DNA of 64,000 bases from Eledone cirrhosa (Eukaryota). Positions 1 through 64,000 of this stretch are shown here, in pieces. The stretch is taken from positions 126,976,001 to 127,040,000 of the forward strand of contig OZ024740.1 in the NCBI GenBank assembly GCA_964016885.1. The letters are read 5' to 3'. The notes below the pieces were generated by a model. It saw only the letters and a program-made list of their open reading frames with translations. It had not been told where the DNA came from and searched no databases. Each line of letters begins with the position of its first letter. The stretch's first letter is position 1. The translations under genes and the position numbers were made by a program.

Positions 1-171
1 CGTATATATATATCGCCCCATGTATATCTAATCACACGTACGTTCGCGATTATATACACATATACATACACACCCATACATACATATACATATATACACA
101 TACACATACACATACATTGACCCGCATACACACACACGTAAAAAGAAGAATGTAAAAAACATAGATATAAA

Positions 172-251
<80 letters not shown>

Positions 252-255
<4 letters not shown>

Positions 256-577
256 AATGGAAGTACAGCATCATCGAAGCTCTGGTTGCAGCTAAGGTAA
301 CGAATGCAATCGGAATCTGCAGCTAAGCACTCAATAAGGTATTTTACCTTAGAGTAATAACATTACGTTTAGACAGCTTTGCAAATTGAAGATAGAGACC
401 GGTAAGCCAGCCGCAGGGACCAAATCAACGAGAAAACTGAGTCAGGAAAATATGACAAACCGGGGCCATCGCGTCGATACTATGCAATATCTCGGCTAGG
501 TTTCAGTAAATCCGAAATCAAAAAAAATCCACTTGCAGGGCATGCAAGTTATTGGTGTTGGAAGATGGAACATAGAA

Positions 578-585
<8 letters not shown>
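252..585. repeat. Non-coding dispersed repeat between (TA)n tracts (family A)
   Basis: Reverse complement aligns by eye with 36200-36548 (e.g. gacagctttgcaaattgaag; aaaatccacttgcaggg). Confidence 0.75.
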
Positions 586-652
<67 letters not shown>

Positions 653-709
653 AGCAAATTATAAACGTAAACATGTAAGTATGTTTTTGAAACAGTGCGC
701 GAGTTTGAA

Positions 710-941
710 ATTAGAAATTAGAATTTATAAGCTTTCTCCGTATTTTAGACTAAAGAAATTTCTAGCCTGATAGTGGGGTTTATAACCCCCGGAGAAATGG
801 AAAAAGATGAGTGTTGCCGTACATGGCAACACTCATGTACGGCAACACCCATCTTTTTCCATTTCTCCGAGGGTTATAAACCCCACTATCAGGCTAGAAA
901 TTTATTTAGTCTAAAATACGGTGAAAGCTTATAATTTCTAA

Positions 942-949
<8 letters not shown>
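710..949. repeat. Near-perfect palindrome (116-bp arms, 8-bp loop) between (TA)n tracts (family B)
   Basis: Arms 710-825 and 834-949 are reverse complements with few mismatches; a related copy lies at 23123-23312. Confidence 0.9.
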
Positions 950-1007
<58 letters not shown>

Positions 1008-1012
<5 letters not shown>

Positions 1013-1880
1013 AATAAGGGCGCTGCGGAGTTGCAAATGGGTTACCTATGAAAAATGTTTGTCCTTCATCAGTGATCTTCCAACCATCAAAGGCATTTCA
1101 TCGCTTTAAAGACCATATACCTCCGGTTGGTGCGAGCAACAGCTAAAAAAAGTCGTTGGGACACGTAAATAAAGGGGACGCGAGGCTAAACAAACAAAAT
1201 GGTGAAGCAACAGAAAGTGAGGAAGAAAGAGACAAGTCCCAGATTTCTATGAATTTAAGTTCGGTGAAATCGTGAACGAGAGAATAAAGACCATCAAACC
1301 TGGTTGAAATGTGAGCAAGCAAGGAATTTCGCACAGGTCTAACGGGGGGAAGAAGGGGTCTGGTCTGCGAATTCGGTAAACATAAGTTCTGTGAAATTGT
1401 AGACGAGAGAGAGAAAAAATTCCGACCAGCTTGGCCCAGAGTGCCAGAGAAAAGAATTACTCACAGGTCAAACGGGAAGAAAGAGGAGGAGGAGAAGTAG
1501 TGACAGAGAATGAGTGAGTGAAAGGTGAGGAAGAGGCTAACAGAGAGAGAGACTGCTAGAAAGGATAAAGATACATAGAACGAAAAAGACGTGTAGCAGC
1601 AGAGGAAAAAATATGTGTAAATATGATAATAAGGGCGCTGCGGAGTTGCAAATGGGTTACATATGAAACAAGTTTGTCCTTCATCAGTGATCTTCCAACC
1701 ATCATCGCTTTAAAGACCATATACATCCGGTTGGTGCGAGCAACGGCTAAAAAAAGTCGTTGGGACACGTAAATAAAGGGGACGCGAGGGTAAACAAACA
1801 AAATGGTGAAGCAACAGAAAGTGAGGAAGAAAGAGACAAGTCCCAGATTTCTATGAATTTAAGTTCGGTGAAATCGTGAA

Positions 1881-1882
<2 letters not shown>
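1008..1882 (-). mobile_element. Non-coding element with ~265-bp terminal direct repeats in (TA)n (family C; pLTR/retrozyme-like)
   Basis: 1008-1277 recurs at 1622-1882; homologous to 19241-20003; each repeat has gatcaCTGATGAaggac on the - strand. Confidence 0.7.
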
Positions 1883-1948
<66 letters not shown>

Positions 1949-2263
1949 TATTTACACATACACCAATTAAACAAAGTCACAGGTATATATGTGTTTTGGC
2001 AACTTTTCACGATGTGGCTCATTGGAGAATTAATAAATTAAATAATCAGAGCAAAATACTATAGAGTAAAGTATGTCCAGAGAATTATTTGATAATATAT
2101 ATACATCATCTCTACTCCCAATCAGCATAATTATCCACACAAAAAAATTATTAGACCAGGCTATAATAATAAAAGGCATATATGAAGAAACAGTAAATAA
2201 ATACGCCACAGCAGCGTCTTCGCGGCCAACCGCTATAGAATATTTACCCAACATTTCAACAGC

Positions 2264-2373
2264 ATGTTAGAAATGCTTATATACATACCAGGATTAAATC
2301 CCTAAATCCCAATTTATTTATCCCAAGGGATTTAGTGATTTAATCCTGGTATGTATATAAGCATTTCTAACAT
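2264..2373. repeat. Inverted repeat, 47-bp arms
   Basis: 2264-2310 is the reverse complement of 2327-2373 with one mismatch. Confidence 0.9.
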
Positions 2374-2447
2374 TAATTCTTACCTAATTATGTATGGTTG
2401 ACCGTATATTTAATTAATTTCCACGTGCTGTTGAATACTGTATTATC

Positions 2448-5400
2448 TCATCTTCCCTGTTCAATCCAAACATTGCCCTTCATGGTATATTTAATAACGT
2501 ATTTGATAGATTTCACGGAAGAGCACACCTCTACGTTTATGTGGCTGTTAAACAGTTTTAACAGTTTCATATTGTAGGGAACCACCCATTCCGAAGTTAT
2601 ATTTCGGTTTCCCACTCCTTCTTGGTGCCCCTCAAATCCTCCCATTCCTGGAGACCGTCTTCTGTACACAGGATAAGAGTCCTCCCCACACAATGTATAT
2701 TCATTGAAAGGCTTAGGGTACCGCTTACTGCACGTTCCATCTTTCCAGCACGGCTAATTGTTAAAGCAATCTGGACCGTGGATCATGTGCTTCAGCACCA
2801 ATTTATGACCCTCTGGGTCTTTGTTTGGACCTGGTATTTCGGCTTGAACAAATTTATCATATTCCTGCGGTCTGGGCTTGGAGGCTTCATTGAGCCATAG
2901 CAAACAGTGAACATGAGGAAGACATCGCTTTTCATATTCGACTGTCAGAATGTAAGTTATGCACTTGCCAAATAGGTCATCTGCTCTAGTAAGATACTTT
3001 CTTAACAGTTTCCGCTTCAGGTCAATCAAATACTCTGGCAATTAAATCTGGCCTATCATGTGGCTTCTGATTCAGGAATAAGTTTTGCCGGATTTCAGGC
3101 CAGTTTGGATTGCATGTTATTGTGATGAAGAACGAAGGATTGCCGTACTTCCGTATGTACATCATGGCATCCTGGCATCGCTCCATCATATATCTCGGTC
3201 CACCGACAAATGTGTAAGAGAGTATGATTCGCCTGCCGACATTGCGAAAATCGTAATCATCATTCAATGCGTCAGTAAGGCCTTTGTCTGTTGTAGATCG
3301 CAATGATGTTTGATTCATTCGGATGTATTGCAGCCTATCTCCTTCAATCTTCCCCGCCATGTCAACCAAATATTGCTGAAATAAACGACCGCCTCTGAGA
3401 AGTTGGTTGAATTCATTCTCATGGTTCATTATTCGATAGGCATAGTAGCGCATTGGCGTCAACTTCTTGTTGTTGCTCATTAACAGCTCATGATGCTATC
3501 CGTCATCGCCAGAACAAAAGCAAAACATAGAACATACTGCAAACTCTTGTAGGACCGATGGGACTCTGAAATTATTTGCAATTGTCCGCTTTTTTCTTTC
3601 AACACAATGTGCCGTGCTTTTGCTTGAAGTTCGGTGCTGTTTTGTATAATAACGGCAACTTCGTTTGCAGTTTGTGCATTGAATCTTCTCTCATGTTCCA
3701 TTGCTGATCTCCTATCAGGATCAATAATAATCGAAGCTTCGCGAATATTTTTAATTTGTTCTTTTGCCATTCGAAATGATGCAACGTAAGGGTTATATTG
3801 TCTGAGTATTATTTCCAATAATTCAACTATGTCGCGCTGAATGCCATCGTTATGGAGTATCCTGATCCTCAAATCAACACTATTCTGAGGATCCAAGAAT
3901 TAAATTTGAAGAAATTGAGGTTGTTCGTTGGGATTAAGGGATCAGGAACCAGTGTAATGGTGAATTTGACCATGAATAACGATAGAAGGATTCCATCCAC
4001 ACCTTGAGGAACGAACTTCTTCGGCCCCAAAAGATGTCATTTGGAACAGGCAGTTGTATTGTCTGAGGTTCTTCCTGAACTCGTTTGCCCTAGGTTGATC
4101 ACTACTAAATAAATTGTGAGTTCCTGGGGGTAAATGCTGCAAATTCACCAACCTGACCTTTCAAATTCATACAGCAAAAGTTAGCAGTTTCACGATGAAA
4201 ACGCATTGCATGACAACAGACAGAGATCTTATTCATCTGTCCAACATCAGCAGAGAGGTCACGTCGTTGAACTGTCCTTGCTCTATCCCTAATGTTTTGT
4301 TGGCAAAACGTTCAGTACTCCGAGCGTCCGATTCATGGTCTCTCCTTCGTCTGTTCCGCCTGACGCTCAGGTCTCCGACCATCCGATTCATGATATCTCC
4401 TTCTTCTGTCTCCTTCCCTCTGTTACACCTGACGCTCAGCTCTCCGGCCATCCGATTCATGATCTCTCCTTCTTCTGTCTCTTTCCCTCTGTTCCCCCAG
4501 ACGCTCTGTTCTCAGACCATCCGATTCATAATCTCTCCTGCTTCTCTCTCATTCCCTCTGTTCCGCCAGACGTGCAGCCCTTGCTTTATCATTCTCATCG
4601 ATCCTTCTATTCGTATGCCTGCTCCGATCTTGTTGGCATTGAACACTATCTTGTTCACCTACTTGGGCTCTCCTTAGCCGTGCTTTCTTTCCACTATCGA
4701 TAGACCAACCAGATGTTTTCTTTATTCTTCGCCGAGGTTTATTTAAGAATCGAAAATTGTATTCACCTTAGAAAAAATTCCTATTACCTCAACAAATATT
4801 TTTTTTAAATCATCATTTAGAAATATTTAGAATAATGAAAATATTGTCTGTTTAAACAACTCATATTTTTCAAATCATATTCACTTAAAACATACTTATT
4901 AATAATTAAAATATTCTGTTTAAATAAAGCTGAAAATAATTCGTATTTTTTAAGTCATATTCATTTAAGTGTATTTTTTAAATATGCCAAGAAATAATTT
5001 TTCCACCGTATTCACTTGAAAATAATTTTTAAAAAATGAAGATATTGTCTGTCAATAAAGCTATTTGTGAAATCAAATTCACTTTAAAATATTTCTAAAT
5101 AATTGATATATTCTTTTTACCAAAAGCAAAAATATAAACACCTCCTTTTTAACACCAACTGGTATTTTTCAGTGATATCTACTTAATGCTATTCTGTTAA
5201 TTAAAATATCGTCTGTTTAAATAAAGCTCAAATATAGATACTTGAAGTACAAACAACTTCTAGTTTTAAAATCATATTCACTGAGAAATCACTGAAAAAT
5301 ATTTTTTTAAATAAATATTAAAAATATTTCTCGAATGATGAGAATAGGTTATGTCGATTTACATCAAACTTGTTTCATCCCAATTTCAGGGTTACATCAC

Positions 5401-5492
5401 TTACCATTTTTCCATTATGCACCGTTTTGGCTATTTACATAGGTATCCTACACACACACACAAATATATATATGTCTCTAACTTAAGTACTG

Positions 5493-5582
<90 letters not shown>

Positions 5583-6267
5583 CACATGTCTCTAAGTACG
5601 TAAACACATGCACTGGCACATACAGATACACACGGTAGCAGTAGAACTGTGAAAGAGAGAGAAAGAAATAACGTTATAGATAGAGGGGAGAGTTAAAATA
5701 AATAAAAGTTAAGGACGCTGTCTCTTTCCCTATCTGTCATCCCCTCTCTCTCATCCCCTCACTCTCTCTATTTCTCTCTCTCACCCTCACTCTCTCTTTC
5801 TCTCCCTCACCCCTCTCTGTCTCTCTTACCTACAGAATAGACAACCAAAAAACAAACGGATTATTTCTTTCGATATTCATTATAAAATAAGGTAAATTGA
5901 ATTTAGGTGAATTCCTTGCTATTTTTGGAAAATTGAAAATATTTTCCATGTGCGATTTACGCCAAACTTGTTTTATTTAGAGTATTTTCTCATTATGCAA
6001 TGTTTTGGCTATTTACGAAGTTTTGCAGAGGTATGTTAATTTCGAGGTATTTTCCCAGTATGCATCGTTGTGGTTATTTACGAAGGTACCCCCAATACAC
6101 GCGAATCTCGGGAACCCGGGGTCAGATTTTCGCGAAACTTGTTTCATTCAATTTGTATTCCCATTTCAGAGGCAGCTTGCTTTCAAAGTATTTACCCATT
6201 ATGCGCCCTTTTGGCTGTATTACATAACAGACAAGCAAGCACACAAGATCAGAGTTTTAGTAGTATA
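2448..6267 (-). mobile_element. Helitron 5' portion: terminus, UTR and frameshifted Rep (HUH/Y2) pseudogene
   Basis: ORF pieces 2448-4151(-): FQMTSFG, GGRLFQQYLVD, FITITCNPNWPEI, HUH-like VEYEKRCLPHVHCLLW, MIHGP, Y2 motif KYVIKYTMKG. The - strand starts TATACTACTAAAA at 6267. Confidence 0.9.
4360..4570 (-). repeat. ~69-bp (23-codon) tandem repeat x3 in the Helitron Rep N-terminus
   Basis: ctgacgctcag at 4360 and 4429, variant at ~4498; encodes R/E-rich repeats on the - strand. Confidence 0.8.
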
Positions 6268-7411
6268 CTAGACCACCCGTGATCCGTTGGGTCATGTTCA
6301 CTTAAAAATAATTTTTAAATAATTAAAATATACACAAAATGTATATAATGTAAAATGACATTGGAAAGCCAATATATATATACGTGTATGTGTGTGTCTA
6401 TATGTACGTGTATATATATATATATATGTGTTTGTGTGCGTAGGTGTATGTGGCCTATATACACTGGTTACAGACACACACACACATACATCCTGTCCTA
6501 ACACAAGTTATAAGATACATATAACTTAACATTCAGTCACCAAATACAAGCTAGATACAGTAATACTGTATACAATTCTTTGAAGTCACCTGTCATAATT
6601 TAATTCACCACACCACCAGCTCTCTCCCTCTCTCTCTCCCTCACAACCACTATCTGCGTATGTATTCACATTTCAATGGTACCTTACTTTCAAAGAATTA
6701 TCCCATTATGCGCTGATTTGGTTATTTATAAAGGTACCCGAAAAAACCCGCGTATCTCGGGATCCCGTGGTCCGATTTAAGCAAAACTTGTCTTTTCACT
6801 GTATTATCATTTTTCACTAATAGCTATACAATCACTCCACTTCAAAATTCTTTTTTTCTATATCTCTATGGATGCTTGACTGTTTGTTCTGAAAGATTTT
6901 TCTGCTTAAAAAGTTGCAATGTTAATGAACAGCTGGTTTTATTTACAAAAATGTAAAAGAAATTATTCTTACTTGTCTTAGTTTTTCCTTTTCCTTTCAT
7001 TTTCTGACGTCGGAATCAACATTTTCTTATATTTACGATGTTACAGTTTGTTCAAAAGAATGCTTTTGATGAAAACATCGTTAGTTTTGATGAAAATATT
7101 TTCTTTCGTTTTCCGCGGCTAAGGGCTACATACAGTTGACCGTGCAGGAATACAGGTCGTTCCAGATAAACCAAGACGTTTTCCATAGTTTGTCCTTGTG
7201 CTTTATGAATAGTCATAGCGAAACACGATTGAACTGTGAATTGGCTTCGCTGCAAAGGGATATCCTCACCTTCGGATAGATTAATTATTATTCTAGGTAT
7301 CATAACGATCTCATTTCTGAAAGCAGCAGTGTTGATTCTTGCTACTTTGAGATTGTCGTGCAGTTCTTCCATGATTATCTGCGTTCCATTACAAAGGCTT
7401 GGAGGATTCAA
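6268..7411 (-). mobile_element. Helitron 3' portion: Pif1-like helicase C-terminus, 3' hairpin and CTAG end
   Basis: ORF 7052-7411(-): LCNGT, FAMTIHKAQGQT, VFLHGQLYVALSR. The - strand ends acccaacggatcacgggt-ggt-CTAG at 6268. Confidence 0.88.
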
Positions 7412-8589
7412 GTGTCTCGAATGGCGTCCGACTCTCTACCGATACTGCCAAACCAAATAATGGTAGTTAAGGGGGGATTAAATCACCATAATTGTTTATT
7501 GCATTATATATATGTTTCTGTTACATGGTTATTCATGTGACTTCGTCTGATGCTTACACAATTATCAGTGCAGTTATGCAATCATTGTGATATGCGGTGG
7601 CCATGCACGGCCATCCAGTAGAGAAGTGGTTCGGCATATGTATCTTCTGTATGTTAAGTTCTCTTAATTTAAGTATTAGTTTTTTCATTGGTTATTCTAG
7701 TCTTTAAGAATGTTAGACTTTTTGACTGGCCTGTGGTTACTCTCAGCATGTGGTCTATCGGCTCATCTGCATTCTATAATTATTTTGTTTTCGGACAGGC
7801 ATCTTTATGTCTGGGGATATAGGTAGTTCAATATTTTTCTTTTATGAGCACTCTTCAGCCTCTACTAAGTCAACCATGACAAAAACAACATTACCAACAA
7901 TAGCAACCATGACACTGATGTTTACGATATTTATGACGATGATAGTTGTGCTAGAATATATGTAAATATAGTCATTCACCCGCACTCATATATATATATA
8001 TATATACATATACAGATATATAACCCGCATAGACTCACACACCCATCTATATGTTTATATACAAACAAACATTCACATATACACCCATAAATATGTATAT
8101 ATATTTTTCGACACCATTGAAGATAACAGCAACAACATCAACGTTGGTTACATCATTGGTGATGTCGAACCCATACTACCTAATATTTAAACATTATCCA
8201 TAAAACATATCTACACACACACACTCTCGGTCACACAGGCGTATACATAGACAGATACATCCATATAAAATTCTGTAATCACAGACATATAGATTAAAAT
8301 AAAATAGTGTATAGGATGAACTGTGATAGGCAAGATGTAAAGAACATATTGAGAATATGAATGTGAAAACTATAAAATGTATAAACATATAGGGAATATA
8401 TAAAAAAATATATATAAAAATAAACAAAAATTATAAAAAAATAAAAATTATGTCAGCTGTTTCGGATCACATAGAAATCAATATACTGATTGTGGACTTA
8501 GTGATGAGGACCGTCTCCCGCATGTGCTACCTTACAGATTTAGAGAGACACATACAACTCCTCAACCACCGCATGCAGTTCACTGGCTA

Positions 8590-9573
8590 GAATAGAGAGA
8601 CAAGGTCAGGGTATATAAAGGAGCCAGAACCAAATGGGCTAAGATTATAGAAAATGATGCAAGTGGGACTTGCCCGATATATAGGAGCACATTTTTGAAC
8701 AGACTAGAAAGGATTAGGAATAAGGCAAATAAAATCAACTCATGGTATGATAGCAATAACTACCAGAGTGTAATGTTCGTCAATACAACCCATATGACGA
8801 ACTAGCTTACATATTTAGAAGGGGTCTAGATGTGCTCATATTAAAGATTAAGATATTTGAAAGACCAGTTATGCCCATAAAATCCATAATTAGTAAAACA
8901 TACCCATTTCAAAGAACCCCCTGCACTGATAGGAAATGCTAAGAATTCAGACTAACTGCAAAACTAGTAACGTAGTATATAGCATATGATGTATTGAGGG
9001 ACAGTTTAGGAATAAAAACAAAACGTAGATAGGTGAAACAGCCCGTAGCATAGGAGAAAGATGAAGTGAACACTAGCTAGAACACCAGGATGGGAAAAAT
9101 GCATCAGTACTCAACCACCTTGCCAAAATAGAACATTGAGATAAACATTATATCCACACACAGAAAAATGCAATGCTGAGACATATCACAGAGGGGACAA
9201 ACATAAACGAACTCCAACCGACATTAAAAATGGGTGCAATAGCAACATCACAACTAGTAATTAAGGATAAAATGAAGCCACACGGAAGCCACACAAAACA
9301 AAACTAACAAAACACATCCGACAGAGAGAACAAATAACCTGCAGTGACATGTAAATAAACACATAAATAAATAAACTCTCACACACACCCGGAGGTAACG
9401 CACGCGCAAACTAAGCACACAATACACAGCAAAGACATGATGGTGTAGGACAGCACAAAGGAAAGACGGAAAATAAAAGCCCATTCACTGTGGAGGTCAT
9501 AGAATGTGTGACGAAAGAGCTTTGAAAATATATCACAACCATCCGGTTATCGAACCAACCAACCAACCGGAAA
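8590..9573 (+). mobile_element. Degraded PLE (GIY-YIG end plus pLTR), same family as 40241-41340
   Basis: Aligns with 40480-41325 (taccagagtgtaatgttc; aaaactag..aacgtagtatatagcata; gaaacagcccgtagcatagg). Confidence 0.85.
9484..9526 (+). ncRNA. Minimal type I hammerhead motif in PLE pLTR (core mutated)
   Basis: ttca-CTGTGGA-ggtcatagaatgtgtgac-GAAA-gagc-TT-tgaa; stem I ttca/tgaa. Confidence 0.7.
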
Positions 9574-9789
9574 TCTATATATAATATAAAAGAGAGATAT
9601 TTATTGGTTGGTCGGTTGAATCACACGAAAGCTACACACACAGAGACACACAGATACACACACACATACAAATGCATACGCACACATCTAAATAGAGAGA
9701 AGCACGAGGGAGAGGTAGACAAAGCGAGATAGGCCGTTATACAGAGAGAGATACAATAAAGTGTTAGATATTCAGAGAGAAATAGATAG

Positions 9790-9827
<38 letters not shown>

Positions 9828-10357
9828 GGAGAGATAGAGAGAGAGAGAGTGAGAGGGAGAGAGTAACGTCCCACGAAAGTCTAGAAACGGCTTAAACTAT
9901 AGATCCTTTAACAATATTGTGTTAGCTTTTATAAAGTTGTTTTACAGTTTTTGATTTTACAGAACCAAGAAAAATTGATACTATTTGAAATTAATTGACC
10001 CTCCAGCTGTTATCTATATACTACTTACAGACAGTACTAACGAGGTTAAACACTTCAGAAGCAATGTTATACGTTTATTGCTGCGTTTCATATGACGTAC
10101 TTTGGAGCCCTAAAAGATCACACTGAGTATGGCTATTTGACAACATTTAAAATCCAAGGTCAATACTACCATTTAATCGGCAGTTTACTCCCCAGTCTAA
10201 TAAGGAAGTTTTATGATTTTTTGTTTATGTCTCTCTCACACACGCTCACACACATTACTGTCTCATCTCATAATGTAAACCAGACAACACATCCAACACA
10301 TCTTCTATCTGTATTCTCTTAACTATTCTCCCGGGCGAAGCCGGGTACCTCAGCAAG
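9574..10357 (+). mobile_element. Non-autonomous Helitron with both ends
   Basis: Starts TC after an A; ends cccgg-gcgaag-ccggg hairpin then CAAG (CTAG variant) before a T; internal Rep remnant MTYFGA...FKIQGQYYHLIGSLLP. Confidence 0.85.
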
Positions 10358-10754
10358 TTTATAATAAATTGAAGTGGAGACTAACAGATGTGTGTATGTT
10401 TATTGTCAGCATGAAAATATATTTCCACACACGTTTTTAGATAAGAATTATTACAAAACAAATATATATATATATATATATATACAAATATAAATTAGCG
10501 AGAATCGTATTTCGGCTTTGGAAATTAGCGAGAATCGTATTTCGGCTTTGGAAATTAGCGAAAAACAACTTCCGAGATGTGTAGCAAGCGCTCAATAATT
10601 CTAACGAACCAGAGCTACAACTTACGTTAAAAGGCCAAACACACTGAGACGATTGTTAAACCATTATCCGTACAGCCATAGAAACGACCAAGTAATTCGG
10701 GTCAAACAAATAAAAAAATATATGATTGAAAAAAAAAATATATATATATATATT

Positions 10755-11005
10755 AATAAAAGGAATTCCGACTTCGTCTGATTTACTCGTTTTATTTACA
10801 ATCCTTTAAAATGTATAATGGTATTAGAATGAAATAGTATGGTAGAATATTAAATCTCAAGTGTTAATTGAAAAAGTACTTTCATGCTTTCGCAATCTTC
10901 AGGGTCATATTCTGTGGTGACAGTCAAGTTTGCAATTTTATCAGACAAACTTGGAATTCCTTTTATAAATATAATCTTCTATACACAATCATACACACCC
11001 ATGTA
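10755..11005. mobile_element. HHR-bearing non-coding cassette with internal inversion (family F)
   Basis: Homologous to 35560-35800; 10755-10781 is inverted relative to 10940-10966; flanked by (TA)n. Confidence 0.7.
10869..10907 (-). ncRNA. Minimal hammerhead motif
   Basis: - strand: tgacc-CTGAAGA-t-tgc(gaaa)gca-t-GAAA-gtac-TT-tttca. Core intact, stem I partly mutated; the copy at 35618 has an intact stem I. Confidence 0.7.
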
Positions 11006-11009
11006 TATT

Positions 11010-11061
<52 letters not shown>

Positions 11062-11076
11062 CAGACAAACACACAG

Positions 11077-11163
<87 letters not shown>

Positions 11164-11772
11164 AATTTATACATTCATATAATGCATACATACACACACA
11201 CGTATATATATATACATAACCCACTTACCTTTTCACCTGTTTCAGGTGAGTGACTTAGGCCTTGCTAGGCAACGCCATTAAGGTATTACTGGAGCGTCTC
11301 GCAACACCGATTCCATACACTCACATGTGGTTTAGAACTACAAATAATGTAGTAATCTTTTTGTCTTAATATTCCAACCAACCGAGACTAGCCTGTGAAT
11401 TTCATGATAGAAGCCCCTTTAGAAGTGTTTCAGTGATGTATACCAGCAAGGGATAGAATAACATTTCCCATGTTGTCCTATCGACACGATCTACACTTAT
11501 TGCATTATTTTAGAATAGTTCAATATTCTTGGATCAAACATAGTCATAGGAATTCTTTCTCCTGCTTACTTTCATGTATCTGAACACCCCTAAAAGGTTG
11601 TTTCGGTTTTGAATTTGCAAGAATAGTTTCGGTTGATTTACCTATTTTCCCAATTGCTATATTCAAACATCCAGGCACTAATTGTAAGTATACACTTTAT
11701 GCAAGCACTTTTCCTTGACATTTTTACCATATACGTACACACAACCATACGCACACACACGTACGCACAAAT

Positions 11773-11884
<112 letters not shown>

Positions 11885-13158
11885 GTGGACATGATTGAAA
11901 TATTTGTACTACTTTTGATGAGATTTTATCATATTCTGGTTTAGCATATTATACATTGCCATTTCTACGAATGTTGTTTTATCTGAGATTAGATCATTTT
12001 AGTTATTCCATGAATCAATTCTTCAGAGCCGCCTTGTTTTCGCGTTATCCATTAATGTTTGGTTACAGAAGGTAAGAATTATATCGCTTCAACTCCTAGC
12101 GAGTAGACACAAACTATTGTGGTGGTTGTTTATAGTTGAGTAATGTCCATTTTTATGTTGTTAAATTCTCGTTTATTTGTGTTATTACTGGATCAGGTAT
12201 TTATTGTCTGTTATTATGGAGATCAGGATGTCGACTTTCTAGAAAACGCAAGCTATAATATAGGTATCATATATTGAATGTTGCCAGTCTATGAAGTGCA
12301 TGTACTTGAATTCACAATTGTATTTCGTTTTATAGCATTGGTTTTGACATTCTTCAGCAGTACTAAATATGTTTAAGCATAATATGTTATATTAACTCTT
12401 GAATAAGAAAATATTAATCCGATGAAATTATTATTGGTTTGTATATGCAATTCTATTCAATGAGATTTGTAAATTTTGGTGAGTTCTTATTCAGTGTTTT
12501 ATTTTGAGGCAATACCTTCGCCTTTTAGAAACAAAATGTCTTTAAGTAGGTTGAGAAAGGTATGGAAACGAGGGAAGAAGGGGGGAGGGTATAATCCAGT
12601 CTAAAGTAAGTTGAAAAGCAATACAGAGTGGTAAGATAAAACCTACAGTGAAGGATTGTGATGCATTAAACAGTCTTTCATAAACATTGTAACTTTCACA
12701 GAAAGCTTCATAGTGGTGAGGAAATATTCTATAAGCATATTTATTAAAGTACATAGTAACAGACACAAAATGCATAACTGGTTAAGGGGACGCTCCATTT
12801 AAAGAAAGTTTTAGTTAGGTACTTTCGGGAAGAAATTAGTTGGGAGCGGAGATAGCCAACCGAGAAGTATATTAATAGGAAATCCGTGGGGAATGAAGAT
12901 GATTTCTAAAAAATACGAGGGAAACTTTTAAGGTAGGAGAGGAGATAGATTGACTCTTAATATCTACAGAGCAGATGTGGGTCGATAAGTGCATACGTAA
13001 ATGAATCCAGTGTCCGGCAGGGGTGAGGGTGTTTGAATATAAAAGGATTAAAAGGACGATAGCAGTGAGAATATGATAAATAGAATGTTCAAGCATGCAT
13101 AGGGAGGCATGCTATATACAAAGGTAGCTTGTATATAGCATAAAATTGTTTTTTACAC

Positions 13159-14870
13159 CAATGCTACAGGACCCACGACACCCGGTGGCACAAAATCGGT
13201 TTTTAGACCAAGGCTACAGAACCCACGACACCCGGTGGCACAAACCGATTTTGAAAAACCGAAAATAATCAATCTTTCCAATACAAACCTCTCAGCCCAA
13301 CAAGTAAAAATTCTCCCCAAAGGACTGAAATTCACACCAACACCACAATACGTTAACCTCAATGAGATAAAGGACGATATCTCACACTTCTGTAGAAAAT
13401 TACGTCTCTCAGAGGAATTCTTTGACAAGGAGAATAACAACCAATCAACTGTACGGAATAAAAGCAGCTACAACCCAACAAAAGGTAGAAACAGAGTTCT
13501 GGACACATTTTGTGACCACATAGCTACTTTCCCATACCATGAACTACCGCAACCTAAACCCAAACCCAACACGAGTCGAAGGGAATGGGAGATTATCCAT
13601 GAACTAAAAAACAATACGGACAATGGAAGTACTGTTGTCATAATGGATGCGGAAAAAAAAAAAATTCTATGTTCTCTCTCTTACAAAATACTAATTACTA
13701 TGAAAGAGTAAAAAACTACCAGCAATCAAAAACAATGCGCAGATTAAACACACTGATTTGTCGATACTAGGAAGACTTAACTAAAAAGGAACGCGATTAT
13801 TTAACGCATTTTGAATTCAAAACCAGCAACCTTTACGGATTCCGAAGATCCACAAGTGTAAAACAATTAACGATGCCTGTAAACAATCCATCTCAGCTTA
13901 ATTAACGGCATCAATTACCAATGGAATACATCCAAGATCAACTCCCATTTTCTGGACATCTTGATCTTAAAATAATACACAAATATTGAAACTGACATAC
14001 ACTACAAACCAACAGATTCCAATCAATACCTGCTATTCACCTCCAACCATCCAAAGCACACAAAGACGAACATTCCTTATAACCTATCAAGAATAATTTG
14101 TACAATTGTCTCCAATTATGAAACGCAAAATAAAAGACTTCAAGAATTAAAGGAAATTCTACTCGAAAGACAGTACCCACCATTACTAATAAATAATGGA
14201 ATAGAAAGGGCTAAAGCAATAAACATTGATGAATTATGAAAACAGAACCAAATTCAAGGTGCGTCCAATATTCTATCATATATCTCAACACACAACCCAA
14301 GAAATGCGGAAGCTTACAACACTATTCACAAGAACATCCGACTACTGAAACAAGACCCAATGATGAAAAAAAAACCTTGAAACAAAGTAATCAAAAGCAA
14401 AAGACAACCGAAATCACTGAAAACATTACACACCAATGCCAAATTACTTACCACAAACCCACAACCAATTGTCAAAAAATGTGGTCGCTCTAATTGTGGA
14501 AGCTGCAATCACCTCATTGAAGACAACACGTATACATTTAAATCAGGTCAAAATTTTGATGTAAAAAATCACTTCACTTGCTCATCAAAAAGTCTACTTT
14601 ATGCCATTAAATGTAAAGGATGCAATGAAGATTATATAGGACAAACTAAACTCACACTCAGAAACAGAATGACAGTTCATTGCCAACAATTACGAGATTC
14701 AACCACGAGACATATACCACTAAGCGCATATCTAGAAATATGCGCAAGTAATAAGACACCCAAATTCCAAGTCTTCCCATTTTACCTTTGCACTGACAAT
14801 ACAACAGAACTAATACGAGTAAATAAGGAAAATATGTTTATTCAAAAATAGACCAGCATTAAATATGTTT
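13159..14870 (+). mobile_element. PLE pseudogene: RT with central deletion, Cys linker, C-terminal GIY-YIG endonuclease
   Basis: IINLS..KGLKFTPTP..RKLRL, DNGSTVVIMD, YG-PKIHK, then FLDILI, HYKPTDSNQYL..SNHP, CGRSNCGSC, LLYAIKCKGCNEDYIGQT..RMTVH; several frameshifts; ~49-bp tandem duplication at the 5' end. Confidence 0.9.
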
Positions 14871-15279
14871 TAGTATACATTATGTCAACACCATAACATG
14901 CTAACCATCCAAACAGACACATACACACACACATAACACATTCTACTTTAGAAAATAAAAACCCGATCTAAATAAACCTTAACATACATTTGCGCTGAGA
15001 ATACAACAGAACAAATACGAATAAGTAAGGAAAATATGTTCATTCAAAAATATTCCTGCTAACGGAATCATTTTCCTACACACACACTCAAACACAATAT
15101 ATATATTCTCTTTATCTTAACCTACTAAGCATACAACCACACATATATATATAATACAAAGTTGTAGCTTATGTGATGAAACAACAAAAAAACAAATCAA
15201 AGAGTACCAGGTAACTTACTTTTTCCAATTTGCACTGTTTAGCCCTCTATCCCATTCCATGTTATATATATATGATATG

Positions 15280-15359
<80 letters not shown>

Positions 15360-15401
15360 ATATATATACATATAAGTTATACCTGGTTGAATACAACTTT
15401 G

Positions 15402-15435
<34 letters not shown>

Positions 15436-15744
15436 CAAAGTTGTATTCAACCAGGAATAACTCATATATATATATATTTGTGTGTGTGTGTGTGTGTCTA
15501 TATATATATAGAGAGGATAACAATATATCGTTAAAGGTAATCCGATAAGAGGTTGTGAAAATTATTTATCATTTATCATGGATAGTTTAAGCGTACGGCA
15601 TTGTGTGACTAAACAAGAGGTTTACGTGGATGACGAGTTAATGACTTGACTTGGATTCCTATCTAAGTATATATTGTAGTGATAAAATTGAAAAAGTGAA
15701 GAATAACATGATCAACAGTACAAACAAATCTAACAATTGTTTAC

Positions 15745-15844
15745 AGTCTAACAATTGTTTCTATGATAGAGTTGTCTAGAAATTGCTAAACACTGAAGTC
15801 AGTGGCTCTAGATTACATGCAACAATCGTCATTTCTTCAGAACT
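15745..15844 (-). ncRNA. Hammerhead motif with long stem II
   Basis: - strand: agtt-CTGAAGA-aatga...(~70 nt)...tcata-GAAA-caattg-TT-agact. Confidence 0.7.
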
Positions 15845-16050
15845 AAGAGAAAATACAAAATATATGCGTAACGGTAAATTTATAAATTCAAATTGCCACA
15901 TCAGTAATAATATTAATAATAAAGATATAGAGTGAAATAAAGGGAGGGGGTAGATGGAAAGGATGGAGGGAAAAGAAAGGCGAACGAGAAAACGAAAATA
16001 CAGTTATATGCATAACCGGCAAAATTACGAAATCAAACTATCACATCAAA

Positions 16051-16157
16051 AGTCTCTGACAAAATGATAGAGGTTGCATGTGTTTTAATTTGAGTGCCAC
16101 TGCCTTCAGTGTTTAGCAATTTCTAGATATCTCTACCGTAGAAACAATTGTTAGACT
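16051..16157 (+). ncRNA. Hammerhead motif with long stem II (one core mutation)
   Basis: agtct-CTGACAA-aatgatagag...ctctaccgta-GAAA-caattg-TT-agact; perfect stem I agtct/agact. Confidence 0.65.
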
Positions 16158-16235
16158 GTAAATAAATGTCCTTGTTTGTACTGTTGAACATGTTATTCTT
16201 CACTTTTTTCAATTTTATATATATATATATATATA

Positions 16236-16780
16236 CAATATGTTGAAAAGGTAACACACCAGAGATAGATACAGTGCGCCATCAATAAAATAGGGAAAAA
16301 CCACCAGTGTATGGAATATATAACCTATGAAAGGCAGAATATAGACACGATCATTTAAAATATAAATTAAAGCGTAAATAAATACCTCTATAAATATATA
16401 ACACACGTACAAATCCAAAGTGATCCAAAGTGATCTGTTTCGCCCATAAACATGCTGTGACTTCTCTCTCCCACGTGTAGTTGGACGGCCGCTTTAAAAA
16501 TTCTCTTAGTGTTGTCTGAAATGTATAGCCCAACACAAGCTGATGAATCTGGGTTATTCCATTTCCGTCAACAATTCACTGGCGAAACAGATCATTTTGT
16601 ATTTGCACGTGTGTTAAATAGTTATAGAGGTATTTATTTACGCTTTAATTTATATTTTCAATTATCGTGTCTATATTCTGCCTTTGGTGGGTTATAGATT
16701 CCCATACACTAGTGGCTTTTCCCTCTTTTGATGATGGTGCACTGTATCTATCTCTGGTGTTACCTTTTCAAAATATAGTA
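16236..16780. mobile_element. Inverted-repeat cassette (~200-bp arms) with decayed HHR-like motif
   Basis: 16236-16444 is inverted relative to 16581-16780; CTGATGA at 16540 and ggcGAAAcagatc at 16581, the latter mirrored on - at ~16430-16444. Confidence 0.7.
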
Positions 16781-16860
16781 TTTTAAATGCCCAGGATTTC
16801 CTCTCCTTTGTGCACATTATTTACAGGGAACGGCGAGAGTCTATGGCTCCGTTAATGTAT

Positions 16861-16906
<46 letters not shown>

Positions 16907-17049
16907 AGTATATGTTGGTTGTTTACCGACACCTCAGTATGCAGAGTGGAGCACTCGACGAAGTTCGCACGTTGGTTTGGTTACTCCAGTGTAATGTAAA
17001 GTAAATAAAAATAAATAAGTCAAATATTTAAAATTTGGCTTCGTTTATT

Positions 17050-17100
17050 ACTGCTATATATATTTCGGTGACAGCCATCTTTCGCTGTAGTCCTCAGCAT
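17050..17100 (-). ncRNA. Hammerhead motif with (UA)n stem III
   Basis: - strand: atg-CTGAGGA-ct-acagc(gaaagatg)gctgt-cacc-GAAA-tatata-TA-gcagt. Confidence 0.7.
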
Positions 17101-17224
17101 TTCGGGATTTCGACACCCGGGTTATGGGCTATTACACTCCACCATTGTCTCACATGCTCTTAATACACAACGCACCGTGATAGTCTAGAGATTGATTCTG
17201 ACACAGCCTTTCTAATTTGGTCAA

Positions 17225-18560
17225 AATTTTCCAAATCTTTCTAACTTTGAGATTGGTTATAATACACACATTTTATTTGAATATCTTATTTTATTATTTT
17301 ATCATCTTATTCCTTCTACAATTTTATCATTTTTCTGTTTACTTATTTGCTTATATTATATTATTTTATTTTATTTTATATTATTTTATTTCATTTTACT
17401 CTACTTTACTTCTTTATTTCTTTATTTTATACTTATTTTTTAGTCTTTTACCTTTTCATTTCATTCTATTGTTCTCTTAATTTCTTTTTTTTTAATTGTT
17501 TTATTATTTTTTATTTTCTTCATTTTATTGACTTTTATTCCTTCATATGCTTGCCCCCCACCACAAGAAATAGTGGCAGGACGGATGCCAACACACACAC
17601 ACAAAACCTTCTAAAATCAGTAGCAGTAAGACTTAAGCTGACTGCAGCACCAACACCAATGCCAACATAAGGGTAGAGGTCAGGTGTACTTAACAATAGC
17701 AAAAACAAACACTACAGATCGCCCCACTTCAGAAAGAATTTCTAAAAACTTTTGACTGAGGAATGCTCTCACAACTGACCAATGGGAGGAGAGGATCTTC
17801 CAAACCTTTCTAACTTTCAGATTGGTTATAACACACACATTTTCTTTGATTATCTTATTTTATTCTTTTAACGTCTTATTCGTTCTACCATTTTATCATT
17901 TTTTTTTGTTTACTTATTTGCTTACATTATCTCCGGTGGATTGGCAGTATCGGTAGAGGGTCGGACGCCATGCTTTCCAGCATAGTTACGTCCCTTTACG
18001 ATCTGAGTTCAAATCCCGCCGAGGTTGACTTTGCCTTTCATCCTTACGGGGTCGATAAAATAAAGTACCAGTAATGCACTGGGTAATTACTGGCCTAGTG
18101 CCTAAAGTAGAAACAATTATCTCATATTATTTTATCTTATTCTATCTTATTTTATTTTATTTTATTTTACTCTATTTTTCTTTATTTTATTCGTATTTTT
18201 TAGTCTTTTAATCTTTTCGTTTCATTCTATTTTTTTTTTTATTATTTATTATTTATTTTTTTTTTTTATTATCTTCATCTTATTGCCTTTTATTTCTGCA
18301 TATGCTTGACCCCCCCCCCCTCCACGCCCCCCAGCACCATCACGACAAATGGTGGCAGGTAGATGCCAACACACACAGGCCCTTCTAAAATCAACAGCAG
18401 TGGGACTTAAATCTGACCCCAGCACCAACACCACTACCAACATAAGATGTACTTAACAATAACAAAAACAACCACTACAGATTGCCTCGCCTCAGAAGGA
18501 ATTTCTATAGACTTTTGACTGAGGAATGTTCTCACAACTGACCAATGGGAGGAGAGGATG
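17225..18560. repeat. ~570-bp tandem duplication; second unit interrupted by a SINE
   Basis: ctttctaacttt..gattggttataa at ~17237 and ~17806; ctcacaactgaccaatgggaggagaggat at ~17768 and ~18531. Confidence 0.85.
17934..18115 (+). mobile_element. tRNA-derived SINE with 8-bp TSD
   Basis: A-box-like tggcagtatcggt, B-box-like gagttcaaatccc; TSD attatctc at 17926 and 18116; seven related copies in the window. Confidence 0.9.
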
Positions 18561-18713
18561 CCCTTTGACGCTGAAATTCGTTTGTTTAAATTCATATGAT
18601 TCCAGTTCCTCATAGAAACAACAACCCAACTAGGAACTGAGCATATCAGAGTATTGACAAAGTTAAACAACTCAACAACATGTGTACTCCTCGTCTCTAC
18701 CCCACAAATTCGG

Positions 18714-19174
<461 letters not shown>

Positions 19175-19209
19175 ATATATATATATATATATAATTATAT
19201 ATATATATA

Positions 19210-19240
<31 letters not shown>

Positions 19241-19241
<1 letters not shown>

Positions 19242-20003
19242 AGAAAAATGGAGTGTTGCGTGGTTGCACGTGGTTTGTATATGAATAAAATTAGTCCTTC
19301 ATCAGTGATCTTCCAACCTTCATTGATATTTCATCGCTTTAAAAACCATATACCTCTGGTTGGTGCGAGCAATAACTAAATAATTTTATTGGGACAAGTA
19401 AAATAGGGTGAAACGAACGAGACATGTAAACAAACAAAAATGGTATTGCAACGGAAAGATAGAAAGATACATGTATATGATATCTGTAAGCTTAAGATTG
19501 GTGACATCATGGACGAGAGATACAGACCATCCGACATGGGTAAGATGTGAGCGAGAAAAGTATTTCACACAGGTCAAACGGGAGGAAGTGAGAGAGGGGG
19601 AGAAGCAGAGAGTGAGTGAGTGGAAGTGTGAGGAAGAGGACAGCCGAGAGAGAGTGTGACTGGCAGAAAGGGTAAAAAGAAGGTGAGAGATACAGAGAGA
19701 GCAGAAGCTGTAAGAAAGAAACAGACACTCGCAGCTGAGGAAAAAAATATGAATATAAGAAAAATGGAGTGCTTCGTGGTTGCACATGGGTTACATATGA
19801 ATAAAATTAGTCCTTCATCAGTGATCTTCTAGCCTTCATTGGTATTTCATCGCTTTAAAAATCATACACTTCTGGTTGGTGCGAGCAAAATTAAATAAAG
19901 TTATTGGGACAAGTAAAATAGGGTGAAACAAGCGAGACATGTAAACAGGCAAAGATGGTATTGCAACGGAAAGATAGGAAGAGACAAGTACATGATGTCT
20001 GTA
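19241..20003 (-). mobile_element. Family C element, second copy, with terminal direct repeats
   Basis: 19241-19490 recurs at 19759-20003; shares gtccttcatcagtgatcttc and tttcatcgctttaaa with 1008-1882. Confidence 0.7.
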
Positions 20004-20235
20004 AACAGAAAATAACAAAGAAAACGGCACAACGTAATGAACAAATATATTATTTTAATGATTTATAGTGTAGGAAAAGAATCTTAATATTTGGGATACT
20101 AGTCCTTCGTAAAGTGATGGATTGAGAAATAAAATATTAAATAGAAAGATAGAGAGTGAGAAGACGAAGGAATGGAAAAAGTATTGAGAAACATCTCATG
20201 TGTATATATTATGTATGAGATGCGTGTGCGTGTGA

Positions 20236-20355
20236 AGGCGTGTAATTGAGTGCTTAACGTGCGAGGCCAACGAACATAAGGTCGTAAGTTCGAATATCAC
20301 TGGCTCAATGTGCTCCGATTAAACCACTATTTTCTCTATTTTACTCAGCTGGCAT
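20236..20355 (+). mobile_element. Degraded tRNA-SINE of a second family
   Basis: aggcgtg...aaggtcgtaagttcgaat head resembles 63254-63490(-). Confidence 0.5.
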
Positions 20356-20419
20356 ATTCATTAACGGTTTTCTACTAAACTTGTATTCATATACACACAA
20401 ATAGATTCTGAGGATGTCA

Positions 20420-20960
20420 AACTAGTTGAATCTGGGCCTGATGGTAATCGTAGAAAATAGGATGAAGACAGTTTCTCTACTCTTCCGCACAGTAATAAAT
20501 CATGTTTTCTTTATTCTGCTGAGCATAAACATTTTTCTAAAGACATTTTTACCGTCAAGGTCTACTTCAATTCTGGCAAGATCAGCAGGTGAGATTATAA
20601 GTAAGTCTGTTTTGTGATCTTTTAGGATGATAAATATGACACGTTTAGCTAAATATTCGAGATATTTAACTATGTAAAATTTGCTACCTAGCTATTTCTA
20701 ATTAGTGTTAAGGTCATGGTATGTAGCGAGACTGACATTTTTATCTGTTAGTTATACATTTATGTAAAAAGATGCTACGTTTAGTATTATCTGGCTCAAA
20801 TAGTAGGTTAGATTGTTCAGATAGAACAAATGTGTTGTTTGATGATCTATGTTTTCAAGTTATTTTATTTTGGAAGTTGATAAGGCCCTGCCAAAAGGAC
20901 ATGTAGGCAAATAGGTGGCTAAGTCTAAGGCGTAAATATCTGGAGCCTACGTTGCAGGAA
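20420..20960 (-). pseudogene. Highly degraded PLE RT N-terminal fragment
   Basis: - strand gives IFIILKDHKTDL (cf. PLE FITLKDHK) and EPDNTKR (cf. ADKT); a decayed HHR-like motif lies downstream at ~20080-20120(-). Confidence 0.4.
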
Positions 20961-21084
20961 TTGTCTGTTCCGGTGAGGTTTAAATATAAATATATTTCAA
21001 TTAATTTTACATACATAATTTGAGCAATCTGGTCGAAAATAATATGCAGTGAGTTTTAATGAAAAAACAATTTAACATAATTAA

Positions 21085-21302
21085 CATATTTCTTATATAG
21101 ACACAAGGCCAACAAATTCGGGGGGGGGGGAGTCGATTAAATCGACCCCAGTGTGTGACTGGTACTTTATGTTATCGACCCCGTATGGATGAAAAGCAAA
21201 GTTAACCTCGGAGGGATTTGAACTCAGATCATAAAGGGCCGTAACTCTATGCTGAAAAGCATGGCATCCGACGCCCTACCGATACTGCCAATCCACCGCC
21301 CT
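21085..21302 (-). mobile_element. tRNA-derived SINE
   Basis: Reverse complement of the 17934 SINE with a longer 3' part. Confidence 0.88.
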
Positions 21303-21513
21303 AAAATCAATTTAGCATAATAACAAATGTTTTGATGATCCAAAAGGGACAAGGCAGGGTTTGCTAACTTCAATTTGTTATACATGTTATAAAGATCCTT
21401 TTTATATATATATATACCAGGTGCGCTTTTCAAACCCCTTTTTATCGTTTTCATTTCATAAGGTGAACGTGATATGTATAGAATATTTTCTAACATCTAC
21501 ACTTTAATTCCAC

Positions 21514-21544
<31 letters not shown>

Positions 21545-23088
21545 CTGCAATTCAGATCTTTAACCCATATTATGATATATCCTTCATGATCATAGAGCTT
21601 TTCATTAATTGCATTATTTTTCTATATCTGTATTCACAGTCTCACGGTGATATAAACTAAAAAAATAGTATTCTCACTCTATAGATTTTTTTCTTGTGAT
21701 AATAACATCCAGTTTATTATTCCAGTAGGTTTCAGAGAATTCAATCCATAATACGATTTATAGTCTTAGAAATTCTTCGTAAGTTTAGAAAGAAGTTAAA
21801 CAAAGTTTATCGTCCGGAAGTATGACAAAAACTTACATTCAAGATGGACAGTATTTCCCTTGGTTGCTGTTTACTTATGAGGTAAACTGAACTACCTCAC
21901 ACGATGGCTGACTTTGTGGCTATTAGCTATTTTAGAATCAATGGAAAAAGCCGATTTCATGGATTATTTAAGCATGAGAAGAATCTTGCATTTATTAATT
22001 TCGGATCGAATTCCTTTCTCAAGTATTGTAATATTCTATATTCTAACCCCCTTCTCGCACAACCTAGAAGCAATAGATGTTCAACGTTTGGTATTTAATA
22101 TATCCATGCTGAAGCAGATTCATATTTGCTTTTCTTTTGCAATGAAAAACTTGCTGCTTGAAGAATATAATTGTGTCCACTCCTTCATTGCTTTTTCGCG
22201 TACGTTGAACAAAAAAAAAATCGAAAGACAGATTTACTTTACTGCTATCAATGAACCAATAACATGTTTCATACACCTTTCTAGAAAATGAAACAAAACT
22301 CCCTACAAAGGAAAGATATTAATTTTAGTTGTGCGTTTTTTTTTATGCCGCGTATTGCAAAGAACTATGTTTCAGTTTTATCGTTAATAGTGAAGAATCA
22401 TTCTTAACCTCCCAACATATTAGATATTTTTCAATGAAAGGGAACTTCGAAAAATAAAAAAAATAAAAATAAATAATAAAAACTGAGTACAGGATCAATG
22501 TCAGCAGCTATAACTTCTGTTGTTACAACATATAACTTACGTTGTTGCAAAGCAGTGTATATTCCTGATATTACACGAGTGAAAAGAATACAATAAAATA
22601 AAAATAAGTTGTTTGTTAGGATGTTAGGAAAGTATGTCATTGGGAATTCTATTATAGAACAATAAGTCTTGAGTGATGAATGATATGCTAGATTTCCACT
22701 GGGAACTCATATTAGTGCCCATTTTATTTATCGGAAAACGATACTGAAAATCTGAATTCTCGAACATTATCCGACAAAACCTTATTAAAGAAGGCATCTA
22801 AAAGAAATTATTATTCCAGTGGACAAACATTTCTCATTACACATTTTATAGTTATTTATTACACGTTCAATCTGAATCACATGTTCATACATTTCAAAAA
22901 TGTCCACTGCTTGATAAAATTACTCGCAGAGTTAAAACCACATCTGGATGCATTTGGGATACACATCAAATATTGATCTTCCGCAGACACTTTTAGAACT
23001 GTACTGAGAAAACACTTATAAAATATTTCGACATACGAACTCATTTACTGACTTGCAACTGGAAAGAAAACATGCCCAAATGCACATC

Positions 23089-23122
<34 letters not shown>

Positions 23123-23124
<2 letters not shown>

Positions 23125-23312
23125 CTAAAGAAATTTTAGCCTGATAATGGGGTTTAGAACCCTCAGATAAATGGAAAAAGATGAGTATTCATGTACAATA
23201 ATACTCATCTTTTTCCCTTTAACAGGCTAAAATTCTTTTAGTCAAAAATACAGTGAAAGCTATTTTATTTTCTAATTTCAAACCTGCTCACTGTTTCAAA
23301 ACATACAAACTT
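23123..23312. repeat. Family B palindromic cassette, second copy
   Basis: gactaaagaaattttagcctg...caggctaaaattctttt-agtc; aligns with 670-949. Confidence 0.8.
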
Positions 23313-23333
23313 GATATATATATATATATATAT

Positions 23334-23334
<1 letters not shown>

Positions 23335-23366
<32 letters not shown>

Positions 23367-26214
23367 GTTTAACGTCCGTGTTCCATGCTTGCATGGGTTT
23401 GGACGGGAGTTTTCCCACTTGAGGCAAGACTGGTTGTCTTGCTCGCATAGGACTGTCTGGCGGGTTTTCTACAGTTGGATGCCCTTCCTAACACCAACCA
23501 CATTTACAGTGTGGGGCTGGGAGGTTTTTACCGTGTTGCCTACAGGGCCACATTACAGCGTGGATTGTCTGGCAGGTTCTCTACAGCTGGATGCCCTTCC
23601 TAACACCAACCACATTTACAGTGTGCGACTGGGACGTTTTTACCGTGTTGCCTACACGGTCACATTACAGCGTGGACTGTGTGTTTTTTTTTTCGTGACA
23701 CCTACACGATCTCATTTGTTTCGGCCTGGATTTTGTGGCACCAACATAAATTTACATTGAAAGGGGCGGTGTGGATGGGGTGGGGGTGGTGGACGGGGGT
23801 GTATTTTGTTAGAGATGCCTACTGACTGTAGTAGGTTTTACTTTGTATTTAGGTAACGCGGGTCTTCTCTGTTACTGAGTACCGCCAAAGGTCACGGTCC
23901 AGTGACATTGTCTTGGAGAGGTGTAAGTGTGTGAGGTCGGAATTTATCAGCTCGTCCCAGGTTTTTCTGGGTCTGCCTACTCCGTGGCTACCATCTATCT
24001 TTATTGCCCTGCACTTTGTTATACAGCTGTCGTCTTTCATGCGCGTCACGTGACCATACCAACGTAGCCTTCTCTCGAGTAAACAACATCTGATCCCTCT
24101 TATTTCTAATTTTTTCCTTAGTTCGTTTATGCTTTGCCGTTCGCGTATATTACTATTACACATCCAGCGGATCATGCAAGCTTCGTTCCTCTCTAGTCTG
24201 CGTATATCCTCTGCACACAATGTCCAGGTCTCACTGCCATGCAACATTGCTGTTCGTATGCAGGCATCATACAACCTGCCTTTCACTTTTAGGGAGAACC
24301 CTTTAGCAGCTAATAGTGGTATAAGCTCTCTGAACTTTTTCCATCCAGTTCTGACTCTAGCTACTGTACTTTCGGAGCACCCTGCCCCACTGCTGATTTT
24401 GTCACCCAGGTAAGGGAAGCTGTCCACTATTTCTATAGAACCCTCTGCGCAGTTGAAAGAGCTAGTATTTCGTGGGCACTTGCTGCTACTTATTGCACCA
24501 GAGCACCGGCCACATGTAAAATCTGTGTTCTTAGTTAGCTTACCTGTGATCCCACTACATCTTTTATGCACCCATACTTTGCATTTGGGACATAAAATGG
24601 AGTTTCTACCTACGCCTTTCCTACACACTGAGCATGGCCATTTCCCGGAAGGGACCGGGGCCTTATTTTCTTTCCTACAAACTAGAACTTTAGCCTTAGC
24701 CATGTTAATTTTAAGTCCTTTTGATTCTAGGCCGTGCTTCCATGTTTGGAATTTCTTCTCTAGCTCGGCCATTGATTCAGCTATGAGCGTTAGGTCATCT
24801 GCGTATAGGAGTTCCCATGGGCAGCCGGTCTTGAACTCCTCTGTTATAGCCTGAAGAGCAATAATGAATAGTAGGGGGCTAAGAACAGAGCCCTGATGGA
24901 CACCAACTTTTACGCTAAACTCTTCACTATATTCGTTGTTAATTCTAACCTTGCTGACTGTTTCTTTATACATGGCCTGTATAGCTCTCACAAGCCATTC
25001 GTCAACACCTAGTTTTCTAAGAGCCCACCAGATAATGGAACGGGGGACTCTGTCGAAGGCTTTCTCCAAGTCGACAAAGGCTAAGTATAGGGGTTTACTT
25101 TTAGCTAGGTACTTCTCCTGTAGTTGTCGTACAATGAAAAGAGCGTCTGTGGTACTTTTGCCTGACACAAACCCGAACTGCATTTCATCTAGATCGATTC
25201 TCTCTCTGATTAGTTGCACTATTACTTTTTCCGTGACCTTCATGACCTGGTCGATTAATTTAATCCCTCTATAGTTACTCCTATCTAGGGCGTCTCCTTT
25301 ACCCTTGTAACAGTTAATGATGATGCTGCTACGCCAGTCCTTCGGAACAACCCCATTCTGTATGACGTGGTTTACTATCCGGGTGACCATGGTGTGTCCC
25401 ACCGTTCCAGAGGCCTTCAGCATCTCAGCGACTATTTCCGAAGGCCCAGCCGCCTTACCCGTCTTCATATCTTTGATCGCCTTACTTATTATACTACCTT
25501 CAACTAACACTGCTGGTCCCTCTATTGGATCGATCTGGGGGAGACTATCCTTCTCCCATTTATTCTCCTCATTTAGTAGCCTCTCGTAGTGACACTTCCA
25601 AGCGACCTTCTTATCAGCGTCAGTGATGGCGAGTACGCCATCATCATTTAGTACACACTTCTCCCCAATAATATCACGGTTTTCCTTGACACATTGCCTA
25701 GCAATCCTGAACACCTCACGTTTTTGGTCATCGCGTTGTAGAACATGCTTGAACTTTCTTTCCTCTGCTTCCCTTCTTGCAAAGTACACTTGTCTCCTAG
25801 CTTCCCTCCTGGCCACTTGATAGTCTTCTCTACTTCCCCCATCCCGCCATATTTTCCAAGCCTGCTTTTTGGCCTTAATCGACTCCTCCACCTTACTGTT
25901 CCACCACCATGTTACTCTCCTCCTGCCTATAGGCCTGCTCCGGCCACAGACTTCGTCTGCCGCCATCAGCAGGTTTGCTTTCAGGAATTCCCACTGTCCC
26001 TCTATATTGTCCGACTCTAAATGCTCTTCCTTACTGTCGAAAGCGTCAAGTATTATGCTTTGAAATTTATTTCTGGCTGTGGGGTCCTTTAGCTTCCATA
26101 TTTTTCTCCTGAGGATAGTCCTCTTCTGCTGTCGAGTACATCTCGTCCTGACTATGAGGTCGCTAATTATCAGTCTATGTTGGGAGGTGCATTCTTCATG
26201 GGGGAGGGATTTAG
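23335..26214 (-). mobile_element. Young 5'-truncated RTE-type LINE with (TGA)n tail, inserted in (TA)n
   Basis: Tail (tca)n at 23335-23367; 3' UTR with ~113-bp tandem duplication (23450-23682); uninterrupted ORF; probable TSD (TA)n-TCATC on both sides. Confidence 0.95.
23849..26214 (-). CDS. LINE ORF: end of APE endonuclease, reverse transcriptase with PHD-type finger insertion
   Basis: 705-aa ORF with NYRGIKL, QFGF, FVDLEKAFD, GVHQGSVLSPLLF, LYADD, FPYLG, RRLRWYGHV, GRPRKTW. The frame stays open upstream to the truncation (EECTSQHRLII = APE C-terminus), so there is no true start codon. Confidence 0.92.
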
Positions 26215-26334
26215 TGTATATATATATATATATATATATATCATCGAAATATATATAGCAGTAAATAAAGGATTATGAGTTCATGCAATTGACTTATGTT
26301 TCGTCACTATATATATATATATATGATGATGATG

Positions 26335-26642
26335 ATGGCTGACCCCTGGTTTTCGAGTATGGCCATTGCAGGATATAACATTATTAATAATTATCAATTA
26401 ATTCTATCGTGCAATGCCTGTGCGTGAAGATTTTCTATCAAGTTAGGAAAGACTGTGCACTGAGCCAATCCGACTCTCTGAGCAACAGTAGCTATAACAC
26501 GAACAGAAGGAAATATCAACATCATCGGTAAATATTGAGCCGCAGCATTTATGCAGGAGTTATCTCTGTTTCCTGAGTTGCACTCTCCTAGAAGAATGCC
26601 CTGGCAAAGACTAGGGGTCCATCACTCCCAGTGGTTCAACTG

Positions 26643-26647
<5 letters not shown>
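26335..26647. repeat. Non-coding dispersed repeat between (TA)n tracts (family K)
   Basis: Aligns with 33972-34280 (attctatcgtgcaatgc; ctctctgagcaacagtagctataac). Confidence 0.85.
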
Positions 26648-26726
<79 letters not shown>

Positions 26727-26849
26727 GGAAGAGAGGGAGGGAGAGAGAGTTTGAGTGTATGTAAAAGAGATATACAGCCCTTGTGTGTAGTCCCTTGCAA
26801 TTCACCAAATTTATCGGTTAATTTATCAAAACAATATGTATATATATAA

Positions 26850-27036
26850 CTGTTTCTACTTTAGGCACAAGGCCAGCAATTACCCAGTGCATTACTGGTA
26901 CTTTATGTTATCGACCTCGTAAGGATGAAAGGCAAAGTAAACCTCGGCGGGATTTGAACTCAGACCGTAAAGGGACGAAACTATGCTGGAAAGCAGGGCG
27001 TTAGACGCTCTACCGATACTGTCAATCCATCGCCCT
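26850..27036 (-). mobile_element. tRNA-derived SINE
   Basis: Reverse complement of the 17934 SINE. Confidence 0.9.
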
Positions 27037-27150
27037 TACATATATATATTGAACACATTCAGTAAGCATTTATGAAGTCATTTTTACAAACTGTGCGTAT
27101 TAACCCCCTACACACATATTCACATACACACACACATACTCGCACGCACG

Positions 27151-27261
<111 letters not shown>

Positions 27262-29529
27262 GCACACACACATTTGTAAGCGCATTTATGTACACATTTC
27301 CTTTTTTTTCTAAATATCAGTTGTGGCATATAATATAATGGTTTACTTTTGTCATGTATATCTTGATATAGATACAAACTATATGTGTTCCGTCTATTTT
27401 TAGAACAAGATATATACATGCTTATATAAATACCGTAATCTATTTTATTTCTTAGGTCATTTATACATTTTAACCACTGTCTATACAAAATACAAACTAA
27501 TATATGATTTTAACTAGATGGCCTTACTCTTTTCTGATATATTATGAAATATGTTTTCACATCCAATTATTGCTGAAAGAATTCTAACAGTGTCTCTATA
27601 TTTTGCCCAACAGCTAATTAAGTTGGAATATAACAAAGTAATTCTATGTTTATACGCTGTTGTTTATTCTCTATTCAAAAGTAATCGGCACATGTGTTAT
27701 ATTCAAAGTGATGTTCTGTGTTGGTAAATAAGTAGTTTAATATAATCCTCAATTGAGAATGCTGTTAGCGTTTGATGTTGCCTATTTTCGTCGGGAATAC
27801 TTTATATTATTTCCTTTCTATTGGCAACCCAACACAGAATTTTCCAAACTTTCCGCTTCTAAGTAAATAAACAATACGCGCAATCGCTTTACACTTGTTC
27901 TGAGGAAACATTCTAATCTGTACTCTATAAAGTAGTAAAAGAATGTTTTTGTAAACGACACCAAAGAGGCTTATTCACTGGATATTATATATAATTGTAC
28001 GTATCCCTTTATATATCAAATGGTTATCTGCCAAGTCTTGGCCTTTGTTAGTATCTCCATTCACAGTTAAGGCACTGTTTACTTGAGCTTTTACAGAATA
28101 ATATATCTTCATTAGTGAAATACGTGAGCTATTGATTGGCTCGCTTAATAGACTGACTTCCTCTAGAGATTCCGATTCTTTCGCTGCATTTAGAATACAG
28201 CTAAATCCATATTGATCCAGCGTTTTACGCCTGCATTTCTTTGTTCTTTTAATGGAATTTGGAATCCGGTTGCTTTAATGTGTGCATTCAATTTCGTCTT
28301 TATCAAGTATTACTTTATCGATACAAGATAGAATGGATAAACGATTTCCTAGTTTCCCTAGCGAAGCGGTTTCTAATCGCTTTGTGAATCCTCCGAGGTT
28401 TTATTTTGAAGGGTATCTTTTCACTTATTGCTATCTGACGCTGCTTTAATTAACTTGTACATATATTTCATCATCACTTTACAATGATAAATGCATAGAA
28501 CCTGGGTGTTTGTCTTGAGACACATGACGTTGCTCACTTGATAATGATTAATTGGATCATTTATTGATCTACAGAATATATAGTGTGATCATTCCCTGTG
28601 AATTGCAACGTTCAAGGTAATATTATGGCTGTAATCGGTCGCTAATGTGGTTAATGATAAAATTAATCTAATAGGGGTTAACTGATAGCTAAACTGAAAT
28701 TAACATACACTAAAGAGACAATGATATTCAGTGCCGTTGAACGGCAGATATTAAGTATGCAATTGTTGTTGTATAATCCCATGACAGATGTAATCGATCA
28801 AGACAGTAGACGAAGGATTTCAAGCTGTAACAATCTTCCCTGGGGCTAATTTGTGGAATATGTCTTCATATTATGTTTATTACAAATGAGTGTGGTTTCC
28901 AGGATATTTCCCTCCATTCTCGGGTGTTACTCTGTAATGACTTCTTTCGTATTTCAACATAGAGTAGCTAACAATTGTTAAATACACATTCGAGGTTGAA
29001 TGTATGAGGTTAGGTGCAGACAATATACATGAATTAAACCGAAATAAAGTCCATTACTATCAAGGAACAAACGCAAAGCAAATTGCAGATGGATTTTAAT
29101 TAGTATTGTTTAAATAGGTCTATTTATTAATCTAGATCAAGCTTTCCTAACCTTTATTGTCGAGGACCTCCTAAAACATTTAGACACTTTCTACTACCAC
29201 AGACTTTTAAAACTTTGTAGTAAATATAAAGGCTGTAGTTAAACCGAAAATAAAAGTTAAAAGGCGCACTTTTTATTAATATGGTGAATAAGAGATATAG
29301 CAATTCGTGCTTCTTAATTGTTAACTATAAATATTCTGCAGCTTGATAGTTATGATGAACAAGAGGGGCTGAATAATGTTGGTGGACCTGTTCTTGTGGG
29401 CGAACTTGCGTTGAGAATTAACGTCAGTGAAATAATTTTAAAAGGTATTATCCTCAAAAAATAAAGTGGAACATTATTCATTTAAGATCGAAGTTGGAAT
29501 CAATGTTATTGACATTCACCCCTTCAAAG

Positions 29530-32000
29530 ACTACATGATAGTTGACATAGTCCTTTAATTTGATGTTCATATTTGATCAAAATTCTGTTGATGAATTCGT
29601 TCCAATGTTCGGATAATCCTTCAGTACAACGTTCACGTTTCACAGTAATAGAGTAAGGTAGAAATAAGAATGGTACATGACACTAAGCTTGGTTTGTAAA
29701 TTCAGGATTTTGTTTCTGAAGACACGATGGAAGTGTTTTCCAAAAGTGTCATAGCAAGATCGGATCAAGTTCTCGACGTCTTTTGCAGTGCTACATAGAA
29801 TGGAGGAGGTGTTTCTGAGGTATCTGAGTTGGCCTTCTTATACCAATGTTGTATTGGAGATGATTGCGTTAAAATATAGATTAATTCTGGGTGGAGCAGG
29901 CTATCTATGTACTTTTGTTTTCCGCGGGAAATTGCCAGATTGAAGCAATCAGAGGTATTTTGGAGCTGATAACTGCATTTCTATGAGAAAAGCGCTGGCT
30001 GGACACTCTCGTCGATGTATTACATAGTTCAATGATATACATCTTATTGGTTAGTCATTGAGATCTGAGTCTGGACAGATTGTAGGGTACACCATCGAAG
30101 TGATACTTAATCCTTACACCAGGGTTGGTAGGTGGGATTTGGTGAAGGATTGCTGCAAGATTGCTGGAGAAAACAGTTGGAGCAAGCACTCTTCATTGTT
30201 TTAAGACATTGGTGTTTGAGAAATCCTATATGTTTTTTAGTAAGTCAGCTGTCCTGCCATGCCACCTTAGAATTACCAGATGAGAGTCACACCAAGATCA
30301 GGACAACCGACTCGTTTCAGCAGCACCCACATAACAGAGTGTGGTACGGTGTCGAAAGATTTTTTCAAGATCTCAGAAGACAAGAGAGGCTTCTCTGCAT
30401 ATTTCTTGCAGTGTCATGCACAGAGAATCATGTCAATTGAACATGTAGAGGCTAGAAAACAACATTGAAACTCCGGCAACACTTTCTTCGAGATGACTGA
30501 ATAGTATTTTGACAGGGAAAGGAGAGGAGTAATAGAACCTAGTAGCTTCTGCAAATGTTACGATCTCTCTTAAAGACTGTACCGAAAAGGGCCCCTTTTT
30601 TTTAGATCTGCAGTTACTATTTGATTTTCTCAAATTTTCAGGTTGAGGTTGAGTAGCCTTTTCCTTAAGGACTAACCGCCATTGTGGATGGGTTCATGGC
30701 CTCACTGTTTTCATGGCATTGCCGAATTCACAAAATGGTGGAGGGTTGAATATCCATGGTTGAGGAGGATGATGCGAAACTGTTTGAAGAAAACCATCTA
30801 CTGCAGTGAAGTCTGTATCTACAAGAATGTAGGAGTTCGGGGTATTTTGACTGACTGCGAGAGTGGAAGCGTTGTCGGTAGTCCTCAAAATATCTGTTGT
30901 TTCTCGGGTTGAACCATAGAGATCTTAGGTACAGACATGGACATTTCTAAATTCTCTTGAGCCTAAATATATTTGAAGCTAAATAGCGTTTTCTATTTAT
31001 TTTGATGCGAGCATGATATTTCCACCCGAGGCCTTGAAAGCGTATTTTCTATCTGTTTGAGATTGGGTTTCCTTCAAAGGATATGTTAGCAACTGTTTTA
31101 GAATTGATCGATCTTGAAATTTCTTCGCTGTTTTCATCGAATCAATCCTTGTTCCTTTTCGTGAAGCCGATTGTGTACTGAGCTACGTTTTCCTATGTGT
31201 ATCGAATTGTTATCCACTCTTCATTGGCGTCCTTTGCGTCTTTGATGGAATACTTAATATTCATGATTTGATGAAGTGAACCTTCATTTAGATTGACATT
31301 TTAAGTGAACTGGTGATTTACAAGGAACAGTTATTTTGATTCGGCTGATGAAGATGTTGTGTTGCGCCTGAATGTCATCCCCCTTTCTTGTTCTGGCTTT
31401 CCTGGTGATAGTAACTTCTTTCATATCACATTGGCGAGTGCTAATGTTGTGTTTAAAACGTCTGTTCAGCCATGTAATCTTAAAGTGGTTTTGCTGCCTG
31501 AACCAAATTTTGTAATGAAGAGAAGAAAAAAACTTTTTGCATTGCAATTTTTGATAACTTGCTTTCCCATGACATGTCCCGACTCTGGCATTGAAATCAC
31601 CAAGCAAGATAACGTTGGCGAGAACAGTGTTAAGCTGCTGATAAAATGTGTTCTTAACATCGAGAGTAAGTGTATATATAGATGCAGATGAGAATGATGA
31701 AACTGTATACATTGAGTGGAACACAAAGAATATAACATTGACGACAGTTGAGTGAGTCGATGGTATTTCACCGGAATTGAAACCACAACAAAGAGAACAT
31801 TGTAATATTTACAATTCTTTCAAATAATCTAACCCGAACCAAATAACTCAATTTTCTTTTTATTGAAAGTCTTGTTCCATTCAATTGATCAACGAGGAAC
31901 TTCAGCCTAGCCAGTGTGTGAGTCCGGGGTTGTTCTTTTGTAGGTTGGATATCATTTTATTTTAGATTAAGCAAGGTTCTGATATTACAATTTCTAATTA
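29530..32000 (-). pseudogene. Degraded RTE-like LINE (APE and RT)
   Basis: ORF 31284-31724(-) has KNTFYQQL..VILLGDFNARVG (APE); RT-like remnants at ~29900-30450; many stops; ends approximate. Confidence 0.7.
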
Positions 32001-32575
32001 TAATACTAGTATGGTGGGTGTGAAATTTCGTATTTAGTGTGACTAACATTTTCAGTTATCCAATCAGCTTTGAAGAGATTTCCGATGTTTAAACCACATT
32101 CTCTGTGTACTTCTCCATTTTGGAAGGGTTATGGTGTTTCCAAATATGCCAACCTAGACACAGATCTAGGAATTTTGAAAAGTCTCAGGATGCAGATAGA
32201 TGAAACTCACATATCTACCAGAAACTTTCGATACTGGACAAAGCGGCTCCAGTTTCGATAGAACATGCACCAATCATGTAACATGGTTTTGAATGGTGTC
32301 GATCTCAACTTTAAGAATGTGACCTAATGACTGTAGTTTCGAAGACGTCCCTTGCTGTACATGTGGCAGTGGGTATGCATGCTAAGTCAAGGAAATGACG
32401 AAAATCCACCTTGTGTTGCACCCTTATCCACTATTTCAACCGTTGAGGTATTCTTTCTCTCGTTCTGACATTGATGATTTTGGTTATATTTTATTTAAAT
32501 TTGCTCTACCTGAACCACTCAAATCCGCGAGAACAGATCCCCCCCCCCCCGAGGGTTTGAAATGGGACAGCCATG

Positions 32576-32610
<35 letters not shown>

Positions 32611-32660
32611 TAATGAAATGACAGGAGGCTGGATTTGTGTAAATCCTTGAAAGGATTATT

Positions 32661-32719
32661 ATACTATGATCATTTCAATGACCGGGTTCCGTATTCAATC
32701 CGGTGATATCATCAGGTAT
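32661..32719 (-). ncRNA. Type I hammerhead ribozyme, intact core
   Basis: - strand: atac-CTGATGA-tatcaccgg(attgaatacggaac)ccggtcatt-GAAA-tgatca-TA-gtat. Confidence 0.85.
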
Positions 32720-32835
32720 TCGAAATATAATACGTGAATGTAATAGGTAAAATCCATGGGGCTGAAAATCGAGGATCCGAGGGCGACCGCTATCCTCCTC
32801 CTTCAACCTCAGCCAGTCGCCCTCGAATATTTCGA

Positions 32836-32893
32836 ATACCTGATGATATCACCGGATTCATACGGAACCCGGTCATTGAAATGATCATAGTAT
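32836..32893 (+). ncRNA. Type I hammerhead ribozyme, intact core
   Basis: atac-CTGATGA-tatcaccgg(attcatacggaac)ccggtcatt-GAAA-tgatca-TA-gtat; stem I atac/gtat; palindromic stem III. Confidence 0.85.
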
Positions 32894-33084
32894 AATAAAC
32901 CTTTCAAGGATTTAAACAAATCCAGACTCCTGTCATTTCATTATAATATTTAACTTCGTAATAGCACCACCAACTACTAAAACAAAGACGGTTGAACTGC
33001 TTTACGTTGAGTACTCTCTATATTATTACATTACGATTGACCATACGGAATTGACCAGCTCTATCCAGTGGTGAACCTCAAACC

Positions 33085-33567
<483 letters not shown>

Positions 33568-33858
33568 AATATGGTGCTTTAGGCGTAGAGTACAGAGTTT
33601 TTGATGAAGCGGACGTGTGGTATTTACATAACTCTTCTTCATTATTTCAAAGTAAAAAAATGAGTGGTGCATAATATATACATACACACTCATTTACAGA
33701 CACCACAACACATATACACACACAAACACATATATAAATATATATTATAATGAGTCGAGACTCGACGGCTCATCTCTTGCCGTTTAAACTGCTAATTCCA
33801 ATCACTTTATAATACAACAATATTCTATTAACCCAAGTATCGAGTATTCTGTTGAGTA

Positions 33859-33944
<86 letters not shown>

Positions 33945-33971
33945 TATATACACATATATATATATATATAT

Positions 33972-34449
33972 GATGGCTGCCCCTCGTTATCGGCTATGGC
34001 CATTGCACTATATACCACTATTAATAATCATTAACTAATTCTATCGTGCAATGCATGTGCGTGAAGATATTTTTAAAAATGAGGTAAGACTATGCACTGA
34101 GCCAATCCCACTCTCTGAGCAACAGTAGCTATAACCCGAAAAGAGGAAAATATCAAAATCATCGGTAACTACTGAGCCGCTGGATTTATGTCGGTGTTAT
34201 CCCAGTTTGCTCAGTTGCCTTCTAGAAGAATGCCCTGACGAAGCTAGGGGTCCATCACTCCTAGTGGTTTAACCGCGCGATCGGGTATCCAGTGCAACTA
34301 TTTCTATGTCTCCGTGCATATACATACACATGCACACATACATATACATATATATGTATATATGTATATGTGAATGTGTATGTATATGGACGGAGACATA
34401 GAAATAGTTGGCCTGGATACCCGATCGCGCGGTTAAACCACTGGGAGTA
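33972..34449. repeat. Family K repeat ending in an inverted duplication (34257-34330 vs ~34375-34449)
   Basis: tggtttaaccgcgcgatcgggtatccag is mirrored by ctggatacccgatcgcgcggttaaacca. Confidence 0.85.
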
Positions 34450-34675
34450 TATCTATACATACATATGTACATGTGTATATATACATGTTCACAAATTTTT
34501 GGATGGCCGTCGACTCTTATGCGTTCTTCCGCCCTTTGTCACGTTAATCTTTTGTCCTGCAGGTGTCAAAATCACCCTCCTCACCAAATAAAGTGGTTTA
34601 TCACCGACGACCCGACCAAGCGATATGTTGTAGTGGGGTTCATGTTACCAGTAGCACTCACGTGTGACTCGACAT

Positions 34676-34713
<38 letters not shown>

Positions 34714-34724
34714 GTCGAGTCATA

Positions 34725-34769
<45 letters not shown>

Positions 34770-34875
34770 GAAGCAAGTGCGAACGTGGCGAGAGACTTTT
34801 GGAATTGAAAAGGAAATAGCAACTTCCCCATAGTTGATTAAATATTATAATCTAATAATGGGGTGTGTATCAGAA

Positions 34876-34940
34876 TACGTGGGAATCGAACACACACATT
34901 TCCTTTACCGGTCGAGTATGCTACCACTCTGCCAGTGAGC
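34876..34940 (-). mobile_element. tRNA-like SINE head (not an intact tRNA)
   Basis: - strand: tggcagagtggtagc...gtgttcgattccc (A and B boxes); acceptor stem does not pair. Confidence 0.5.
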
Positions 34941-35388
34941 TTACCCACCTGTTTTGGTTGGCAAGTTGAGGCTACGTGAAAGTGGATTTAAGTCAAAGAA
35001 ATAGTATGAAGTGGAATGGATAGAGTCAGAAAGACGTGAGATTGAAAAGCAAAAGAAGATGAATGGTAGGAGAGGACAAAGTCGGTTTAACACTCACGCA
35101 CACATATATGAAATCTGTATATATGTGTTTGTGAAAAGTGGGTATGTTTAAAAATAAGTACACTGCAAGTGAGTTAGAATTGCAACAGGATACATTGCAG
35201 CAGGTTGGAAGGGAATTGATAGGAATGAGATGGAATGCAAAACCTGTCAGAAGATATAAAAAGAAAAGAATGACTGACGGCTACAATAGCAATTTATTAG
35301 TCCCAAAATATTCCTAAACGTACCAACATTTTATTTTCACATAGAACAATGCTTCAAGCAAACAAGTACATACAAACACATAGACCCA

Positions 35389-35498
<110 letters not shown>

Positions 35499-35617
35499 GT
35501 AATTATATTTAATTTGTTGGGATTCCAAAACAGACTTAAAGGTTTATAACTGATATAGAGTACTCACCATATTCTGTGGTGACAGTCAAGTTTGCAATTG
35601 ACTGTCACCACACAATA

Positions 35618-35656
35618 TGAACCTGAAGATTGCGAAAGCATTAACGTACTTGTTCA
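35618..35656 (+). ncRNA. Minimal hammerhead motif, family F (GAAA mutated)
   Basis: tgaac-CTGAAGA-t-tgc(gaaa)gca-t-TAAC-gtac-TT-gttca; preceded by a fold-back at 35569-35619. Confidence 0.65.
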
Positions 35657-35790
35657 ATTAACACTTAACATTTAATATTCTACCATACTATTTCATGATA
35701 ATATCATTATAGGTTTTAAGGATTGTAAAAATAATGAGTAAATCAGACAAAGTTATTAATATAATCTTCTATACACAATCATACACACCC

Positions 35791-35875
<85 letters not shown>

Positions 35876-35878
<3 letters not shown>

Positions 35879-36544
35879 CATTCGTTAGATTAGCTACTGC
35901 CAGAGCTTCGTTTATGCTGTATTAAATCTTGTATTATTATCTCCTAGACTTAATGATTAATTGATTAATTTAATTATACAATTTTATTGATGGGTTAATT
36001 GTTTGTGTTTGTTTAATACCATCTAGTTGAGTAATTTATTCGGTTTGTGTAAGGGAATGTATTCCTTTGTTAACATTTGAATTTGACCGCCAAAACCGGG
36101 GGTTACCTCCCTTCGGGAAAATCATGTGACTACTGGTCGTATTTACTGCTAATATTCACAACCGGGGCAGACTAAAACAAAAACTTGTTGACAAACTAAA
36201 TTCCACTGTTCTATCTTCCAAAACCAATAACTTGCAGTCCCCTGCAAGTGGATTTTGTTGATTTCGTATTTACAGAAACCTAGCGGAGATATTGTATGTT
36301 ATATGTTATATATATTATGTATTATATGTGATATGTTATATATAGTATCAACACGATGGTCAGTTCAGTTTTTTTCGTCGCTTTGGTTACTGCGGCTAGC
36401 CTATCGGTCGCTTGCTTCAATTTGCAAAGCTGTCTAACGTAATGTTAGAACTCTAAGGTGATACTCCTTATTGAGTACTTAGCTGCACACCCCGATTGCA
36501 TTCGTTAGCTGCTGCCAGAGCTTCGTTTATTCTGTACTAAATTT

Positions 36545-36548
<4 letters not shown>
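35876..36548. mobile_element. Family A element with ~50-bp terminal direct repeats between (TA)n tracts
   Basis: ttgcattcgttag...ctgccagagcttcgtttat at 35876 and ~36496. Confidence 0.7.
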
Positions 36549-36584
<36 letters not shown>

Positions 36585-36769
36585 ATAGTAAGGTCTATTA
36601 TTGGTTGTGTCATATGGTCCAATAAACTTTTGTTAGTTAGCAATATTAAGTTCTCCACGCTTTTGTATATCTCCAATTCCGTTTATGGGAACAGCTAGAT
36701 GGTGTAAAATGGAGTATTTGTATCAGAATAAAGATCCGAAGGCATGGTATACATTTCCAATCATTTTAA

Positions 36770-36843
36770 TCACCACACATGTTTCAATAAGAGATGGATC
36801 TATCGTGTGGTCATGATCTATTATTACTGATCTCATCAGGTGA
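36770..36843 (-). ncRNA. Hammerhead motif, probably the pLTR of the adjacent minus-strand PLE
   Basis: - strand: tcac-CTGATGA-gatc...tatt-GAAA-catgtg-TG-gtga; the cleavage position reads G, so probably inactive. Confidence 0.6.
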
Positions 36844-38129
36844 ATAATGAAATGTCTTCAAATCTTTGATATGAGGGAAGAAAAATATCGATGTTCAATC
36901 ACTAGAGTTTTGTTCCCCATATGAAGATTCACAGCAGCCAAAACACGCCAACTGCTATAGTCATCAGTCAGGATCATAAATCTATCAAGTCTCTATCTCT
37001 CAATAGCTGTAAAAGTGGCTGGACAGGTCTAATCTCAGCATCAAATCTGTAGAATTTCGGTTGGTCACAATTAGTGTGAGTGAGTACACACACACTCACA
37101 CACACCGACGCGAGGTCAGAGAAAACATATATATAACAACACAGTATGCACCGAAAGTTAGGTTACAAAACAACAAATGTTATATTGGTCAAATCTCAAT
37201 TTTAACGATGTAAATTAGAAAAATTTGGTCAACCACAACCCTATACACACGCAAGTAACTTCCGTTCAACGTTCTGCTATACGTGTATCGATTGAATTGT
37301 AACACCCGTATCTACTAAATAGTGTATGTTTTGGTATATACATATCCATGTGTAGAGCAAGTAGTCAGCTCGTATCGAACTCTGTATGTGCCGTTGTCCC
37401 GTTGGGAATTTGAGTCCCCGAGTCTGTGCGTTCAAGCACCCGCCATGTAGGTCACCAAGGGGCTCCATGTAGGATTGGGTATTCGAGTTAAGGTGTCAGT
37501 GTGTGCGTTTTCTCGTCATATGGGCCCTCGGGCTTTTGAGATAAGTTTGGAGTGGTGAAGGTGTGTTACCCAACACAAAATAAAATAAAATAACAAAACC
37601 CCGAGGATTTGTGTAAGCCCATTGATGGCGTGTAAGTAGTATTGCCCATTCAGCAATCGTGAGCACTCCATGGTTAGAGGATCACAGGCCAACAACCTAG
37701 TGTAGTATTCATCTGATAAGATCGTGACTAGTCATAACTGTGGGAACTCCGTGTCTAAAGAAATCGGGTACTGTCTGTAGAATTATGCATAAGGAGCGTA
37801 ATCTGTCTTAACTGAGTGTAAAATACATCTAACTATTTACTAACTGAGAGAACTCTATGGTTAGTGTATTCTAAAGTAATGGGGAATGCGCGTAATTGGT
37901 CTTAACTGAGTGTGTAATTGTTCTAACTATTTACTAACTCGGTATTTTTAGGTAATGGTAAATGTGCACTCAGCTGTGAGAACTCTGTGGAAACATACCG
38001 AGTACTGTGAGTAAGTACGCAAACAATCTTAGCCGTCTACTACCTGAGTGTGTGATTGTCTATTTTTTGCTAATTGAGAGAACTCTATGTCTAAGATAAA
38101 AAGCGTGGAGTTAGTGGTAGGTTACTTTC

Positions 38130-40240
38130 TAAAAATCCTGAGGAAGATTTTCGAGGTTCTATGCTGGCAGGTGTTGAAAAAGTCCGCTCTCCTATTGATT
38201 AGTAGGGGGCCGCCTATAATTATATTAAAGGTTTCAGCTATACATAAATTACAAACGCCCATATGGCTGGGCTGAGCAAATTATGGACCAGAATAAGGAG
38301 TGCTCTATATTCTGTTGTTTAAGCTTCCAGACTAATTCAGAAAGCTCCGTGCTATGTTTTTATCTAATCTATTAAAGGTATAGCGGTGATTGTACCATCT
38401 ATCCTTAAATTTATGTGGCAGTCGCCCCAACATACATGAACGTTCTATCTAAAGTGGAGACCTTACAGTCATAGACTACGTTTTTGGTGAGGCATTTCCC
38501 AGCCAAGGGCAAGTAGTGGTGTTCCTGCAATTACGTTTTCTGCTACCGACCGGGGTGGTTCCTGAGGAACCACGGTACCTCTGGTGTCGTGTCTCAGTCC
38601 TTGTCTGCACTATCTGTAAGTTCCCAGGTGTTGGAGTGGCCCGACTCACCTCACACGTATGAGTCCGTTCATGCATAGAATTGCCATTAGTTCTGCCATG
38701 CCTCATCCCGCCCTGAGCTGTCCTGAGTCTATTATAATTCATCTTAGCTATATTCTGAGCTATGTTACTGGTTGTGGAGTAGGACAGCTTGATGGTATTC
38801 CTATTGAATATTTTATAGTATTTGTGTGATCTAGAGAAGCATTTGTCTAAGGCCCTAAAGAAAAGCTTAGCTATACTAGTGGTCAGGCCGGTGGAGTATG
38901 GGGCGTTGTACCACAGGATTTTTTTGTTCCAATGACTCTTGTTCTTATCATCTATACTAGTGTTACCTTCCTCCTTGTTTGCTACTGGTCTATTAGAACT
39001 GACAACTGCCTGTGGGTCGATGATGCCCCGAGGTGTCCAGGTGGTGTTCGGAATCGTCCCAAGTCTCTGGATCGGTGTACCCCGTGCAATTATTGGAATT
39101 ACTCTCGATGGCCGGGGTTATATCCACTATGCGCCTACTTTATTTTTTTTACCTCTACCCGACCTCTGTTCTATTTTACGTTCAATGGTTGTTTTATCAG
39201 CTCTACAATTAAGGTTACAATTAAAGTTGCCGCTGGTTGTACGGTGCTCGGACACGGTATTTGTACCTGGGTGGTTATTCTCATTGGTACCGTCGTCATT
39301 GGGACTAGGAGGCAATACAACATGAAGTCTATATTAATACTCCTTCGCCTCCCGCCTGCTGTTAACTAAAGTGTGACTAGTTTGGCCTAAGCTACGCAGA
39401 CAATATTTCTACTACTACCTAATGGACGTTTGAATGAGATTCCATCGCTATGCCCCGCGCGTTCCAGGGCCCTATTATCGTAATTTGAGATCCTATCGAA
39501 TGTATCTTCATTGGAAATAGTCCTGAAATTCTACTAGAGACGCTTTTTGTAATACCGTTAGTGACTATTCTAGGGTGGTTCGGTTTTGCGTTGACATAAT
39601 TTAAATTCTCGTTGGGTTAGTGGTAGGGTTGGAAAAGTCCTGAATTGAGGTTAACTGTAACATCTAGAAACTTACGATCTTCAGGTTCTTCTTCAAACAC
39701 TATACTTAAGTCTATGTTGTTGAAGAATTTGCTTAGTTCTTTCTTCACCCTCTCTACCATACTATTATTATGATACGACACAGTAAACAAAACGTCGCCA
39801 CGGTAAGCCTCACCTCCCAAGTGAGGCATTTCCACTCCAAGAAAGTCGAGGATGTAGAGGCCCACCAGATGCGTCACCTGGGCCGAATCCGTGGATCCCA
39901 TGGTGATGTCAAAATTGTCCGGCCAGTCACTCCTAGTACACAAGTCTCCGTTGAACGCAATTACGGTCTTTCTAGCTAGGAGAACAATGTTAATTTCTTC
40001 AGATGTAAGGTCGGTGTGTAAGCTAGGAAAGTGTAGGGCCTTACCTAGAAGCGTTGGAGAGATCGAAGATTAGTAGTTAGAGATATCAAACTGTATAAAC
40101 TTAGTGCGATTTCTCAAACCAGTTAATTACATCACTAGTTCATGATCATAATTTAAGCTTCGGTCTCCTAACTAGAGTGGGGATTATTTCGTCAAGGATG
40201 TTTTTACACACGATTCCTATGTCCGATTTCGAAGGGGCTA
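38130..40240 (-). mobile_element. 5'-truncated PLE, RT plus C-terminal GIY-YIG, degraded
   Basis: SKSDIGIVCKNILD, FIQFDISNY, FDITMGSTDSAQVTHLVGLYIL, YRGD (YRDD), FLDVTVNL, NHP, ILWYNAPYS, KIFNRNTIKLSYS, NCR..CP, FKDRWYNH. Confidence 0.9.
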
Positions 40241-41340
40241 GGTATTAGAGAAAAACACAATGGAAAGCATCCAGCAAATAGCTAACTCCATCCACCACAG
40301 TATTAGAGTTACTATAGACTACCCAAGCAAACACCCCAACCATCGATTACCTGTACTAGACACAGAGCTCTGGATAGATACCATTAATAACACAAAAACA
40401 AATCCTCAATTCCAATTCTGCCAAACCCATGACTTCCAAATATCTGATCCACCGAAACTCAGCTGTTTCGACCATACCAAATACCAGAGTGTAATGTTCA
40501 TCGATACAACCCCTAGAGGTGAATTAGCTTACAAATTTAGAAGGACCCTAGATAAACATAAACACAATATTAAGATAGTAGAAAGACCAGGTACCTACAT
40601 AAAAACACTTATTAGCAATACATACCCTTTTCAATGACATCCCCTGTATAGATAAGAAATGTATAATCAGTAAATTAAGCCCCCATATTAACTGTAAAAC
40701 TAGAAATGTAGTATATAGCATAAGATGTACTGAAGGACAATGTAGAGATAAAAATATAGTGTACATAGGTAAGACAGCTCGTAGTATAGGGGAACGGATA
40801 AATGAACACTGGCGAGACCTTCAACATAGTAAAGAATCATCTGTACTCTATCAACATGCTAAAATAGAACATAAGGGTAAATTAGTGAACATAAAAATGA
40901 AAATAGAATCTACACACAGAAAAGACGCAATGTTTAGACAAATCACAGAGGCAATAAACATAAATGAACTCCAACCAAAATTAAATAGAAAACATGAATG
41001 GAACAGCAACATCACAACTTACAATTAAGGACAAAATGAAAACACATACGCACATAGAACAAACAACCAACCAGTAATATGTAAATAAACAAATAAATAA
41101 ACAAATATAAACACACACGGACACCCGGATGTAACACATGCACAAACTAAGTACTCAACACACACACAAAAACAAGATGGCGTAGAACAGAACAAAGGAG
41201 AGGCACAAAAACAAAGAAAAGAATCCCCAGTCACTGAAGAGGTCACAGAATGTGTGACGAAAGAACATTGACAATATATAAACAATCATCTGGTTGTGGA
41301 ACCAACCATCCTCCTGAAAATTTATAAATTCCTAAATTTA
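40241..41340 (+). mobile_element. 5'-truncated, internally deleted PLE (RT end, GIY-YIG, pLTR)
   Basis: TIDYPSKHPNHRLPVLD; CKTRNVVYSIRC..YIGKTARSIGERINEH..RQITEAINI..LNRKHEW; HHR motif in the 3' repeat. Confidence 0.9.
41230..41272 (+). ncRNA. Minimal hammerhead motif in PLE pLTR (cleavage site mutated)
   Basis: gtca-CTGAAGA-g-gtcac(agaatgt)gtgac-GAAA-gaac-AT-tgac. Confidence 0.7.
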
Positions 41341-41479
41341 TAAATGTATTATAATACATTGAAGTGTTACATCTGGTGCGTGTGTTTCTTATTGGCAACA
41401 TGACCCTCCCAAAGTATAACAATATCGGCTTCAACACACATTTTCAGAGAAAGAATCTTGCTAAACAAATTCAGAAACG

Positions 41480-41550
<71 letters not shown>

Positions 41551-42197
41551 CCAGTGATTTAGCAATGTATCATTTGCATATAGTAGAGTAAGTTTCTCCG
41601 TTCATGTCCGTCCATTCTTTTCAATATGACGAATTACTTTCTTCATAATATCTTACATATTTTCATCTTGCCTTGGGTTCATGTTTCTCGTCCGACTCAG
41701 ATCCACCTGTGACATAAGTATCACAACCATCAGCTATTTCTTTGAAAGTTGATCACTGCTACCTCAACATTTTTTTTCATATTCTTATTCAATATTTCAA
41801 AACTATCCTCTGCATTATATGAACAGTAAGAAACAGGGAATCTCGTCCCTTGTTACACTGATAGGTATTTGCTCAGACAAATACTCCAGCCTTAATTTAA
41901 AAGGCAGCTCTGGTTACATTGTACAACAGAGCGTATGTATTTTATAGCGGGAATAGAATTATTATTTCTTATTTTTCCATTATCTTGACATCATTCAGTG
42001 ATACTGCATTATTAATGGTTGAAAAACTCTCCCCAAACAGTGAAATGTAATCATCCAATTACCTGGATTCTACTCACATTTGCTTCCTCGTATACACACA
42101 CACACACATACACACACACATACACACACACATACACGCACGCACACACACAACCACAAATATACACACACACACACACACACACGCACACACACAC

Positions 42198-42248
<51 letters not shown>

Positions 42249-42274
42249 ATATATACATAATATATACATAATAT

Positions 42275-42324
<50 letters not shown>

Positions 42325-42396
42325 ATATATACATAATATACATAATATATACATAATATATATATATATATAATATATATATATATTTTATATATA

Positions 42397-42427
<31 letters not shown>

Positions 42428-42494
42428 GTATGTATATATTAAGTATATTATGCATATTATGTATATATTATGTATCTGCCTGTCTCTCTCTCTC

Positions 42495-42580
<86 letters not shown>

Positions 42581-42744
42581 CAGATATATGTGTAAAAGAA
42601 TTTAGTCGTTTAATCGAAGCTACGTTATCCGTCTTTCGTTTTGCATCTCTGTCTCGGCTCTTCACACTCACATACGCACAGCACCCTCCACACACTCGTA
42701 AATATTATATAACTGAATACATAAACTCGTATACGTTTGCCTGG

Positions 42745-42784
<40 letters not shown>

Positions 42785-43689
42785 GTGTGTGTGGGGGGGG
42801 GGGTGTATAGCATTGATAACGACTTAATGATAACAGCTAGTTACTTTATCTCTAATATGTTGCTGATAGCAATATATAAGAATGTATTCCTGTTACTTTT
42901 GAAATCTATTACTATTCAGTTGGTCTGTAAAGATCTTTCATCATACAACAACTGTGTCCTGGTTTAGCAGCTTGTCACTAATTGGAGATGTCAGCAGACT
43001 AGGCTTCTCTATAAATGCAACTCTAGCCGGCAGCATTGTACATAGATTGGCATGGCCTGTCGGTCTATATCGTATGTCCGTTAATACTAGTTGACATTTA
43101 GATAAAATGTCGTCAGAATAAGATTATTTTAAAATATTAACCAACAGTCCTTCGGCCGCCAGCAGTAAGATAATATTGTCAGAATATCTATGACAAGAGA
43201 ATGCCTATTTCTCTATGGTGAAATCATTACTTTTGTTTAAGCTGATTAAATGCGATAAGTAATTGTGGAATATATTAAAGATTCCGCAATGTAAATGATA
43301 AATTATTTACAACCAGACAGTATTTTAACGTGCCCAAGGTAAGAGAACAATGGTCAAGAAAATGGGTACGATTATATCGTTTTATTTTTCCTTTGTCTTC
43401 GAATGTCAGTCAAGGCGCTTTTGGTTTTCATTCATCATAGATTAATAAATATACCATATAATGCTATCATAATTTAAATATATTGTTTCAGAAATAACAT
43501 TCTGTTACAGTAAATATACATGATGTGCAGATTGTGCCGAATATAATTGCTCGATGAACAGTTTCTACTAGTCAGATACGATAAGTAGTAGATCATGAAT
43601 AATTGTCTGATGTTTCTGTGTGCTTAATTAAATATTTTAGGACATGCATTATATTTGTGCTACCACAATAAGCGTGTTGCGCACCATTT

Positions 43690-44725
43690 ATCAGTTCTCC
43701 TTAGAATGAGACCAACGTCTTAAAATATAGAATAACAAAATATCCAAAGAACAACCCATATACTGCAATAGAGTGAGAGTTAAGAACCATACTGCATCGT
43801 TCTTCACGCGGCTTAAGAAGGGACGTACAGTTTCAATATCATCTATTGGAACGTTAATGAAATTAAAAGAATGGACACCAAAATTTGGAAACATTTGACT
43901 TGTAATATGATACATAACCCAAAAGCATATATGAATCGAGCTCTTATAGAGAATGTCGAAAATTGGATTCGATCAGTTCCATAAAATCCCAGATGACAGA
44001 ATAATGAAAATGGTTGCAGATCAGGAAAGGAAGAAGAGGTTACATTCAATCAAAAGTTAAGTATAAACTTTGCAGAAGGATTGGGCATACACTTTGAAAA
44101 TGATGATTCTGAAATTCAAACCACAAAATAACTTCAAAGGTTTGTCAAAACATGAAGGTCAACAGAGAACTGCAGTAAATGAGAGCAAAAACCACTCCAT
44201 TGGAGTATGTGCTGCATAGAAAATAAACTGATGTAGATCATCTCTCACCCATCAGTTGCTGCGGAGTTCCTGGGTTGCATGGAAGAGAGGCTTCATTTTG
44301 ACTGACCAAGTCAATGTGATACAAGCACTGGAATAGAGCCAATGTTTCGATTTTGTGATGAGCATGTTGGGACCATTGATCATCTGGTTTTTATCTGAAA
44401 GTATTAACTGTCCCGGGATATAAAACGAGTCATCATAGAGTGGGACATTACTTACAATGGGTAATCTGCAGATTTTATTGTCTGAAAACGGATGGAAAAT
44501 GATACAAACATCATTTAGATGCAGTAACAGGAGGCGAGAACGTTTCAGTCCTATGGGATTTCTTGTGAACACTAACAGGACTGGTGTAATTGTAAATATC
44601 ATGAAGTGAAAACATGTTTCTTAATTGCCCTGCATTCCATCAGATATTAACATTGCAAAATAATTTGGGAAGCTCAGTAATATAAAGATCTATGAATTAG
44701 AATTGAGAAAATGTGGTTTCATGAG
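43690..44725 (+). pseudogene. Degraded R4/Dong-like non-LTR retrotransposon, 3' half (RT thumb, CCHC, restriction-like endonuclease)
   Basis: Broken frames read SFNIIYWNVNEIKRMDTKI..MIHNPKA, CFDF/DEHVGTIDHLV, HHRVGHYLQWVIC, VLWDF, KTCFLI, YKDL..EKMW. Confidence 0.75.
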
Positions 44726-44727
44726 AC

Positions 44728-46085
44728 CTATTCAATACCAGTGATAGTAGTCGTAATTTTAATGATAATAAGAGGAAACTGAAAATATTTGAATCTGATA
44801 TAAACTACGTAGACTTTACATAGAATACTTAAACCTGAGGTGACCCTTCGACCCACACATATAACTTTTGGCCGCCGTCCTTCCGCGCTTATGGGGAGTG
44901 GAACTCCTTCTTCAAGGACAATGATGTTTGGGATAGCCTCGTTACATTCCGGGTTAGTTTGGATTAGTATTTGAATTCCAATATATGACCACTTCTCCCA
45001 CCCTATCACCTGCTCTTGCAGCGTGGCCGTCCTGTTTTCAACTCCGGTGAGGACAGACGGGGCCAGCTAAGATGTGGGCACGTCGAGCGGGACCTAGGTT
45101 ACTTTGACCCTCACAATCTTCTGCCTGCAGTAGGAGAGTGCCAAAACTATCTCTTCACTCTTAAGGTTTACCAAAGAGTGAGACTTCGCCACTTGTTGGT
45201 GGCAAAAAGTACGCTCTGGGTGACATATTTTTGCCTCGAGTGATGTGCGTTTTCTTGTGCACACACGCACCACAAGACCTCTTCAACTTGAGCACCCGTG
45301 GCTCTCTCCACCCGATGTGATCTTTTGCTTACAGTGCGGTAAGACAAAAGTCCACAGCAGTGGTCCTTGAAAAATAGAGTGGACGATTCAGGGAGTATCG
45401 ATTGGCTTTTCCTCCTCCACAACTATCACTCTATCTACATTTCTGGCTACGCCCACAAAGAAATGGTCCCTTCTTCAGCGACCCCATTGTTGCTGCTGCT
45501 ACAGCTGTTACTGGTCTTGTTTGTGTTTCTGCTGCTACTGCTGGTCTTGCTGTTGGTGTTGTTGCTGCTGATACTGCTACTACTGTTGTTCTAGCTGTTG
45601 CTGCAGCTGCTGTTATTTTTTTCAGTATTTTGGCTGTTCCATCTAAAGACTGCCCACCATTTCGCTTAGTGGTGGTGCTATTGTTGTTATCATTTATGTT
45701 GCTGCTGTCGTGTGTGTTTATTTTGTTTTTAGTTTCCGCTGTTGCAGTGGCTGTAGAGGAGGGTTGTTGCCTATGGTGTTGGCCACGCCTGCCGTCGTTG
45801 TGGTGAGGGTGGAGGCATTCAGGATTGTGAACATTGGCAGACTTTGAAAGTCTGCTTAGTATTCACGAAACAAATTATCGTCGCTGTTGCTGCTGCTGCT
45901 ATTGTTGATCTTGTTGTTGCTGCTGCTGTTATTGATTTCAGAATGTTGGTTGTTCCATTCTAAGGAGCTTTCACCCCCTTGTTTATCAGGCACAATAATT
46001 TTGTCCGCCATCTTAATTTTCGTAGAAATTTGAGGAGTGTGTTTCAAAATCAAACACAAATTTGGCCCTTAAGAGCTTCAAGTGG
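44728..46085 (-). pseudogene. ORF1 (gag-like, zinc knuckle) of a Tx1/L1-like LINE
   Basis: ATG at 46011 (MADK), Q/N-rich N-terminus, IPNIIVL..EGRRPK, then after a 1-nt frameshift YMCGSKGHLRFKY (decayed CX2CX4HX4C). Confidence 0.65.
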
Positions 46086-46237
46086 AGTTAAACGAACCAG
46101 CTCACAATAATACTGGCTTACTTATCTTTAAAACGACATCAACATTTCAGTGCATAATGTTGAATAACAGCGTAAATAGAACAAACTTACAGGAGCAAAG
46201 TGAACCACGTGTTGACAGACTGAACCATAACAATGAT

Positions 46238-46428
46238 AATAATTGTTTCTACTTTTGGCACAAGGCCAGCAATTATCCCAGCGTATTGCTGGTACTTTAT
46301 TTTATCGATCCTGTAAGGATGAAAGGCAAAGATAACCTCGGCGGGATTTGAAATCAGTCCGTAAAGGGACGTAACTGAGCTGCAAAGCATGGCGTCCGAC
46401 CATCTACCAATTCTGCCAATCCACCGCA
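46238..46428 (-). mobile_element. tRNA-derived SINE
   Basis: Reverse complement of the 17934 SINE. Confidence 0.9.
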
Positions 46429-46434
46429 CTCACT

Positions 46435-46720
46435 ATAATATTAATAATAATGATATTTCTTTTATTGTAGGCAACTAGAGGTTGAAAACACAGGACAATA
46501 AAATAGACAAAGACAATGGGAATTTCCATATAATGAAATGTGTAAACAAAGCGAACGGATAACGGAATACCAGAATTTCCAATTGCTTATATACGTATGT
46601 CAAATGTAGGCCCACTCATTGGGGCCATGCTTATTAAATTCAAGCACCTTATACGAAATGAACTGAGGACAGCATTTCCTTCACCATTTTTACCTTTTTC
46701 AAGTGGAATGTGCCTGCATT
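46435..46720 (-). mobile_element. Probable 3' end of a Tx1/L1-like LINE with (TTA)n-like tail
   Basis: - strand remnant KMVKEMLSS..MAPMSGPT, T-rich UTR, aataaag then a tta repeat. Confidence 0.45.
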
Positions 46721-46919
46721 ATGTTAGTTCAGTCCTGTCCATCACAAAAACGCTTTCGCTATAACCACCAGACATTTGCAATCATAGGAGGGTGGCCGGC
46801 TGATCATCCCGCAGCTATCTTCATGCATTTAATTTATCATCCGTAAAAAACGCACACAACATTCTGATATTAGCTCTAAAACACTCGCCAATGAATAAAG
46901 GGGTTAACAATTTCATGGT

Positions 46920-47300
46920 GACTTTTGAATTCATACACATCATAGGCTTTTTTCAAAATCATTGTCAACCGTATCAAGCAAAATACAAAAATAGGTGGTG
47001 ACAGATTTACCGTGGAAATATAACTCTATTTAATTCAATAATCCTTAAGCTTCTTCCAAATGCTGTCAGTTCTGAACTTACGCCTGCACACATTTGGTTC
47101 AATTGGTAGGACAACATTTTCTTAAAGATTCTCATACATTAGTTCTGCGATTATTCTAATCAATACCATTAATACAAGAGCTAAACATGTTATCGGCCTG
47201 TAGTTGTCTATTACATAAGAAGGCATACATATTTCAAAGATATATTCATATTAATGTAAAATTTAGGGTTCATCCAGTGCTGTTGACTGCTTAAGCGATA
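46920..47300 (-). pseudogene. Degraded R4/Dong-like RT fragment
   Basis: - strand: NYRPITCL..IIAELMYENL..LPIEP..CRR and a KAYD remnant. Confidence 0.55.
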
Positions 47301-48347
47301 TATTTACGTTTTTTTATACTTTTCGCATTAACCATATTTAAGATTCTTGTCTATAAAAACTGCACCACTATATTCGTTCGATCTCAAAGATGCACCATAA
47401 TAATCAACCATACAAATATCACGTTAATAAGATATGTTCAAATGAAGATCAATGGGTTATATATTTAGTGCCTTGAGTTTTAAATTTTTGTCGGATACAA
47501 ATAGTACGCTACGTAAGAAATATAGGAGAATTTAATCGAATATGTTTTATTGAAGTGGAATCAATTATTTTATATACATTATTATAAACGGGGAGAAACA
47601 TGCACACGAAAAAGCACATGCAATCCTATTAAGAAGCAACACGAATGCAAAAGAGATGCACATGCGTTCTGTCCACGAACCTCGAAAACATACAGTGTGG
47701 GATTACTGTGGTGAACTAGAATGGTAAATAGAAGCAACATATTAGAAATGATGCAATGTAAACAAAATTGAATAAATACAAATAAATAAAATTATCAAAA
47801 TATAGTATATAATAAAAAGAATTAAATAAATAATATGTAGGAATATTATACCAGAATAAAAAAAGGGAAAAGAAAAGTAAAAAATGGTTGCAATTTATAA
47901 AATAACAAACCTGAAAGTCGTGACAAAAAGACATTAGTATTTAAACACATACATTGAGATTGTTCCTCCTGTGTTTTCTCCTACAGTCGTTGAAACGCCC
48001 TACGGGTTGTATTCATGCTGGTAAATAAGGCTAATTCTGATAAAAGCGAGCCTAAGGGTTTTTTATATTTATGGATCTTTTATTAGATCCGTAACATTAC
48101 GCAGATACTCAGAATAATAACTTAATTAAATAAATAAAGACATATGCAAATGAACAGAACTGATAAAAAATGAAAAAAAAACGATATGCAAAATACATTA
48201 CAAACCATTAGTATAAAAGGATATTCATTTCTAGTGATATACATACATCCTCACGCACATGCATACTCACATAGATAGATACATACATACATATATATGT
48301 GCAAACTTGCATACATACACGCATACATATATATGTGTCTTAAGGTG

Positions 48348-49094
48348 TTGAAAATCAGGGATGTGGCTACTGTAGTGTACCGATCGATTGATGGTGAAAT
48401 ATATTTCTTTAATGAAATATATACAAGGAAGATTAAGCAATTTATAAGGTATCTATTTCTAAAGTTCTAGTTAAACTTAAATTAGTTACCTACCTAGCTA
48501 TGTTTGCTTACACACTTTTACACATTATTCCCTGAGATTGTTTCATATGTTTATTTTAGATATATATATATGTCAATCAATTTCTAGTTGATATAAAATG
48601 CTCGGATCTATTCATTGGAATCTTGGAGCATATTCTACAGTAGATATGGCGCATGTCTCTCTGACATGACACCCTTAATTTAATTTGGGATATATTTACG
48701 GCCCCTTAATTGTGGAACTAACTCAGTTGATAGGACTCGGCTGCTATTTCTAGTTGTCGATAACCCTATTCATGCCACTGGGATGAAGCTGGTATGATGT
48801 GTGTATTTTAAAAAAATGCAACACGTGCTGCTAGTCATTCGCAGATTTGAATGTGCGGTGTAAACACAGATAGTTAAATCTTCTCCCTTGTTGAAAATCC
48901 GAGATTTGGCTACTGTGGTTTACCGATCGATTGATTGTGAAATATATTTTTTTAAAGAAATATATATAAGGAAGATTAATCAATTTATATGGTATCTATT
49001 TTTAAAGTTCTAGTTAAACTTTAATTAGTTACCTACCTAGCTATGTGTGCTTACACACTTTTACAAATTATTCCCTGTGATTGTTTCATATGTT

Positions 49095-49190
<96 letters not shown>

Positions 49191-49211
49191 CAAGCAATTT
49201 CTAGTTGATAT
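48348..49211. repeat. ~245-bp direct repeats (48348-48594 and 48890-49211); second copy has an expanded (TA)n
   Basis: gttgaaaatc..tggctactgt..accgatcgattgat..caatttctagttgatat occurs twice. Confidence 0.9.
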
Positions 49212-49899
49212 GTGTATATATATTAATTTTATTCGTTTTTATTCTAACTTTAGCATTTTAACTCTCTAATGGGATAGAATCTTTGTTTACATTTATGAAA
49301 ATGTCAACGAATCATTGGAACTCATTAACATGTGTGGTGACCGGGCAATGGGAGTGAAGGATATTTTTACAATATCTTTCTAAATGAGAAAAACTTTGAA
49401 ATATAACCCGCGTTTGATGTGGTTACTAGTCATCTAGCTTAGTCTTCTCCCCAGACAATAATCACTGTAACTTAGTGAGTGGTGTTCGTGTTGTACAAGC
49501 GTTTTCCACTATATTCCAATGATACACAGATGTCTCTTTTGTGATCTTCTCATATGTCATTTTATCAGCAAAAGTCGTGTGTCGATGGGGGAGTTGTGAT
49601 ATGTGCAGACCTGACCAGTAAGAAACACACAGTTGCAAATCCGCACATAGTTATCAGGGGTCTTATAATATCGTGGTTATTACTTCCTGTGAGAGGGTCT
49701 AACTCTGGTGGAGACTCCTGTGCTTGAACAGCCCTATCAGGGAGAGCACTCTTCACCCAAATTCTCAGGAAATTTGTAGAAAAGATGCATTGAAAATAGT
49801 CTGTCACATCAACGTTCAGTAGTTTACTGTGGCTATCGTCGGTTCATTCAAACAGGAAAAGAAAAGGACTAGTGCATAATAATATTTATGAAATATCGA

Positions 49900-52705
49900 T
49901 TGAAATTCAATATTTTCTGTTGGAATGCTAGAACCGTTCTGGATTAAACCTCATCAAACAGGCCAGAATGAAGAACCACATGGCTAACGAAAGAGGTCCA
50001 AATATTAAATATAGTTATTGCAGCTTTGTCAGAGACACGTCCGTCAGAGTGGGATCAGTTGATTGAACCATCATCAGCTTTCATACTTTTCTGGGCATGG
50101 AAACAATAAAGAAGAACGGTGAAATGTGGTGTAGGTTTTTCAGTGCAAGATACACTAGCACATTTCGACTGTCCCTCTAGAATCAATGACCGCATGTGGG
50201 TCATGTGCAACAATTGTGTCAGTTTATGCAACAACTCTCCAGGCCAGTAAAGAAAGTATTATGACGTTCTATGAAACCTTTCTTACTGCAATCGCATCTG
50301 CACCAGTCGAATTAAAAAGTAATAAACGATGGTGATTTCAATGCCCGAATTGGCAAAGATCATGAGACATGAGATGCTGTTATGGCATCGGTAAGATGAA
50401 TGTCAATGATTTGAAGCTTCTTGAGCTCTGTTCAAAAATCAACTTAACCATATGCAATATATTCTTACTCCCCAAAAGAAGCATACATTTAGCTGGATAC
50501 ACCAAAGTTCAAAAGATAGATTCCATAGTAACCGAAAGAAGCGACTTGAATGATTTCTGTAATGTGCGCGTCAGGCATAGTGCAGAATGAAACACACACC
50601 ATAAGATGGTTCGGGGGAACTCTAAGTCATGTGTTTGTAAAAAAAAGACTCGCATTTGTGTTATCAAATCACTGAAACGTATTGATGTTGTAAAGTTAAT
50701 GCAGAAAGAGATACGTGATGCATTGAAATTAACGTTCGGATAATATTGAATCGATTGTATGCAGTAAGAGCAGAAGAACTTGGATTCAAAGAGAAAAAAA
50801 AAACCTATAGAAACTGATTTGATGATAATAATCAGGTTTACAGACAACTATTAAAGAGATAAATATGCTCTTCATGAAAATTGTTTGGGAGTGTACCCTA
50901 CTACTCGAACTGCTATTAAAAGGGAATACAAGGAATATGAGGCCACCTTACAACACTAGCTGATGAGACCTAAAAATAAATGTGCTTAAAGCACAATGGA
51001 TTCAAATCTACTTTATAGCATTTTGCGTCCAGTATATGGTCCAACACATTCGTCTATTGTTCTTCTAAGGTCCAACACATTCGTCTATTGTTCTTCTAAG
51101 GTCCAAAGATGAATGAGCCATCACCAAGGAATCTGTAAACATCCTTAAGCACTGGTAAAACATTTCACTGATTTATTTGATAATCAATCATCAGTTGATC
51201 ACGCTGTGCTAGATAGTATTCCGCAATGTTCTGTACGTTTTGAAATGGATCGGTTACTAGATTATAATGAGGTTAACATGGCCACCAACCAGTTAAACAC
51301 CTGGATCAGATGGACTCTCTGTGAATGTGTTAACGATTGGTAATAAGAACATAACACAAACTATATTCCATCACATCACAACATTACTGGGCTGGCGCAG
51401 AGGAACAATTGTTATGAAGTTCTTTGCAAAGCAGGTATAGGAGAAATATATTGAGGAGCAGGTTCCTCTGTATCAGATTTTTGTCAATCTGACAAAGGTC
51501 TTTGATACGGTGAACAGAGGTGCACTTTGGAAAGTACAATGTAAAATAGGGTGCCCACCAAAGTTGATTAATATGTTAATCCGACTGCACAAAAATATGA
51601 AGGCTCGGGTTGCCTTGAATGTGGAAATTTCCAATGAAATCGAGTTGATAATAGCGGGAAGCAGGGAGATATCCCGGCATCCTCACTGTTTTCACTATTT
51701 TTTTGTTATGAAGTTGTCGCATGCATTCCAGGGGTGTTAGAACTACAGGAAAAATATTTGATCTAACAATGTACAATTACTAGTTCAAAGTGTTCCAAAT
51801 ACTAATTAGAGAATCCCTGCATACATACAATGTTGACTATTTGGCTAACTCTCAAGATAACATGCAACACATTATGGATTTTTTTGCAGCTTCTTGTAAT
51901 GCATTTGGTATGAACCTTAATCTGAAAAAGACTAAGTTAATGTTCACCTTATCACCAGGCGAAGCATATATTGAGCCAAATATAATAGTTCATGTAACAA
52001 GGTTTCGTGGGTTTGACACTTTTGTTTACCTGGACAGCGCATTGTCGAGGAATTGTTCGCTGGATGCGCATTCAGAATGCTTCTGTAGCCATCGGAAAAC
52101 CTGAAATGTGAGTATGGGTGGATCATGGCATCAATATATTCAACAAAATTAGTGTCTACAAGGCTTGCTTCATGCGTGCTATGTTGTCATTTTCGAAACG
52201 TGGGCAGTACATCGTAGACACCTTAATTTGCTTGAACACTTTAATCAAATGTGTTTAAGACGAATCCTAAATAACAAATGGCAACAACAATACCCGACCC
52301 ATACATTCTCATAGATAGTTGCGCCAGTATTGAATCTGCCATCATATCCTCTCAAATTTGTTAGGTAGGCCATCTCGTGTGCATGGATGAGACAGCTATT
52401 TTATAGTAATTTGCACACGGACTAAGGCCATCAGCACAAAAAATATAAATATTGCATAAAAAAAACACCCTAAGGATCTACAGTCTGAAGTTCATAACTG
52501 GAAGTGCTTGCATTAAAGAAGGTTGCATTGAAAGAAGATGTGAAGGAAGACTGCAGAATGTTTGAATAGAGACGCCTTGTCCACGAAACAGTTAAACGTC
52601 AGCTTCGAAAAAGCCGCAGTATGAAAGTCAATAAGAAAATAGGGAGCTAGCTGGGGTTGTGAAATGTGTGGCCGTCTACTGCACTCTAAATTTGTGTACA
52701 TCATA
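49900..52705 (+). pseudogene. Near full-length degraded RTE (BovB-like) LINE
   Basis: WNARTV, AALSETR, GDFNARIG, FVNLTKVFDTVNRGALWKV..GCPPK, NLKKTKLM, FVYLDSALS, terminal CEMCGR finger; many stops. Confidence 0.85.
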
Positions 52706-52728
52706 CACATACGCACACACATACACCC

Positions 52729-52813
<85 letters not shown>

Positions 52814-53145
52814 TAAAGGTATAGGACTGTCCGATATTCCGTTGGTTTTTACATTGGCTTTGTCCTGTGCGCACACAATAATTAATGTGTATACATATCA
52901 ATCTATCTATACGTATGTATGTATTGCTGTTTGTCAGTGCGCGCGCGCGTGTGTGTGTGTGGTAATCCCAGGTTAAATCGGGGGTATCTACAGTTAATGA
53001 GGTACAAAATAACATACTAGAGTGTAAAGATCAAGTTCAATGAATAATACAGGAATAGAATCGTTTGTTTCAAAAGAAAACATCAGGATGTAATTTTTTA
53101 ATGAAACATTTCTAGACATGAAGAACCCATTTATATACTAAATTT

Positions 53146-53179
<34 letters not shown>

Positions 53180-53899
53180 AGCCTGGAGCATATGCTCTCG
53201 CGTCATAAACTGGGAACGCCCTGGCTACAGATCAAACCAATTATAGGGGACAACTGTTCTATGTTGTGTTCTATTAAGACATGTGAGAACGGATGTATTC
53301 AAGGTCATCATTTTGACCTTAGAGCCGGTGCCCATGTGCAGTATGTCCATGTATGTTTTACTCCTCTTATTCAGGCGCCAACAGTCCCGCCCCCTGATGG
53401 CAGCTCAAAGCATATACACAACCGGCTAAACACCAATCCCATGCAGGGTGATGTCTCCGTCACTGTCATAATAGTCACCAATGGCAACACTGTTCCCAAC
53501 TACAACAATGTGATTTGGACCGCTCTCCGGTTCACATAATCAGATCCACCTGCAGACCACCGTCCCAAACCCTCACCTGACTCTCTTTCGTTATTCATGT
53601 CCTCCGACTAGGATATCATCTCTGCTCCCATGGCTTTTGCTGCCAGCAGTAGAGGATTACCCGATGATCCCCGATATTTAAGGATATAATTAATACAGCA
53701 CTTAAAGCTAAAAGAAATTCTAGTTTAATAATTCGAATATCACTTTGAGAAAGCCTTTTGGAAATAGAGTTGTTGAAGTGGTTGAATCGTAGAAGTGCCA
53801 TAATATAGAAATGAATATTTTAAGCAGCAAAGAGTACAATACCCAGCAAAGCCACACACACAAAGAAGAATAAGTTAGAAAATGGATGCATTCGACAGT

Positions 53900-54830
53900 T
53901 CTTTCTTGACGTCATTCTGCGTCATTTTCCTGTTAATTAATTTCATGAACAGGATGGATTTCTTTTAGCCGGATTGGAATTGGTATCACAAATAGCTTGT
54001 GAAAAATCAGTCGGTCGGAATTTGCAGCCGATATTGTGTTACTTAATCCGACAGAAGGTGATTTGAGACATGCACGTGATAGAAGTGCTGCATGGCTGGA
54101 ATGAAAATCAGTGCTGCGAAAACTGAGACGCTCGTCCTCGAACAGAAGGCTGTGTTGTGCACTCTACATGTGAATTAAGTTCCACTAAAGCAGGTAGAGA
54201 TGTTCAACTATCACGGGGCCACATTGACGAGTACTGGATAGCAGGAGGCTAGGTTAAGTATAAGAAATGAAGCTGGTGCCTAATATGCCAGATTCAGCAT
54301 GCACTAATCAGAAGAAAGGAGATAGTTGTAAAAGCCAAACTCGCTATATTTCATTTGGTTTTCGTGCCTACCATTACAAATGACGAGGAACCTTGCGTAA
54401 TGACATAAAGAATACGATCGCGAATACAAGCGGCAAAAATGGGGTTCCTCCGTAGGATCTTTTGAGTAACTTTATTCGATAAAGAGTATAGCACGGAGAT
54501 GAGAGGGTTACTCCTGGTAGAGCCAAAACTTCTCCAATACTATGGAAAAGTGTTTAGAATGTCTCAGGAAAGAATCCCCGGACAGTTTTACGGGCAAAAC
54601 CAACCGGAAGATGACCCTGGTATACAGGAAGATGTTTAGATAACATCCATAAGCTTTACTGGTTACGCTTAAAGCCATTTCAGCTCGAGGTTCTTGACAT
54701 GACCCGCTGGAAGGGGTGTTTGAGGACTCTGCCCTCACGACCCTCGCAGTAATAAGTGTTCGAAGAAGAAGAAGAAGAAGAAGAAGAAGAAGAAGAAGAA
54801 GAAGAAGAAGAAGAAGAAGAAGAAGAAGAA
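53900..54830 (+). pseudogene. Degraded RTE LINE 3' part with (GAA)n tail
   Basis: MKISAAKTETLV, LKQVEMFNY, KAKLAIF, RIQAAKMGFLRRI; (gaa)n at 54762-54830. Confidence 0.8.
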
Positions 54831-55075
54831 TGTTACCTTTTGATTAAGGGAGCTAAAATCACTGGAATCATTAAAGCTAGAGTTACATCCATGGAAATGT
54901 ATTACTCAAATTGCCATATAGAAACACAAATCAAACGGAAACTCGGAAAAATGACTTCCAAAAAAAAAGCTTAATGCAAAAACTCATTAGATAAACAGAA
55001 TTTTTTTAGGGAAACCTACCTTCTTATAAACATACGCACACACACACGCACACTCACTCGTACACACACACACAT

Positions 55076-55121
<46 letters not shown>

Positions 55122-55189
55122 TTTGTTTTTGAATTTATATTGCAAGATTTCTTATCTCAGAACTTCTTTTGAAACATATATTTATGCAT

Positions 55190-55940
55190 TGGGAGAGTCA
55201 TGCTGCTAATATAAAACACAGACTCCTGTGGGTGTTCTCTTCTATTTATTGCAAAATTCCAGTTGGCTGGTTTATTTGTTTATTGTCAAATCTCTTTATG
55301 TCACAGATTCTGTGACCTCCTTAGCGACTAATCTGTTATTTTGTGTCTCTCATTTGATCAGTCCAACACGATTTTGTTTTTGTGAGCTGTGTGCTGTGTA
55401 CTTGTGTTGTGCATGTGTTATATCCATGTGTGTGGGTGTATGTGTGTGTGTGTGTTTTATATATATGTTTATTTACTTGTCACCAGTTGATTACTTGATC
55501 TATCCGTGTGTGTCTGATTTGTTTTATTAGATTACTTCTTATGTGCCTCTGTATGTATTTATCTTTTCCGTATTCACTATTTGTGATGTTGTTGGTATTC
55601 CACTCATAGTCTCTGTTTAATTTTGGTTGAAGTTCGTTTATGTTTGTCGTTTCTCTAATCTGTCAGATTCTTGCGTCTTTTCTATGTTTGGATGTGATCT
55701 TATTTCTATGTTCTCTAGTGTGCATCCATGTTCCAATTTGGCATGTTGGTGGAGTACTGCTGAGTTCTTCCAATTTTGGAGATCTCGCTAGTGTTTATTT
55801 ATAATTTCACCTATACTATTGGCTGTCTCACCTTTGTATGTTGTTTTCCTATTCTTACACTGTCTCTCCGTACATAATGTGGTATATAAACTACGTCCCT
55901 AATTTTGCAGTTAATTTGTGTGATTAAATAAGTGCATTTT
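55190..55940 (-). mobile_element. Degraded PLE (GIY-YIG end plus pLTR), family of 40241-41340
   Basis: Reverse complement aligns with 40690-41420; decayed HHR at 55285-55328. Confidence 0.85.
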
Positions 55941-58900
55941 CAATCAATATTTTCCCCCTATATAACGTGATTTGTATAGGAATCATTAATTTACTAAGGG
56001 TATGGAAATATATGTGTGTTCATGAGTCGTTTGAGGAAGTGTCCAGATAGATACAGGATTATTTTATTGAGAGTGGAATAGTAATGAAATGTATTTATCG
56101 CAATGTCTCTAAATGGCATTTTAAATTCCTGACGTCTATACCCTAAGGATATTTCAGGACACAACTGCGCATGAAATTTGCGGTTGCATTGAAATGTTAA
56201 TGTAAATACAATATCAGTAATGCCTTATCCAGAATATATTGTATGATGCGGGTACATATGGGAACCAATTTTCATATTGAAATCATTGATAATTTACAAC
56301 CGTATTTCAAAGAACATCTTATTATGCTTATATTTTTAAGTACATTAAATACACGGAAATACAATATTGTATATATAATACAGAATAAAGCCAAAGTCGA
56401 CGCACAGAGGAACAAGAATTTTCATTGAGAATGTCACAAAATGCTCTAATAATTTGATAACTATCCTGTTATTAAACTAAACGAGGAATGGTTTAGTTAC
56501 CCGGCTAATGATAACGTTGCAGTGAAACGCAACGGGTGCGTAGGTTTTCAACGGCGGCATGAGCTTCTTGAACTAGAATAATAAAGTAAATAGGTTATTC
56601 AATTTTACACATTTCAAATCCGTTTCACTAAGCATTCCTCACATATTATATAGATGTCGCCGCCTTGGTGTTCTTGGGAAGTAAGTGCATTTATAGGTGT
56701 TAGAGATCCTGGTCGGGATTCAGTTTTCTGTAGACTCATTAACTAATGAATATGGTGTTGAACCTTTGATCATTAAGACCTAAATAAGATTTCATGACTT
56801 AGTGACAAAATGTATCATTTGCAAGTCACATCATTTCACTGTGTTTTTGTTATAAGTATGGGCACCCTAATATAATATCTCAGAAAGCTCATATAAGACG
56901 CAACCCATTAGAAGCTACCTACACTTATAAATATGTGAACTCTAAAGATTCCTTTATTTCAATTTCATTCATATTTTACAGAAGCGTACATTGTTTTGAA
57001 AGCGTCGGGTAATTGAAATCAAAAGCACTACATATGAACCGAAAAATGGATTAAGGAGCAATATTCCAAGGCTATAATAATCGTTCTGCCAATACTCCTC
57101 GCTCAATTATACAGTGTCAACAATTAAGCAGTGCAAGGGAGAATTATAATTGCTGCTTCGGGCAATGTGGATATTATTATCGCAAATCCGCATTTTTATG
57201 ATAAAGTTAACACTGGTAATGCCTGAAGCCATTAAAAATCAAGAATAATGGTTATTTAAATCATGAATTATTCATACAGTAAATATCCTTATTAACTAGA
57301 AGGAGATCCATCAAGTAAAAAGAACACACAAGGAAAATAAAAACGTAAATTTATTTCTCCTTCTCATGATAATCTACGTAAAATGAATGCGTCGAATAAT
57401 GAAGAGAAGGAATTCATTGACAGCATAATTTATATTTCAATGTAACATAGCAGTTTAATTTTATATAGTAGCTTTAATAAAGTCTATTAAACATCCAATC
57501 ATATTTTGTGTATATAAATGAGATATGCATGCGCAATGTGGTGACATAATTTAGTATATGAACTATGCATCATTCATAATGTGTAATGTTGTGTAACACA
57601 CAAGAATTGATGCTCCTAAATAAATGTGTGCGTTGGTTTCCAAGACTTCAATTTTATCCAAACGAAAGTTCATCAAATTAATGCTAGTAGACTATCATAT
57701 AATTATATATTATCTTTATTACGGATGGCTATTTCATCATCAGAAATAATTAATTGTCAAAGTGAAGAGTCTACTGGTAAATATTTGAAAATAAAATACT
57801 TTCAGAGTAATAGTAAGATACGATCACTTACAAAATGTTGTATTGCCCCTAAATATACACTATGACCACATTGAAAACTATTGCTAATGCTGGGGATGGT
57901 TTAAAAAATACTTCCTTACGTACATGACAATATATAAATTCGAAGAAGGAAGCGATTAACATTATTCTTGAAAACTGTTCTCAACAAATGGCTTATTAAA
58001 GTACTAAAACACATAGTTAAACTACTGCAAACACTGTTCTCATTAAGGAGACGGAGAAAGAGAATATTATTTATACATGCATTATAAGTGAGAGCCAATT
58101 AATGTGATGGTGAAAACAAATGTGGTGAAACTATTAATATTTCATCTAGTTTATCAGGATTAATGTCATCCCGGGAAATCCGTACAAAAATTCGTGATAC
58201 CTCAACAAGAATTCACCTCCGGATTATTACACCCGGACAGATGCAGATGTTGATTATGTAAGTGCCTAAATATATAAGTAAACATGGCATAATACATCTA
58301 ATAATATATCTTGCCAGCTGATAGTCCTTTCTCAAAAGGTCTTCTTTTTACATTAGAAACGTATGTGCACGAAAGGTTTTGAATTCGATAATCAAAACTG
58401 GGTAGATCTCTTATGTTGACACTAGACCTGCTTGAACAAAAGATATAGACGTCATTAATCATATTTCTTGGAGAAAAGAGAGCTAAAAATATTTTATTGG
58501 CTAACATCTATAACCTTTGAAAACCCTGCCATTTTAGTGCAAATTTAGGAGGTTCTTTTTGCTAAATGACTGTAGTTGAGTGAATACAATATATGGCCAA
58601 ACGTTTAGTGCGTCATCTGAACAGTAATACGTAAAAATAAAAGGGGCAATTACTTCGGCTACGCTTTGATGAATTCTGTATGTAGCTGCTTATAAATAGG
58701 ACATAATCTCAGGAAAAAGTAGCATTCAATAATAACAATGATGTAGCGTTTAACATGAGTAATATTTCACTTTCCGTTTTATAGGTCTTTTAATTATAGC
58801 AGAGGCAATGTTCCAAACATATCAGCAGTACTCCAGTATGAAGGTAGTGGTCAGCAACACAGTTAGACTGAAATATGCCATGTATCTAAATAGGGAGTCA

Positions 58901-59739
58901 CATTTATATGTCACTGTTATATACGTGAATCTAACATGAAAGAACCCCAAGATTGCAAGAACTAGCTTTGGTGAAAATAATGGTGTTTATAACAGTTTTT
59001 CAAGCATATACTCTTTTCTTGTTATGGATGGTTGTAGTGCTTTGAAAAGCACAAATTTACCAAATATCATAGACGAATATTGTCCTGAGGTTTGTTCTGG
59101 AATGAAGAACTCTTATGGCATGAAATGTGTATATGAATTACAATAGTGTGAGTAAGGTAAAGAAATGAAGATTAGTATAAATAACATCTGTTGAGGTGTG
59201 TCTCGGTAAAAACAACATAGGAAAGATACTGTAAAGAAGTCAATATGCAGGATGGTGGGTGATAGCTGAACAATAGATGTGAAGTTGACGTGTGTTGTAG
59301 TGAACAAAACTGACAAGAAACATCTTATAATTTGATTATATTACCCGTAAATAAGAACATCATTAGAGATTATGCAATCGCATTCTTACTGTGAAAGTAG
59401 TATTTCTTTTAGTTTCTATATTCTTCCCCCTTACTTTCGGTTTTCGTTACCATTGCTAAAATTGTCTGTTCAAGTCTCAACGTTGCTAATAGTTTCCTAC
59501 TTGTTCCCACTCAACCCACACTTAGAGTATAATAATTTGATGTATATCGTATGACAAATCTTAGTTTTCGATTGATTGACTGAAGGCGTTAGTATTATAA
59601 AGGTGGAAACAACCCTCTCAATGCAATTTGCTATGTCATTCAATTAACGAAATATCCAATACCATTTTGTACAAATCTGAAACGTTCTATGCTTGAAGAA
59701 AATTGTCATTATTGTAATATTGAAAGACGACTAACTGTT

Positions 59740-61425
59740 CACACCTATATACACCCTGTCTTAACTCCAGTAAGATATTATTCGGCGCGCACATAACACT
59801 TCATCCCGTTAAACGCATAGAAACATATTTGGTTTTCCTCATATCTTCTCGACTTAACCCCTTACCAAACAGTGTGCTTAAAACATATCTGCACCATATG
59901 GTAAGCCAAAATCCTATTTTATTCACGCACATCCTTGTTAAAAATATGGCATGTTTTTTGGTTCAGGCATATCTGTTCGTCTTGTTCACCCAACACATTA
60001 TTAGTTCTCATATACCTGATCCTTTTGTTAGACATATATTATGTCATTTAGTTTAACCTTATATGCTCATGTTAGCCTCATAACGTATCATTTTATGCAC
60101 CCATATTTCCTCCTCTCATTAACTCCATAACGTATTCTTTAAATGTTCATATATCTGACTCATGTTTAATCCCCTTAATATATTGATAGATTCACACACA
60201 TCTGCTGTATCTGTTAGCTCCTGAACTCATTATTGGGCCCAAACATACCTGCTCCCGTTGTCAAACCCATAGTATATTACCTGGTTTAAACATATCTGTT
60301 CCACTTGTTAACCTATATAATATTATTTAGTTTAAATATATATTCTCTTTCTAACGAGATAATATCTTATTTAGTTCAAATAGGGCTGCTGCTGTTAAAC
60401 CCCATTAGATATATTTTAGTTCATACATGTCTTTTCTTGTCAGTCTATAAGTTACTATTTAGTTTACAAATATCAATTTCTCTTATTTTCCATTTTTTAT
60501 GATGACTTCAGTTTATATTACAGAGCGGTTTATACAAAAACAAAACACACTACAAAAGGGAAAAAGTAAGGAAGAAAAAAAAGGGAATGAAAAGAAGAAA
60601 AATAAATTAAAAAATCAAACTACGAAATAAATGGAGTAAGGGATGAACATACACATCACCTGAGACTGAGCGATGCCTCAGTCATGACCTGCTCACAAAA
60701 TGGCAATGGTGTTACCGCGGAGAATAGCCAAAGACAACCGTTGCAATAAGCAACCTACCGCACGGTGCTCACTTTCAAGTGTGTGGCTTCTCCTCTTGTT
60801 ATTAAAACTGCAACATTATTTAATTCAACCCTATAATTTATCCTATTCAACCCTATAATTTATCGTTTAATTCACACGAATCTCCTCCTTTGATTCACCT
60901 CTTACCATAATCGGTGATTGACATATATTTACTTCTGTTGTTAATTGATTACTATGACATGAGTTTCACATATATCTACTCTTCTTGTTAACTTTATATC
61001 ATTATTTAGTTCAAATATATCTGCTAACCTTGATAATCTCATATTTATTTAGTTCATATGTATACTCTCTTGTTAACCATATAAAATATTATTTGGTTCA
61101 CATGTATCTGCGCCTGTAATCCTCAAACGAATTACAAAATTCCCACATACGGATAATTGCCCCCTTTCCCCGGGCTATTAAATCCGAATCTACATACATT
61201 ACTGTCCATGTTGTTAACCTCGTAACTTATTGATAGGCTTACGAATATCTACTTCACTATTTAAACCCATGATATCATTTCCTTTCAAACATACCTGATC
61301 TTTCTGTTATTAGTCCTATAACTTATTAATTTCTTCACTCACATCTGCTTCTCCTATTAACCTGACGATATACTATTTAGTTCTCACATAATTGCTCCTT
61401 TTATTAACTTCATAATAGTTTTAGT
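59740..61425. repeat. Old diverged ~46-bp minisatellite, interrupted at ~60480-60800
   Basis: Recurring unit approx. catatctgctcctcttgttaaccccataatatattatttagttca. Confidence 0.75.
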
Positions 61426-62000
61426 ATGTACTTCGGATAATCTATTCTCTCAGGAAATATATTTTGCTGGAAAATATTATCTTTTGTATTTTCATTTACA
61501 ATTATTGGTAATTGAATATTGCTTGGAAATAGGTAAGGATAATACACTAGCTACTCTTTATTCTCCTCCTCCTACTTTCTCTTCTTCTTTTGTCACCTCT
61601 CTGTAGACTAAGAAGCAAAAGTAATTGATATATGAAACAATTATTCCAATAACTCTATTTCATATCGTTTTGATTACGGAACTTATTACAGAAGAAGCAA
61701 TATGTAGTCTCGGCAGTTATGCCTAAAGAGAAATTATAGCTGCTTTCAATCTGAAAGATAAACAAAAGCCGAAACATGTAAATCGTTACAGCAATAGATT
61801 TCATCAGATGTAATTTATAATTTGCCACTAGCAAACTATTTTCATATGCTGATACCTTACTCTCTTTTGTTTGATATCGGTTAATTTTCTTTGCTATAAG
61901 AATATTTATTCCACTTTAAAATAGTTTCATCTTACTTACGTTTCCAGTCATCCTATACAGTTTTATATTACAAAAGAAACAATACGTAACAAAACAATAC

Positions 62001-62165
62001 AGGGAGCAAATACTGTTGTGTGGTTAAGAAGTTCTCTTAGCAGACACGTGTTTCTGGATTCAATCTTGCTGCGATGCGTCTTAGGCTAATGTTTTCTACT
62101 ATAGTCTTCGCTTGATCAATGCTTTGTACGTAGAGTCGGTGGACGAAACAGCAGAAGGCCTTCAT
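62001..62165 (+). mobile_element. Degraded tRNA-SINE of a third family
   Basis: tgtgtggttaagaag..ggattcaatc A/B-box remnants; (CA)n follows. Confidence 0.55.
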
Positions 62166-62852
62166 AGACACACACATATACACATACACACACACATACA
62201 CACACACAAACAAACACACACATATATATATGGGGGGGGGGGCAGAGTTGTGGGTGTGTTTACGTTGCAGCTGTTCGCTAAAAAATGAGTAGACATGCAT
62301 AATCAATTAATGGAAATAATATGAACGAATAAATCAAAACACTGCCCCAACATCGTTGCAGTTTACTACCGGAAACCACGAAAATAATGTTTTTAATTAT
62401 ATTTTTTATAGATCAAAGTCGAATTTTATTTAGTTTCTGTTATATGGTGTCGATGGCACAGAAAGTGCTGTCTTTAATAAGGCCATATTTAAATACAACC
62501 GTAAAAGCAAGCGATTCACAGAGATCAAACATACATCAGCCTCGCTAAATTCTAATCTATTTAAACATAAATCATCTAATCATTGATTACCACACCTTAT
62601 AATTACCTCAAACGCGCACCGTTTGAAATTTACGAATGCATTATACATTGATAACCGTAGAAATGTAATTCGTTAGCGGCATAAACCATACGTCTATACG
62701 GGATCTCAAACGCCATACCATACAGGTAAAGGATGGTTCAATTCGATACCCGTCTCCAGTTAAACCAACCATTGATCAGCACGAAACACAGGTATGAGGA
62801 AGACGGATTTGATCACACTGTAGCTGTTACATTATTTAGTCTCGATATAAAT

Positions 62853-63064
62853 GGTTTCTTATATAGGCACAAGGCTATCAATTTTGGGGGAAAGGAAAGT
62901 CGATTAAATCAACCCCAGTGCGTAATTAGTACTTTATTTTATCGACAGTGTAAGGATGAAAGGCAAAGTTAACCTCGGCGGAATTTGAACTCAGATCATA
63001 AAGGCCGTAGCTATGTTGCAAAGAATGGTGTCCAACTTTCTATCGATACTGCCAATCCACCGCC
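62853..63064 (-). mobile_element. tRNA-derived SINE
   Basis: Aligns with 21085-21302. Confidence 0.9.
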
Positions 63065-63073
63065 TTCCATATA

Positions 63074-63253
63074 ATAATTGTTTCTACTTTTGGCACAAGG
63101 CCAGCAATTATCCCAGTGTATTACTGGTACTTTATTTTATCGACCTCGTAAGGATGAAAGGCAAAGATAACCTCGGCGGGATTTGAACTCAGAATGACAA
63201 GGGCCGTAACTCTATGCGTCAAAACATGGCGTCCTACCCTCTACCGATACTGG
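63074..63253 (-). mobile_element. tRNA-derived SINE, slightly 5'-truncated, in tandem with the previous one
   Basis: Aligns with 46238-46428. Confidence 0.9.
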
Positions 63254-63490
63254 ATCACTCGTACGTCCCCTTTCGGTCACGAATGATCGTGGTTTTGAAC
63301 CAACCGAAGGCAATGGTCGATTCAGTTTGGTACCTGTGACGTCGCAACACATTTCTGCAACTGAGTGAACAGAAGCAACGTGAGTGTGATGCTCAATAAC
63401 ACAACGCAGAGCACGTCCCGGGATTCGAAATCACAACCTTACGTGTTTTTACTCACTCAAGGCTCTAATCACTAAGCCATGCGCTTTTAT
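63254..63490 (-). mobile_element. tRNA-SINE of the second family
   Basis: - strand: gcgcatggcttagtg..gatttcgaatcccggg (A and B boxes). Confidence 0.7.
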
Positions 63491-63531
63491 GATACGTGCA
63501 TACGCAGACACACACACACGCACCCACACAC

Positions 63532-63572
<41 letters not shown>

Positions 63573-63639
63573 CACACAAATAAGTATATATGCAAAGATA
63601 TGTATATATTAATATAGGAAAAAGTATGACTCCGACGGC

Positions 63640-64000
63640 AGAGCTCAAGCCGTTTCGACGGGTATTTCTGTTTTGGACTAAATTGGAATTTTTAGCCTGA
63701 TGAATAAATAGCCGAACTCATTCGATTTACCTTTTCTTTAACCTCCCTCCTCCACTTTATACACTATCCTTAGAATCTGCTGTATACATATCACTTTCAA
63801 CGCTTGACCGCTCCACTCACTCCCCTATTGTTCTACAGGCAAGTTCAGCCACTCCTATCTCCCACCAAATGCCATGATAGACTTATTTGTGTTTACAACA
63901 AATATTACCCAATCCTCTTGACAACTACAATCTTCCCATATAAGGAAGTACCCCCCCCCCCATTGAAAAGTTCGGCTATTTATTCAGCAGGATAAAAATT
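63640..64000. repeat. Inverted-repeat cassette cut by the window end, related to family B
   Basis: 63687-63718 is inverted relative to 63969-64000; shares gactaaa...ttttagcctgat with family B. Confidence 0.7.

Follow-up and report, generated by a model that had tools for sequence, protein, structure and literature searches.

A 481-bp segment of the Eledone cirrhosa genome is very probably a single insertion made by Penelope-like element (PLE) machinery, probably that of the Hydra clade. The segment lies at approximately positions 32607–33087 of the 64,000-nt stretch that was analysed (contig OZ024740.1, here termed the window). It appears to consist of two 5′-truncated copies of the 3′ end of a repeat, fused head to head within a (TA)n microsatellite, and each copy carries a hammerhead ribozyme motif that is predicted to be weak and dimer-dependent. 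The linear structure of the repeat family, the join between the two copies at 32826/32827, the two ends of the family, the (TA)n flanks and the hammerhead motif are read directly from the sequence and from public reads. Since no reverse transcriptase or endonuclease open reading frame was linked to the family, its membership in the PLEs is likely but not proven.

The segment lies between two microsatellites that were delimited with TRF and are assigned to no strand: (TA)15 at 32577–32606 and (AT)233 at 33088–33553, likely the left and right halves of the insertion target. The end of the first at 32606 and the start of the second at 33088 set the limits of the insertion; a target-site duplication is unreadable within (TA)n. 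Two inverted arms, 32607–32728 and 32827–32947, agree at 117 of 122 aligned columns; the other five comprise 4 mismatches and 1 gap. The 341-nt palindrome has a predicted fold with z = −25.7, and none of 100 shuffled sequences folds as well. Both copies point outward. The left copy (32607–32826, minus strand; placed by X4 contig 17 and X3 contig 10, described below) shows, in this order, a GC-rich hairpin, a linker of about 50 nt, the hammerhead and a 3′ end without a tail. The right copy (32827–33087, plus strand; placed by read depth and by pieces reaching to 33075) has a deeper 5′ truncation than the left, and it has a one-sided tail of about 140 nt (32948–33087, plus strand), where reads define the tail and 33076–33087 are assigned by position alone. 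The original prediction had ended the element at 32947, but family sequence runs to at least 33075 and the (AT)n begins at 33088. Six-frame translation shows no open reading frame in either copy, and a BLAST search of the 64-kb window with the element yields only the self-match.

The structure of the family was obtained from four public runs (termed X1, X3, X4 and X17), which were aligned to positions 32380–33075 at 82% likeness. Twelve of 19 listed public runs, from nine studies, contain part of the stretch, and none contains half of its words. The family occurs in runs of several organisms, all four aligned runs among them. These data show that the family is linear: the GC hairpin is followed by the hammerhead, by one end at about 32949 and by an optional tail. 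The palindrome is specific to this locus and is not the repeat unit of the family. On the plus strand, family sequence agrees with the window up to 32826 and then departs from it; ahead of 32827, the family sequence is that of the minus strand of the spacer. X4 contig 17 runs from 32823 to 32697 on the minus strand and then from 32859 to 33075 on the plus strand, and X3 contig 10 extends 177 letters past 32823 into a sequence unlike the right arm. Position 32736 is joined to 32827 on opposite strands in 115 X17 reads and in one X1 contig, and loose ends ahead of 32827–32831 resemble the minus strand of the spacer. Thus the contigs and loose ends of the four runs show the spacer, the GC hairpin included, to be the upstream sequence of the left copy, and they show that the two copies meet 5′ to 5′ at 32826/32827 (a boundary with no strand of its own, where family matches switch strand). 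Neither overlap nor filler is seen between the copies. An interpretation of the spacer as a shared or bidirectional promoter was rejected on account of this placement in the left copy’s upstream sequence.

The 3′ end of the family comes in two versions, one at about 32949 and the other beyond 33075. Of the X17 molecules, 200 terminate at 32950 (depth 258); 205 reads extend past 32949 as loose ends resembling (ATC)n, i.e. into a microsatellite. Many other copies stop at about 32949 and are followed by a microsatellite, and others run on to at least 33075, where the aligned region stops. In X1, the contig depth summed across the hammerhead reaches 4–6 × 10^5, compared with about 3 in the unique left flank; summed contig depth is not a copy number, so that the abundance is read only as “very many”. 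Read depth peaks over the hammerhead, which is the best-kept portion of the family. In the listed part of the variant table (68 further rows lie outside it), 32836–32893 has only two family variants: 32848 A>G, which converts an A-U pair to G-U, and a variant at 32864 in loop II.

Both arms contain a complete type I hammerhead core, i.e. C3 U4 G5 A6 N7 G8 A9, G12 A13 A14 A15 and U16 H17 are present in each, in agreement with the two intact motifs that had been proposed. The right motif occupies 32836–32893 (plus strand), with an AUA triplet and a predicted cut after 32889, the site originally proposed; the left motif occupies 32661–32719 (minus strand), with C3 at 32715 and the corresponding predicted cut after 32665. 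In the right motif, stem I is 4 bp (32836–32839 with 32890–32893), the core CTGATGA is at 32840–32846, and the distal part of stem II pairs accgg (32851–32855) with ccggt (32869–32873). The GAA is at 32878–32880, and stem III is a loopless 8-nt palindrome, ATGATCAT, at 32881–32888. The original prediction was correct in placing a palindrome at stem III next to the AUA, but its extent is 8 nt. The accgg/ccggt pairing was also recognized correctly, but stem II does not begin there: it is separated from the core by two A-U pairs, with a U10.1-U11.1 mismatch on the core side of them and a C-C mismatch on the other. Stem II is thus long and interrupted, with a 13-nt loop. The pairing at N10.1-N11.1 (usually G-C) is absent and a U-U mismatch is found in its place; the motif is therefore filed as a variant, non-canonical one. 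It should be noted that U-U is the best-tolerated mispair at 10.1-11.1 and occurs as a natural variant (PMC3088659), and that, among four triplets in purified ELVd hammerheads, AUA is the slowest (PMC1636495).

The motifs were termed divergent in the original prediction. This holds for their orientation, since they face outward on opposite strands about 125 bp apart, but not for their sequence, which is nearly identical; loop II is the only difference within the motif, and in the left motif it bears a change private to this locus. A strict hammerhead descriptor, composed after the motif was already known, gives one match per strand in the window and none in 150 first-order Markov random windows of 64 kb. 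In the whole 64-kb window no match attains the gathering score of an Rfam family, and the 15 Rfam matches at E ≤ 10 in 32560–33000 include no hammerhead model. Exact-pattern scans give no match in the metagenome contigs or in the viral contigs searched.

The layout of the locus corresponds to published PLE insertions. These are often 5′-truncated with a truncated copy in inverted orientation at the 5′ end, favor microsatellites with a (TA)n bias, and can have a tail of 30–40 bp at one end (PMC8557442). Head to head is the commonest PLE inversion (PMC3846280), and in Schistosoma pairs of minimal hammerheads are found on opposite strands, 100–700 bp apart (PMC4209133). The Hydra clade is defined by protein motifs (RWK, DKT and CxCX5C, with no CCHH; PMC8557442, section 11), and the assignment here is made from features of the RNA and of the target. 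In the supplement of PMC8557442, where 26 rows with one family given twice (25 families) are of the Hydra clade, a U after A9 together with a U before G12 is found in 14 of 25 Hydra families and in none of six Chlamys/PLE-X families, and a preference for (TA)n is given for 26 of 27 Hydra families (File S1). Hydra-clade elements such as Penelope-13_HM, Hydra-1_Ajap and Hydra-1_Obim share with the locus a hammerhead near the 3′ end (C3 is about 110 nt ahead of the first family end at ~32949), the U-U at the base of stem II, a short stem I, a palindromic stem III and (TA)n targets. In Penelope-13_HM, as here, an inverted 5′-truncated copy gives each strand the same hammerhead (PMC8557442 supplement).

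There are also differences. Unlike the Hydra-clade elements, the locus has a stem II that is longer, interrupted and closed by a 13-nt loop, a perfect loopless 8-nt palindrome, a tail of about 140 nt and an upstream GC hairpin, with no linked open reading frame. The motif is identical to no row of the Hydra table in that supplement, Hydra-1_Obim included. It resembles the minimal PLE hammerheads (min-HHR) in being type I, with a stem I of 4–5 bp, a long stem II and a palindromic stem III that implies a dimer; however, the min-HHR consensus (PMC4209133) has a G10.1-C11.1 pair and one bulged nucleotide, and the motif lacks both and has the U-U instead. With the Penelope insertions that have inverted pLTRs and a tail (PMC3846280; for the mechanism of PAc, PMC11167929) the locus shares the head-to-head arrangement, an extension on one side only and an AT-rich target. 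In contrast to these, it has no open reading frame between the repeats (only a stump is present), no palindromic overlap at the join and no readable target-site duplication, and this extension is 3–4 times longer than their tail.

No reverse transcriptase or GIY-YIG sequence linked to the family was found in the upstream sequence covered by reads, which amounts to 30 letters. Read by hand, these give five residues and a stop codon about 120 nt before C3, similar to the approximately 125 nt in Hydra-1_Obim; this is compatible with the end of a Hydra-type open reading frame and proves nothing. The family could be a non-autonomous derivative instead of stumps of a coding element, which would leave the reading of the locus unaffected. 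It was not found in those parts of the octopus and Hydra-clade literature and of the PMC8557442 supplement that were compared, and four short motifs specific to the family occur in that part of the supplement in unrelated places only. The comparison covered this literature, and the family may already have a name in Repbase or Dfam.

The sequence of events at the locus may be envisaged as follows. The endonuclease of the element would nick the AT-rich target, and reverse transcription would then copy the RNA’s 3′ end as far as the GC hairpin. Next, a switch of template or strand would produce the second, inverted copy from the other start site, which would account for the tail. The hammerheads were likely inherited from an active parent, in which they would process tandem transcripts together with a second motif or with the element’s protein.

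A second explanation is that the locus derives from a non-LTR retrozyme, a non-coding unit of 150–450 bp that is amplified via circular RNA and was caught here as an inverted pair. The type I hammerhead, the lack of coding sequence and the very high summed contig depth agree with such an origin, and non-LTR retrozymes likewise are non-coding repeats with a type I hammerhead in animal genomes (PMC7229834); derivation of retrozymes from PLE pLTRs has also been proposed (10.64898/2026.07.22.740005). Retrozymes, however, consist of tandem units of that length with mostly canonical motifs (PMC7229834; 10.64898/2026.07.22.740005), whereas the locus has no head-to-tail repeat and a minimal motif with a 4-bp stem I. 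Furthermore, no joint among those listed leads from the end of the tail back to the start, and the single listed row that goes back represents a short local duplication. A retrozyme origin is therefore considered improbable.

The folding of the motifs was predicted with energies that leave out Mg2+ and tertiary contacts. As a monomer, the right motif gives −4.0 kcal/mol for the hammerhead fold and −14.9 kcal/mol for a misfold, and the left motif gives −1.9 and −12.8 kcal/mol. The misfold pairs the core UGAU with the stem III palindrome, and the hammerhead is about 11 kcal/mol less stable. The probability of the A15.1-U16.1 pair in the monomer rounds to 0. Stem I and the distal part of stem II form with P > 0.9 and stem III is absent; it forms only as the 8-bp intermolecular palindrome. 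Stem I pairing probability was rejected as a sign of the active fold since the misfold retains stem I as well. For the dimer, the double hammerhead has −24.6 kcal/mol (right) and −20.4 kcal/mol (left) and two misfolded monomers have −29.8 and −25.6 kcal/mol, a difference of about 5 kcal/mol, and a dimer folded free of constraints comes out lower than either (−33.9 and −29.7 kcal/mol). These values predict an inactive monomer and a marginal dimer. An intramolecular double hammerhead was rejected on the ground that the motifs are on opposite strands. For the same reason no single transcript of the locus has two sense copies, and only dimers formed in trans with other RNAs of the family are possible.

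The suggestion that transcripts starting in the spacer could self-cleave is thus not borne out by the predicted folds, in which the monomer would be inactive. The suggestion that read-through from either side yields a hairpin of about 120 bp that masks the ribozyme is supported as far as thermodynamics is concerned: RNA of either strand is predicted to fold as one long hairpin (−214 kcal/mol) in which the sense hammerhead is buried. Such a hairpin would be a by-product common to all insertions of this type. Published PLE hammerheads behave in a comparable way. One Schistosoma min-HHR is inactive in monomeric form and cleaves weakly as a dimer (PMC4209133), and the anole PLE hammerhead cuts only when the element’s protein is present and is dispensable for insertion in vitro (PMC11167929). 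An absence of cleavage in both monomer and dimer, which had been named as the refuting outcome, would leave the identity of the element standing, since many PLE hammerheads show almost no activity in vitro.

The palindrome had been described as young, and this is roughly right. The locus shows about 12 private differences in 456 nt (~2.6%, counted by hand from the reads), i.e. 10 substitutions and a loop II change counted as two events; a private difference is a listed place where nearly all reads disagree with the window. The arms differ at five places. At the three outside loop II (32655, 32915 and 32926) the family letter is that of the other arm, which indicates that the arms were likely identical at insertion and have drifted separately. 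The 2 × 45 core and stem positions have no private change where about 2.4 are expected (P ~ 0.09 from a Poisson estimate by hand). As this value is not significant, selection acting on the cores here was rejected; the intact cores lean slightly toward constraint and can be explained without it. The hammerheads at the locus are likely passengers that have undergone about 2–3% drift since insertion.

These data bear on a third explanation, in which the locus is a switch retained by the host under selection, where RNAs initiated in the spacer would cleave themselves and those arising by read-through would enter small-RNA or editing pathways. The long hairpin is real and very stable, both cores are intact, and palindromic repeats can be heavily edited, as a lizard Penelope element is (PMC5625713). 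Against this, the monomer is predicted to misfold, each transcript has only one sense motif, and a young insertion would be compatible with intact cores. Nothing but ordinary family sequence makes up the spacer, which has five private changes, of which the one at 32815 breaks a pair of the GC hairpin, and the window contains other, decaying inverted pairs. A host-retained switch is thus judged a poor candidate, slightly less probable still than the retrozyme. The possibility that the 341 bp move whole as a MITE-like palindromic DNA element fares worse and is very improbable. Long terminal inverted repeats and TA-rich flanks are present, but other copies are linear or joined elsewhere, family sequence extends about 140 nt beyond the right “terminal” repeat, and the 32826/32827 join is crossed by none of the 18 contig pieces listed (1730 more are outside this list). 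An assembly artefact, a fold-back chimera of one copy, can be practically dismissed: palindromes beside long microsatellites are error-prone and in the four runs no aligned read or contig spans both flanks, but the five arm differences, with the family letter in the other arm at 32655, 32915 and 32926, mean that each arm has mutations of its own, which would not arise in a recent chimera.

The interpretation as a PLE insertion leaves a role for the GC-rich hairpin to be considered. This hairpin (32778–32825, minus strand) was noted in the spacer from the beginning and forms in the predicted folds. The folds and the reads place it in upstream sequence of the family, likely the 3′ UTR, about 60 nt upstream of the hammerhead and at the head-to-head join. 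Its stem is 10 bp at the locus and 12 bp with the family G at 32815, and the window’s own join is 1 nt from its foot. Among the loose ends are subfamilies in which the beginning of the stem is retained and the loop is altered. In other copies, seven same-strand joints are listed; one, the short go-back duplication, was left out, and six are read as head-to-head joins. The left break is in the GC hairpin or within about 10 nt of it in five of the six (~32770, 32787, 32823, 32823–28 and 32836), and the remaining joint (32653) is away from it. These break positions were placed by eye from the intervening letters, and their support is slight: three joints come from single contigs, two from 2 reads each and one from 39 reads. 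The sample is also biased, since the hairpin is at the upstream edge of the aligned region, joins within the arms map ambiguously and the likeness setting was low. It is conceivable, though on balance doubtful, that the GC hairpin serves the PLE reverse transcriptase as a conserved stop-and-switch signal and fixes the point of inversion, such that this very abundant family would mass-produce perfect hairpins of about 120 bp. The origin of PLE inverted structures is listed as unresolved in PMC8557442. If the suggestion is true, an inversion set by a hairpin, together with the long tail, would provide a sequence-defined test of how these inversions arise.

The surroundings of the insertion are rich in repeats. 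The window is about 35% GC and contains long (TA)n arrays, a Helitron fragment, a GIY-YIG fragment and an 807-aa reverse transcriptase frame; there is no host-like gene among its 17 open reading frames of at least 150 aa. The 807-aa open frame (23849–26272, minus strand) has RVT_1, with a PHD-finger match inside the C-terminal part, and is LINE-like. It is presumably an RTE element. The Helitron fragment, from the N-terminal part of the helicase (PF14214), is at 3022–3495 (minus strand). A dispersed repeat of about 200 bp has at least seven copies in both orientations, 75–90% alike, at 17934–18133, 18995–19173, 21089–21302, 26828–27050, 46236–46442 and 62855–63252.

A decayed PLE open reading frame at 38125–40241 (minus strand) has Hydra-like motifs, namely a CxCX5C-like linker and a terminal CxH. 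It has 2135 relatives at E ≤ 0.001, and the matching proteins bear DK(T/S), CxCX5C and a terminal CxH; two pieces of this frame gave no match in Pfam. Its matches show that Hydra-like PLEs exist in the genome. The 3′ flank of this frame is unlike the palindrome element. None of 151 Hydra-like proteins (one match and the best 150 of the 2135) ends in a motif that matches the putative terminus of the family, a weak comparison because the query frame belongs to a different family. Pieces of a broken PLE-like open reading frame are found at 13139–15052 (plus strand), with a GIY-YIG domain (PF01541, 14381–14851) and a 68-bp direct repeat (14783–14850 and 14985–15052).

Other inverted pairs are also present. 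An older, outward-facing one at 15685–16215, with 85% column identity, is likely another PLE-type pair; its arms share a GAAA with an 8-nt palindrome, ACAATTGT, and there is a possible stem I, and CUGA-N-GA cores about 80–95 nt upstream are decayed or very distant. The adjoining pair at 16238–16776 has arms of about 190 bp, with a hammerhead-like string from 16540 in the right arm and only the 3′ part of that string in the left arm. Palindromes of 110–236 bp are found at 712–947, 2264–2373, 15360–15477 and 34257–34448, several of them centered on or flanked by TA-rich repeats; a relaxed scan yielded no hammerhead in these four.

The locus is one stump among very many copies, with an architecture that has already been described, and it probably has no special job where it lies; as a locus it matters little. 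The family is of more use. It offers a hammerhead with the U-U of the Hydra type, a tail several times longer than those described and a possible point of inversion defined by a hairpin. If the host edits its RNA heavily, insertions of this type would be a ready source of long double-stranded RNA.
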